A DNA stretch of 64,000 bases from Octopus vulgaris (Eukaryota): contig OX597841.1 of the NCBI GenBank assembly GCA_951406725.2, positions 11,222,001 to 11,286,000 on the forward strand, read 5' to 3'. Below are positions 1-64,000 of this stretch, piece after piece; the first letter of the stretch is position 1; every line of letters begins with the position of its first letter. Made by a program: the position numbers and the translations under genes. Below the pieces are notes generated by a model. It was not told the DNA's origin, did not search any database, and saw only the letters and a program-made list of their open reading frames with translations.

Positions 1-270
1 TTAACGTAGTTCTCGGGGATATTCAGCGGGACACAGAGAGTGACAAGGCCGGCCCCTTGAAATACAGGCACAACAGAAACAGGAAGTAAGAGTGAGAGAA
101 AGTTGTGGTGAAAGAGTACAGCAGGGATCACCACCATCCCCTGCCGGAGCCTCGTGGAGCTTTAGGTGTTTTCGCTCAATAAACACTCACAACGCCCGGT
201 CTGGGAATCGAAACCGCGATCCTATGACCGCGAGTCCGCTGCCCTAACCACTGGGCCATTGTGCCTCCAC
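1..270 (-). mobile_element. tRNA-derived SINE (family B), truncated by window edge
   Basis: Minus strand begins GTGGAGGCACAATGGCCCAGTGGTTAGGGCAGCGG...GGTTTCGATTCCC (A/B-box-like); near-identical head at 45541-45720 (+). Confidence 0.85.
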
Positions 271-613
271 AACTTACTAATAACTTACTTATTAATATCA
301 ACCCTGAAACAAGGGACCCTCGATATAATCGACCATTCAAGAGAATTCCTTTTAAGCCATGTACAACAGAGGCCAGTGTAGTAGAGTTACAATATTTTTT
401 GCTCGAAAACAAATTCATGTGGGCCCTATACCTGGCCTTAAGATAAACAGTACTACTTATATAAAGTATATCCAGATTGCCCCACTCTTAAATATCGTAT
501 TTATATATGGCATTAGTAGTGAGATAGAACCCATTAATGGAACACAACTCAGGGTTTCTACAATTACAGGATTTACCTGAGCCATCCCTAACCTTATTAC
601 TAATACTAGCATC

Positions 614-1018
614 GGATCTTTTCGGTTTGACCGGCAGTTTTTTCTAGCGGTCTCATATGAAATTGTCACCCATAATTATGACCCTAGTATCGATCTATTG
701 CATTTCAATCTGTTTTAGGGTTAGGGTTAGGGGTGGGGGGAATGGTATATTTTTTTTCTTCAGAAATGTAAATAAACCCAATCTGTTTCTTAAACGAGGG
801 ACATTTTCATAGGGCACAGAATGTTTTTTTTTACCTCAATAGACGTCATTGATTGGTTGAAATTGCAGAAATTGAAGTAAAACAACAACAAATATCTTAC
901 AAACTATAGAATTTTCTCAATAAAGCCAAGAGAAAAAGATGTTTTATAAACACATTCTACCAGTATACGAAGTTTAAAAGTGTTTAGTTACGTGGACATT
1001 ATTAAAAAAAACTGCCGT
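614..1018. mobile_element. Non-autonomous DNA-transposon-like repeat with internal (TTAGGG)3
   Basis: Inverted termini CGGCAGTTTTTT (632) / AAAAAAACTGCCG (~1005-1017); internal segment 715-781 matches reverse complement of ~22977-23038. Confidence 0.55.
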
Positions 1019-1028
1019 ATATAACTGC

Positions 1029-1087
<59 letters not shown>

Positions 1088-1092
<5 letters not shown>

Positions 1093-1201
1093 ATATTTCG
1101 GAATGGTCATATTGCCAGTTTAGCCAATAAAAACACACGCACTATATATTTGGTGTTATTTTGCTTCAGTGATATTTATTTTTTACATTAATCTTAATCT
1201 T
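1088..1201 (-). mobile_element. Penelope-like pLTR 3' fragment within (TA)n
   Basis: Reverse complement of ~8795-8910, the 3' end of the GIY-YIG-bearing element. Confidence 0.7.
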
Positions 1202-1203
1202 TA

Positions 1204-1281
<78 letters not shown>

Positions 1282-1803
1282 GTATGTATGTATAATCTTT
1301 TGCTTGTTTCAGACAATAGACTGCGGTCACGCTGGGGCAGTGCCGTTGAAGAAATTTTAGTCGAATGAATCGACCCCCAGGACTTTTTTTTTATTAAGTC
1401 TGGTACTTATTCTATCAGCCTCTTTTGCTGAACTGCTAAGTTGCTGGAGCATAAATGCTCCAACACCGGTTGTTATACAGTGGTAGTGAGCAAACACAGT
1501 TACAAAGATACCCACAGACATGTCTTTGCCGTTCATCGTTTCGGGGCCACTAAATTAAGTAGCAGTTGAATACTGGGGTCGATGCAATCGACTGGCCCCT
1601 TCCCTCCAAATTTCAGGCCTTGTGCCGATAGTAGAAAGGATTGTAAATACAGGCGGCAAAAGCCTAACAAGTGCTTCTACTCCGGATTAGAGCAGAGCAG
1701 GGAACGATAGGGGCTGTCTGGTGGGTATCTACCCCACAAGGCCTGGGAACTCATGAACCAAGGCCACAGCACCGAATGCAGTTTGAAGTCATATCCTGGG
1801 TAC

Positions 1804-1868
<65 letters not shown>

Positions 1869-1886
1869 CATACATACATACATATA

Positions 1887-1961
<75 letters not shown>

Positions 1962-1974
1962 ATATATATATATT

Positions 1975-2200
1975 TGTATTTGTGTGTGCGTCTGTTTGTC
2001 CTCCCCCACAATCGCCTGACAACCGATGTTGGTGCGTTTATGTCCCCGTAACTTAGTGGGCCAGCCAAAGAGACCGATAGAATAAGTACTAGGCTTACAA
2101 AGAATAAATCCTGGGGTCGATTTCTTTGACTGAAAGCCCTTTCAAGTGGTGCTCCAGCGTGGCCGCAGTCAAATGCTTGAAACAAATAAAAGAATAAAGG
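1975..2200 (+). mobile_element. SINE family A, 3' half
   Basis: Matches the 3' half of full-length copies (GACAACCGATG...CCAGCATGGCCGCAGTCAAATG). A degenerate minus copy lies at ~1297-1510. Confidence 0.85.
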
Positions 2201-2284
2201 AACAAAAGTATACACACACATACACGCATATACATACATCTACACATACATGCACACATACACACACATATATACACATACATT

Positions 2285-2802
2285 CCGTAAATCCTCGAGT
2301 ATAGACCGCCCTTGAGTATAACACGCAGGGGATTTTTAGGGGGCTGTACCTCTGAAAAACCTAAACCTTGTGAATAATATGCACTCCATCTCTAACTTGA
2401 GTAATTAAGCCAGCAGCACCTAGTCGAACAAACACTTCCGCGCATGCGTAATACAATAATGGTGATGTTCTTAACTGTTATATGGGAATGTAAATATGTT
2501 TGCAAATTGTTTTTGTTACATGTTATTCTGTGTTCTGAATACTTTTATTTTGATACATGTTGCTTACTACAAGTTATGGATGATTCTTTTATGACTTCAT
2601 TGCTTTCAGGCTTAGCTTAAGGTATTTTCACGCCCGACATCACAAAATGAGTCTGAATAAACATTGCCGGAGAGCAAATAGAGACTCGGACATTGCTTAG
2701 AAAATAATTTTCATTTTTAACCTCGTATATAGTACGCACTAGGGATTTTGACCTTTAAATTTTGGTGGGAAAAAAATGCGGATTATACTCGAGGATTTAC
2801 GG
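2285..2802. mobile_element. Tc1/mariner-superfamily (pogo/Tc2-type) MITE
   Basis: Perfect 19-bp TIRs CCGTAAATCCTCGAGTATA / TATACTCGAGGATTTACGG; TA on the right flank, TT on the left. Confidence 0.85.
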
Positions 2803-3364
2803 TATCTACCAACACACATACACACACACTTAGCAAAAGCATACACCGGAAAGCCTAGTTACGTACACACTCTAAGGCAGGTACACACACCCTAATCCTC
2901 TCTCTCCCCCGCGCTCCTACCCCTCATAATCATAATAATTCCAAAGTCTAAATGACTTTTACACACACACACACACACACCTCCGAGAAGCACAGAACTC
3001 TTCCTTCTCCTCGCCTCCCCCCCTGCATGTGCCTCCGGGGAGAATTCTTTTCTTGCCTACAAGGAGCAATTAATGTCTGCCCCTCCTCCTTCCCCGCCGC
3101 CACCGCACTGCTCTCTTCCCCTCCGCTCCCCCCTCCTCCAACTGCCTACTCCCTTTTTGCTTATTATGTCCTTCACCTCATACTCTCCCTCTAATCAGGT
3201 CACTTAGCCAACGGCAGGGTGGCCGCTGTCCGTCACCCACATCAGCCAGAGCCTGTACTGGCTTGTCTAATGTCTATGTGAGTGTTTGTGTGAATACAAG
3301 CACACACACACACACACACACGTACTTGTGTCTGTCTAATTCATATTTTTATGCATGCATTTCC

Positions 3365-4130
<766 letters not shown>

Positions 4131-4529
4131 TCTACTTACTTGTGTATGCTGTGATCGTGTATACAACACAGCAAGTGTTCTCAACTTCAACAATTATAAA
4201 CATGGCTGTTGACAGACACAGACACAGACACACAACAACGGATACACTTGCGCACTCTTACCCTCTTCCATACCACTCAGTTCGTCTGTTCGCCTGTCTG
4301 CATATCTGTCTAACTGTTTGTCTGCCTGTCTGTCTGTCTGTCTGACGGCCATGTTTGACACACATCTGTCAGCTGTTGAGAAAATACTTTTCAAATTGGG
4401 ACAAACTGTATTGATGTGTTTTATCGGCGATTTGCGTCTGTGTATGTGTGTGTGTGTGTGTGTGCGCATGTCCACGCGCGTACGCGTACACGTACATGTC
4501 TGTGTGTGTGTGTGTGTATATATATACAT

Positions 4530-4567
<38 letters not shown>

Positions 4568-4594
4568 TTACATTATGTATATACATGCATATAT

Positions 4595-4983
4595 AGTAGC
4601 TTGCTAACCAACCACATGGTTCCGGGTTCAGTCGCACTGCGTGGCATCTTGGGCAAGTGTCTTCTGCTATAGCCCCGGGCCGACCAAAGCCTTGTGAGTG
4701 GATTTGTTAGACGGAAACTGAAAGAAGCCCGCCGTATATATGTATATATATATGTATGTGTGCGTGTGTGTTTGTGTGTCTGTGTTTGTCCCCCTAGCAT
4801 TGCTTGACAACCGATGCTGGTGTGTTTATGTCCCCGTCACTTAGCGGTTCGGCAAAAGAGAGACCGATAGAATAAGTACTGGGCTTATACAAAGAAAAAG
4901 TCCCGGGGTCGATTTGCTCGACTAAAAGCGGTGCTCCAGCATGGCCGCAGTCAAATGACTGAAACAAGTAGAGAGTAAAAGAA
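4595..4983 (+). mobile_element. SINE family A, near full length
   Basis: B-box-like GGTTCAGTC, central (TA/TG)n linker, 3' GAAACAAGTAGAGAG tail. Confidence 0.9.
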
Positions 4984-5179
4984 TATATATACATACACAT
5001 AACACACTCGGAGAGACTAAGAGACAAACAGACAGACACACACACACACGCGCACACCCACAACTGTCACAGTTATATAAACAGCTGACGTCATTATTGA
5101 AGAAAGCTCAATCGCTTTTGTTTTGGCCAATCAAGCTGATTATCTTACATCCGTTTCTGATTAGGTTGATCTAATTACG

Positions 5180-7430
5180 TTGGTGGTTGTTATGATAATG
5201 GTAGTGGTGGTAGCTTTGTGGTGGTGGCTGTGTTGGTGGTGGTGGTGGTGGTGGTGGTGGTAGTAGTCGAAGCTTTGTGGTGGCGATAGTAGTGGTGGCT
5301 GTGGTGGTGGTGGTAATAGTGGTAGTTGTGGTGGTAGTGGTGGTAGCTTTGTGGTGGTGGCTGTGGTGGTGGTGGTGGTGGTAGTAGTCGAAGCTTTGTG
5401 GTGGCGATAGTAGTGGTGGCTGTGGTGGTGGTGGTAATAGTGGTAGTTGTGGTGGTAGTGGTGGTAGCTTTGTGGTGGTGGCTGTGGTGGTGGTGGTGGT
5501 GGTAGTAGTCGAAGCTTTGTGGTGGCGATAGTAGTGGTGGCTGTGGTGGTGGTGGTAATAGTGGTAGTTGTGGTGGTAGTGGTGGTAGCTTTGTGGTGGT
5601 GGCTGTGGTGGTGGTGGTGGTGGTAGTAGTAGTCGAAGCTTTGTGGCGGCGATAGTAGTGGTGGCTGTGGTGGTGGTGGTAATAGTGGTAGTTGTGGTGG
5701 TAGTGGTGGTAGCTTTGTGGTGGTGGCTGTGGTGGTGGTGGTGGTGGTAGTAGTCGAAGCTTTGTGGTGGCGATAGTAGTGGTGGCTGTGGTGGTGGTGG
5801 TAATAGTGGTAGTTGTGGTGGTAGTGGTGGTAGCTTTGTGGTGGTGGCTGTGGTGGTGGTGGTAGTAGTAGTAGTCGAAGCTTTGTGGTGGCGATAGTAG
5901 TGGTGGCTGTGGTGGTGGTGGTAATAGTGGTAGTTGTGGTGGTAGTGGTGGTAGCTTTGTGGTGGTGGCTGTGGTGGTGGTGGTGGTGGTAGTAGTCGAA
6001 GCTTTGTGGTGGCGATAGTAGTGGTGGCTGTGGTGGTGGTGGTAATAGTGGTAGTTGTGGTGGTAGTGGTGGTAGCTTTGTGGTGGTGGCTGTGGTGGTG
6101 GTGGTGGTGGTAGTAGTAGTCGAAGCTTTGTGGCGGCGATAGTAGTGGTGGCTGTGGTGGTGGTGGTAATAGTGGTAGTTGTGGTGGTAGTGGTGGTAGC
6201 TTTGTGGTAGTGGCTGTGGTGGTGGTGGTGGTGGTAGTAGTCGAAGCTTTGTGGTGGCGATAGTAGTGGTGGCTGTGGTGGTGGTGGTAATAGTGGTAGT
6301 TGTGGTGGTAGTGGTGGTAGCTTTGTGGTGGTGGCTGTGGTGGTGGTGGTGGTGGTAGTAGTCGAAGCTTTGTGGTGGCGATAGTAGTGGTGGCTGTGGT
6401 GGTGGTGGTAATAGTGGTAGTTGTGGTGGTAGTGGTGGTAGCTTTGTGGTGGTGGCTGTGGTGGTGGTGGTGGTGGTAGTAGTCGAAGCTTTGTGGTGGC
6501 GATAGTAGTGGTTGCTGTGGTGGTGGTGGTAATAGTGGTAGTTGTGGTGGTAGTGGTGGTAGCTTTGTGGTGGTGGCTGTGGTGGTGGTGGTGGTGGTGG
6601 TGGTGGTAGTAGTCGAAGCTTTGTGGTGGCGATAGTAGTGGTGGCTGTGGTGGTGGTGGTAATAGTGGTAGTTGTGGTGGTAGTGGTGGTAGCTTTGTGG
6701 TGGTGGCTGTGGTGGTGGTGGTGGTAGTAGTAGTCGAAGCTTTGTGGTGGCGATAGTAGTGGTGGCTGTGGTGGTGGTGGCTGTGGTGGTGGTGGTAATA
6801 GTGGTAGTTGTGGTGGTAGTGGTCGTAGCTTTGTGGTGGTGGCTGTGGTGGTGGTAATAGTGGTGGTTGTGGTGGTAGTGGTCGTAGCTTTGTGGTGGTG
6901 GCTGTGGTGGTGGTAATAGTGGTAGTTGTGGTGGTAGTGGTCGTAGCTTTGTGGTGGTGGCTGTGGTGGTGGTAATAGTGGTGGTGTGTGGTGGTAGTGG
7001 TGGTAGCTTTGTGGTGGTGGCTGTGGTGGTGGTGGTGGTAGTAGTAGTCGAAGCTTTGTGGCGGCGATAGTAGTGGTGGATGTGGTGGTGGTGGTAATAG
7101 TGGTAGTTGTGGTGGTAGTGGTGGTAGCTTTGTGGTGGTGGCTGTGGTGGTGGTGGTAGTAGTCGAAGCTTTGTGGTGGCGATAGTAGTGGTGGCTGTGG
7201 TGGTGGTGGTAATAGTGGTAGTTGTGGTGGTGGTGGTAGCGTAGCTTGGTGGTGGTGGCTGTGGTGGTGGTAATAGTGGTGGTTGTGGTGGTAGTGGTCG
7301 TAGCTTTGTGGTGGTGGCTGTGGTGGTGGTGGTGATGGTAGTCGAAGCTTTGTAGTGGCGATGTGGTGGTGGTGGTAATAGTGGTAGTTGTGGTGGTAGT
7401 GGTGGTAGCGTTGTGGTGGTGGCGGTAGTA
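5180..7430. repeat. ~121-bp higher-order minisatellite built from GTG/GTA triplets
   Basis: GTCGAAGCTTTG recurs every ~121-124 bp; shorter ~60-bp subunits near 6790-7010. Confidence 0.9.
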
Positions 7431-7439
7431 AGACAAATA

Positions 7440-7908
<469 letters not shown>

Positions 7909-7916
7909 GTATATAT

Positions 7917-8957
7917 AGTTCTTTCGTCTCATTCCTATGACCTCATCAGTGGTCCTTTGCTTTCTTCTTTCTTATTAGTGTGTCTCTCCTTATTAACGAT
8001 AAGCCATTTTGTATGGCTGATCGTTAGTAAGGAGATTTAGCCCACAAACAAACTGTAAAGCCAGAAATGTAGTCTATAGTATAAGATGGACAGAGGGACG
8101 ATGCAGTAACAAGACAACGACGTACGTAGGGGAAACAGCACGGAGCATAGGAGAGCGGGTAAATGGACATTGGAGGGAACTTAAGGAAGAGGAGAGCTCA
8201 TCGGTTCTGTTCCAGCACGAACACGGAGGCTCACTTAACAACATAAAAGTGAAAATCTTGTCCACACATAGAACAGACGCAACACTTAGACAAATTACAT
8301 AAGTTACATAATAGAACATAAACCTAGCTTGAATAGGAAACTGGAAAGGAACACTAGCACACACTTCCAACACACAACACGACAACATATGACAGAATAA
8401 GATCATCATAAACTGATAACAATATAAACAAAACATAATAAAATACACAGATAAACAAAAGGAATTAAATAACTATATATATATAAATTCAATATTTATA
8501 ATTAAAAAGATTTAATCAAATTAAATACAAAAAAGATAGTAAGTAGGTATAAACAAAATAAATAAAAACAAATTACACGAACGGATACAGATAACACAGG
8601 CACCCCCTCTCACGTACTTACTAAACATAGACACACATAAGGGTATACGCATGCGCAAATAAAGGCACATTCAATAGGAATACGAAATACAAAATAGCTG
8701 ACCGTTAGTAAGGAGAGACACGCAAATAAGAAAGAAGAAAACAAAGGACCACTGATGCGGTCACAGGAGTGTGACGAAAGAACTCTGGCCGAAATAAGAT
8801 TAAGATTAATGTAAAAAATAAATAACGCTGAAGCAAAGTAACACCAAATATATAGTGCGTGTGTTTTTATTGGCTAAACTGGCAAAATGACCATTCCGAA
8901 ATATAACAATATCTGTTTCAACACACGATTTCACATCAAGAATCTTGCAAAACAAAT
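7917..8957 (+). mobile_element. Truncated Penelope-like element: inverted pLTR, GIY-YIG fragment, 3' pLTR
   Basis: 7917-8000 is the reverse complement of ~8702-8785; GIY-YIG remnant at 8051-8350; hammerhead cores at ~7920-7955 (-) and 8746-8790 (+); (TA)n on both sides. Confidence 0.85.
8051..8350 (+). pseudogene. GIY-YIG endonuclease C-terminal remnant (Penelope-like)
   Basis: Translates NCKARNVVYSIRWTEGRCSNKTTTYVGETARSIGERVNGHW...LRQIT* then, after a frameshift, YIIEHKPSLNRKLE. VVY/YVGET/R/LN motifs are typical of the GIY-YIG family. Confidence 0.85.
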
Positions 8958-8991
8958 ATATATATATATATACATATACATAACGTACATA

Positions 8992-9071
<80 letters not shown>

Positions 9072-9105
9072 CGGTTAATAAAAGCCAAGATGCGTTGCGG
9101 CCCGT

Positions 9106-9137
<32 letters not shown>

Positions 9138-9195
9138 AAGTCTTTGGCTTTTTCAAAGGGCGCATGTAAGTATCTTACTTATATTCTCTCGTAAG

Positions 9196-9255
9196 CTCTA
9201 CTGAAGAAGAATAAATCTTTTATGAGATTAATTCCGAAATTGATTCAATATAGAG
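9196..9255 (+). ncRNA. Type I hammerhead ribozyme motif
   Basis: ctcta-CTGAAGA-stem II-GAAA-TTGATTCAA-TA-tagag: 5-bp stem I, self-complementary stem III, AUA cleavage triplet. Confidence 0.75.
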
Positions 9256-9583
9256 ATAACGAATTTAAAAAATTCTAACGGACAGTTTGCCCGACTTCAG
9301 TTCTTCGATTTTTTTTTTTTGCTATAGCGAGTAGATTATATGTGGAAATTGACGATTTAATAGTCTGTTATCAGCATATTGGCTTTGAAATAATTTTCTT
9401 TAGCCCTTACTTATAAGTTGTATATATATATATATATATTTAAGTAGGTGAATGAATTATCCTATGTTTATCGTCAGCATGGAAAATTTATTCCTTTGGA
9501 ATGAAAACATGCTGTCTTCGAAACATGCGTCGAGAGTAAAGGAATTTTGTTAACATCTTCGTTCGACTCCATTCTTTCATTTA

Positions 9584-9648
<65 letters not shown>

Positions 9649-9668
9649 ATATACATATATATATATAC

Positions 9669-9717
<49 letters not shown>

Positions 9718-9938
9718 CCAACACACACACACACACACACACACATACACACACACACAAACACACACACACACATCACTGTCAACCGCTTTTGGCTGAC
9801 AACAAGTTTTATCTAAATTAGTCATGTTTGACCTTTGACCTATAATAATTATTCTGTCTGGATATACATGCATGCATACATACATAAGTACATATTGGTA
9901 CACACACACACACACACATACACACACACACATACACG

Positions 9939-9996
<58 letters not shown>

Positions 9997-10121
9997 CCTC
10001 TGTGCGTATGTATATATCTATGTGTATATATATATGTATGTATCCCTATCCCGATGATGCGGTTGTGTATATCCAGCATCACAACGTATTGCCGGTTTGT
10101 CGAGCCTGCTCTAAGGGATTC

Positions 10122-10878
<757 letters not shown>

Positions 10879-11025
10879 TGGGTTGCTCTTCGGATTGATT
10901 TCCATCCTTAACTGTCGCTTGGCAATCGTAGTTATTTCTGCACGCTCCATGCTTGCCCTTCCCGCGGGGAGCCAATCTGTATTAGGAATATAAGGAAATG
11001 TTCAGATCACCAAGCGCGGATCACC

Positions 11026-11191
11026 AGGCGCAGGAGTGGCTGTGTAGTAAGTAGCTTGCTTACCAGCCACATGGTTCCGGGTTCAGTTCCACTGCGTGGC
11101 ATCTTGGGCAAGTGTCTTCTACTATAGCCCCCGCCCGACCAAAGCCTTGTGAGTGGATTTGGTAGACGGAAACTGAAAGAAGCCTGTCGTA

Positions 11192-11224
<33 letters not shown>

Positions 11225-11435
11225 GCGTGTGTGTGTTTGTGTGTCTGTGTTTTTCCACCTAGCATTGCTTGACAACCGATGCTAGTGTATTTATGTCCCC
11301 GTCACTTAGCGGTTCGGCAAGAGAGACCGATAGAATAAGTACTGGGCTTATACAAAGAATAAGTTCCGGGGTCGAGTTGCTCGATTAAAGGCGGTGCTCC
11401 AGCATGGCCGCAGTCAAAATGACTGAAACAAGTTT
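11026..11435 (+). mobile_element. SINE family A, full length
   Basis: AGGCGCAGGAGTGGCTGTGTAGT...GGTTCAGTTCC head through GACTGAAACAAGT tail. Confidence 0.9.
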
Positions 11436-11517
11436 AAAAAAAAAAGTGTGCAGAGAAAATAGACGTGTTCCTGTTTTCTTATCCACAAAGCTGCATTGGT
11501 GGGTCCCGTTTACAGGA

Positions 11518-11901
11518 AAGTTAACTTCGTTAACCGTTAACCCGTTAACGAGAAAGTTAACTTCGTTAACCGTTAACCCGTTAACGAGAAAGTTAACTTC
11601 GTTAACCGTTAACCCGTTAACGAGAAAATTAACTTCGTTAACCGTTAACCCGTGAACGAAAAAGTTAACTTCGTTAACCGCTAACCCGTTAACGAGAATG
11701 TTAACTTCGTTAACCGTTAACCCGTTAACGAAAAAGTTAACTTCGTTAACCGCTAACCCGTTAACCAGAAAGTTAACTTCGTTAACCGTTAAGCCGTTAA
11801 CGAAAAAGTTAACTTCGTTAACCGTTAACCCGTTAACGAAAAAGTTAACTTCGTTAACCGTTAACCCGTTAACAAAAAAGTTAACTCCGTTAACCGTTAA
11901 G
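11518..11901. repeat. 36-bp minisatellite containing four GTTAAC palindromes per unit
   Basis: AAGTTAACTTCGTTAACCGTTAACCCGTTAACGAGA, ~10.5 copies. Confidence 0.95.
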
Positions 11902-12021
11902 TAGTGAAACGGAAGTTTCGTTATAGATTGTAGGCGGTATAATCAGAAGTTATCTCCCCTGCACTGCAAATCTCCCTTTCGCTTTTGGCGTTTATGACTG
12001 GTGTCAGACAACAGGGGCTTC

Positions 12022-12053
<32 letters not shown>

Positions 12054-12322
12054 CTGTGTGTGTTTATGTGCGTATGAGTTTGTGCGTGTGTGTACTAGTA
12101 TGTATGCGTGTTGTGTGTGTGTGTGTGTGTGTGTACGTGTGTGTGTGTTTGTGTGTGTTTATGTGCGTATGAGTTTGTGCGTGTGTGTATGCGTGTTGTG
12201 TGTGTGTGTGTGTGAATGTGTGTGTGTGTGAATGCGTGTGAGAGTGTGTGTGCGTGTATGAGTTTGTGTGTGTGTGTGCGTACTTGTGCGTATGCGTGTT
12301 TGTGCGTGTGTGTATCTGTCTA

Positions 12323-12368
<46 letters not shown>

Positions 12369-12783
12369 TGCGCGTGTATATGTGTGTATGTGTTTGTGCG
12401 TGTGCGTGTATGAATTCGTGCGTGTGCGTGTGTACTTGTGTGTATGCGCGCGTGTGTGTCTCTGGTACGCATGAATGATGAAACCACTTTGAGCATGTTC
12501 CTGTAAATCCAGAAAAGCGAGAGAGAACACTTTGCTCTCACGTGATTTCCTCCCTCTCTGCCTGAGGTTACCGTGGTCTTTTTCGTAGGCTTTTCTTTCC
12601 ACAGATAAACCCAATGTGTTTTTGACATTTTTACTCTGTTCTGTGATACACGATCCCTTTCGATCGGATTTTGATGTGAAATTTTTTCCTCCTTTTTTTT
12701 CTATTTTCCACTTTTTTTCGAAAAGGAAAGCTCTACATTGTATTTTGTCCCTTCTGTGTTCGGCCCTCTTTGGCTAATAAAGA

Positions 12784-13561
<778 letters not shown>

Positions 13562-13600
13562 ATTGTGTATCTGTCTAAACCATATAACATATCGTAATAG

Positions 13601-13704
13601 TTGGCGATATTACGGCTGACAGCAGACCTTGCTCGGGATGTGGCATTGATAAGTCAAAGCAATGACGAAACCTCCATGTCTGTGGCTCCGAGAAAGGACC
13701 TTAT
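13601..13704 (+). CDS. Possible upstream exon of the PPxY membrane-protein gene
   Basis: Unique sequence; only one frame open (…ETSMSVAPRKDL); ends AT|GTGAGT in phase 2, matching the phase-2 acceptor at 28190. Acceptor context is weak. Confidence 0.25.
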
Positions 13705-13925
13705 GTGAGTTGTCTCCCTTGACTATGACGTTCTTCCAGGTATTTCTTTTACACCTGGCACTCTCCTACGTCTACAAAGTGAAAAAGTGCAGCTGACCCA
13801 CGAACTATCAACACACATACCTTGTGTATGTATGTACGATTATGCTTTCATACATACATACATGCATGCATACATACACACACACACATACATACATACA
13901 TACATACATGCATACATACATACAT

Positions 13926-13958
<33 letters not shown>

Positions 13959-14412
13959 TACATACATACATACATACATGCATGCATGCATGCATACATT
14001 CATACATACATACATACATACATACATACATGCATACATACATACACACACAAACATACATACATACATACATACATGCATGCATGCATGCATACATTCA
14101 TACATACATACATACATACATACATACATACATACATACATACATACATACATACATACATGCATACATACATACATACATACATACATACATACATACA
14201 TACATACATACATGCATACATACATACATACATACATACATGCATACATACATACACACACATCCACACATATATAGTTGGTTCCATTCTGTAAAGTGGT
14301 TGAGTGCATCTGGAAGGACTTCCTGCCAAAGCAGACGATGGAATCTGGTTCGGTTCCTTACCAGCAACTGACAAAGCATCCAACTCTTGTCACCATGGAA
14401 AACGGACGTCCA

Positions 14413-14468
14413 ATGATGATGATGATGACGATGACGATGTTGATGATGACTATGACGATGACGATGAC

Positions 14469-14509
<41 letters not shown>

Positions 14510-14516
14510 CGATGAC

Positions 14517-14593
<77 letters not shown>

Positions 14594-14607
14594 CGACGAT
14601 GATGATA

Positions 14608-14674
<67 letters not shown>

Positions 14675-14719
14675 CGATGACGATGACAACGATGTCGATG
14701 ATAAAGATGATGATGCTAC

Positions 14720-14769
<50 letters not shown>

Positions 14770-14770
14770 T

Positions 14771-14835
<65 letters not shown>

Positions 14836-14860
14836 ATGATGATGATGATGACGACGACGA
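14413..14860. repeat. (GAT)n microsatellite behind a SINE/LINE-like tail
   Basis: Preceded by CATGGAAAACGGACGTCCA. Confidence 0.9.
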
Positions 14861-15049
14861 TAGATAAAGATAGATAGATAGAGAGTGAGAGTGTGACAGA
14901 GATTAAAATTAATGTCTCTTATACACACACACACACACACACACACTTCTCTCTCTTTTTCTTTCTCTCTACACACACTTTCCTACACTTCAAACACACG
15001 CACACACACACACCTCCCTAGACGCATACATTTATAATAAACACACCCG

Positions 15050-15510
15050 CGGTACACACACCTCACTACACTAATACGTACAATGAACACTGTCCAAAAC
15101 ACACACACACACACACCTCACTGCACTAACACACACACACACCTCACTGCACTAACACAGACACACACACACACACCTCACTGCACTAACACACACACAC
15201 ACACACACACACACCTCACTGCACTAACACACACACACACCTCACTGCACTAACACACACACCTCACTGCACTAACACACATACACACACACACATACAC
15301 ACACACACACACACACCTCACTGTCCAAACACACACACACACACACCCCTCACTGCACTAACACACACACACACACACACCTCACTGCACTAACACACAC
15401 ACACACACACACCTCACTGCACTAACACACACACACACCTCACTGCACTAACACACACACACACACACACCTCACTGCACTAACACACACACACACACAC
15501 CTCACTACAC

Positions 15511-15556
<46 letters not shown>

Positions 15557-15580
15557 CACTGTCCAAACACACACACACTC
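15050..15580. repeat. Compound minisatellite CCTCACTGCACTAA+(CA)n
   Basis: Direct reading, >10 units of variable length. Confidence 0.9.
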
Positions 15581-15977
15581 TCCCCCCTCTCTCTCTCTCT
15601 CTCTCTATAACGAGTTCTAGCAAAGTGCTGGGCCTTGGCCGACCCATTCAACTGTGACGGTAACAGATATTACACTAATGAGAGCTGAAAATTAGCTGTA
15701 ATTAACAAAACTTAACGATGAATGGCACACATTTCCCTCGTAATTTCTTTTGCTAACGAACCACATATCATTTATTCATCTGTTTAATCATTTCATTTTT
15801 AAATATTTGATAATTAGCGTTTATTATTAAGAGTGCATGTCTGTGCTTATCGATATGAATGTCTTTTTCTTCCGAAACGAAAGAAATGCCTTTTTTCCGG
15901 ACGATCGGCTTGAAGAATTTTTAAGACACTGGGTTATTTTCCTACTTTTCTTAACATGAAACCAATGGTAGCCTTAA

Positions 15978-16367
15978 TCTCTCTCTATATATAAACGGCA
16001 GTTTGTCTGTGTGTGTTTCTGTGTGTCTGTCAGGTTGTACCCTCACCCTGACCACGGCTTTCAACCGATTCTGATGAAACTTGACACACACATAGCCCAA
16101 TGTCATAATTCAAAACTAACGCAGCGAAAATTTTGAAAAGTTCCCCCAGTTCTGGAGAAAAAATCGATAAATTCGACATGGGGTCGAGAATCAGAAACAC
16201 AAACCACAGACTGTCTAGGGGACGCAACTCGACCTTTTTTAACTCTCAAAAAAAATTTACCATCATTTTTTTCCCATTTTTTTTGCTATTTTTTGGCTAT
16301 AACTCTCTAAAAATGCTTTATAGTTATTTCCCTTACAAACCTGAGCAACGCCGGGCGATACTGCTAG
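15978..16367 (+). mobile_element. Non-autonomous Helitron
   Basis: A|TC start, 3' subterminal CCTGAGCAACGCCGGG hairpin, CTAG|T end; 3' end shared with 57799-58195 and 58779-59291. Confidence 0.85.
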
Positions 16368-16779
16368 TTCGCGAATAAAGAAATTATATCCACCAATGCT
16401 TGAAGCAAAATCTCTTTCGAGTTTAATTTAAAGATACATAAATTTTGAGAAATTGTTATTCTTACTACGATATTCTATCTTAGAATTAATTATTGTGAAT
16501 AGCAGGGCCCCGAAATAATGAAACAATACCGAAAAAGGAAACTGAAGCAATCATTGCTGAATTTCCAGCCTGATTCATCTAATAATGCTAAGCAGAAGAG
16601 AATTGCAAACGAAGTTGATTGCCGGGGAGTAAGTCTGAGTACGGCGAAGACCACGAGTGTGTGTGTCCGTGTGTTATTGACGAGGCACGAAGCGGCGATT
16701 TCACTTGAGAGAGTTCTCGGTATCGAGCACGAGTGCGACCGGTTGATTGCCAACCAGTGCAAAGTTTGATCCAAAATTT

Positions 16780-17400
16780 ATGGAAATCAGAGGCGTGACT
16801 TCTCGTCAAGCTGATATACTGTTCGATTATTGTTAGAGTATTCTCTTTCAAAGAAAGCCTTGTTTTTGTTTTGCTTGTCAGCACTTTAATACTTCTGCTC
16901 AAGCTGATACGTGTTTTATTAAAAATGGATATTTTAATTGGCATCATGCAACAAAAAAAAACTACAAAAAACAAAGGTTTAAATAAGCACGCAAACACTG
17001 CATCCCATATCCAAGCTATGGTGACATGGAAGGAACGCCAACAGCGTTTATCCACAACAACATCCGTGTCTTCAATCTTGCAAAATGATCAGTTGAGCAA
17101 AAACCGTTATTATATATTGTTGATATTGTTCATTTTGTTTGTGCAAACGAATTGCCTTTTCGGGGAAACGAAAAGGAAGCTTTTCAGGATATTTATTCGG
17201 AAGATGATACGTAACTTTGTGGTCTTTTTATGAAATGATTCCAGTACACATTAGAGAAAGACTCAAAGCTAATGGAATGTTAGAGCACGATTCCAAAAGA
17301 TGCGACCTCCACCTCAGAAGCAATGCAAAACGAAATCATCGAATTGTTGAGAAGACCCACTGTCAGCCTAGTGGTCGATGTTTATTTGAAATTATATAAA
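16780..17400 (+). pseudogene. Decayed hAT transposase N-terminus (TTF zinc finger / ZMYM1-DUF4371-like)
   Basis: Across frameshifts: RRDFSSS*YTVRLLLEYSLSKKALF-CFACQHF ... KGLNKHANTASHIQAMVTW ... IVDIVHFVCANELPFRG. Confidence 0.75.
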
Positions 17401-17670
17401 AATAATGTTTAAAGATTTGGTTGTTATCTCTAGCATGTAGAAAGACCTTTTAGGCTTAACTATGTGCCTGTTGAAAATCATTTTTTAAAATCTTGGATTC
17501 GATACATTCGACTAAAAATTCTTCGAAGTGATGGCCCAGCATGGCCTCAGTTTAATGATTGCAACAAGTAAAATGAAAATAAAAACGAAATATATCAGAA
17601 GTTTTGAGCAGGTTTGGCGTCAAGAAATGTGGGGGAAAAAAACGAAAAATATAACCGCAAAATATAAGCA

Positions 17671-18409
17671 TGGCGCAGGAATGGCTGTGTGGTAAGTAGC
17701 TGGCTAACCAACCACATGGTTCCGGGTTCAGTCCCACTGCGTGGCATCTTGGGCAAGTGTCTTCTGCTACAGCCCCGGGCCGACCAATGCCTTGAGAGTG
17801 GATTTGGTAGACGGAAACTGAAAGAAGCCCGTCATATATATGTATCGGCAAAAGAGACCGATAGAATAAGTACTGGGCTTACAAAGAATAAGTCCCGGGG
17901 TCGATTTGCTCGACTAAAGGCGGTGCTCCAGCATGGCCGCAGTCAAATGACTGAAACAAGTAAAAGAGTAAAAGAGTAAAAGAGTAATATATATACATAG
18001 GCGCAGGAGTGGCTGTGTGGTAAGTAGCTTGCTAGCCAACCACATGGTTCCGGGTTCAGTCCCACTGCGTGGCATCTTGGGCAAGTGTCTTCTGCTATAG
18101 CCCCGGGCCGACCAATGCCTTGTGAGTGGATTTGGTAGACGGAAACTGAAAGAAGCCTGTCGTATATATGTACATATATATATGTGTGTGTATATGTTTG
18201 TGTGTCTGTGTTTATCCCCCTAGCATTGCTTGACAACCGATGCTGGTGTGTTTACGTCCCTGTTACTTAGCGGTTCGGCAAAAGAGACCGATAGAATAAG
18301 TACTGGGCTTACAAAGAATAAGTCCCGGGGTCGATTTGCTCGAGTAAAAGGCGGTGCTCCAGCATGGCCGCAGTCAACTGACTGAAACAAGTAAAAGAGT
18401 AAAAGAGAG
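17671..18409 (+). mobile_element. Two tandem SINE family A copies
   Basis: 17671-17986 (internal deletion) and 17999-18409 (full length). Confidence 0.9.
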
Positions 18410-18554
18410 TATGGGGCTTTTGTCCACTTTCACACTTCAAGTAGGAGCTTTAGTCCGTACCCCTGTTCAGCACCCCCGCGGATATCAAGATAGCACCCCC
18501 GGTTGCAATCGGCTGGCTACGTGGTTGACCCACACCCTCGTAGATACGCGCAAA

Positions 18555-18838
18555 CATGAATGACCATGGGATTGCACCTAGGAAGTTACCCTCCTAGACA
18601 CAAGTCCGGGCAAGGTTGTTTATGGAAGACCAGCAGTCGCCCCTTTGCATACCAGCCTTCCCACTCCATGCCACCAGTGTTATCCAAGGGAAAGGCAAAG
18701 GGGCCGATACAGCTTGCCACCTGTGACACTGCAACTCATTTCTAAGGCTGAGTGAACTGGAGCAACGTGAAATAAAGTGCCTTGCTCAAGAACACAACAC
18801 GCAGCCGGGATTCACGATCGTAAGCTCGACGCTCTAAC

Positions 18839-18841
<3 letters not shown>
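18555..18841 (-). mobile_element. tRNA-derived SINE (family C-related)
   Basis: Minus strand TGGTTAGAGCGTCG...GTGTTCTTGAGCAAGGCACTTTATTTCACGTTGCTCCAG; core shared with 21140-21386 and 63568-63815. Confidence 0.75.
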
Positions 18842-18913
<72 letters not shown>

Positions 18914-19289
18914 CGATAAAATAAGTCCCGGGGTCGATTTGCTCGACTAAAGGCGGTGCTCCAGCATGGCCGCAGTCAAATGACTAAAATATAATGATAA
19001 AAGAATAATATATCAATATATATGAATAACACCCCCGCCCCGCTACACATCCACACACACACACACACACCCGGCCACACATCTACACACACACACACAC
19101 ACCGCCACACATCCACACACACACACACACATCCACCGCCACACATCCACACACACACACATCCACACACACAAACACACACACCGCCACACATCCACAC
19201 ACACACACCGCCACACATCCACACACACACACCCCGCCACACATCCACACACACACATACCCCCGCCACACATCCATACACACACACAT

Positions 19290-19323
<34 letters not shown>

Positions 19324-19524
19324 CGCCACACATCCACACACACACACACACGTGTACCAGCTGCTGTTGAGAATAGCAAATTTAAGAACAAAAGTCGTGA
19401 GAGGAGCGGAAGGAGCGGCAGAGCAGTTTTGAATCCTATTTCACTCGTGGCGCTTACAACACAACTAGTATGAACAACACGTAAGTACCCAGGGTATATA
19501 TATCATAGATATATGTTGGAGTGC

Positions 19525-19591
<67 letters not shown>

Positions 19592-19820
19592 TGTGTATGT
19601 ATGTATTATGTTTGTATGTATGTATTCATTTATGTATGTATGTTTGTATGTGTGTATATATGTATGTATATATGTATGTATGTTTGTATGTATGTATGTA
19701 TGTATGTATCTATACATGTATGTATGTATGTATATATGTATGTATGTATATATGTATGCATGAATGTATGTATATATGTATGTATGCATGCATGTATGTA
19801 TGTATGTATGTATGTATGTA

Positions 19821-19855
<35 letters not shown>

Positions 19856-19883
19856 ATACAAATATATGTCTATGTATATGCTA

Positions 19884-20100
19884 GTGGGTGCGGAAAAGAT
19901 GCTGGGCTTTTAGGGTATCGTGAAAAGGCCTGGTTGGGGACCCGACCTTCGAGGCGTTGTTTTGGTTTTTTCCTTTTGCCGTGCTTAGAAAAACTCGAGG
20001 ACCGCCGCCAGAAGACGGGAATAAGTCGGGTAGAATCATAATTAACAGATCCTCCTGTATTTTATTTTACCCCAAACCAGGAAGCTTTCAGTCAACCCTT
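19884..20100. mobile_element. Mariner-type MITE
   Basis: Degenerate TIRs; homologous in opposite orientation to 36001-36210. Confidence 0.6.
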
Positions 20101-20101
20101 C

Positions 20102-20133
<32 letters not shown>

Positions 20134-20256
20134 ATGAATACATGCAAGTATACGCAGACACACACACATATTTCTGTGTGTGAGTGCGCATGTGTGTTTC
20201 GTTGCTTTCTTTCGTTCTTTCTTTCATTCTTTCTTTCTTTCTTTCTTTCTTTGTTT

Positions 20257-20399
<143 letters not shown>

Positions 20400-20416
20400 C
20401 TCTATCTATCTGTCTG

Positions 20417-20785
<369 letters not shown>

Positions 20786-21091
20786 AATATATATATAGAC
20801 AGACATACATACAAACATACATACAAGTATACATACATACATACATACATACATACATACATACATACATACATACATACATACATACATACACATACAT
20901 ACATATATACACACAAACATTCATACATGTATACATACATACATACATACCTACATACATACATACAAACATACATACATACATACATACATACATACAT
21001 ACATACATACATACATACATACGTACGTACGTACATACATACATAGATACATACATATATACGTACAGACATACGTACATACATACATACA

Positions 21092-21123
<32 letters not shown>

Positions 21124-21139
21124 ATGATAATTATAGATG

Positions 21140-21383
21140 CGCCCTTTTAAAGCCTAGCTAGGCTCATGGGCCCAGTTTCCCGGTTCCAATGGCGTATGTG
21201 TTCCCCAGCTGGACGGGACGCCAGTCCATCGCAGCGTTACTCATTTTTGCCAGCTGAGTGGACTGAAGTAATGTGAAATGAAGTGTTTTGCTCAAGAACA
21301 CAACGCGTCGCACCGGTCCAGGAATCGAAACCACAATCTCACGATCATGGTGCTGACACTCTAACCACTAAGCCACGCGCCTT

Positions 21384-21386
<3 letters not shown>
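21140..21386 (-). mobile_element. tRNA-derived SINE (family C)
   Basis: A/B-box-like head GGCGCGTGGCTTAGTGGTTAG...GGTTTCGATTCC; second copy at 63568-63815. Confidence 0.85.
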
Positions 21387-21477
<91 letters not shown>

Positions 21478-21928
21478 TTAATACATCTTTAATGATTCGC
21501 TACAATTGTTTTTGTACCAACTCTGTTCGCAGTGCAAAATTATGCAAAAATTCGACGTGAAAATTTACATAATGTTTGCTGTTTGGGAAACTAGAGAGAA
21601 GCTTCATCGACTTACATGAAAAGTGTGCTAACTTAAGAACCCGCAGGGAGTGCGGCTTTAAAGCTTTTATATATATATATATTTATAAATGAGGGTGAAA
21701 ATTGATATTAATTTAATAATACCATTAATTTAACACCAAGTGGCTTAGCACATAAAACTAGGGAGATAATACAAATTTATACATAAATTATTAGAGAGTT
21801 ACCACTATGTGGATAGCTCTAGAGCTAAAAATAGCTCCGTTAGTATAGCCACAGAAAAGATGTTTCCAAGTAGAAATATCATTACATTTAACGGAAGGAA
21901 AGTGAAACATAACGAAGAAATAGATTGA

Positions 21929-22002
21929 CCCTGAACAATTGTTTCATTACTAATGTAATATGTAATTTTACTTACATAGACATTTATAAATCATCAGCAG
22001 AG
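21929..22002 (-). ncRNA. Type I hammerhead motif inside a fold-back element (21680-22068)
   Basis: ctctg-CTGATGA-long stem II-GAAA-CAATTG-TT-caggg; flanked by ~46-bp inverted repeats at ~21813-21858 and ~22021-22066. Confidence 0.75.
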
Positions 22003-22070
22003 GTTTGTCTTAAATACAATTTTTTCTGTGGCTATACTAACGGAGCTATTTTTAGCACTAGAACTATTTA

Positions 22071-22125
<55 letters not shown>

Positions 22126-22355
22126 GTACGTTTTTATTATTATTTTGCAATTTACTTAATCATTGGTATATTATTGTTATATTACTTTTAATATTTCTAT
22201 TATATATAATTTTCTAGATGGAGTAATTTAATCGTTCATTTTGAATTGATAAAAGGTGTTTTTTTTTTCTAATTTTGTAAAATTTGATTTAGTATTTCTA
22301 AATTGAAATTGTCCCTGTAAGTTAGGAATAATATTCCCCTCAAATAATTATTATC

Positions 22356-22890
<535 letters not shown>

Positions 22891-23329
22891 TAGGTCACTA
22901 GCTAAAAGAGGGCAGTCCAAGGGACATAACTCTGAGAAGTCAGAGCTGCTTTTTGTTGCTCGGTTATAAACCCACGTGGGTTTATTTACATTTCTGAAGA
23001 AAAAAGATACCCTTCACCCCGCCCCTAACCCTAACCCCATATATATATATGAAAAAAAGAAATTTTACGGAAAGTGACGATCTTCTTCTTCAAATGTAAA
23101 CAAATACACGTGAGGTAAATGAGACTCATATCGAAAGAATGCCTAAAACCCTATAAGGTCGCAAATATCAGCGCTTCCCTATGCCTCCATCGCGACGTCG
23201 AATGGACCTTCAGGGTCAGTTCGTTTGACCCAGGGTTGAATCCTGGTTGAATAGTAGCTCTATATTTTATAGGGTGTGCACTTCTCCCGATTTATGACAT
23301 TGTAACGAATATATACATATATATATATA

Positions 23330-23522
23330 TAGTTAATCCAAACAAGAAAGCACAAAAAACACAACAACGCGAGGACTTGGAACAAAAATAGTATTATTGG
23401 ACGCTCAGGAAAGAAGGGAAGAAGGAGGGTTTAACGTTTCGAGCGGAGCTCTTCGTCGGAAGCATAGGAGAAGGAAAGATCCAGAGAAGGGAAGACAGAG
23501 GAAAAAAAAGTCGCCAACGGTA

Positions 23523-23525
<3 letters not shown>
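23330..23525 (-). mobile_element. Short (TA)n-anchored element with CCGACGAA hammerhead variant
   Basis: Minus 23429-23463: CCGACGAA-gagctccgctc-GAAA-cg-TT-aaac; second copy at 34268-34485. Confidence 0.65.
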
Positions 23526-23573
<48 letters not shown>

Positions 23574-23587
23574 TATTCTGATATACG

Positions 23588-23657
<70 letters not shown>

Positions 23658-24197
23658 CAAGGAAAAATTATAAAAAGGCAGAATGCTAAATTGAAGGTAA
23701 ATTTTAATGAAAATGGGTGTATGGAAAATTAAAAAAAATTTTTTTAATATTAACTCCAACCGGTATTCGTCGCAATTTGAGTTTTCAAGAATTGTAAGGT
23801 GAAAAGAAAGTTTTTTTTTTAAATTGAGGAGGGGAAAAAAATTTACATTGTTTTTTGCAAAAAAATAATAGACATGTACAAAAATTAAAAAATAGGTATA
23901 CTGATACATTGTAAAGTGTTTGTGTATCTCGAGTTCAATGATAATCCTTGGAAAACTTACCTCGGAGGATTAAGATCCATGTGATTAAATCCATGTGATT
24001 AAATCCATGTGGTGTTTAATTTAGGATGTTTGTTAAATGAATGTCAAAACATATATATATAATTATTTATATATTATATATATAGGCGTAGGTGTGGCCG
24101 TGTGGTAAGTAGCTTGGTCCCGGGTTCAGTCCCACTGCGTGCCACCGTGTCTTCTACTATAGCCTCCGGCTGACCAAAGAAGCCCGTCGTATATATG

Positions 24198-24272
<75 letters not shown>

Positions 24273-24486
24273 TTGTGTGTCTGTGTTTGTCCCCCCATCG
24301 ACTAAAGGCGGTGCTCCAGCATAGCCACAGTCAAATGACTGAAACAAATAAAAACGTAAAGAGAGAGTATATATATATATATAATTGTTTATATATATTA
24401 TATATAAATTATACATATTATTTGTTATTTATGTATTGGTTTATGTCTATCACTGTTTGAGTTGCATAATAGTGGTTTTATCTCTA

Positions 24487-24535
<49 letters not shown>

Positions 24536-24607
24536 GGTCCCGGGTTGATTCGGGGTTAACCACAGTAAATAAGGTACTCAATACATAGCAGAGTAAAATT
24601 AATTTAT

Positions 24608-24727
24608 TATATAGAAGGAGCTTCTACAGGACTAGAACTGTTTCATTCAAGAGAAATCATCAGGAAGCATCCTGATGATTTCTCTTGAATGAAACAGATC
24701 TAGTCCTGTAGAAGCTCCTTCTATATA
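24608..24727. repeat. Near-perfect 120-bp palindrome with hammerhead-core-like motif on both strands
   Basis: 58-bp arms, 4-nt loop (24666-24669), one mismatch; CTGATGA...GAAAC on each arm; embedded in (TA)n. Confidence 0.8.
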
Positions 24728-24731
24728 TATA

Positions 24732-24775
<44 letters not shown>

Positions 24776-25320
24776 TTATATATGCCTACAGTATCTTCGG
24801 ACGTGTGTGTCTATCAAGAGCTGTGGGGTGATTAGTCACCAGCGAAGCCACAAGTGTCTGAATGCGCAGTGTTCTTATTATTAGTGACGGTCTTCCACGG
24901 TCATAAAGTGGACAGCCTTCATGTGTGTATAGATAATAGGTCACCTACGTCGATTAATCTCTTCGGGCGATACAACATTATTAGAGGGATATTTATACCC
25001 ACTGGTCAAACTGGGGTAAACATCCCTCTGTTGTTCATCCGTTAATGTTATATCCCCTGAAGAAATGAATCTGCAAAGAGGATCTCACCGATGGCCACGG
25101 GTACTACGGACTATACTGTAATCATCCCAGGAATACGGACTATGATATTAAGGGGCGTGTGATTTGTGGAAACGCGTGTAGCGAAGAATTAAATGTTTAT
25201 AAATTCCATCTAAGGATTGTTGTTATTATTATTAGAGGCAGCGTCATTAGACTGTGACTGACATCATGGAGCAGGAATTTTATTTGTATTTTCAAAAGGT
25301 TTCATGTAAACAAATTTTAA

Positions 25321-25391
<71 letters not shown>

Positions 25392-25519
25392 TGTATGTAT
25401 GTATGTATGTATGTATGTATGTATGTATGTATGTATGTATGCATGCATGCATGCATGTATGTATGTATGTATGTATGTATGTATGTATGTATGTATGTAT
25501 GTGTGCATGTATGTATGCA

Positions 25520-26800
25520 ATCGTTCAGTTTTTTCTTTCAAGATTTCTTGCCGGTCGAGAAAGAGCCATTTTCTAACCTAGATTTAAGGCTCCTGCTTCG
25601 AAATTTCAACATTAACAACATGGTTTTTTGTTTGCATGTATGTATGTATGTATGTATGTATGTATGTATGTATGTATGTGTATGTATGTGCAGATTTGTA
25701 TGTTTTATGTGTGTATTCTCGTGCATATAGTTGCATATCTAGACATGCTCATATATATATTCAAATAATAAACTTCTGGAAAGTTTTACAGATTTTTACA
25801 GTTCCAGTGATGGATTGGATCTGTAGTCTTTGAATTAGCTTTCTCCTTTCTGGTTTTGTGAAGCCTAATTTCTCAAGATTGGTATTTAGGCAGTGTGTTA
25901 CATACATATCACAGGGCCCCAATAATTACAGGTATAAACCTGACCTTGTAATCTGGATAGAGTAACTTCAGATTTCTGAATAGTTCAGCGTAGGTGTTCT
26001 CTTTTTCACTCATCTTCAGCTTTATTTCAACATCCGCTGGGAAGCTGATTTCCACAACTCTGCACAGTTTCTCTTCCTCATCCCAAATCATTATGTCAGG
26101 TCTCTTATGCTTACATTTTATTGAGGTCTTCCCGGGGACATTCCACCAATATTCCTTTTTATTATGAATGGCTATGGCTTCTACCACGCTGTCGGTTCTT
26201 ATTTCTTTGTCCTCTGGGTTATCCTTCCCACGGATTTTATTATAGAGTGTCCTAGCTACAACATCTTGTCTCATCGGTAGATAATACAATGATGATATTT
26301 TCGGACAACTGCTTATGATGTGGGTGATATCTTCAGTGTGAACTCCACAAAGTCTGCATCGGTTGTCACACTTTACGGCTTTACTTGCACCTCTATCCCT
26401 TTTGTGCATCAGGTACTTGGTTGATATTTCCTGTTCCTGGATTGCAAACGCATGCCCTTCAAAGTGGAAGGTAGTAATCTGGCTATTGGTCCATGATAAA
26501 CTACTTTGATGATCGAATGTTACTGTCATCTCGGAGCTTTCTACTAACATATCTATACATAGTCTTCTGCTCATAGAGGCTCAACCTTTCATCTGATAAT
26601 ACGTTACAATAGAGACGTGCGACTTCTTTGGGCATGTATTCTAGGTTATCAGACAAAGAGTGTTGCTCAAGGAGCTGCCTTCCGAGTCTTATGATGTTAT
26701 CAGCCTCATGTATGCAAACTTGGTCAAGGGATGCACTTTGACACTTGGTGGTTAAAAGATGTTGCCGAAGGGATATGATGCGACATGCAAAGGCATTTTG
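25520..26800 (-). mobile_element. 5'-truncated RLE-type non-LTR retrotransposon (R4/Dong-like), decayed
   Basis: CCHC knuckle CRLCGVHTEDITHIISSC; restriction-like endonuclease RPDI...VEISFPAD...EKENTY; PVIIGAL; the ORF continues past a stop/frameshift to ~25762. Confidence 0.85.
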
Positions 26801-27639
26801 GATCGATGCTAAGCCTCTTCCTCCTTGATTTTCTTTTAGGTAGAGGCGATCTACATCACTGTTTATGTGGAAATTATGTGTGTTTCTCAGTTACTTTTCA
26901 GGTTTTCCCATCAATGGCTCGGACCTCATCAAGCGTCCAATCAAGCAGCCCAAATGTCGGTATGTATGTATGTTCGTATGTATGTATGTATGTATGTATG
27001 TATGTATGTATGTATGTATGTATGTATGTATGTATGTATGTATGTATGTATGTATGCGTGAATACACACACGCATACATACTCACACAGTATATGGAAGA
27101 TGTATGTAGAAGTCCGAATATCATTTCATGATGTAATAACGCTTTTAGATTTCTTAAATCAAATATTCATATTTGTTCTCTTAAAAACAAAAAGATACAT
27201 TTCTTGGAAAAAATGTTTTAAGTCGAGGGTGTTTGTGTGCCGTTTGTAGGGAAAACGGTAAACGCGTCTACATACAGAATTATCAAACAAGGCGAATAAG
27301 TAAAAAAATGGAAGAATTAACACAAGATCCTTCTAAGACTCCCACTAAATCTCTTTCCTTCTTCGTCTCTCCTCCATTGTTAGGAGTAAAGAAAATACAC
27401 AATATCTGTCATGCGTTAGTATAATGCTAATTCTAATTTTAATTTTAATTTTAATTGACTCAGAGGCTTTCATTTCCTTCTATTTCTTTAAACCTCCCAT
27501 CCACTGTTAAGAAAATCGATCGTATATAATTCCTAAAGATTTTAAATAAACATAGACCTGCTAATTTTGTGATTTCAAGCTATGTCGTACTGTGGGGCTC
27601 ATGAGAACGGCGAAATCGTGCTATCTGCAACTTTTAGGG

Positions 27640-28150
27640 CACTTAAAAAGAAAGAGTTTGTGGCTAGGAATGAGAACCCAGTTTGAATGACCATCTTCAA
27701 TCGAATTCTCATTCATCCTCCTTATTCTCCTGATATCTCTCCTCCTGATTATCCCGTATTTATTGTTATACGCAAAAAAATATTCTTAAATAAAGAAGAG
27801 GCAATTGAAGCTTTCAGTTTGTCAGTGTAAAAGATGATAAATTCTTTGAAGATGGAATATATGTCTTAGAGGAACGTTGGATGAAGGATAAATATAACTG
27901 TGACGATTTCAACTTCCAGTTGTAACGTTATTCCTGTGGAATAGAAAGGAGCCGCAACACACGCCAAAATCCTCCATCCTGAAGATGAGAATGTGGAACT
28001 CTGGAGACGGCGATGAGGGCTTTAGGAACTTTATGTCATAAATAAACAAGAATCATATTTTGATTAAATAGATAAATATTCTAGAACTTAAAATACAATT
28101 TTAATGTTTCCGTTTCCGAATGCGACATTTCATGTGAAATAACCGAGTAC
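27640..28150 (+). pseudogene. Decayed mariner transposase 3' end, interrupted by a 145-bp insert
   Basis: HPPYSPDISPPDY (YSPDLAPSD-like) and FFEDGIYVLEERWMK | insert | VINKQESYFD*. Confidence 0.75.
27890..28034 (+). repeat. 145-bp inverted repeat, left arm
   Basis: Reverse complement of 29827-29971 with 4 mismatches. Confidence 0.95.
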
Positions 28151-28189
28151 TACATATGTATCCTTTTTTCTTTCTTTCTTTCTTTACAG

Positions 28190-28970
28190 GAATCCGTATG
28201 TTTCCCGGTACGCCACTGCTCTTCTCCCGATCGCCATAATCTGCTTCACCTGCCTGCTGTTTTTCTTAATCTATGAATTCTGCTTGTTGTTCTGCCTGAA
28301 GTCCTCCTCTTCGTCGTCATTGTTTTCGACGTCGCCATTGCTCTCGTCCTCATCGCCTCCGTCAGCGTCGATGACAGCTGACACAAGCGGGTCGTTCCCT
28401 CACGGAGCATCCGAAGAGTCGAACAACATGAGCATGTTAGACAGGCCTCCCTCTTACTACGCTCCAACTTCGGCGCCGAGCCGTGTGGGTCTGGTGTGTC
28501 CTGTTGCCGACGGAAGGGCCCAGAATGGCCAGAGCAACGTGGTTATTCCAGTGATGGACCCCGAACTTCTACAACGAATCATAGTTCTGCATCGGATCGA
28601 TGGCACGGAGCATTACCGCATGCTAGAGAAATACGATTGGCTCCCTACGCAACCAGGTGAACTGTACGGCGCCAGCCCGCCGCCGCCGTTTCTCGCCAAC
28701 GCCGAATCGTCTCAAGCACCACACCAACAGCATCTGCAGCAGCCACATCTTTACGACGACAACGACGATGATAACCACGACGACGACGGCGATGAAAATG
28801 ACCAGCAGCAGCAGCAGCAGCAGCACCACAATTGTCAACAACAACAACAACAACAGCAACAACCATCTATGTTAAGTCAAGCTCAGATGCCACCCGTGCT
28901 ATCACCAGCCAGTGACGAGACATTCCTATATCAGAGGTACCACCCGCCACCCCCTTATGAAGCTCCCTAG
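28190..28970 (+). CDS. Terminal coding exon of a single-pass membrane protein with PPxY motifs
   Basis: Strong polypyrimidine tract plus CAG at 28187-28189; open frame NPYVSRY-ATALLPIAIICFTCLLFFLIYEFCLLFCL (TM)-K...RPPSYY...polyD/polyQ...HPPPPYEAP* (TAG 28968-28970); GC-rich, codon-like sequence. Confidence 0.8.
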
Positions 28971-29620
28971 GGGTTGCGGGCAGAGCACCTTTGACAGCAA
29001 GTACCTCTGACAGCTTATGTTAATAGCTGTAGCCTTCTGGTTAGACGTGTTCTTTCCGCTTCTGTGAATCTCAGCATCGCGTGATTGTTACCGAGGTGGT
29101 TAATCCCATGGTTAAGTGATCCAATAATTATTTGTAAGAATTTTAAAATCACAATCTGAATGGAAATATTTACAGATTTCTCATTTAGTTCGCCGTAGGC
29201 GTTCTCTTTCTTAATTAACCTACAGCATTAGGCCAACATCAGCTGGGCACCTAATTTCAGTCACTGTATATAGCTTCTTCTCTCACATATCCCTGATCAT
29301 AATGTCTGGTCTGTTGCGCCTGCCTTTCATAGAATTCTTATGTATTTGTATCTATCTACATGTCTGTTTATATGCACGTATGTGTATATTGTAGACATAT
29401 ATACTGTATGAATTTTTGCAGGTGTGCATGTGTATATGTATACGTGTATGAATGTACACACACACACACACACACATACATACATATATATGTATGTATG
29501 TATGCCTGTATGTATATAGTAAGTAAATAAATATGCATATATGTATGCAAGTGTATTCAGGTATGTGTATATGTATTTATGCATGCATGTATAGAGCACG
29601 TATGTATATAAGTATGTAAG

Positions 29621-29682
<62 letters not shown>

Positions 29683-29826
29683 CGCGTGTGCATGTGTTTG
29701 TGTGTGTGTCTTTGCGTGTGCATATGTACGTGTGTGTTGCATTGAATATATCGACTTATTGTGATATAATTCTTTTATTATAAATGACTTTTTTCTAATC
29801 GAATTCCTTGCTGTTAGTTTGGAGCA

Positions 29827-29971
29827 ATAAAGTTCCTAAAGCCCCCATCACCGTCTCCGGAGTTCCACATTCTCATCTTCAGGATGGAGGATTTTGGCGT
29901 GTGTTGCGGCTCCTTTCTATTCCACAGGAATAACGTTACAACTGGAAGTTGAAATAGTCACAGTTATATTT
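29827..29971 (-). repeat. 145-bp inverted repeat, right arm
   Basis: See 27890-28034. Confidence 0.95.
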
Positions 29972-30088
29972 ATTTTGATATCATTGTTAAAGAGGCTTGC
30001 TGTGTTGCCCATATATATTGAAATATACATGACAAAATATATATGTGTAGGTATATATGCAATTAACTCGCTCGCTCTCTCTCTCTCC

Positions 30089-30144
<56 letters not shown>

Positions 30145-30493
30145 GTAGATATATATATATGTATATACACACATGCACACATATACATATGTTCAATTAG
30201 AGGTTAAACTAGCCTCATTAAGGGATAATAATGTCCAATCAATTACTGGTTCATTACCTAATATTTGTTGTGAATAATGATAATAATATTAATAAATAAT
30301 AGGTTAGTATATAAAACATGGTTTATAGTTATTCAAAGAAAATTAAGAAATGGAGATAACGCATTTAATAAAAATATTTATTATCTGCAAAATTATATTT
30401 TGCAGACAATAAATATACTCATTAAATGCAATATCTCCATTTCTTTATCTTATATATATATACATACATACATACATACATACATACATACAT

Positions 30494-30613
<120 letters not shown>

Positions 30614-30799
30614 TATATATATATATGACTGACTGTTAACTCCAAAAGATTTTTTATTCTCTCTCTGTGTTCCTTTCTGTTGAAGAGCGTGGGCTCGAAA
30701 TGTAAAACACTTTCTCACCTTCCCTTGTGTCAAACTAATACACTTGCTGGTTGTTTATACACCTGTCTTCTTCGTCTTTTGTTTTTCTCTAATTTCAAC

Positions 30800-31397
<598 letters not shown>

Positions 31398-32176
31398 ATA
31401 TAATATTATTAGTGAAGGATTATCAATCGGGGCAAAATATTTTATTCATTCTGTTCGTACACCAGAGCTAACGATATTGTTTAGATTAGTAAAGAACTCC
31501 GCATATCTTTGCGCCAGGGTTTGAGGTTATAATTCATCGCCATTCCATATTGTAAATCCATGGATGTGTTCCATTTGGACTGGTTTCTACGCAGAGTGAT
31601 GTACGAGACTAAGCACAGATAATGGTAATTACATCGTTGCTTTGTTGTAGTAAATCTGACTCACACCCGTTTACGGTAGTCGTTATAGGTTCGTTATTGA
31701 TAGGAATACTCAACCGGTTGTGAAACATCGAACGACCCAGCAAATCAACGCTACTTTCATGAGTTATTTCTGGTTATGACCAAGCAGAACACTTAAGGAA
31801 TGGTACAAGGGGGGGGGGGGGCGATGAAAGGACATAAATATAAGCATAAATTAAGTGGAAGAGAAATGGAGAGGCAAGAAGAAGAGAAATGGAGAGGCAA
31901 GAAGAAGAGAAATGATGAATTGGAAAAGAGGGACTAAATCAGGGATTCTCAACCATTTAAAAAAAATTATCTGTGGACCCTTTTGATTACTATTTTATCC
32001 TGGTGCCCTCCCCCACCCATAGCCATTCGATTTTTAAAAATGAATTTTCCAGCTATTTCTTCTCAAATTCCTATTTTGGTCTTCACACATTCACTTGTGG
32101 ACGTTGAATTCTGTAAAATGTTAGAAAAAGAAACCCGGTCGTTTCTTGCAATACATACCAATACATACATCTAAAA

Positions 32177-33075
32177 CAGGGATTCTCCCCCACTTTTAAA
32201 AAATCTATGGACTCCATTGATTACCGTTTTATTCTGGTGGACCTTTTCATAGAAACTTCTTTCAAAATTCCTCTTCTACTTATCACACATTCACTTGTGA
32301 AGGTTGAATTCTGTAAAATGTTCAAGAAAGAAACCCAGGAGTGGCTGTGTGGTAAGTAGCTTGTTTACCAACCCCATGGTTCCGGGTTCATTCCTACTGC
32401 GTGGCACCTTGGGCAAGTGTCTTCTACTACAGCCTCGGGCCGACCAAAGCCTTGTAAGTGGATTTGGTAGGCGGAAACTGAAAGAAGCCCGTCGTATATA
32501 TGTATATATATATGAGTGTGTGTGTATCTGTGTTTGTCCCCCTAGCATTGCTTGACAACCGATGCTAGTGTGTTTATGTCCCCGTTAATTAGCGGTTCGG
32601 CAAAAGAGACCGATAGAATAAGTACTGGGCTTACAAAAGAATAAGTCCCGGGATCGAGTTGCTCGATTAAAGGCGGTGCTCCAGCATGGCCGCAGTCAAA
32701 TGACTGAAACAAGTAAAGAGTATTTCTTGCAGCACAAACCGGCAACATACATCTAAAGCAAACTTTTTTCAGGGACCCTTAAAATACCACACTAGATCCC
32801 TAATATGCTATATTGCTTGTGTGGACCTCTTTTATTCTGGTGGACCCCTATAGGCATTCTATGTTTAGTGGAAATTTCTTTCAAAATTCTTGTTTTGTAT
32901 TCTGCACATTCACTCGTATTCTTTGAACTGTGTAAAACACCAGAGAAAAATAAAATCTGGTTGCTTCTTGCAAAACATACCGGCCCTTAAAATACCATTG
33001 TGGATCCCTGATTTACTACCTTGTAACGTGGACCCCACCAAAATATCTTATCTGGACTCCGGCAGAGAATCACTG
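32177..33075. mobile_element. Non-autonomous hAT (Charlie-like) element with nested SINE A (32337-32720)
   Basis: TIRs CAGGGATTCTC / GAGAATCACTG; perfect 8-bp TSD ATCTAAAA (32169-32176 and 33076-33083); a related copy starts at 31940. Confidence 0.8.
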
Positions 33076-33257
33076 ATCTAAAAGGAAGAGGAAGAAATAG
33101 AAAGGATAGAGGAGGGGTGGCAAGTGATGGAAACGACAGATGATGGCCGAAATTGAGGAAGGGACAAGCTTAAAAAAATATTAGTGTTTGTAATTTCAAA
33201 CACGTTTTTATGACTGTCCAACCAATCTCTGGCCCTTCTTCTATCGCATGCTTCCTC

Positions 33258-33322
33258 TCCGTGTTTCAAGACGGGTCGGGTAGGTTGCCGATGCTCGTCG
33301 CTGACCGGCGGCAGCGGGCGGC
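33258..33322 (-). pseudogene. 28S (LSU) rRNA fragment
   Basis: Minus strand contains ACCCGACCCGTCTTGAAACACGGA, the conserved eukaryotic LSU segment after expansion segment D2, preceded by GC-rich D2-like sequence. Confidence 0.8.
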
Positions 33323-33454
33323 TTTTCGGGTGGGGTCTTTCTATTCCTTTCTCTCTTACTTTCTTTTCTTATCTTTCCTGTAAACCTTCCTTTCATTACG
33401 TATTTTATACATACAAAAAGAAATCTTGACCCTGTTAATTTTTATATAGCAGAA

Positions 33455-33835
33455 AGCTGGTGAGCGGGCAGAAACGTTAGCGCGCCGGGCGAAATACTTA
33501 GCGGTATTTCGTTTGCCGCTACGTTCTGAGTTCAAATTCCGCCGAGGACGACTTTGCCTTTCATCCTTTCGGGTTCGATAAATTAAGTACCAGTTACGCA
33601 CTGAGGTCGATGTAATCGACTTAATCCGTTTTTCTGTCCTTGTTTGTCTCCTCTGTGTTTAGCCCCTTGTGGGTAGTAAAGAAATAGGTATTTCGTCTGT
33701 TCTGAGTTCAAATTCCACCAAAGTCAACTTATTCCTTTCAGGGTCGATAAATTAAGTACCATTTGGTTACTGAGGTCGATCTAATCGACTGGTCCCCTTC
33801 CCCCAAATTTCGGGCCTTGGGCTTACATTAGAAAA
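33455..33835 (+). mobile_element. tRNA-derived SINE (family D) with partial duplication
   Basis: GAGTTCAAATTCC B-box; GCCTTTCATCCTTTCGGG..GATAAATTAAGTACCAG core; other copies at ~1528-1645 and 47828-48045 (-). Confidence 0.8.
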
Positions 33836-34207
33836 TAATTTTTATATAGCAACAATCAAATATTTATATTTATTTTGACACAAACATCGAATCAAATGCT
33901 TCCATTTTCATCCCTTTTCATTTTCCGTTTTTTTTATTATTCTTTTAAAGAGTCTCCAGTGTTATTCAGCAATCTTTCTTTTCGACAACGGGAAATGTAA
34001 AACTCCGAGTAAACGAAAGGTGAAATTTCACTTTAATAAACGCCATATGTTTCCGTACTCTACGCTGAGTACCGAATAGACTTTCGTTTTTCGTCTTGTC
34101 TTCTTTACTCATAACTTTGCAGTCAATTCTGTCTACGCATGCGGTTAACTGTGTCCGCATGGGATACGTCTAATATATATGTATGTACGTAGATACGTAA
34201 ATAATTA

Positions 34208-34267
<60 letters not shown>

Positions 34268-34268
<1 letters not shown>

Positions 34269-34485
34269 TGTGAATCCAAACATGAAAACACAAAGAGAAA
34301 ACACAACAACGCGAGGACGTGGAACAAATATCGTATTATTGGACGCTCAGGAAGGAAGGGAAGAAGGAGGGTTTTACGTTTCGAGCGGAGCTCTTCGTCG
34401 GAAACATAGGAAAAGGAAAGATCCAAAGAAGGGAAGACGGAGGAAAAAAAATCGCCAACGGTACACACGCGGTCACATTTTGAAT
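34268..34485 (-). mobile_element. Short (TA)n-anchored element with CCGACGAA hammerhead variant
   Basis: Minus 34371-34405: gttt-CCGACGAA-gagctccgctc-GAAA-cg-TA-aaac. Confidence 0.7.
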
Positions 34486-34502
34486 ATATATATATACTCT
34501 TT

Positions 34503-34550
<48 letters not shown>

Positions 34551-34872
34551 GCAGACGCTTACACACGTCTCTATGTGGATGATATTGCCCAGCTGTCGTC
34601 CCATATAGAATTATATTTGTTGCCGCAAACGACTTCTGTACATCTGTCTGATGACAGCGCATAAACAGCTGACGCCCGCCACACGTCCAAGAGTATTTCC
34701 ACACGGAAATATTGATTAATGACATCAATTAGGGAAAATTGCCAATTAAATTTTATTCGTACTTGCTTCGCTTTGTGTTCCTAGGTAGATATGTGCTTAT
34801 TTGCATAAATTGTGTATGTGTTTATGTATGTTGCGAGTATGAGTGTTGCGCGCGCGTGTATATACATATATA

Positions 34873-34928
<56 letters not shown>

Positions 34929-35023
34929 TATGTAGACGCACATACCCCTTCTCACATATATGTACAGCTAAATATTTTGATCTTCATACATACATACATA
35001 CATACATACATACATACATACAT

Positions 35024-35067
<44 letters not shown>

Positions 35068-36000
35068 TAAAATAGGGTCATAATAAATTATTATTACCAG
35101 TGGCCTAGCACAAAAAACGAATTAGTCATTAGACTATATATTATTCATATAGAAATACAATAAGAGCCTATTATTGTATTTATATATATATATGTATATA
35201 TATATATATACACTCACATGCACATGCACACACACTCACACACACACACACACACACACACATAGACATATCGTTTATCTTTCACTTGCCTCAGTCATTT
35301 GACTCCAGCATTGATGGAGCAACGCCTCAAAGGGTTTTTTTTAAAGCCTTCTACTATTTCTATCGGTGCCTTTTGCCGAACCGCTAAGCTACGACGACGA
35401 AAACACACGATACCGGTTGTCAAGCAGTGACGGGGGAAAACAGAAAGACAGACAGACAGACAGACAGACACACACACACATATATATATACATCGGGCTT
35501 CTTTACAGTTTCCGTTTAACAAATGTACTCATAAGGCTTTCCTCAGCACGATGCGATAGTGGAAGACACGTGCCTACATTGCCGCAAACTGGGACTGAAC
35601 TAGGATTCATGAGGTTTCGAAGCAAGCTTCTTACCACATAGCCACGCACACATATCTTATTGTGCCATTAAACTGTGGCCATGCTGGGGCACAGTCTTGA
35701 AAAAATTTTAGTGAGATGAATCGATTCCAATACTTATTTGTCTTTAACCTGCTACTTTTTCTATCGGTCTCTGTTGCCGAACCACTAAGTCACGGGGATG
35801 TAAGCACCCCAGCACTGGTTTTCAAATATGGAGGACAAAATCAGACGCAAAAACAAACACTCGCAAAATCGCCAGTCCAACAAAATAATCCGTTTCGCCA
35901 ATTAATTGGAGTTCCCGATAATCCGTAGGTAAAAGAGTATGTATTTTATCGGATTAACGATTATGGATTAAATACTCGTAGTACACACATATATCTAAAA

Positions 36001-36210
36001 GGGGTACTGAAAAGATCCTGGATTTCGGTAAAGAAATAAATACAGGGGTATCAGCTAATTATGATTTTATGCAACATGTACCCCTCTCATATTCACACAC
36101 TTATTGCAGCGACCCTTCATTTCTTCGAAGTCCTGTAAAGGAACTCGGAAGATTTAGTCTACGACTGGGCCTTTTGCAAAACTCTTAATGCCAGGAACTT
36201 TTCAGCACCC
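36001..36210. mobile_element. Mariner-type MITE
   Basis: TIRs GGGTACTGAAAAGATCCTGG / CCAGGAACTTTTCAGCACCC. Confidence 0.7.
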
Positions 36211-36298
36211 AGGGGTACATACGGGTGGATGGACAAAAGAACGAGGGACTCAACACATTTTATAGATTATGTACGATTAATTGAAAACAATATGAACA

Positions 36299-36717
36299 AG
36301 GCGCAGGAGTGGCTGTGTGGTAAGTAGCTTACTTACCAACCACATGGTTCCGGGTTCAGTCCCACAGCGTGGCATCTTGGGCAAGTGTCTTCTACTATTG
36401 CCTCTGGCCGACCAAAGCCTTGTGAGTGGATTTGGTAGACGGAAACTGAAAGAAGCCTGTTGTGTATATGTGTATGTATATATATATGTATGTGTGTGTA
36501 TGTGTCTGTGTTTGTCCCCACACCATCGCTTGACAACCAATGCTGGTGTGTTTACGTCCCCGTCACTTAGCGGTTCGGCAAAAAGAGACCGATAGAATAA
36601 GTACTGGGCTTACAAAGAATAAGTCCCGGGGTCGATTTGCTCGACTAAAGGCGGTGCTCCAGCATGGCCGCAGTCAAATGACTGAAACAAGTAAAAGAGT
36701 AAAAGAGTAAAGAGTAA
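36299..36717 (+). mobile_element. SINE family A, full length
   Basis: Matches the family consensus end to end. Confidence 0.9.
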
Positions 36718-37036
36718 GAGGAGTCAGAGAGTGCAAACCTCGGCCAAGGCAACACCAACGACCTCTCAACGATTAACCGGAGATGGTTTTTAAAATGAGA
36801 ATATCTGAAATAAACTCGACTGCTCTCACAAATGAGAATACTAAAAAGGAACCCGACCACTCTCAAAAATTAAGCAAAAGAACAGGAAAAATATTCCAGA
36901 ATGCATGTACGGTTCCGGATCGATCCCAAAATCTAATTCGTTTGTGCCAGTCACGAGGCCAAACATCCCTGAAAGTTTCATTCGAATCCATCCAGCGGTT
37001 CTTGAGATATCTTGTCCACGGGCAAACAAACAAACG
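36718..37036. mobile_element. Helentron/DINE-like non-autonomous element (partial)
   Basis: AACCTCGGCCAAGGC subterminal motif, AAAGTTTCAT...ATCCATCCAGCGGTTCTTGAGATATC core and (CAAA)n, typical of DINE/HINE elements. Confidence 0.5.
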
Positions 37037-37037
37037 T

Positions 37038-38497
37038 ACGACGGGCTTCTTTCAGTTTCCGTCTACCAAATCCACTCACAAAGCTTTGGTCGGCCCGAGG
37101 CTATAGCAGAAGACACTTGCCCAAGATGCCACGCAGTGGGACTGAACCCGGAACCATGTGGTTGGTTAGCAAGCTACTTACCACACAGCCACTCCTGTGC
37201 CTATATATATATATACATATATACGACGGGCTTCTTTCAGTTTCCGTCTACCAAATCCACTCACAAGGCTTTGGTCGGCCCGAGGCTATAGCAGAAGACA
37301 CTTGCCCAAGATGCCACGCAGTGGGCCTGAACCCAGAACCATGTGGTTGGTTAGCAAGCTACTTACCACACAGCCACTCCTGCGCCTATATATATATACA
37401 TATATACGACGGGCTTCTTTCAGTTTCCGTCTACCAAATCCACTCACAAGGCTTTGGTCGGCCCGAGGCTATAGCAGAAGACACTTGCCCAAGATGCCAC
37501 GCAGTGGCCTGAACCCGGAACAATGTGGTTGGTTAGCAAGCTACTTACCACACAGCCACTCCTGTGCCTATATATATATACATATACATATATACGACGG
37601 GCTTCTTTCAGTTTCCGTCTACCAAATCCACTCACAAGGCTTTGGTCGGCCCGAGGCTATAGTAGAAGACACTTGCCCAAGATGCCACGCAGTGGGACTG
37701 AACCCGGAACCATGTGGTTGGTTAGCAAGCTACTTACCACACAGCCACTCCTGCGCCTATATATATATACATATATACGACGGGCTTCTTTCAGTTTCCG
37801 TCTACCAAATCCACTCACAAGGCTTTGGTCGGCCCGAGGCTATAGCAGAAGACACTTGCCCAAGATGCCACGCAGTGGGACTGAACCCAGAACAATGTGG
37901 TTGGTTAGCAAGCTACTTACCACACAGCCACTCCTGCGCCTATATATATATACATATATACGACGGGCTTCTTTCAGTTTCCGTCTACCAAATCCACTCA
38001 CAAGGCTTTGGTCGGCCCGAGGCTATAGTAGAAGACACTTGCCCAAGATGCCACGCAGTGGGCCTGAACCCGGAACCATGTGGTTGGTTAGCAAGCTACT
38101 TACCACACAGCCACTCCTGCGCCTATATATATATACATATATACGACGGGCTTCTTTCAGTTTCCGTCTACCAAATCCACTCACAAGGCTTTGGTCGGCC
38201 CGAGGCTATAGCAGAAGACACTTGCCCAAGATGCCACGCAGTGGGACTGAACCCGGAACCATGTGGTTGGTTAGCAAGCTACTTACCACACAGCCACTCC
38301 TGCGCCTATATATATATATATATATATATATACGACGGGCTTCTTTCAGTTTCCGTCTACCAAATCCACTCACAAGGCTTTGGTCGGCCCGAGGCTATAG
38401 CAGAAGACACTTGCCCAAGATGCCACGCAGTGGGACTGAACCCGGAACCATGTGGTTGGTTAGCAAGCTACTTACCACACAGCCACTCCTGCGCCTA
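37038..38497 (-). repeat. Tandem array of eight SINE A 5' halves (~183-189 bp period)
   Basis: ACGACGGGCTTCTTTCAG starts at ~37038, 37222, 37406, 37594, 37777, 37960, 38143 and 38332. Confidence 0.95.
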
Positions 38498-38514
38498 TAT
38501 ATATATATATATAT

Positions 38515-40535
38515 ATAATTTCAACAATTGAGGGTAATATTAATTAATTAATTATCAATCAATTTCACCAAGTGTTCAGTATGTAAAGGGACCATTTAAG
38601 GCGAATTCAAATTATTACATTATATAAAAGGGCTTAGTAAAATAAATTACTTTGCCACATACTGAACTCATTAGAAATAGCAGCTAAAAAAAAACTTTTT
38701 TAAAACTATTTCTAATACTTAAAGAAAACCTCTCTCATATAGTGTTTGCTCAATTCAACTCACGAAAGTATGGGGGTAAAGACATTAAAAAATCAGATGC
38801 AAAGGTTATTTGAGAACGTACGTTTCAAGATTAGTCAAACTCGACACTTCTATCATCAGCTCAGAATTCCTTGGTTTGGATTTGAAAACACTGAAAGTGG
38901 GAGCATACCTTTTCGGCTTCTTATCGCTTCTGAAGATCTGCTCGAAACTAACAGTGCCAGCATACCCAAAAAATGCAAGCGAAGAATTTCTGCTCTCCCC
39001 TTTCCACCAGCGTGGGTTAAAATCAGCAAACGCTAAGCTTTTTCGGTAAATCCGAAACATTAAATAGAGAGAGATGAATTATAATTTCAACAATTGAGGG
39101 TAAAATTAATTAATTAATTATCAATCAATTTCACCAAGTGTTCAGTATGTAAAGGGACCATTTAAGGCGAATTCAAATTATTACATTATATAAAAGGGCT
39201 TAGTAAAATAAATTACTTTGCCACATACTGAACTCATTAGAAATAGCAGCCAAAAAAAAAAACTTTTTTAAAACTATTTCTAATACTTAAAGAAAATCTC
39301 TCTCATATAGTGTTTGCTCAATTCAACTCACGAAAGTATGGGGGTAAAGACATTAAAAAATCAGATGCAAAGGTTATTTGAGAACGTACGTTTCAAGATT
39401 AGTCAAAGTCGACATTTCTATCTTCAGCTCAGAATTCCTTGGTTTGGATTTGAAAACACTGAAAGTGGGAGCATACCTTTTCGGCATCCTATCGCTTCCG
39501 AAGATCTGCTCGAAACTAACAGTGCCAGCATACCCAAAAAATGCAAGCCAAGAATTTCTGCTCTCCCCTTTCCACAGGGGAGAGCAGAAATTCTTCGCTT
39601 GCATATTTTGGAGTGTGCTGGCTCTGTTAGTTTCGAGCAGATCTTCGGAAGCGATAAGAAGCCGAAAGGGTATGCTCCCACTTTCAGTGTTTTCAAATCC
39701 AAACCAAGGAATTCTGAGCTGATGATAGAAATGTCGAGTTTGACTAATCTTGAAACGTACGTTCTCAAATAACCTTTGCATCTGATTTTTTAATGTCTTT
39801 ACCCCCATACTTTCGTGAGTTGAATTGAGCAAACACTATATGAGAGAGATTTTCTTTAAGTATTAGAAATAGTTTTAAAAAAGTTTTTTTTTGGCTGCTA
39901 TTTCTAATGAGTTCAGTATGTGGCAAAGTAATTTATTTTACTAAGCCCTTTTATATAATGTAATAATTTGAATTCGCCTTAAATGGTCCCTTTACATACT
40001 GAACACTTGGTGAAATTGATTGATAATTAATTAATTAATATTACCCTCAATTGTTGAAATTATAATTCATCTCTCTATTTAATATTTAATGTTTCGGATT
40101 TACCGAAAAAGCATAGCGTTTGCTGATTTTAACCCATGCTGGTGGAAAGGGGAGAGCAGAAATTCTTCGCTTGCATTTTTTGGGTATGCTGACACTGTTA
40201 GTTTCGAGCAGATCTTCAGAAGCGATAGGATGCCGAAAGGGTATGCTCCCACTTTCAGTGTTTTCAAATCCAAACCAAGGAATTCTGAGCTGAAGATAGA
40301 AATGTCGACTTTGACTAATCTTGAAACGTACGTTCTCAAATAACCTTTGCATCTGATTTTTTAATGTCTTTACCCCCATACTTTCGTGAGTTGAATTGAG
40401 CAAACACTATATGAGAGAGATTTTCTTTAAGTATTAGAAATAGTTTTAAAAAAGTTTTTTTTTTTTTTGGCTGCTATTTCTAATGAGTTCAGTATGTGGC
40501 AAAGTAATTTATTTTACTAAGCCCTTTTATATAAT
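38515..40535. mobile_element. Four ~570-bp hammerhead-bearing units: tandem pair plus inverted tandem pair (retrozyme/PLE-pLTR-like)
   Basis: Inversion centre at 39570-39575; hammerheads tgag-CTGA(T/A)GA-stem II-GAAA-CGTACG-TT-ctca at 38811-38863 (-), 39379-39431 (-), 39715-39767 (+) and 40286-40338 (+); (TA)n on both sides. Confidence 0.85.
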
Positions 40536-40941
40536 ATATATATATATATATATATCGTGAATATAACTTGGTCGCAACACCTGATCTCTGACGGATGAGA
40601 GACTAGCTTTCCAGGAGAAAAAATAAAATGGCAACATTTACAATTGCTGTTTCCTGCTTGTTGCTGATTTAGAAGCCACTTGTTTGTAATCGGTAACCCA
40701 TCCAACGAGTAAATAAGTATTGTACGGTTCGATTCTGGTGGCGCAAACAATGCTTTTCTGCCATACGGTTAAACTCTACACGTCAACAAACACACTAACA
40801 CATACACACACACATGCGGATTATACACATATGTATTTATACATACATGCATTCATATATATACATGCATACACCTCTAATTTCAGTATGAGGCACATTC
40901 TGTTCTCTTTGTTGGAATGTCTATATTTACACACAGATACG

Positions 40942-40997
<56 letters not shown>

Positions 40998-41010
40998 CAC
41001 ACACACATAT

Positions 41011-41041
<31 letters not shown>

Positions 41042-41147
41042 CATACATACATATATATACATATATATATATATATACATATATATATATGTATATATAT
41101 GTATGTATGTATATATATATATGTATATATATATATGTGTGTGTGTA

Positions 41148-41181
<34 letters not shown>

Positions 41182-41245
41182 CATACATACATATATATAC
41201 ATATATATATATATATACATATATATATATGTATATATATGTATG

Positions 41246-41319
<74 letters not shown>

Positions 41320-41384
41320 TATATACATATATATATATATATACATACATGCATACATACACACACGCACACACTCACACACTG

Positions 41385-41422
<38 letters not shown>

Positions 41423-42260
41423 TACGTACATACAAATGCGCGCATATATATATTTTTTAACACATTCGTATACGCTATACTTACTGACACATGCGCACAC
41501 AGACAAACACATAAACACACACAACGCGACAAAAATAGATAAATATATATATATACATATATGTATACATATATATATATACACATATATATGTAGATAT
41601 ATACAAATCATGTATACATACATACATACATACAAATATATATATATACATACATATATACATACATACATACATAAAATACACACACATATAGTAGTTT
41701 AGTAGTTTTTAGAGCTAATTAGGAGTAATTATCTGGATTCCTCTCACTCCAATAATGAAATGAAAACCCAATCAACTAATTCAAAGAAGCAGACGACATT
41801 AACGCTAGCATCCATTCTAACGAATTTAGTAGGCAAATAAATGTACAAAACCTCATAAAAATACATTAACAAGTGTGTAGAACGACTCTATACACCTTAA
41901 TATAACAACAACAACGACTATATCGACATTAATTACGTCAAAACTTTAAAAATTCCCCAATCTTCATTGGTTGTTAAATATGCGAGCAGCGTAATGGCTG
42001 CAGTGATTTGATAAAGATGACGTGAAGAGGTGATGGCGGGTGCTGCTTTAAGGTCAAGGAATGTTTAGAAGTGATGGAAGGCGGTGAAGAGAGAAAGTGG
42101 GGTGACTTCTTCTCTTCTTTTTTTTTAGGAAGATTAGATGCTAACGGTTCACTTAATAAATCTGTCAGGGTGAGAGTGTAAATTGATTTTTGCCTTTTAG
42201 CTTGTTTATTTAGTGCGTGAATGTGTGCGCGCGTGTATATAATGTATATACATACATATG

Positions 42261-42367
<107 letters not shown>

Positions 42368-42452
42368 ATGTGTGTGTGTGTGTGTACACCCTCACTCGCA
42401 CCTATATATCTGTGTCTATGAGAACATACACAGATATATATATATTCTTTTA

Positions 42453-42880
42453 TTCTTTTATTCTCTTATTTGGTTCAGTCATTTGACTGCGGCCATGCTG
42501 GAGTACCATGTTGAAAGGTTTCAGTCGAACAAATTGACCCCAGAACTTATTCTTTGTAAACCTAGTACTTACTCTATCGCCCTCTTTCTCCAAACTGCTA
42601 TGTTACGGGGACGTAAACACACCAGCATCGGTTGTCAAGCGATGTTGGGGTGACAAACACAGACGCACACAGACACACACAAACACACATGTATATATAC
42701 ACACACACACACACATATATACGACGGGCTTCTTTCAGTTTCCGTCTACTAAATCCACTCACAAGGCTTTGGTCGGCCCGAGGCTTTAGTAGAAGACACT
42801 TTCCCTAAGTGCAATACAGTGGGACTGAACCCGGGACCATGAGGCTGGGAAGTAAGCTTCTTACCACACAGCCATACCTG
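42453..42880 (-). mobile_element. SINE family A (older copy)
   Basis: Diverged full-length copy; a further head lies at ~43095-43250. Confidence 0.8.
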
Positions 42881-42885
42881 CATCT

Positions 42886-42923
<38 letters not shown>

Positions 42924-43013
42924 CACACACACACACACACACACACAAATGCACACACACACACACATTCACTTATAATACATACATACATACATACATA
43001 TATACACACACAT

Positions 43014-43084
<71 letters not shown>

Positions 43085-43399
43085 AATATACAAATGACAG
43101 GCTTCTTTCTGTTTCCGTGTATCAAGTCCACTGACAAGGGTCTGGTACACCTGAGCCGGTAGAAGGCACTTGCCTAAGGTGCCACACAGTGGGACTGAAC
43201 TAGGAACCATGTGGTTGGGAAGCAAGCTTCTTACCACGGGGCCATGCTTGCGGTAAGAGTATCAGGACATCTACATTGCTAGAAACAAAAGCTAAACTGC
43301 TTTAATGCTTGAGGTAAAGAACATAATTTTGTACATATATACTCATAGGGACTTCAATCATCCTGAACAGCGATCGAGAATTCTTTGCTAAAAAATATT

Positions 43400-43930
43400 C
43401 CAGATAAAAAGCCTGACTCATTTTTAATCGGCATCAACCACGGAGTGCGTTCGAGGAGGCATCCGGCCTCTCTGGTGAGTTGATCTCCAAACGTTGTGTT
43501 CAAATGACCAGCTCAAGTACAACCATTCTTTGACATCCATAGAAGTAGGTCGCAGGCCAGGTCTTGTTTAGCTCGCCCGCAATGTCCCAAAAGACGCAAG
43601 CGCTTTCCCCTTATAATGATGGAAACAGGCAGGAGATCTCCTTACAGCTGTTTCTGGGTGGAATGAGTCCTCCAACATATGTTTGAGACTGCTCTTAACA
43701 TTCGGCAGTAAGTTCCATCTTGCTTGGATTCTAGCTTTTAATTAAGCATCAAGGCTGTTGCTCAATATAAAAAGACTGACTTTACCATTGTAGCGGTTGA
43801 GAGAGATCTTCAGGTGGGCACTCAGTTTGTCTGGGGAGTTGATCTCTATACGCTGTGTTCGGACAACCAGCCTCTATTACAGCCGTTCTTTGGCATCCAT
43901 AGCAATAGGTCCCTGGGCAGCTCTTGTTTC
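43400..43930 (-). pseudogene. Decayed RTE-clade LINE 3' fragments
   Basis: Minus strand DLLLWM(S/P)KNGC...DQLTREAGCLLE resembles an RTE ORF C-terminus; the segment occurs twice. Confidence 0.5.
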
Positions 43931-44720
<790 letters not shown>

Positions 44721-44740
44721 TCTTCTTCTTCTTCTTCTTT

Positions 44741-44843
<103 letters not shown>

Positions 44844-45079
44844 CTAAAACAGTTTGGTTAGGCTCCATGTGATTTAAAGTTTCGCAGGCTTCTAACAGGA
44901 ACATAGCTCATTTAGGATTGGATTACCGAATGGAGAAATCTGAGCTTCAAAGAGCCAGGTTTCTGTTAGAAGTTTGCAAGACATCTAGTATGAACTACTA
45001 GTAGCACATCATATTACTACCATCACCTAGCTTCGAGCGAAATGTACATCTTTTCGCTAAGTTTTCAAGCGTATTACGT

Positions 45080-45143
45080 CACCTGATGAGGCTCCTCATT
45101 ACATTGATCTCCACTCACTTCGACAGCCGAAACGATCGTAATG
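45080..45143 (+). ncRNA. Type I hammerhead motif
   Basis: cac-CTGATGA-ggct...agcc-GAAA-CGATCG-TA-atg (one stem I mismatch); ~60 nt upstream of (TA)n. Confidence 0.65.
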
Positions 45144-45206
45144 CTAAATAAAGCTTCTAATTACATTCCGTCTTCCGTATCAGTCAATTAGAATATTTAT
45201 TTATAC

Positions 45207-45263
<57 letters not shown>

Positions 45264-45304
45264 TATACATATATATATATACATATACATATACATATAT
45301 ATAT

Positions 45305-45349
<45 letters not shown>

Positions 45350-45358
45350 TATATATAT

Positions 45359-45479
<121 letters not shown>

Positions 45480-45480
45480 C

Positions 45481-45540
<60 letters not shown>

Positions 45541-45545
<5 letters not shown>

Positions 45546-45802
45546 GAGGCGCAATGGCCTAGTGGTTAGGGCAGCGGTCGTAGGATCGCGGTTTCGATTC
45601 CCAGACCGGGCGTTGTGAGTGTTTATTGAGCGAAAACACCTAAAAGCTCCACGATGCTCCGGCAGGGGGTGGTGGCGATCCCTGCTGTACTCTTTCACCA
45701 CTCTTTCTCCCACTCTTTCTCCTGTTGGCCTGCTCGCTTAGCCAGCGGGGTGGCATCATTCGAAGGCTGTAAAACATCTGATGGTCTGGTCGGTCACGTG
45801 AT

Positions 45803-45810
<8 letters not shown>
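45541..45810 (+). mobile_element. tRNA-derived SINE (family B)
   Basis: Head matches 1-270; the 3' part differs. Confidence 0.85.
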
Positions 45811-45840
<30 letters not shown>

Positions 45841-46384
45841 AGTATGTGTGGTAAGAAGCTTGTTTCCCGCTTCAGTCCCACTGCGTGGCACCTTGAGCAA
45901 GTGTTTTCTACAATAGCCCCGAGTCAACCAAAGTCTTCTTAGTAAATTTCTCTATCTCGACACTTCTCTATCTTTCAATACATAAATATATAGATAGATA
46001 GGTATTTGATATTGGCCTATCACTTTTAATGATGATGCCTATTAAGGTAGGAACACTTGTCCTCATGTATCCAGGTAAATTGTATTTTTGTTAACGGCCG
46101 GACAGTCTCAGCGAATTCCTGATTCCTGAGCTTATCCACCTTTTCATTTGCTGACTACCTTAATTACAACCAGGCATTTGTTTACCTTACTCTCATTGGG
46201 AAGATAATTTTAATAAATCAAGAATTATGTTGCATGGCATTTGATGTACAAGGTTTGTATCTTGTAAAACCAGAAGTTTTCAGAGGTTTTTTTCAGGAGA
46301 GAAATTTATTAATTTCAAAGGAGTACAAAACTCTAATTACCTTCTAATTAGGATGTTCTCAATTCAATGCATTTGTTTTAGAGC

Positions 46385-47443
46385 TCCAGTCATTTGTGAA
46401 GGGTCCATGGAAGTCATCCAGTCATTTGTGAAGTGTCCATGGAAGTCATCCAGTCATTTGTGAAGGGTCCATGGAAGTCCTCCAGTCATTTGTGAAGGGT
46501 CCATGGAAGTCCTCCAGTCATTTGTGAAGTGTCCATGGAAGTCCTCCAGTCATTTGTGAAGGGTCCATGGAAGTCCTCCAGTCATTTGTGAAGGGTCCAT
46601 GGAAATCCTCCAGTCATTTGTGAAGTGTCCATGGAAGTCCTCCAGTCATTTGTGAAGTGTCCATGGAAGTCCTCCAGTCATTTGTGAAGGGTCCATGGAA
46701 GTCCTCCAGTCATTTGTGAAGGGTCCATGGAAGTCCTCCAGTCATTTGGGAAGAGTCCATGGAAGTCCTTCAGTCATTTGTGAAGGGTCCATGGAAGTCT
46801 TCCAGTCATTTGTGAAGAGTCCATAGAAGTCCTCCAGTCATTTGTGAAGGGTCCATGGAAGTCCTCCAGTCATTTATGAAGGGTCCATGGAAGTCCTCCA
46901 GTCATTTGTGAAGGGTCCATTGAAGTCTTCCAGTCATTTGTGAAGAGTCCATAGAAGTCCTCCAGTCATTTGTGAAGGGTCCATGGAAGTCCTCCAATCA
47001 TTTATGAAGGGTCCATGGAAGTCCTCCAGTCATTTGTGAAGGGTCCATTGAAGTCCTTCAGTCATTTGTGAAGGGTCCATGGAAGTCCTCCAGTCATTTG
47101 TGAAGGGTCCATGGAAGTCCATCAGTCATTTGTGAAGGGTCCATGGAAGTCCTCCATTCATTTGTGAATGGTCCATGGAAGTCCTCCAGTCATTTGTGAA
47201 GGGTCCATGGAAGTCCTCCAGTCATTTGTGAAGGGTCCATTGAAGTCCTTCAGTCATTTGTGAAGGGTCCATGGAAGTCCTCCAGTCATTTGGGAAGAGT
47301 CCATGGAAGTCCTCCAGTCATTTGTGAAGGGTCCATGGAAATCCATCAGTCATTTGTGAAGTGTCCATTGAAATCCTCCAGTCATTTGTGAAGGGTCCAT
47401 GGAAGTCCCTCAGTCATTTGTGAAAGGTCCATGGAGGCCCTCC
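46385..47443. repeat. 32-bp minisatellite, ~33 copies
   Basis: TCCAGTCATTTGTGAAGGGTCCATGGAAGTCC. Confidence 0.95.
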
Positions 47444-47827
47444 AAAATGAAATCGTCCGGGTCCCTTATCACAGCTTCCTTAATCTTTTCTTTCCGGTCG
47501 GGGAACAACTAAATGTTACAGAAGTCAAGATCTAGACTAAAGGGACGGTAACGAACACTTTTGTTGTCCATTTCTGTCAAGTTACCAGGATGCTTCTCGT
47601 CACCTGAGCACTCTGGGAACAAACTTTGTCCAAATTTTATGCATATCCTGTTCTTCGTGAATAACTCTGTGCACCGTTGCCATAGCAACTCCAAAACTAT
47701 GATTATTAGCTTTAATAGATACCCGACGGTCTCATCGAAAGAACTGCGAATTTTCGTGACTAGCTCTGATGTTCTGACATCGCTCTCCCTCCCACACATC
47801 ACAACCTCTCTTACCCCGTCTCAATAA

Positions 47828-48045
47828 TCCTTTCTACTGATGATACAAAGGCTCAAATTACAGGTGAGGCGACTAGTTGATTACATCGACCCCCTACCGG
47901 TGTCTCGCTGGTACTTAATTTATCAACCCCGAAAAGATGAAAGGCAAAGTCGACCTCGGCGGAATTTGAACTCAGAACGTAGCGACGGGCGAAATGCCTT
48001 CATAATAATGCCCGGCTTGCTGACGGTTCTGTTAGCTCGCTGCTT
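47828..48045 (-). mobile_element. SINE family D
   Basis: Reverse complement of the 33455 family core. Confidence 0.75.
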
Positions 48046-48466
48046 GAAGAAGAAGAAGAAGAAGAAGAAGAAGAAGAAGAAGAAGAAGAAGAAGAAGAAG
48101 AAGAAGAAGAAGAAGAAGAAGAAGAAGAAGAAGAAGAAGAAGAAGAAGAAGAAGAAGAAGAGAAACAAGATGAAGAAAAAATCACAACACAAATTCTGTG
48201 CCAGTAAAATAAGAAGAAAAATTTCTTTTATTTTTTAAATTTCATTTTTCAAAATTTTATTCACAATTTAAATAATTTTATTTCAAGAATCAAATTTTCC
48301 TTTTCGTAATTGTCATTTCATTTCTTTAAATTAGTATTTTCTGAAGAAAAAAAAATAAATGTTAATATTTTATTTATTTTTGTTGTTAAATAATATTTCC
48401 TCCGTCCTGACTGAGTGTGTGTATGTGTACGTGTGTGTGTGTGTGCGTGTGTGTGCGTGCGTGCGT

Positions 48467-48536
<70 letters not shown>

Positions 48537-48719
48537 GTTTGTGTGTGTGTGTGTGCGTGTGTGTGCATGCGTGTGTGTCTAAATATATGATGTGTGTAGC
48601 GAACCCATAGCTTTATGATTGTCCCAGAAATGGTGCCATGTGTGAGTGCGTATACATACATACATACATACATACACGCACACACACTCACACATAGATA
48701 TACATAGATACATAGATGC

Positions 48720-48752
<33 letters not shown>

Positions 48753-48753
48753 C

Positions 48754-48811
<58 letters not shown>

Positions 48812-48844
48812 ATATATATACATATAATATATATATACATATAC

Positions 48845-48907
<63 letters not shown>

Positions 48908-49037
48908 CACATACATATACATATATATACCTGTGTGTATTTGTGTATGTATGTGTGTGTGAATGTATGTCCGTTTATGCTTTTATTTTCACATGCCAGT
49001 GTGTATATGTGAATGTTTGCGTATATAAAAATACGTG

Positions 49038-49088
<51 letters not shown>

Positions 49089-49226
49089 CGATGTATGCGT
49101 ATATGCGCATAGTGTACAAGTGAGGTTGTATGCGTGTATATGCATGTCGTTGTATGCCTGAGTATATGTGTGTATACATGTGCACGTGCGTGTGTGAGTA
49201 CATGCACGTGCGTTTATATGTATATG

Positions 49227-49265
<39 letters not shown>

Positions 49266-49531
49266 GTGTAGAAATACATGTGAGCGTGTATACGGGTGTG
49301 TATATGTATACCTGTTTAGTGGTGTGTAGGTGGATAGGTGTGGGGGTGGGGGGTGCGGGGGGAAGGGGTTGCTTGACGGCGGATGGTCGTGTGTGGAGTG
49401 GAGGCGAGTGAAGAGAGGGAGTGGGGGAAGGGGGGAAAATAACAACGACAACAACAGCAACGACAATGATAACAAGAAGAAGAGCATTTACGAGAAAACG
49501 CATTCATGTCAACAGATTTAGGGAGAGAAAG

Positions 49532-49578
<47 letters not shown>

Positions 49579-49772
49579 TAGTGGTAGTAGTAGTAGTAGT
49601 ATAGTAGTAGTATAGTGGTAGTAGTAGTAGTAGTATAGTAGTAGTAGTATAGTAGTAGTTGTAGTAGTAGTGGTGTGGTGGTGGTAGTAGTATAGTGGTA
49701 GTAGTAGTAGTAGTGGTGTGGTGGTGGTAGTAGTATAGTGGTAGTAGTAGTAGTAGTAGTAGTTGTTGTTGT

Positions 49773-49808
<36 letters not shown>

Positions 49809-50099
49809 GAAGAAGAAGAAGAAGAAGAAGAAGAAGAAGAAGAAGAAGAAGAAGAAGAAGAAGAAGAAGAGGAAGGAGAGGAAGTAAGGAGGAGGGGAGG
49901 GTGAAGGAAATGCTGTGATGTTCCATTTGCGTGAGTTTATTATTAGCATTAGCGACTCCGGAAGTGAAGCGAACCGACGTGTGTGTCAAAAGGCTTCTAC
50001 CGGAATCGAAACCCTGACGATGGCGATCATTTCGCTTCATTGTATTATAAATTTCAGATGCTGGTATAATAGAAATATAAGTTTTCATAAGAGCAGGAA

Positions 50100-51940
50100 C
50101 TGAAGAGAATAAATGTTTTTTTTTTGTTTTTTTTTTAAATTGGACTAAAAGAAAAGAACTCTTTTTAAACGTAGGAATTAAAATTGAAATGTATGTAAAT
50201 GCGGGAAATAAAGTATAGTTCTTTTTATATTTTATAACTGTTTTTAAATGCTGAAATTTAAGAATTAAACTGTTTTTTATGTATTGAAATAAATAACAGT
50301 TTTTAAATGCAGGAATTAAATATGTTTTTAGATGGAGGTAAAGAGTATATCTGTTTTTAAATGCAAGAATTTAGGAGTATAACTCTTTTACACGTTGAAA
50401 GAAAGAAGTATAATTTTTTAATGCATAAATTAAAGACAATAACTGTTTATATAATGGAATAAAAGCGGATAACTTCTTTTAATTGTTAGAATGAGAGAGT
50501 ATAACAGTTTGTACATGTCTTAACTAGGGTGAATAACTATTTTTTAAATATAGAACTAAAAGTGTATACTCAGAAATATTAAATTTCTAAATATCTCATA
50601 GAGATATGTACGGTGGTGGGGCAATAGAACAGTTGTATACTCTCAATTTAACGTGACAGTAGGGGATTACCCCACCGCTGTTTAGCCCTAGGAAGCATCG
50701 ACGCTTCCTGCCGGCTTCAAAAAAAATATGTGTCGAAGCTGGCAGGAAGCGTCGATGCTTCCTAGAGCTAAACAGCGGTGGTGTAATCCCCTACTGTCAC
50801 GTTAATTTGACAGTATACAACCGTTCTAAAAGTGTATAGCTGTTTCCAAATGCTGAAATGGATGTGTAATAGTAGAGTCAAGGAATTTTAACTGTTTTTA
50901 AGTGTTGTTATGAAGGAGTACAGCTTTTAAAATGTTTTTAAGAAGGAGCACATCTCTTTTGTATTGGATTCAATGAATACTGCTATTTTTTTAAATAATG
51001 AACTTAGAGAAGAGTTTAACTGCTTCTAAGTGTTGGAATGAAAGAATATAACCGTTGTTAAACATTAGAATGATAAAGTATATCTGTTTTTAAATGCGAG
51101 AATGAAAAAGTATCAGTCTTTTTATAAAGGAATGAAAGGGTGTAAGTGTTTTCAAATGTTGCAATGAAGTAGTTTTACATTGAAATGAAAGGGGTAACGC
51201 AGTTTTTAAATGCGGGATTATGAATATATAACCGCTATTTAAACGTGGAAGTGAGGAAATATGCTTAAAAAACTTGAAGGAAAGATCATAATCATTTTCA
51301 ACGTTAAAAAAATCTGTGTTTAATGTTGGATTGAAGAAACTGTTTTGATGGGGAAACAAAGGGATATAATTTTTGTTAAGCATTGCAGTTTAAATTATAT
51401 CTGTTTTTAAAGTTTACAAACTTAGAGAATGAAAAGGCGTTACTGTCTTTAAATGAAGGAAAGAAAAATCATAACAGTTTTTAATGAATGGAAGAAGTAG
51501 TATAGCTGTGTTATAACGAAGGTATATAACTATTTAATGTGGTGGGAAAGAAGTATAACTATTTTAAACTGTTATATTGAAGGAATATAACTGTTTTGTT
51601 TTTGTTGGAATGTAAAAGTACAACTATTTCAGATTGAACGAGTATAACTGCTTTTAATGATGAGCTGAAGTATAACTGTTTTCGTATAAACGAATATGAC
51701 TGTTTTTAATATTAGAATGTAAAAGTACTGTTATTTCTGATCGAAAGGATATAACTGTTTTTAGTGATGAGCTTATGAAGTATAGCAGTTTTCGTATGAA
51801 AAAATATAGCTTTTCAAATATTACTTTGAAAAGAGTAAGTGTATTTTGAAATGCTGGAAAGGAATATATCAGTTTTTAAATGCCGGAAGCAGAGTAAAAC
51901 TGTTTATAATTGTGGAATTTATGAGTAAAACTGTTTAACA
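50100..51940. repeat. Old, degenerate AT-rich minisatellite (~33 bp)
   Basis: Recurrent GAATGAAAGAGTATAACTGTTTTTAAATG-like units. Confidence 0.65.
50625..50828. mobile_element. Fold-back MITE with ~93-bp TIRs and TA flanks
   Basis: TAGAACAGTTGTATAC...GCTTC / GAAGC...GTATACAACCGTTCTA with a 16-nt spacer. Confidence 0.85.
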
Positions 51941-52005
51941 TTTGGTTCCTCATTTTTTCTTTTGCGCTAACCTCACGATATAACTGGTTGTCATGGAGGC
52001 AAGGC

Positions 52006-52047
<42 letters not shown>

Positions 52048-53289
52048 TGTGTGTGTGTGTGGAGTGTGTGTGTTTGGTGTGTATGTATGTGATAGGGTGA
52101 AACAGGGAAAGAAGTAACGGCCTAAAATTGGCCACTGCAGCATCTGAACACTAAATGCACGATGTATAACCGTAAATAGATATACGTCTATATATATATA
52201 TCTATATGTGATACACGTATGTATGTATGTGTACGTATCTGTCTGTCTGTTTGTCTGCCTCTCTCTCGCTATATATATTTATTTGTATAAGTGTACGTAT
52301 GTGTGTGTGTTTGCAAATACACAAGCACACGCACACATACATAAGTACATACATACACACGTATATATGCATATATTTATAATTTATATCCTCAATATAG
52401 GCTACATATACATACATAAACTACACACACAAACACATACATACACACATACAAACGCATACATACATATATATATATACACACATACACACGTACATAT
52501 ATTCATAAAAATACATACACATGCAGAGACACACACACACACACATACACACACATATATAAGCCCATAATATGCTTTCACTTACAATGTGATTATGTGG
52601 TGTTCATGCACTGCCCTTTTTTGAAGAGTTCTTCGAAGTAAACAACCAAAAGTTACCCCCCCCCCCCACAAAAAAAATGCCAAGACAAAATCAAGAAAAA
52701 AAATCACCAGTAACAGATTATTGTTGTTGTTACTGTTGTTGTTGTTGTTAGTTTTGTTCATGTTGCGGTTGTTGTCGTCGTTGGTGTGGTTGTTTGTTGC
52801 TGTTGGTGTTGGTGTTGGTGGCGATCGCGGTGGCGCTAGTGTAGTTTTTATTTTATCGCCGTTTCGTTCCTTTCTTCGTCAGGATTGATGCCTGGGAATC
52901 TCTTCGGGCATTTCCTTACCGCTTCCCTTCCTCTTCCTCTCCTTCCTTCCTCTCCTTCCTCTCCTTCCTTCCTTGCTCTCCTTCCTTCTTTCCTCCCCTT
53001 CCTTCTTCTCCTTCCTTCCTTCCTTCCTCTCCTTCCTTCCTCTCCTTCCTTCCTCTCCTTCTTTCCTTCCTTCCTTCCTTCCTCTCCTTCCTTCTACTCC
53101 TTCCTTCCTTCCTCTCCTTCCTCCCCTTCCTCTCCTTCCTTCCTTCCTTCCTTCCGTTTCATCATTCATTCTTCCATATAGAACCCCCCCATTGCCTCCA
53201 CTAATATATATAAACATCTATTTCTACACATACGAGTGTGTGTGTGTGTGTGTGTAAGTGCGCGCATGCGTTTGTGTGTGTATATATAT

Positions 53290-53342
<53 letters not shown>

Positions 53343-53687
53343 TACACACACACACACACACAAACACGCACACACACACATATATATATATATATATACA
53401 TATACAAATGTGTATATGTGTATATGTAAGCACAGAAAGAGAGGAAGATAAAGGGAGAGCAACAGAGAGGAAGAAGAGGAGACAAATTCATTTATATACA
53501 CTCTTCATGCTGACATATAAATATAAATGTATGTGTCTATGTTAAAAAAGATGTATAAGCCTGCGTGTGTCTGTGTATACTTGCGCATACACACACACAT
53601 TTATGCGTGTTTGTGTGTCTGTATATATATATATATATGTATATACATACACACATATATATATAGGTATACATACATATATATATA

Positions 53688-53832
<145 letters not shown>

Positions 53833-53900
53833 TTATGCATCTGTGGATGTTTGTGTGTGTACATTCATTGTGTATGTTTATGTTTGTGAGTCGGTCGGTG

Positions 53901-53937
<37 letters not shown>

Positions 53938-54649
53938 ATGTGTGTGTGTGTGTGGATACCAGTTCCAGTCCCGAAACGAGGTCGACAAAGTTCACAAAAC
54001 AAGGAATGGTAAGAAGAATCTTCCAAAAGGTTCTGGAATGTGCTCAAACGTCATGTTTCAGATTTTGGGGTTTGAAAAAAAAAAAAAAAAAATTTTCAGG
54101 TATTCCGAGCAGCCAAGATCTGGAATGGAAAAGAAAGTTAAAATCATTAAACATACACATTGTATGGGTATGCCCGGACACATTATGCATACATACGTAC
54201 ATACACACACATACATACATAATACATACATACATACATACACGCATACATACATACATACATACATAGATACTTACATACATACATACATACTTACATA
54301 CATGCATACATACGTACATACATACATACACGCATACATACATACATACATACATATATACATCATACATACATACATACACACACACATACATACATAA
54401 CACATACATACATACATACATACATACATACTTACATACATGCATACATACGTACATACATACATACACGCATACATACATACATACATACATATATACA
54501 TCATACATACATACATACACACACACATACATACATAACACATACATACATACATACATACACACACACATACATACATACATACATACATACATACATA
54601 CATAAATACATACACACATACATACATGGATACATACATACATACATAC

Positions 54650-55210
54650 ATGGTGGCTGCCCTCTCGTTATCGAGTATGGCCATTGCACGAAGCTTAATC
54701 AATGTTATTATCGTGCAATGCCTGTGCAAGAAGATTTCTTCTTTTAAAGTGAGGAAAGGCTGTGCACTGAGTCAATCCCACTCACTAAGCAACAGCAGCC
54801 ATAATCCGAAAAGAAGAACAAGTCAACATCATCGGTAACTACTGAGCCGCAGGTTTTATGTTGGAGTTATCCCAGCTACCTGAGTTTCCTTCTCCTAGAA
54901 GGATGCCCTAACAAAGGCTAGGAGTCCTTCACTCCCAATGGTTTAACCGCGCGATCGGGTATTCAGTCCGATTATGTCTATGTCCCTGCGCATGATACAG
55001 CCTTAAGACATTTATTGGATGGCCGTTGACTTTCAAGAGCTCCACCGCCCTTTGACGGGTTTTGTTTTTCATCCCACAGGGTGTCCAATAAACACCCTCC
55101 TCACCAAGCAAGCTTGGTGGGGTTGCCGGTTTAGTCGCCGACGACCCGACCATGCAACAGGTTGTGCTGGGTTACATGTTACCAGTAGCACTCGAAAGTG
55201 ACCTGACATA
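54650..55210 (-). mobile_element. Non-autonomous RTE-derived element (5' leader plus 3' tail) inside (TACA)n
   Basis: Minus strand TAGCCTTTGTTAGGGCATCCTTCTAGGAGAAGGAAACTC resembles an RTE 5'-UTR motif; hairpin tail CTCGATAACGAG followed by (TATG)n; no ORF. Confidence 0.5.
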
Positions 55211-55361
55211 ACATACATACATGGATACATACATACATACATACATACATACATACATACATACATACATACAAACATACATACATACATACATACATAC
55301 ATACATACATACATACATGCATACATACATGCATACATACATACATACATACATACATACA

Positions 55362-55395
<34 letters not shown>

Positions 55396-55587
55396 CAAGC
55401 ATACATAATTTCTTTCAGTTTCTGTCTACCAAATCCACTCACAATGCTTTAGTCAGCTTATATTAGAAAACACTTGTCCAAGGTGCCACGAGGTGGGACT
55501 GAACTCGGAACCATGTGGTTGACAAGCAAACTTCTTTCCACACAGCCACGCCTGCGCAAAGAATATGTTTATAAGCGTAAGTGCACA

Positions 55588-55972
55588 TAGGCGCGGGAGT
55601 GGCTGTGTGGTAAGTAGCTTGCTTACCAACCACGTGGTTCCGGGTTCAGTCCCACTGCGCGGCATCTTGGGCAAGTGTCTTCTACTATAGCCTCGGGCCG
55701 ACCAATGCCTTGTGAGTGGATTTGGTAGACGGAAACTGAAAGAAGCCTGTCGTATATATGTATGCGTGTATGTCTGTGTGTCTGTGTTTGTCCCCCTAGC
55801 ATTGCTTGACAACCGATGCTGGTGTGTTTATGTCCCCGTCACTTAGCGGTTCGGCAAAAGAGACCGATAGAATAAGTACTGGGCTTACAAAAGAATAAGT
55901 CCCGCGGTCGAGTTGCTTGATTAAAGGCGGTGCTCCAGCATGGCCGCAGTCAAATGACTGAAACAAGTAAAA
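55588..55972 (+). mobile_element. SINE family A, full length
   Basis: Matches consensus; inverted head at 55409-55557. Confidence 0.9.
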
Positions 55973-55979
55973 AAAAATA

Positions 55980-56560
55980 TGGACCCCGTTTACAAGAATC
56001 TAGTGGGGTGTAGTCTGATGCGTAAGGGATATGGACTATGCCGATGATATTGCGCTCCTGGGAATACTCCAGCGAATGATGGGTACCCAGAGAGGCTGGT
56101 TATACAGCAAATCACTTCCAAGAACACCTGTGTGATGTAGGCCACTGGGCAAGGAGAGATGCGAATTCTTGCGAATCAAGAATCCATTAAAGCTGTCGCC
56201 AACTTCACCGAAGTGGGCAGCGATATTATTACAGAAGGATTCACGGAGGTGAATGTCAACCCCGGAATCAAGAGTGTAAAGGAGATGTTCAGAGGAATGG
56301 AGAGAATCGAGACAAGAATGAAAAATGGAAAGATAGATAGAAAACAAACATGTGGCTGGAACCACGTGACTTACCAAGCACACATCATGTGACAACCGAT
56401 AAATGACATGGAGCCTGTTTGTAAGCAGGATCTTATACACCCGCCTATCCTCCGTCTGTCCACTGTCGGCATCACATCGGCGGACTTCCGCACTTTGCCA
56501 ATTCTGAGCATCCGCTGGATATTGAAACCGTTATGTCTGTATTGGCCGTTCGTGTCTGTA
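55980..56560 (+). pseudogene. Decayed LINE reverse transcriptase fragment (RTE-like)
   Basis: GACTATGCCGATGATATTGCGCTCCTG = DYADDIALL; downstream IKAVANFT.VGS.I resembles the RT domain 7 region. Confidence 0.7.
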
Positions 56561-56835
56561 AAAGGTAAAAGGAAAAAAAAAATCACATGAAAAAAAAAAA
56601 AAATGTTCGTTAATAAGATATTCGTTGACTGTTTTATTTATCCTAAAAAGAAACAAAAAACAAAATTCTTTCATTGTAATTTAAACAACATGAAACAAGA
56701 TAGTCTTGTATGCATGTACGTATTTATAAATGTATGTATGTATATACGCGCGCGTAAACCTTAGTCAAACACGCTTTTCCCTCTCCGATATATTAATGTG
56801 CCTCTATTAATGTGCGCTTCCCATAATAACAGGAA

Positions 56836-56908
56836 TCTTACTGAAGAGCCTACCTGAGTAAATAAATATTATTTTTATTGCTGAAATAGACGAAACTGCA
56901 GTCTAAGA
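56836..56908 (+). ncRNA. Type I hammerhead ribozyme motif
   Basis: tctta-CTGAAGA-gccta...tagac-GAAA-CTGCAG-TC-taaga: perfect stem I, palindromic stem III, GUC triplet. Confidence 0.8.
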
Positions 56909-57077
56909 AGAACTAAGTTTGTAAAAGTTTTTAATTTTCATCTCATTAAATTTATCCAGCTTTTGTGTATCTAGTACACACTTCGCCTCTTAATGTACTT
57001 ATATATGAATAATATATGGCGTGTCCTAGAACACCAGCGATAATAATTAATTTTATTGTATCGCATTTTACTTTGTT

Positions 57078-57123
<46 letters not shown>

Positions 57124-57276
57124 GAGAAAAAAAAACTACCTTTTATCAATTCAAAATAATTAAATTACACCATCTAGAAAATTACATATACTAGAAAAGT
57201 TAAAATTGAAATAACAATTAAAAAGTAAAGATTAAGTAAATTACAAGAATAATGTAATGTATATAATAGGTAGAAA

Positions 57277-57363
57277 AACGACACGTGTTTCGCTGTTATA
57301 TTTAAGAAATGATTATAGTAATAGAGAAATCACTTGCATATAAATATAGTCGCTCATCAGGTT
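57277..57363 (-). ncRNA. Type I hammerhead ribozyme motif
   Basis: aac-CTGATGA-gc...gc-GAAA-CACGTG-TC-gtt; its downstream part (~57130-57250) is homologous to ~22140-22270. Confidence 0.75.
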
Positions 57364-57754
57364 AAAATATGATAGAACAGTAAAATAATTAATTAATAAA
57401 TATACTTTAATATATACATATATATACACATATATATAAATATATATGTATATGAAAATTCTAAATATACATAATTGAAAAATAAAATAATAATTCAATA
57501 ATTAAATACTTTAAAATTAAATAAAAAACACCAAACTATAAAAAGTCATTAAATTGTAATCAAAATAAGAAATGTTTCAAATATAGACAAACTCCTTACA
57601 TATAATATACATGTGTAGTATCTATGGATTTAATATTACAAACTATAACAAAATAGACTAAATATCAAATAATATAATACCTAATTAACTTCAATCTAGT
57701 ATTACAAAAACATAATCCACCTATAAATCAACAAATGATATAATATATTATATA

Positions 57755-57794
<40 letters not shown>

Positions 57795-57798
57795 CATA

Positions 57799-58194
57799 TC
57801 TTTATATATAAAACTGTAGTTGTGTGAGTGTCTGTCCCCTTTGATTTAGATTCCTAACTACTCCCACATTTTGCGGTGCAGTGTAACGAAAAGCGGGTAT
57901 CTTATAGTCGTGATTCATATCGAGCCCGTCTGGGTATTAGCGCGCGTCTACGATGAGTCTACGATTTAAAAAAAAAATTTACCATCAATTTTTCCCATTT
58001 TTAATCCATTTTTGGCATATATAAGGGAAGTAACTCTCTAAAAATTTATTATTAAATCTCAGAACGTAAAAAGCTACAGTAACCCCCCTCTTTGTGGTTA
58101 GCCATATTGAGATGGCTATTATACTTTACATCTCTAAAAATGCTTATATAGTTATTTCCCTTACAAACCCGAGCAACGCCGGGCGATACTGCTA

Positions 58195-58195
<1 letters not shown>
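57799..58195 (+). mobile_element. Non-autonomous Helitron
   Basis: A|TC ... CCCGAGCAACGCCGGG ... CTAG|T. Confidence 0.85.
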
Positions 58196-58232
<37 letters not shown>

Positions 58233-58778
58233 TTATATATAATAGCGAGAATAATATGTTAATGGAAAGTAAGAAAACCTATCAACCCCAAATTAAAGAA
58301 AGGTGCTAAAATAGTCAAACCAAAGAACAAAGCACTATGAAAATATACAATCACAATCACCAGTCCTCTACCAAACCAGGCAATAACATTAACAATAATA
58401 AAAACGATCAAAGTCAAAATAATAGCAAGAACTAACTAATATTGATAAGCCCACTAAATTACTAAGTTCAACGATTCTGATTAATCTATCTAGATTTTAA
58501 AAGGATAAGCATCTAATTAATCAACTCAATCGATTTCATTTGAAAGAGTACAAATACACTCAAATCCATTATATAAACTCGTTATATTAATATCCATGTA
58601 TAAAATCTATAGATTTAATATATCACACTATAAAAAGTTACACATTAACAATATATTAAAATACAAACTAGTATATTTAAAAAAAATTACGATTTAATGA
58701 AAATGATATCTAATTATAATAAGAAATAAAGTCTAACCATTATAAATTCTCAAATTAAATGATATGTAAAACGTAAAA

Positions 58779-59291
58779 TCTATATATATAAAAGTGTAGT
58801 TGTGTGAGTGTCTGTCCCCTTCGATTTAGATTCCTAACTACTTCCACATTTTGCGGTGCAGTTTAACCAAATTCGGGTATCTTATAGTCGTGATTCATAT
58901 CGAGCCCGTCTGGGTATTAGCGCGCGTCTACGATGAGTCTACGATTTTAAAAATAATTTAACATAATTTTTTATTCCATTTTAATGCATATTTTTCGTGT
59001 GTCGATGGCGGCGGAGTTGGCGTCCATGATCACACCTGCACCTGTGTTGCTTCTCCCCCTTCTTCCCTCCCTCGTGAAGCTGTGGGGAAGGGAGTGTAAG
59101 GAAATCAACGTCGTAAAGCGTTGTCAAGGAGACCAGCGTTCTTTTAGAACAACGACTTCATGGCTTGAAGACACCAAAACAGAAATGGCTAAGAAAGCCC
59201 GAATTGTCATCTATAAGGGAATTAACTCTCTAAAAATGCTTATATAGTTATTTCCCTTACAAACCCGAGCAACGCCGGGCGATACTGCTAG
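58779..59291 (+). mobile_element. Non-autonomous Helitron with extra internal segment
   Basis: Same termini as 57799-58195; different interior at ~58995-59210. Confidence 0.85.
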
Positions 59292-59906
59292 TCTTTTATA
59301 ACACTTAAACATCGGACGTAAAAAATACTATGAAGAAACTATAAATAAATAAAAATATAACATCAAGCAAAAATAATATCAACAAAAATAACAAATACAC
59401 AGCGGTTCAATAATCAAGGAAAATAGAGGAATTATAAAATCAGACTAGGATTACAAAGAATAAGTCCTGGGGTCGATTTCTTCGACTAAAGGTGGTGCCC
59501 CAGCATGACAGTCAAATGACTGAAACGTGTAAGAGAATACAAAGAATAAAAGAATAAAAGAACAATGGAAAAAATATTGAGTCCTGATGTAAAGGAAATG
59601 GGTGTGTGATCTTATCACGTGGCATGTATTCTGTCGTTATGTGCTGTTTCGAAGGCAGTAACTCTCATCAGACGGTGTGACAACAGCTAGCAGAAGGCTG
59701 TCAGTCACATCCGGCTAAATATATTCGTCGCAAATGACGTATGTATCGAAAAATAGCAACACTAGAGATCCTATCAGGGATACACATGTATACAAACATT
59801 TGTACGCACTGACGTTAGTGGAAACTAAAGAAAGAAAAAGTACTCGATACCATGAGTGGAGTATAGAAAATTTATACAACTGTTTTGTAGATATACACAC
59901 ACATAT

Positions 59907-60093
59907 ACTCTTTTACTTGTTTCAGTCATTTGACTGCGACCATGCTGGAGCACCGCCTTTAGTCGAGCAAATCGACCCCGGGACCTATTCTTTGTAAGCC
60001 CTGTACTTATTCTATCGGTCTCTTTTGCCGAACCGCTAAGTGACGGGGACATAAACACTCCAGCATCGGTTGTCAAGCAATGCTAGGGAGACA

Positions 60094-60192
<99 letters not shown>

Positions 60193-60357
60193 GACGAAGG
60201 CTTCTTTCAGTTTCTGTCTACCAAATCCACTCACGACGCATTGGTCGGCCCGGGGCTATAGCAGAAGACACTTGCCCAAGATGCCACGCAGTGGGACTGA
60301 ACCCGGAACCATGTGGTTGGTTAGCAAGCTACTTACCACACAGCCACTCCTGCGCCT
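59907..60357 (-). mobile_element. SINE family A, full length
   Basis: Matches consensus. Confidence 0.9.
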
Positions 60358-60409
60358 ATACGTACAAAAGTTTTGTACATATATGTGTGTGTGTGTGTGT
60401 GTGTGCGTG

Positions 60410-60456
<47 letters not shown>

Positions 60457-60519
60457 CTCTATCTATTCTTTTACTTGTTTCAGTCATTTGCTGCCATGCT
60501 GGAGCACCGCCTTTAATTG

Positions 60520-60739
60520 AAGAAAACGCACACAGAAGCGGAGATGCACACGCTGGCAGACAGATACACACACACACACACACACACACACGAGAAGAGA
60601 AAACGCACACCCGTACGTACACACACACACACATACACATGCAGACATGCACGCACACACAGAAACAGAAAATACACGCACACACACACACACACACCAA
60701 CAGAAGCGGAGATGCACTCGCTGGTAGACAAACAAAACA

Positions 60740-60772
<33 letters not shown>

Positions 60773-60826
60773 GAAAACGCACGCACATACAGATGCAGAA
60801 AGCGCACACACACGCGCGCACACATC

Positions 60827-60857
<31 letters not shown>

Positions 60858-60885
60858 GCGGAGATGCACTCGCTGGTAGACAAAC

Positions 60886-60926
<41 letters not shown>

Positions 60927-61187
60927 AAACGCACGCACATACAGATGCAGAAAGCGCACACACACGCGCGCACACATCCACACACACACACACACACACA
61001 CACGAAAACGCACGCACATACAGATGCAGAAAGCGCACACACACGCGCGCACACATCCACACACACACACACACACACGAAAACGCACGCACATACAGAT
61101 GCAGAAAGCGCACACACACGCGCGCACACATCCACACACACACACACACACACAGAGAAGCGGAGATGCACTCGCTGGTAGACAAAC

Positions 61188-61227
<40 letters not shown>

Positions 61228-61281
61228 TCCACACACACGTACAGAGAAGCGGCGGTGCACACGCTGGCAGACAGACAAAGA

Positions 61282-61313
<32 letters not shown>

Positions 61314-61340
61314 GCCAGACGCACTTGCACACACTGAGAC
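60520..61340. repeat. Compound (CA)n-based minisatellite
   Basis: Repeated AGAAGCGGAGATGCACTCGCTGGTAGAC and GAAAACGCACGCACATACAGATGCAG modules separated by (CA)n. Confidence 0.9.
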
Positions 61341-61450
61341 GCATCGGTGCTCCCGCTTACGCCCAGTAATCCGGTTGCATAATCAGACACCGAAAACCAG
61401 CGCAACGAACGGAAGCTTCTTTGTGTAACAATCTACACTTTTTTTTTTCT

Positions 61451-61824
61451 GTTACTTGTTTCAGCCATTTGACTGCGGCCATGCTGGAGCGCCGCCTTCA
61501 GTCGAGCAAATCGACCCCGGGACTTATTCTTTTTGTAAGCCCAGTACTTATTCTATCGGTCTCTTTTGCCGAACCGCTAAGTGACGGGGACGTAAACACA
61601 CCTGCATCGGTTGTCAAGCAATGCTAGGGGGACAAACACACACACACCCATATATATATACGACGGGCTTCTTTCAGTTTCCGTCTACCAAATCCACTCA
61701 CAAGGCATTGGTCGGCCCAGGGCTATAGCAGAAGACACTTGCCCAAGGTGCCACGCAGTGGGACTGAACCCGGAACCATGTGGTTGGTTAGCAAGCTACT
61801 TACCACACAGCCACTCCTGCGCCT
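61451..61824 (-). mobile_element. SINE family A, full length
   Basis: Matches consensus. Confidence 0.9.
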
Positions 61825-62147
61825 GTTTACTTTTTTTTTATTTAGGTCGCTCTTTTGTGTTGGTTCGTCGTGAATAACACACACATGCTACTACATACAT
61901 ACACGGACACACACACACACACAATAGATACACATACAGGCGCACACACACACACACCAATATGGGAGTGGGTATTTGCTTTTTTTTTCTGCTTTTTCTG
62001 CTCTCCTTTCTCTCTCTCTCTCACTTTATATCTATATATTTACATAAATATATATATACATATATGTTTGTATAGGTGTGTATACACACACAGAGTTATT
62101 TGTATGTATATATCGTGATATATATTCATATATTAAATATACATGTC

Positions 62148-62186
<39 letters not shown>

Positions 62187-62218
62187 ATGCATCTCCTTTC
62201 TTCCTGTCTCTCTCACTT

Positions 62219-62261
<43 letters not shown>

Positions 62262-62306
62262 GCATGTATGTATGTATGTATGTATGTATGTATATATATA
62301 CATACA

Positions 62307-62379
<73 letters not shown>

Positions 62380-62380
62380 A

Positions 62381-62427
<47 letters not shown>

Positions 62428-62560
62428 TAAAACACAAACATGTATATGCTATACGCAAATGTTTATGCATATTCATATATGTCTATAGAAGTATATATAT
62501 GTGCATATACATGCATATATATATGTATGTATGCGTATATATATATATATATATATACAC

Positions 62561-62660
<100 letters not shown>

Positions 62661-63567
62661 AGTGTGTGTATAAATATAAACACACACACTCTCACACACA
62701 CACATCTTTGGTTAAAACTGTGTCAAAATGCTGTGGCATCGAACTTCCACCGGTTCATCAAGCGTTCGTCGCTCCACTCTCCAAAACTTGTTCATTTTCC
62801 AATATTGGGACACAATTTGAAACAAAACCGCTTCAATTTCATTTTCCGAAATTTGCAAATTGCTTCTATTTTGGGGTCAAATACGTTTATTGTGCGTAGA
62901 AATAAACATATATTAGATAAACAGTTAGATGGGCTTCAAAGACACAACAGCAACAACAAGAACAGCAACAGCAGCAGCATTAACAATGAGAGAATTAACA
63001 ACAACGACAACAACAACAACAACCATAACTATTGCAACAACGCCATCGATCGATCGATCGCTTATTGATTTTGTAAATTGCAGCGGCAATATGCCACTAA
63101 CGTTACTTCGTTCGGAAGATGTGACCGAGACGTTTTGAAATGCTGACGGATTTAAGAAGGCTATCTGAGGCAAATGGTGGGTGGGCCAGCGGAAGCATTA
63201 TTACTCCGCCACTAATAACTTTTGACTATGCTAAAATAGTTTTTACGCACACATTGAAACAAACGTAGGGCTAAGAATTTCGCGTGACAAGGGTCAGTTT
63301 CAAAACCACATGTTGAGTAAAAGTCGGGGAAATGGGGACACTGAGGAAGCTGTTCCACCCAAATTCTAATGCCTGACCGCCTCAGCAGAGGTCCCTGGTG
63401 ACGCTTAGAAATATATCCAGGAGCCCATGGCTTACCGTGGTATTTCACATCATGTCACAATGTTTCAGACTTTCGCTGACCAATTAACAGGATTGGCATA
63501 TGTCCATCATACACACACACACACACACACACGCACACACAGACATACATACATATAAATAAATAAA

Positions 63568-63815
63568 TGCACCCTTTTAAAGCCTAGCCAGGCTCATGGG
63601 CCCGGTTTCCCGGTTTCTATGGCATACGTGTTCCGCAGATGGACGGGACGCCAGTCCATCGCAGTGTTACTCATTTTTGCGAGCTGAGTGGACTGGAGCA
63701 ACGTGAAATGAAGTATTTTGCTCAAGAACACAACGCGTCGCCCGGTCCAGGAATCGAAACCACAATCTTACGATCATGATACTGACACCCTAACCATTAA
63801 GCCATGCGCCTCCAC
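63568..63815 (-). mobile_element. tRNA-derived SINE (family C)
   Basis: Homologous to 21140-21386. Confidence 0.85.
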
Positions 63816-64000
63816 ATACATACATATAAGTATAGGTAAATATATTTATGTATGTATACATGTGTATGTGTGTGTGTGTGTGCGTGCGTGTGTGTGTGTG
63901 TGCATAATCTAATAGAGGTGGCATGGCTTTGTGGTAAGAAGCTTGCTTCCCACCCACATAGTTCTGGGTTCAGTCCCACTGCGTGGCACCTTGAGCAAGT

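What the first reader, a model, noticed from the sequence alone, without database searches (positions are those of the whole stretch)
38515..40535. 2-kb four-unit hammerhead array: candidate ~570-nt retrozyme / circular-RNA-forming element
Seen: four copies of a ~570-bp non-coding unit between (TA)n tracts, two pointing left and two pointing right from a centre at 39570-39575. Each carries an intact minimal type I hammerhead (CUGANGA, GAAA, palindromic CGUACG stem III, GUU site). Hammerheads are 568 nt apart on the left arm and 571 nt apart on the right. Established: minimal hammerheads with palindromic stem III cleave as dimers when tandem, and tandem hammerhead repeats (retrozymes, Penelope pLTRs) release unit-length RNAs that can circularise. 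Inference: transcription of either strand could release a ~570-nt monomer, and the whole locus could fold into a ~1-kb hairpin.
Basis: partly seen in the sequence, partly recalled or inferred. Interest (0 to 1): 0.85.

Follow-up and report, generated by a model that had tools for sequence, protein, structure and literature searches.

The report
Octopus hammerhead repeat, head-to-head insertion
This is a real, fairly young insertion of a high-copy, non-coding octopus repeat whose 570-base unit carries a self-cutting (hammerhead) RNA motif; its mirror-image layout is the usual footprint of Penelope-like retrotransposons, and neither cutting nor RNA circles have been shown for it.

Summary
The structure is real. 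Two head-to-head arms (1062 and 960 nt) of a non-coding ~570-nt unit sit in a (TA)n tract and carry four type I hammerhead cores, 568 and 571 nt apart. The window is Octopus vulgaris. The unit belongs to a high-copy family.

Best reading: a retrozyme-type, non-autonomous Penelope-like (PLE) element, inserted as the known 'partial tandem plus inverted 5'-truncated copy'. Three other families in the same window show the same geometry, one with a GIY-YIG remnant.

- Only two units are complete, so each arm holds one monomer.
- The cores are not fully canonical: U.U replaces G10.1-C11.1, and GUU lets A14 pair with U17.
- The double-hammerhead fold lies 6-14 kcal/mol above the minimum.
- A read-through transcript folds into a 933-bp hairpin that pairs all four cores, so the hairpin and monomer release exclude each other.
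- No element end lies at a cut site.

The arms are not mirror copies, which argues against a fold-back artefact and hints at two RNA templates. Cleavage, circles and expression are untested. Verdict: new member of a known kind.

The parts
38496..38517 (.). (TA)11 target tract, left half; tail of an array of eight 183-nt SINE-like units. TATA at 38514-38517 is shared with the unit (microhomology)
38514..39001 (-). L1, outer left unit, partial (488 nt); its outer end is 301 nt downstream of the predicted cut
38811..38863 (-). Hammerhead L1 (CUGAUGA type); predicted cut after U17 at 38815
38815..39382 (-). Predicted left cut-to-cut monomer, 568 nt, 34% GC; circular fold z -5.7 against 40 shuffles
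39002..39575 (-). L2, inner left unit, complete plus 6 nt; starts 193 nt upstream of its predicted cut
39379..39431 (-). Hammerhead L2 (CUGAAGA type); predicted cut after U17 at 39383
39570..39577 (.). Head-to-head junction: 6-nt loop; the arms stop 6 nt apart in unit phase, with a possible 2-nt (AG/CT) microhomology
39576..40147 (+). R1, inner right unit, complete (572 nt); starts 188 nt upstream of its predicted cut
39715..39767 (+). Hammerhead R1 (CUGAUGA type); predicted cut after U17 at 39763
39764..40334 (+). Predicted right cut-to-cut monomer, 571 nt, 33% GC, longest stop-free frame 84 codons; circular fold 61% paired, z -4.8 against 40 shuffles
40148..40535 (+). R2, outer right unit, partial (388 nt); ends 201 nt downstream of the predicted cut, at TATATAAT
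40286..40338 (+). Hammerhead R2 (CUGAAGA type); predicted cut after U17 at 40334
40534..40555 (.). (AT)11 target tract, right half, followed by single-copy DNA

Best explanation
The locus is one young insertion of a high-copy, non-coding, retrozyme-type repeat of Octopus vulgaris. It is most likely moved in trans by the RT/GIY-YIG protein of a Penelope-like element (PLE) into a (TA)n tract.

Shown:
- the anatomy
- the high copy level and conserved core of the family
- a common origin of the four units
- non-mirror arms
- the same geometry in PLE-derived neighbours

Inferred mechanism: the PLE protein nicks both strands of the TA tract. Each 3' end primes at a TA-rich site inside an RNA more than one unit long that still spans both hammerheads. 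Two cDNAs of about 1 kb grow towards each other and are joined at their 5'-truncated ends, giving the PLE 'partial tandem plus inverted copy'.

Inferred function: the hammerheads are family-level, dimer-type motifs, probably slow. At this locus, read-through RNA would form a long hairpin (a dsRNA substrate) rather than monomers. This copy is therefore probably a dead-end product, and any circles would come from other, tandem copies.
For: - Host: a window exon is 100% identical over 260 aa to an O. vulgaris protein. PLEs cover 6.83% of that genome, with 336 recently active insertions.
- Family: summed contig depth on the unit is 1.4e5-1.3e6, against 35.5 and 42.4 on the single-copy flank, in 2 of 2 DNA-like runs laid. 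This is not a copy number, but it is 3-4 orders above the flank.
- Core conservation: no listed variant at 40311-40352, and only N7 varies in CUGANGA (5 rows not shown).
- One source: all four units have C at the 40353 position, where 99.9% (X1) and 98.8% (X3) of depth has T. All four have A at the 40282 position, where 92% and 75% has G.
- Two templates: of 6 sites that split the units 2:2, four group R1+L1 against R2+L2, one groups by arm, and only one groups mirror partners.
- Ends: both outer ends are RNA-3' ends joined to TA at TA-rich microhomologies. None of the 4 arm ends is at a cut site.
- Same layout nearby: 7917-8784 (GIY-YIG frame 76% identical over 41 aa to an O. vulgaris RT protein), 24604-24732 and 30852-31194.
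- Literature: the inverted 5'-truncated copy and TA bias are PLE hallmarks (PMC8557442). A PLE protein cuts and extends both strands at AT-rich DNA, primes internally and mainly uses uncleaved RNA (PMC11167929). Animal retrozymes are related to PLE pLTRs (Li 2026).
Against: - No autonomous partner with sequence similarity to the unit was found. BLAST of the unit against the window hits only this locus, and no whole genome was available.
- The 30-40-nt PLE 'tail' is not met: the two outer ends differ by about 100 nt.
- A target-site duplication cannot be read in (TA)n.
- The two arms stop only 6 nt apart in unit phase, and the 24.6-kb and 31.0-kb palindromes also have 3-4-nt loops. Snap-back priming explains that better than two independent cDNAs, unless both RNAs share a 5' end.
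- The 2:2 sites are mosaic (three incompatible splits), so gene conversion or assembly polishing may have scrambled them.
- No contig among those shown spans the centre or the right junction; 40441-40565 was skipped by the tool.
Confidence: 0.74

Rival explanations
1. One reading: this locus is an active source that releases 568- and 571-nt monomers by double-hammerhead cleavage, and these are ligated into circles.
For: - Each arm has two cores one unit apart.
- In single-arm folds the two stem-III 8-mers pair with P 0.97-1.0.
- The double hammerhead beats two monomer folds by about 5-12 kcal/mol.
- The monomer is well folded.
- An axolotl hammerhead with U.U at the base of stem II cleaves, and better as a dimer (PMC7229834).
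Against: - It needs transcription to start within about 190 nt of the centre; read-through RNA pairs all four cores.
- The active dimer fold is 5.8-13.9 kcal/mol above the minimum, and U17 pairs with A14 at P about 0.9.
- Minimal PLE hammerheads cleave poorly in vitro (PMC4209133).
- Only 1 of 9 predicted dimers cleaved.
- No RNA-seq read ends were found at the cut site of the anole PLE.
Confidence: 0.12
2. The palindrome arose at DNA level (fold-back replication or snap-back second-strand synthesis) from one tandem arm of a hammerhead satellite, without a second RNA template.
For: The centre is a near-perfect hairpin with a 6-nt loop. Two other palindromes in the window have 3-4-nt loops. Another fold-back joint of the family is seen in one contig of run X3 (40216/40313).
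Against: It predicts mirror identity. Mirror pairs differ by 9 substitutions each over the shared ~389 columns, while the non-mirror pair R2-L2 differs by 4. Only 1 of 6 shared-split sites is mirror-type. R1 has 4 private differences within 50 nt of the centre. The arms also end at different TA-rich unit positions.
Confidence: 0.1
3. The palindrome is an assembly or library fold-back artefact in a repeat-rich region.
For: The unit is very high copy, and the left flank is a tandem SINE-like array. No independent read or contig across the centre was obtained.
Against: The inner arms are only 96.3% identical. The arms have different lengths and different flanks. All four units share rare variants, and the layout matches documented PLE insertions.
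Confidence: 0.04

Closest known systems
Metazoan non-LTR retrozymes (Cervera & de la Pena 2020, PMC7229834; Li, Clavereau & Pollet 2026, bioRxiv 10.64898/2026.07.22.740005)
   Same: Non-coding head-to-tail units with one type I hammerhead each. Low GC (33%; under 45% in the family). Self-paired monomer, high copy, co-existing with PLEs. The unit length falls within the 51-972 bp range of Li 2026.
   Different: Longer than the 170-400-nt invertebrate circles of Cervera 2020. The hammerhead is non-canonical (4-bp stem I, U.U base of stem II, GUU site). The layout is head-to-head: 'inverted' occurs 0 times in Cervera 2020 and once, in a reference title, in Li 2026. Cleavage, expression and circles are not shown.
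Penelope-like element insertions with pLTR hammerheads (Cervera & de la Pena 2014, PMC4209133; Craig et al. 2021, PMC8557442)
   Same: Partial tandem plus an inverted 5'-truncated copy at the 5' end. Insertion into (TA)n. Palindromic stem III and short stem I. Opposite-strand hammerhead pairs a few hundred bases apart.
   Different: No RT or GIY-YIG ORF between the repeats. No G10.1-C11.1 pair. No 30-40-nt tail. Both arms are tandem.
Axolotl retrozyme Rtz_353 with HHR_Amex2 (PMC7229834)
   Same: U.U mismatch at the base of stem II, stem III of two pairs capped by a tetraloop, and works best as a dimer.
   Different: Its unit is 350 nt, and its cleavage and circles were shown experimentally. 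No sequence comparison was made here.
Poseidon element PAc of Anolis carolinensis (Frangieh et al. 2024, PMC11167929)
   Same: Offers the mechanism: both strands are cut and extended at AT-rich DNA, priming is internal on the RNA, and hammerhead cleavage is not needed.
   Different: PAc is autonomous and primes without homology in an AC-rich stem loop, 111-118 nt into the ORF. Here the ends lie 201 and 301 nt past the cut, at TA-rich microhomologies.

Membership tests
Metazoan non-LTR retrozyme | At least two consecutive head-to-tail units, each with a complete type I hammerhead core | tested here: met
   Two cores per arm, 568 and 571 nt apart
Metazoan non-LTR retrozyme | No protein-coding capacity | tested here: met
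   Longest stop-free frame in the monomer is 84 codons. No Pfam hit for the two 153-aa frames across the centre. No tblastn hit of P0001 on the unit.
Metazoan non-LTR retrozyme | Multi-copy family in the genome | tested here: met
   Summed depth 3-4 orders above the single-copy flank in 2 of 2 DNA-like runs laid; the copy number itself was not determined
Metazoan non-LTR retrozyme | Low-GC, highly self-paired monomer | tested here: met
   GC 33-34%, 61% paired, z -4.8 and -5.7 against 40 shuffles each
Metazoan non-LTR retrozyme | Canonical type I hammerhead (stem I about 6 bp, stem II 4 bp, loop 1-loop 2 contacts), as in Cervera 2020 | tested here: not met
   Stem I is 4 bp and stem II is interrupted with a U.U base; no Rfam hammerhead hit. 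Li 2026 also accepts minimal motifs, so this lowers membership only in the narrow sense.
Metazoan non-LTR retrozyme | Self-cleavage of dimers | not testable with these tools
   Folding only: the active dimer fold is 5.8-13.9 kcal/mol above the minimum
Metazoan non-LTR retrozyme | Expression as unit-length linear and circular RNA | tested here: inconclusive
   No holder is on record as RNA; only contigs could be laid, and these show no ends or strand
PLE minimal hammerhead (Cervera 2014) | Core CUGANGA / GAAA / UH with palindromic positions 15.2-16.2 and loop 3 | tested here: met
   Self-complementary 8-mer in 4 of 4 cores
PLE minimal hammerhead (Cervera 2014) | [quoted passage not shown] | tested here: not met
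   U.U at the base of stem II in 4 of 4 cores. Family variants restore a pair: 40297 A in 4% (X1) and 14% (X3) of depth, and an A before GAAA in loose ends of 1 and 2 contigs.
PLE-type insertion | Partial tandem with an inverted 5'-truncated copy at the 5' end | tested here: met
   described in PMC8557442 and PMC8969392
PLE-type insertion | Insertion into (TA)n | tested here: met
   (TA)11 and (AT)11 flanks; the empty allele was not seen
PLE-type insertion | 30-40-nt tail extension at one end (often present, not obligatory) | tested here: not met
   The outer ends differ by about 100 nt in unit phase
Non-autonomous PLE | Sequence shared with the pLTR of an autonomous PLE | tested here: inconclusive
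   Only the window could be searched and gave no hit; no genome was held. One 407-nt contig leaves the unit at 40330, but its letters were not shown.
Autonomous PLE | RT plus GIY-YIG ORF between pLTRs | tested here: not met

The most novel reading that the evidence does not exclude
The locus is a direct footprint of PLE machinery moving a purely non-coding retrozyme RNA. Both target strands were primed on two separate, uncut, more-than-unit transcripts (unit order A-B on one arm and B-A on the other). This would explain how PLE inverted structures form. Other copies of this high-copy family, perhaps a subfamily with a fully paired stem II, make ~570-nt hammerhead circles in octopus. My searches found no report of retrozymes in cephalopods or of head-to-head retrozymes.
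Probability: 0.2. Interest if true: 0.6.

Novelty: new member of a known kind. Interest (0 to 1): 0.35.

Why it matters
Retrozymes are assumed to borrow PLE enzymes, but the evidence in the papers read is co-occurrence and pLTR similarity. A non-coding hammerhead tandem that carries the PLE inverted-copy and TA-target hallmarks supports that link from insertion anatomy. The unit variants also make the unresolved origin of PLE inverted structures testable: mirror arms mean snap-back, non-mirror arms mean two templates.

For octopus it flags a large hammerhead family. The 2026 O. vulgaris repeat annotation was not among the papers holding the word hammerhead, and its one supplement has no mention. 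Such palindromes would be ready-made long dsRNA if transcribed.

None of this is a new kind of system, and the locus itself is probably an inert copy.

Tried and rejected
Searches that found nothing:
- Rfam: no hammerhead family at the gathering threshold. At E<=10 only hairpin-driven miRNA and other chance matches appeared, all below their gathering scores.
- Whole-genome search for copy number and a partner: no genome is held.
- Hammerhead pattern in metagenome contigs: 0 loci.
- tRNA module, as in earlier finding e1-7810660: 0 genes in the window.
- Coding remnant in the unit: none.
- Earlier notes on this sequence or genome: none.

Expression: no RNA holder listed. Two runs only guessed to be RNA gave 41 and 62 contigs. 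Their depth was 2-234 on the unit and about 3 on the flank; I take this as no evidence either way. Their contigs carry C at N7 and A at 10.1 (3 contigs in X8, 1 in X10), a variant rare in the DNA-like runs. It is a lead only.

Covariation in the monomer fold: of 12 family-variable positions that are paired with P>=0.75, 7 keep a pair and 5 break it (one search read). This is inconclusive. The other 18 of the 30 positions examined were unpaired or weakly paired.

Circular A-B dimer as template: both arms are shorter than a dimer and the orders A-B and B-A fit. A linear A-B-A source fits equally well, same-type units still differ at 4-8 sites, and a circle gives no reason for both arms to stop at the same phase. 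I do not favour it.

Literature gaps: Lunse et al. 2017 on dimeric PLE hammerheads is recalled only; it is not held. That GUU sites cleave more slowly than GUC is recalled; one search found no paper to cite.

Full report
Observation. A unit of 568-572 nt occurs twice on the minus strand (L1 38514-39001, L2 39002-39575) and twice on the plus strand (R1 39576-40147, R2 40148-40535). The arms meet at a 6-nt loop and lie between (TA)11 and (AT)11. Only the inner units are complete. Four hammerhead cores lie 568 and 571 nt apart, with predicted cuts after 38815, 39383, 39763 and 40334. The specific pattern gave 4 matches against 0 in 100 shuffles. A looser pattern gave 7 matches in the window against a mean of 0.05, so other hammerhead families are present too. 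Rfam does not recognise the motifs.

Host and family. An exon 10 kb to the left is 100% identical over 260 aa to an Octopus vulgaris predicted protein. No genome was held, so I used public runs. Of 24 listed runs, 20 (9 studies) hold part of 39960-40920, and none is on record as RNA. I laid 4 of them, all contigs. In the two DNA-like runs (organism labels A and B), summed depth on the unit was 1.4e5-1.3e6 against 35.5 and 42.4 on the single-copy flank. The tool warns that this is no copy number, and overlapping short contigs inflate it.

Family variation. Among the variant rows shown (5 more were not), none falls in 40311-40352, which holds GAAA, stem III, the cut site and the 3' strand of stem I. 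In CUGANGA only N7 varies. That pattern fits selection on the core at family level. All four units here carry C at the 40353 position, where 99.9% and 98.8% of depth has T, and A at the 40282 position, where 92% and 75% has G. They therefore come from one source lineage. Over the shared columns they differ by 4-9 substitutions, so the insertion is young.

The ribozyme. The core matches the consensus given in PMC7151607 (passages). Stem III is a self-complementary 8-mer and stem I is 4 bp, as in PLE minimal hammerheads (PMC4209133, parts 1-2 of 4 read). The G10.1-C11.1 pair that paper calls highly conserved is replaced by U.U in all four cores. An axolotl retrozyme hammerhead with that defect does cleave, better as a dimer (PMC7229834, passages and parts 3-4 of 6 read). 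Family variants that restore a pair exist at low share.

Folding of single arms. The two stem-III 8-mers pair with P 0.97-1.0, as the dimer model needs. The helix runs on into A14-U17 pairs (P 0.86-0.91), and the swapped stem I pairs reach only 0.00-0.20. In 4 of 4 stretches folded, the forced double hammerhead lay 5.8-13.9 kcal/mol above the minimum, and two monomer folds lay 12.6-20.7 above it. These energies ignore tertiary contacts, proteins and co-transcriptional order, so they do not exclude cleavage. The monomers fold well as circles (z -4.8 and -5.7; the antisense strand also scores -3.7). Of nine predicted Xenopus dimers, one cleaved (Li et al. 2026, parts 1-3 of 5 read).

The hairpin. 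Folded whole, the plus strand forms 933 pairs across the centre, and the core positions checked pair with the other arm except N7 of R1. The minus strand was not folded but should behave alike by symmetry. Read-through RNA would be a long dsRNA. Monomers need a start within about 190 nt of the centre, for which I have no evidence.

Architecture. Craig et al. (PMC8557442, passages and section 15 read) describe PLE insertions as partial tandems, often with an inverted 5'-truncated copy at the 5' end. They also report (TA)n bias in Naiads and link it to a CX2-5CxxC linker shared with Neptune. Cervera 2014 saw opposite-strand minimal hammerheads 100-700 bp apart. Goubert et al. (PMC8969392, passages) list inverted pLTRs as a routine feature.

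Neighbours in the window. The same outward-pointing layout next to TA tracts occurs at 24604-24732, 30852-31194 and 7917-8784. None of these has a BLAST match to this unit. The last contains a broken GIY-YIG-like frame (Pfam E 0.012, below cutoff). It is 76% identical over 41 aa to the C-terminus of an 803-aa O. vulgaris RT-domain protein, whose CxxxxCxxC linker points to Neptune or Nematis (my reading). O. vulgaris has 190 PLE families covering 6.83% of the genome, with 336 recently active insertions (PMC13282606, part 1 of 3 and a supplement search). Partners are plausible, but none was matched to this unit.

How it formed (inference). Both outer ends are 3' ends in hammerhead sense. They join the TA tract at TA-rich unit positions 301 and 201 nt past the cut. 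The inner ends lie 193 and 188 nt before the cut. No end is at a cut site, so the template spanned both hammerheads, either uncut or circular. An anole PLE protein cuts and extends both strands of AT-rich DNA, primes internally and mainly uses unprocessed RNA (PMC11167929, parts 1-2 of 4 read). Priming of both strands would give exactly this geometry.

One template or two. A fold-back of one arm predicts mirror identity. Instead, four of six 2:2 sites group R1 with L1 and R2 with L2, one groups by arm, and one by mirror. Against this reading, the arms stop only 6 nt apart in phase and the neighbouring palindromes have 3-4-nt loops, which suits snap-back. The sites are also mosaic, so conversion or polishing may have altered them. 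A shared RNA 5' end would reconcile the two, but it is untested. The non-mirror arms, unequal lengths and distinct flanks make an artefact unlikely. No independent sequence across the centre or the right junction was obtained, because the tool skipped 40441-40565.

Comparison and verdict. It works like a metazoan non-LTR retrozyme moved by PLE enzymes. It meets the sequence-level criteria in the broad sense of Li 2026 and fails the canonical-hammerhead criterion of Cervera 2020. It remains untested for cleavage and circles. Searches for octopus + Penelope + hammerhead, retrozyme + cephalopod and retrozyme + inverted + head-to-head found no description of such a family. The library lacks most subscription papers, and I did not see Repbase, Dfam or the closed bioRxiv supplements of Li 2026, which list families. 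Earlier AI notes from this scan describe similar elements in other genomes; they are leads, not support. Verdict: a new member of a known kind, interest 0.35.

Noticed in passing
window 7917-8784: PLE 3' remnant beside (TA)n: broken GIY-YIG-like frame at 8021-8299 (76% over 41 aa to O. vulgaris RT protein P0001), a hammerhead-like motif at 7949(-) and a decayed copy on the + strand, in inverted arms.
   Followed up: partly
window 30852-31194: Near-perfect 343-nt palindrome beside a TA tract, with outward-pointing hammerheads (CUGACGA, A-U base of stem II, GUA site) at 30985(-) and 31063(+); another family.
   Followed up: partly
window 24533-24732: Short head-to-head palindrome in (TA)n whose centre lies a few bases before CUGAUGA cores at 24663(-) and 24672(+); these also have U.U at the base of stem II.
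   Followed up: partly
window 45083-45145: Single hammerhead-like motif with a G-C pair at the base of stem II and palindromic CGAUCG, about 50 nt before a TA tract.
   Followed up: no
window 21997(-), 22758(-), 52882(-), 59671(-): Further single hammerhead-like motifs; 21997 and 22758 lie between short inverted arms (21813-22067, 22558-22890).
   Followed up: no
window 37037-38515: Eight tandem copies of a 183-nt SINE-like unit, each ending in a TA tract, directly left of the finding. Inverted pairs of the same repeat occur at 10730-11173 and 55410-55744. The SINE label is recalled, not from a call.
   Followed up: no
window 50625-50828: A 204-nt GC-richer palindrome with no hammerhead core found and no TA flank; MITE-like, unexplained.
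   Followed up: no
window 25909-26890: Minus-strand frames resembling the C-terminal part of a non-LTR retrotransposon ORF (zf-RVT E 3e-4, below cutoff).
   Followed up: partly
window 28188-28970: Coding exon, 100% identical to an O. vulgaris hypothetical protein, on the + strand about 10 kb upstream of the finding. Read-through from it would make the hairpin, not monomers.
   Followed up: partly
window 40294-40297 (runs X8, X10): Contigs from the two runs guessed to be RNA carry C at N7 and A at 10.1 (paired base of stem II), a variant rare in the DNA-like runs; based on 3 and 1 contigs only.
   Followed up: no
window 40260-40330 (run X8, record 29): A 407-nt contig matches the unit up to stem III and then continues in other sequence; possibly a partner PLE or sister family, letters not shown.
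   Followed up: no
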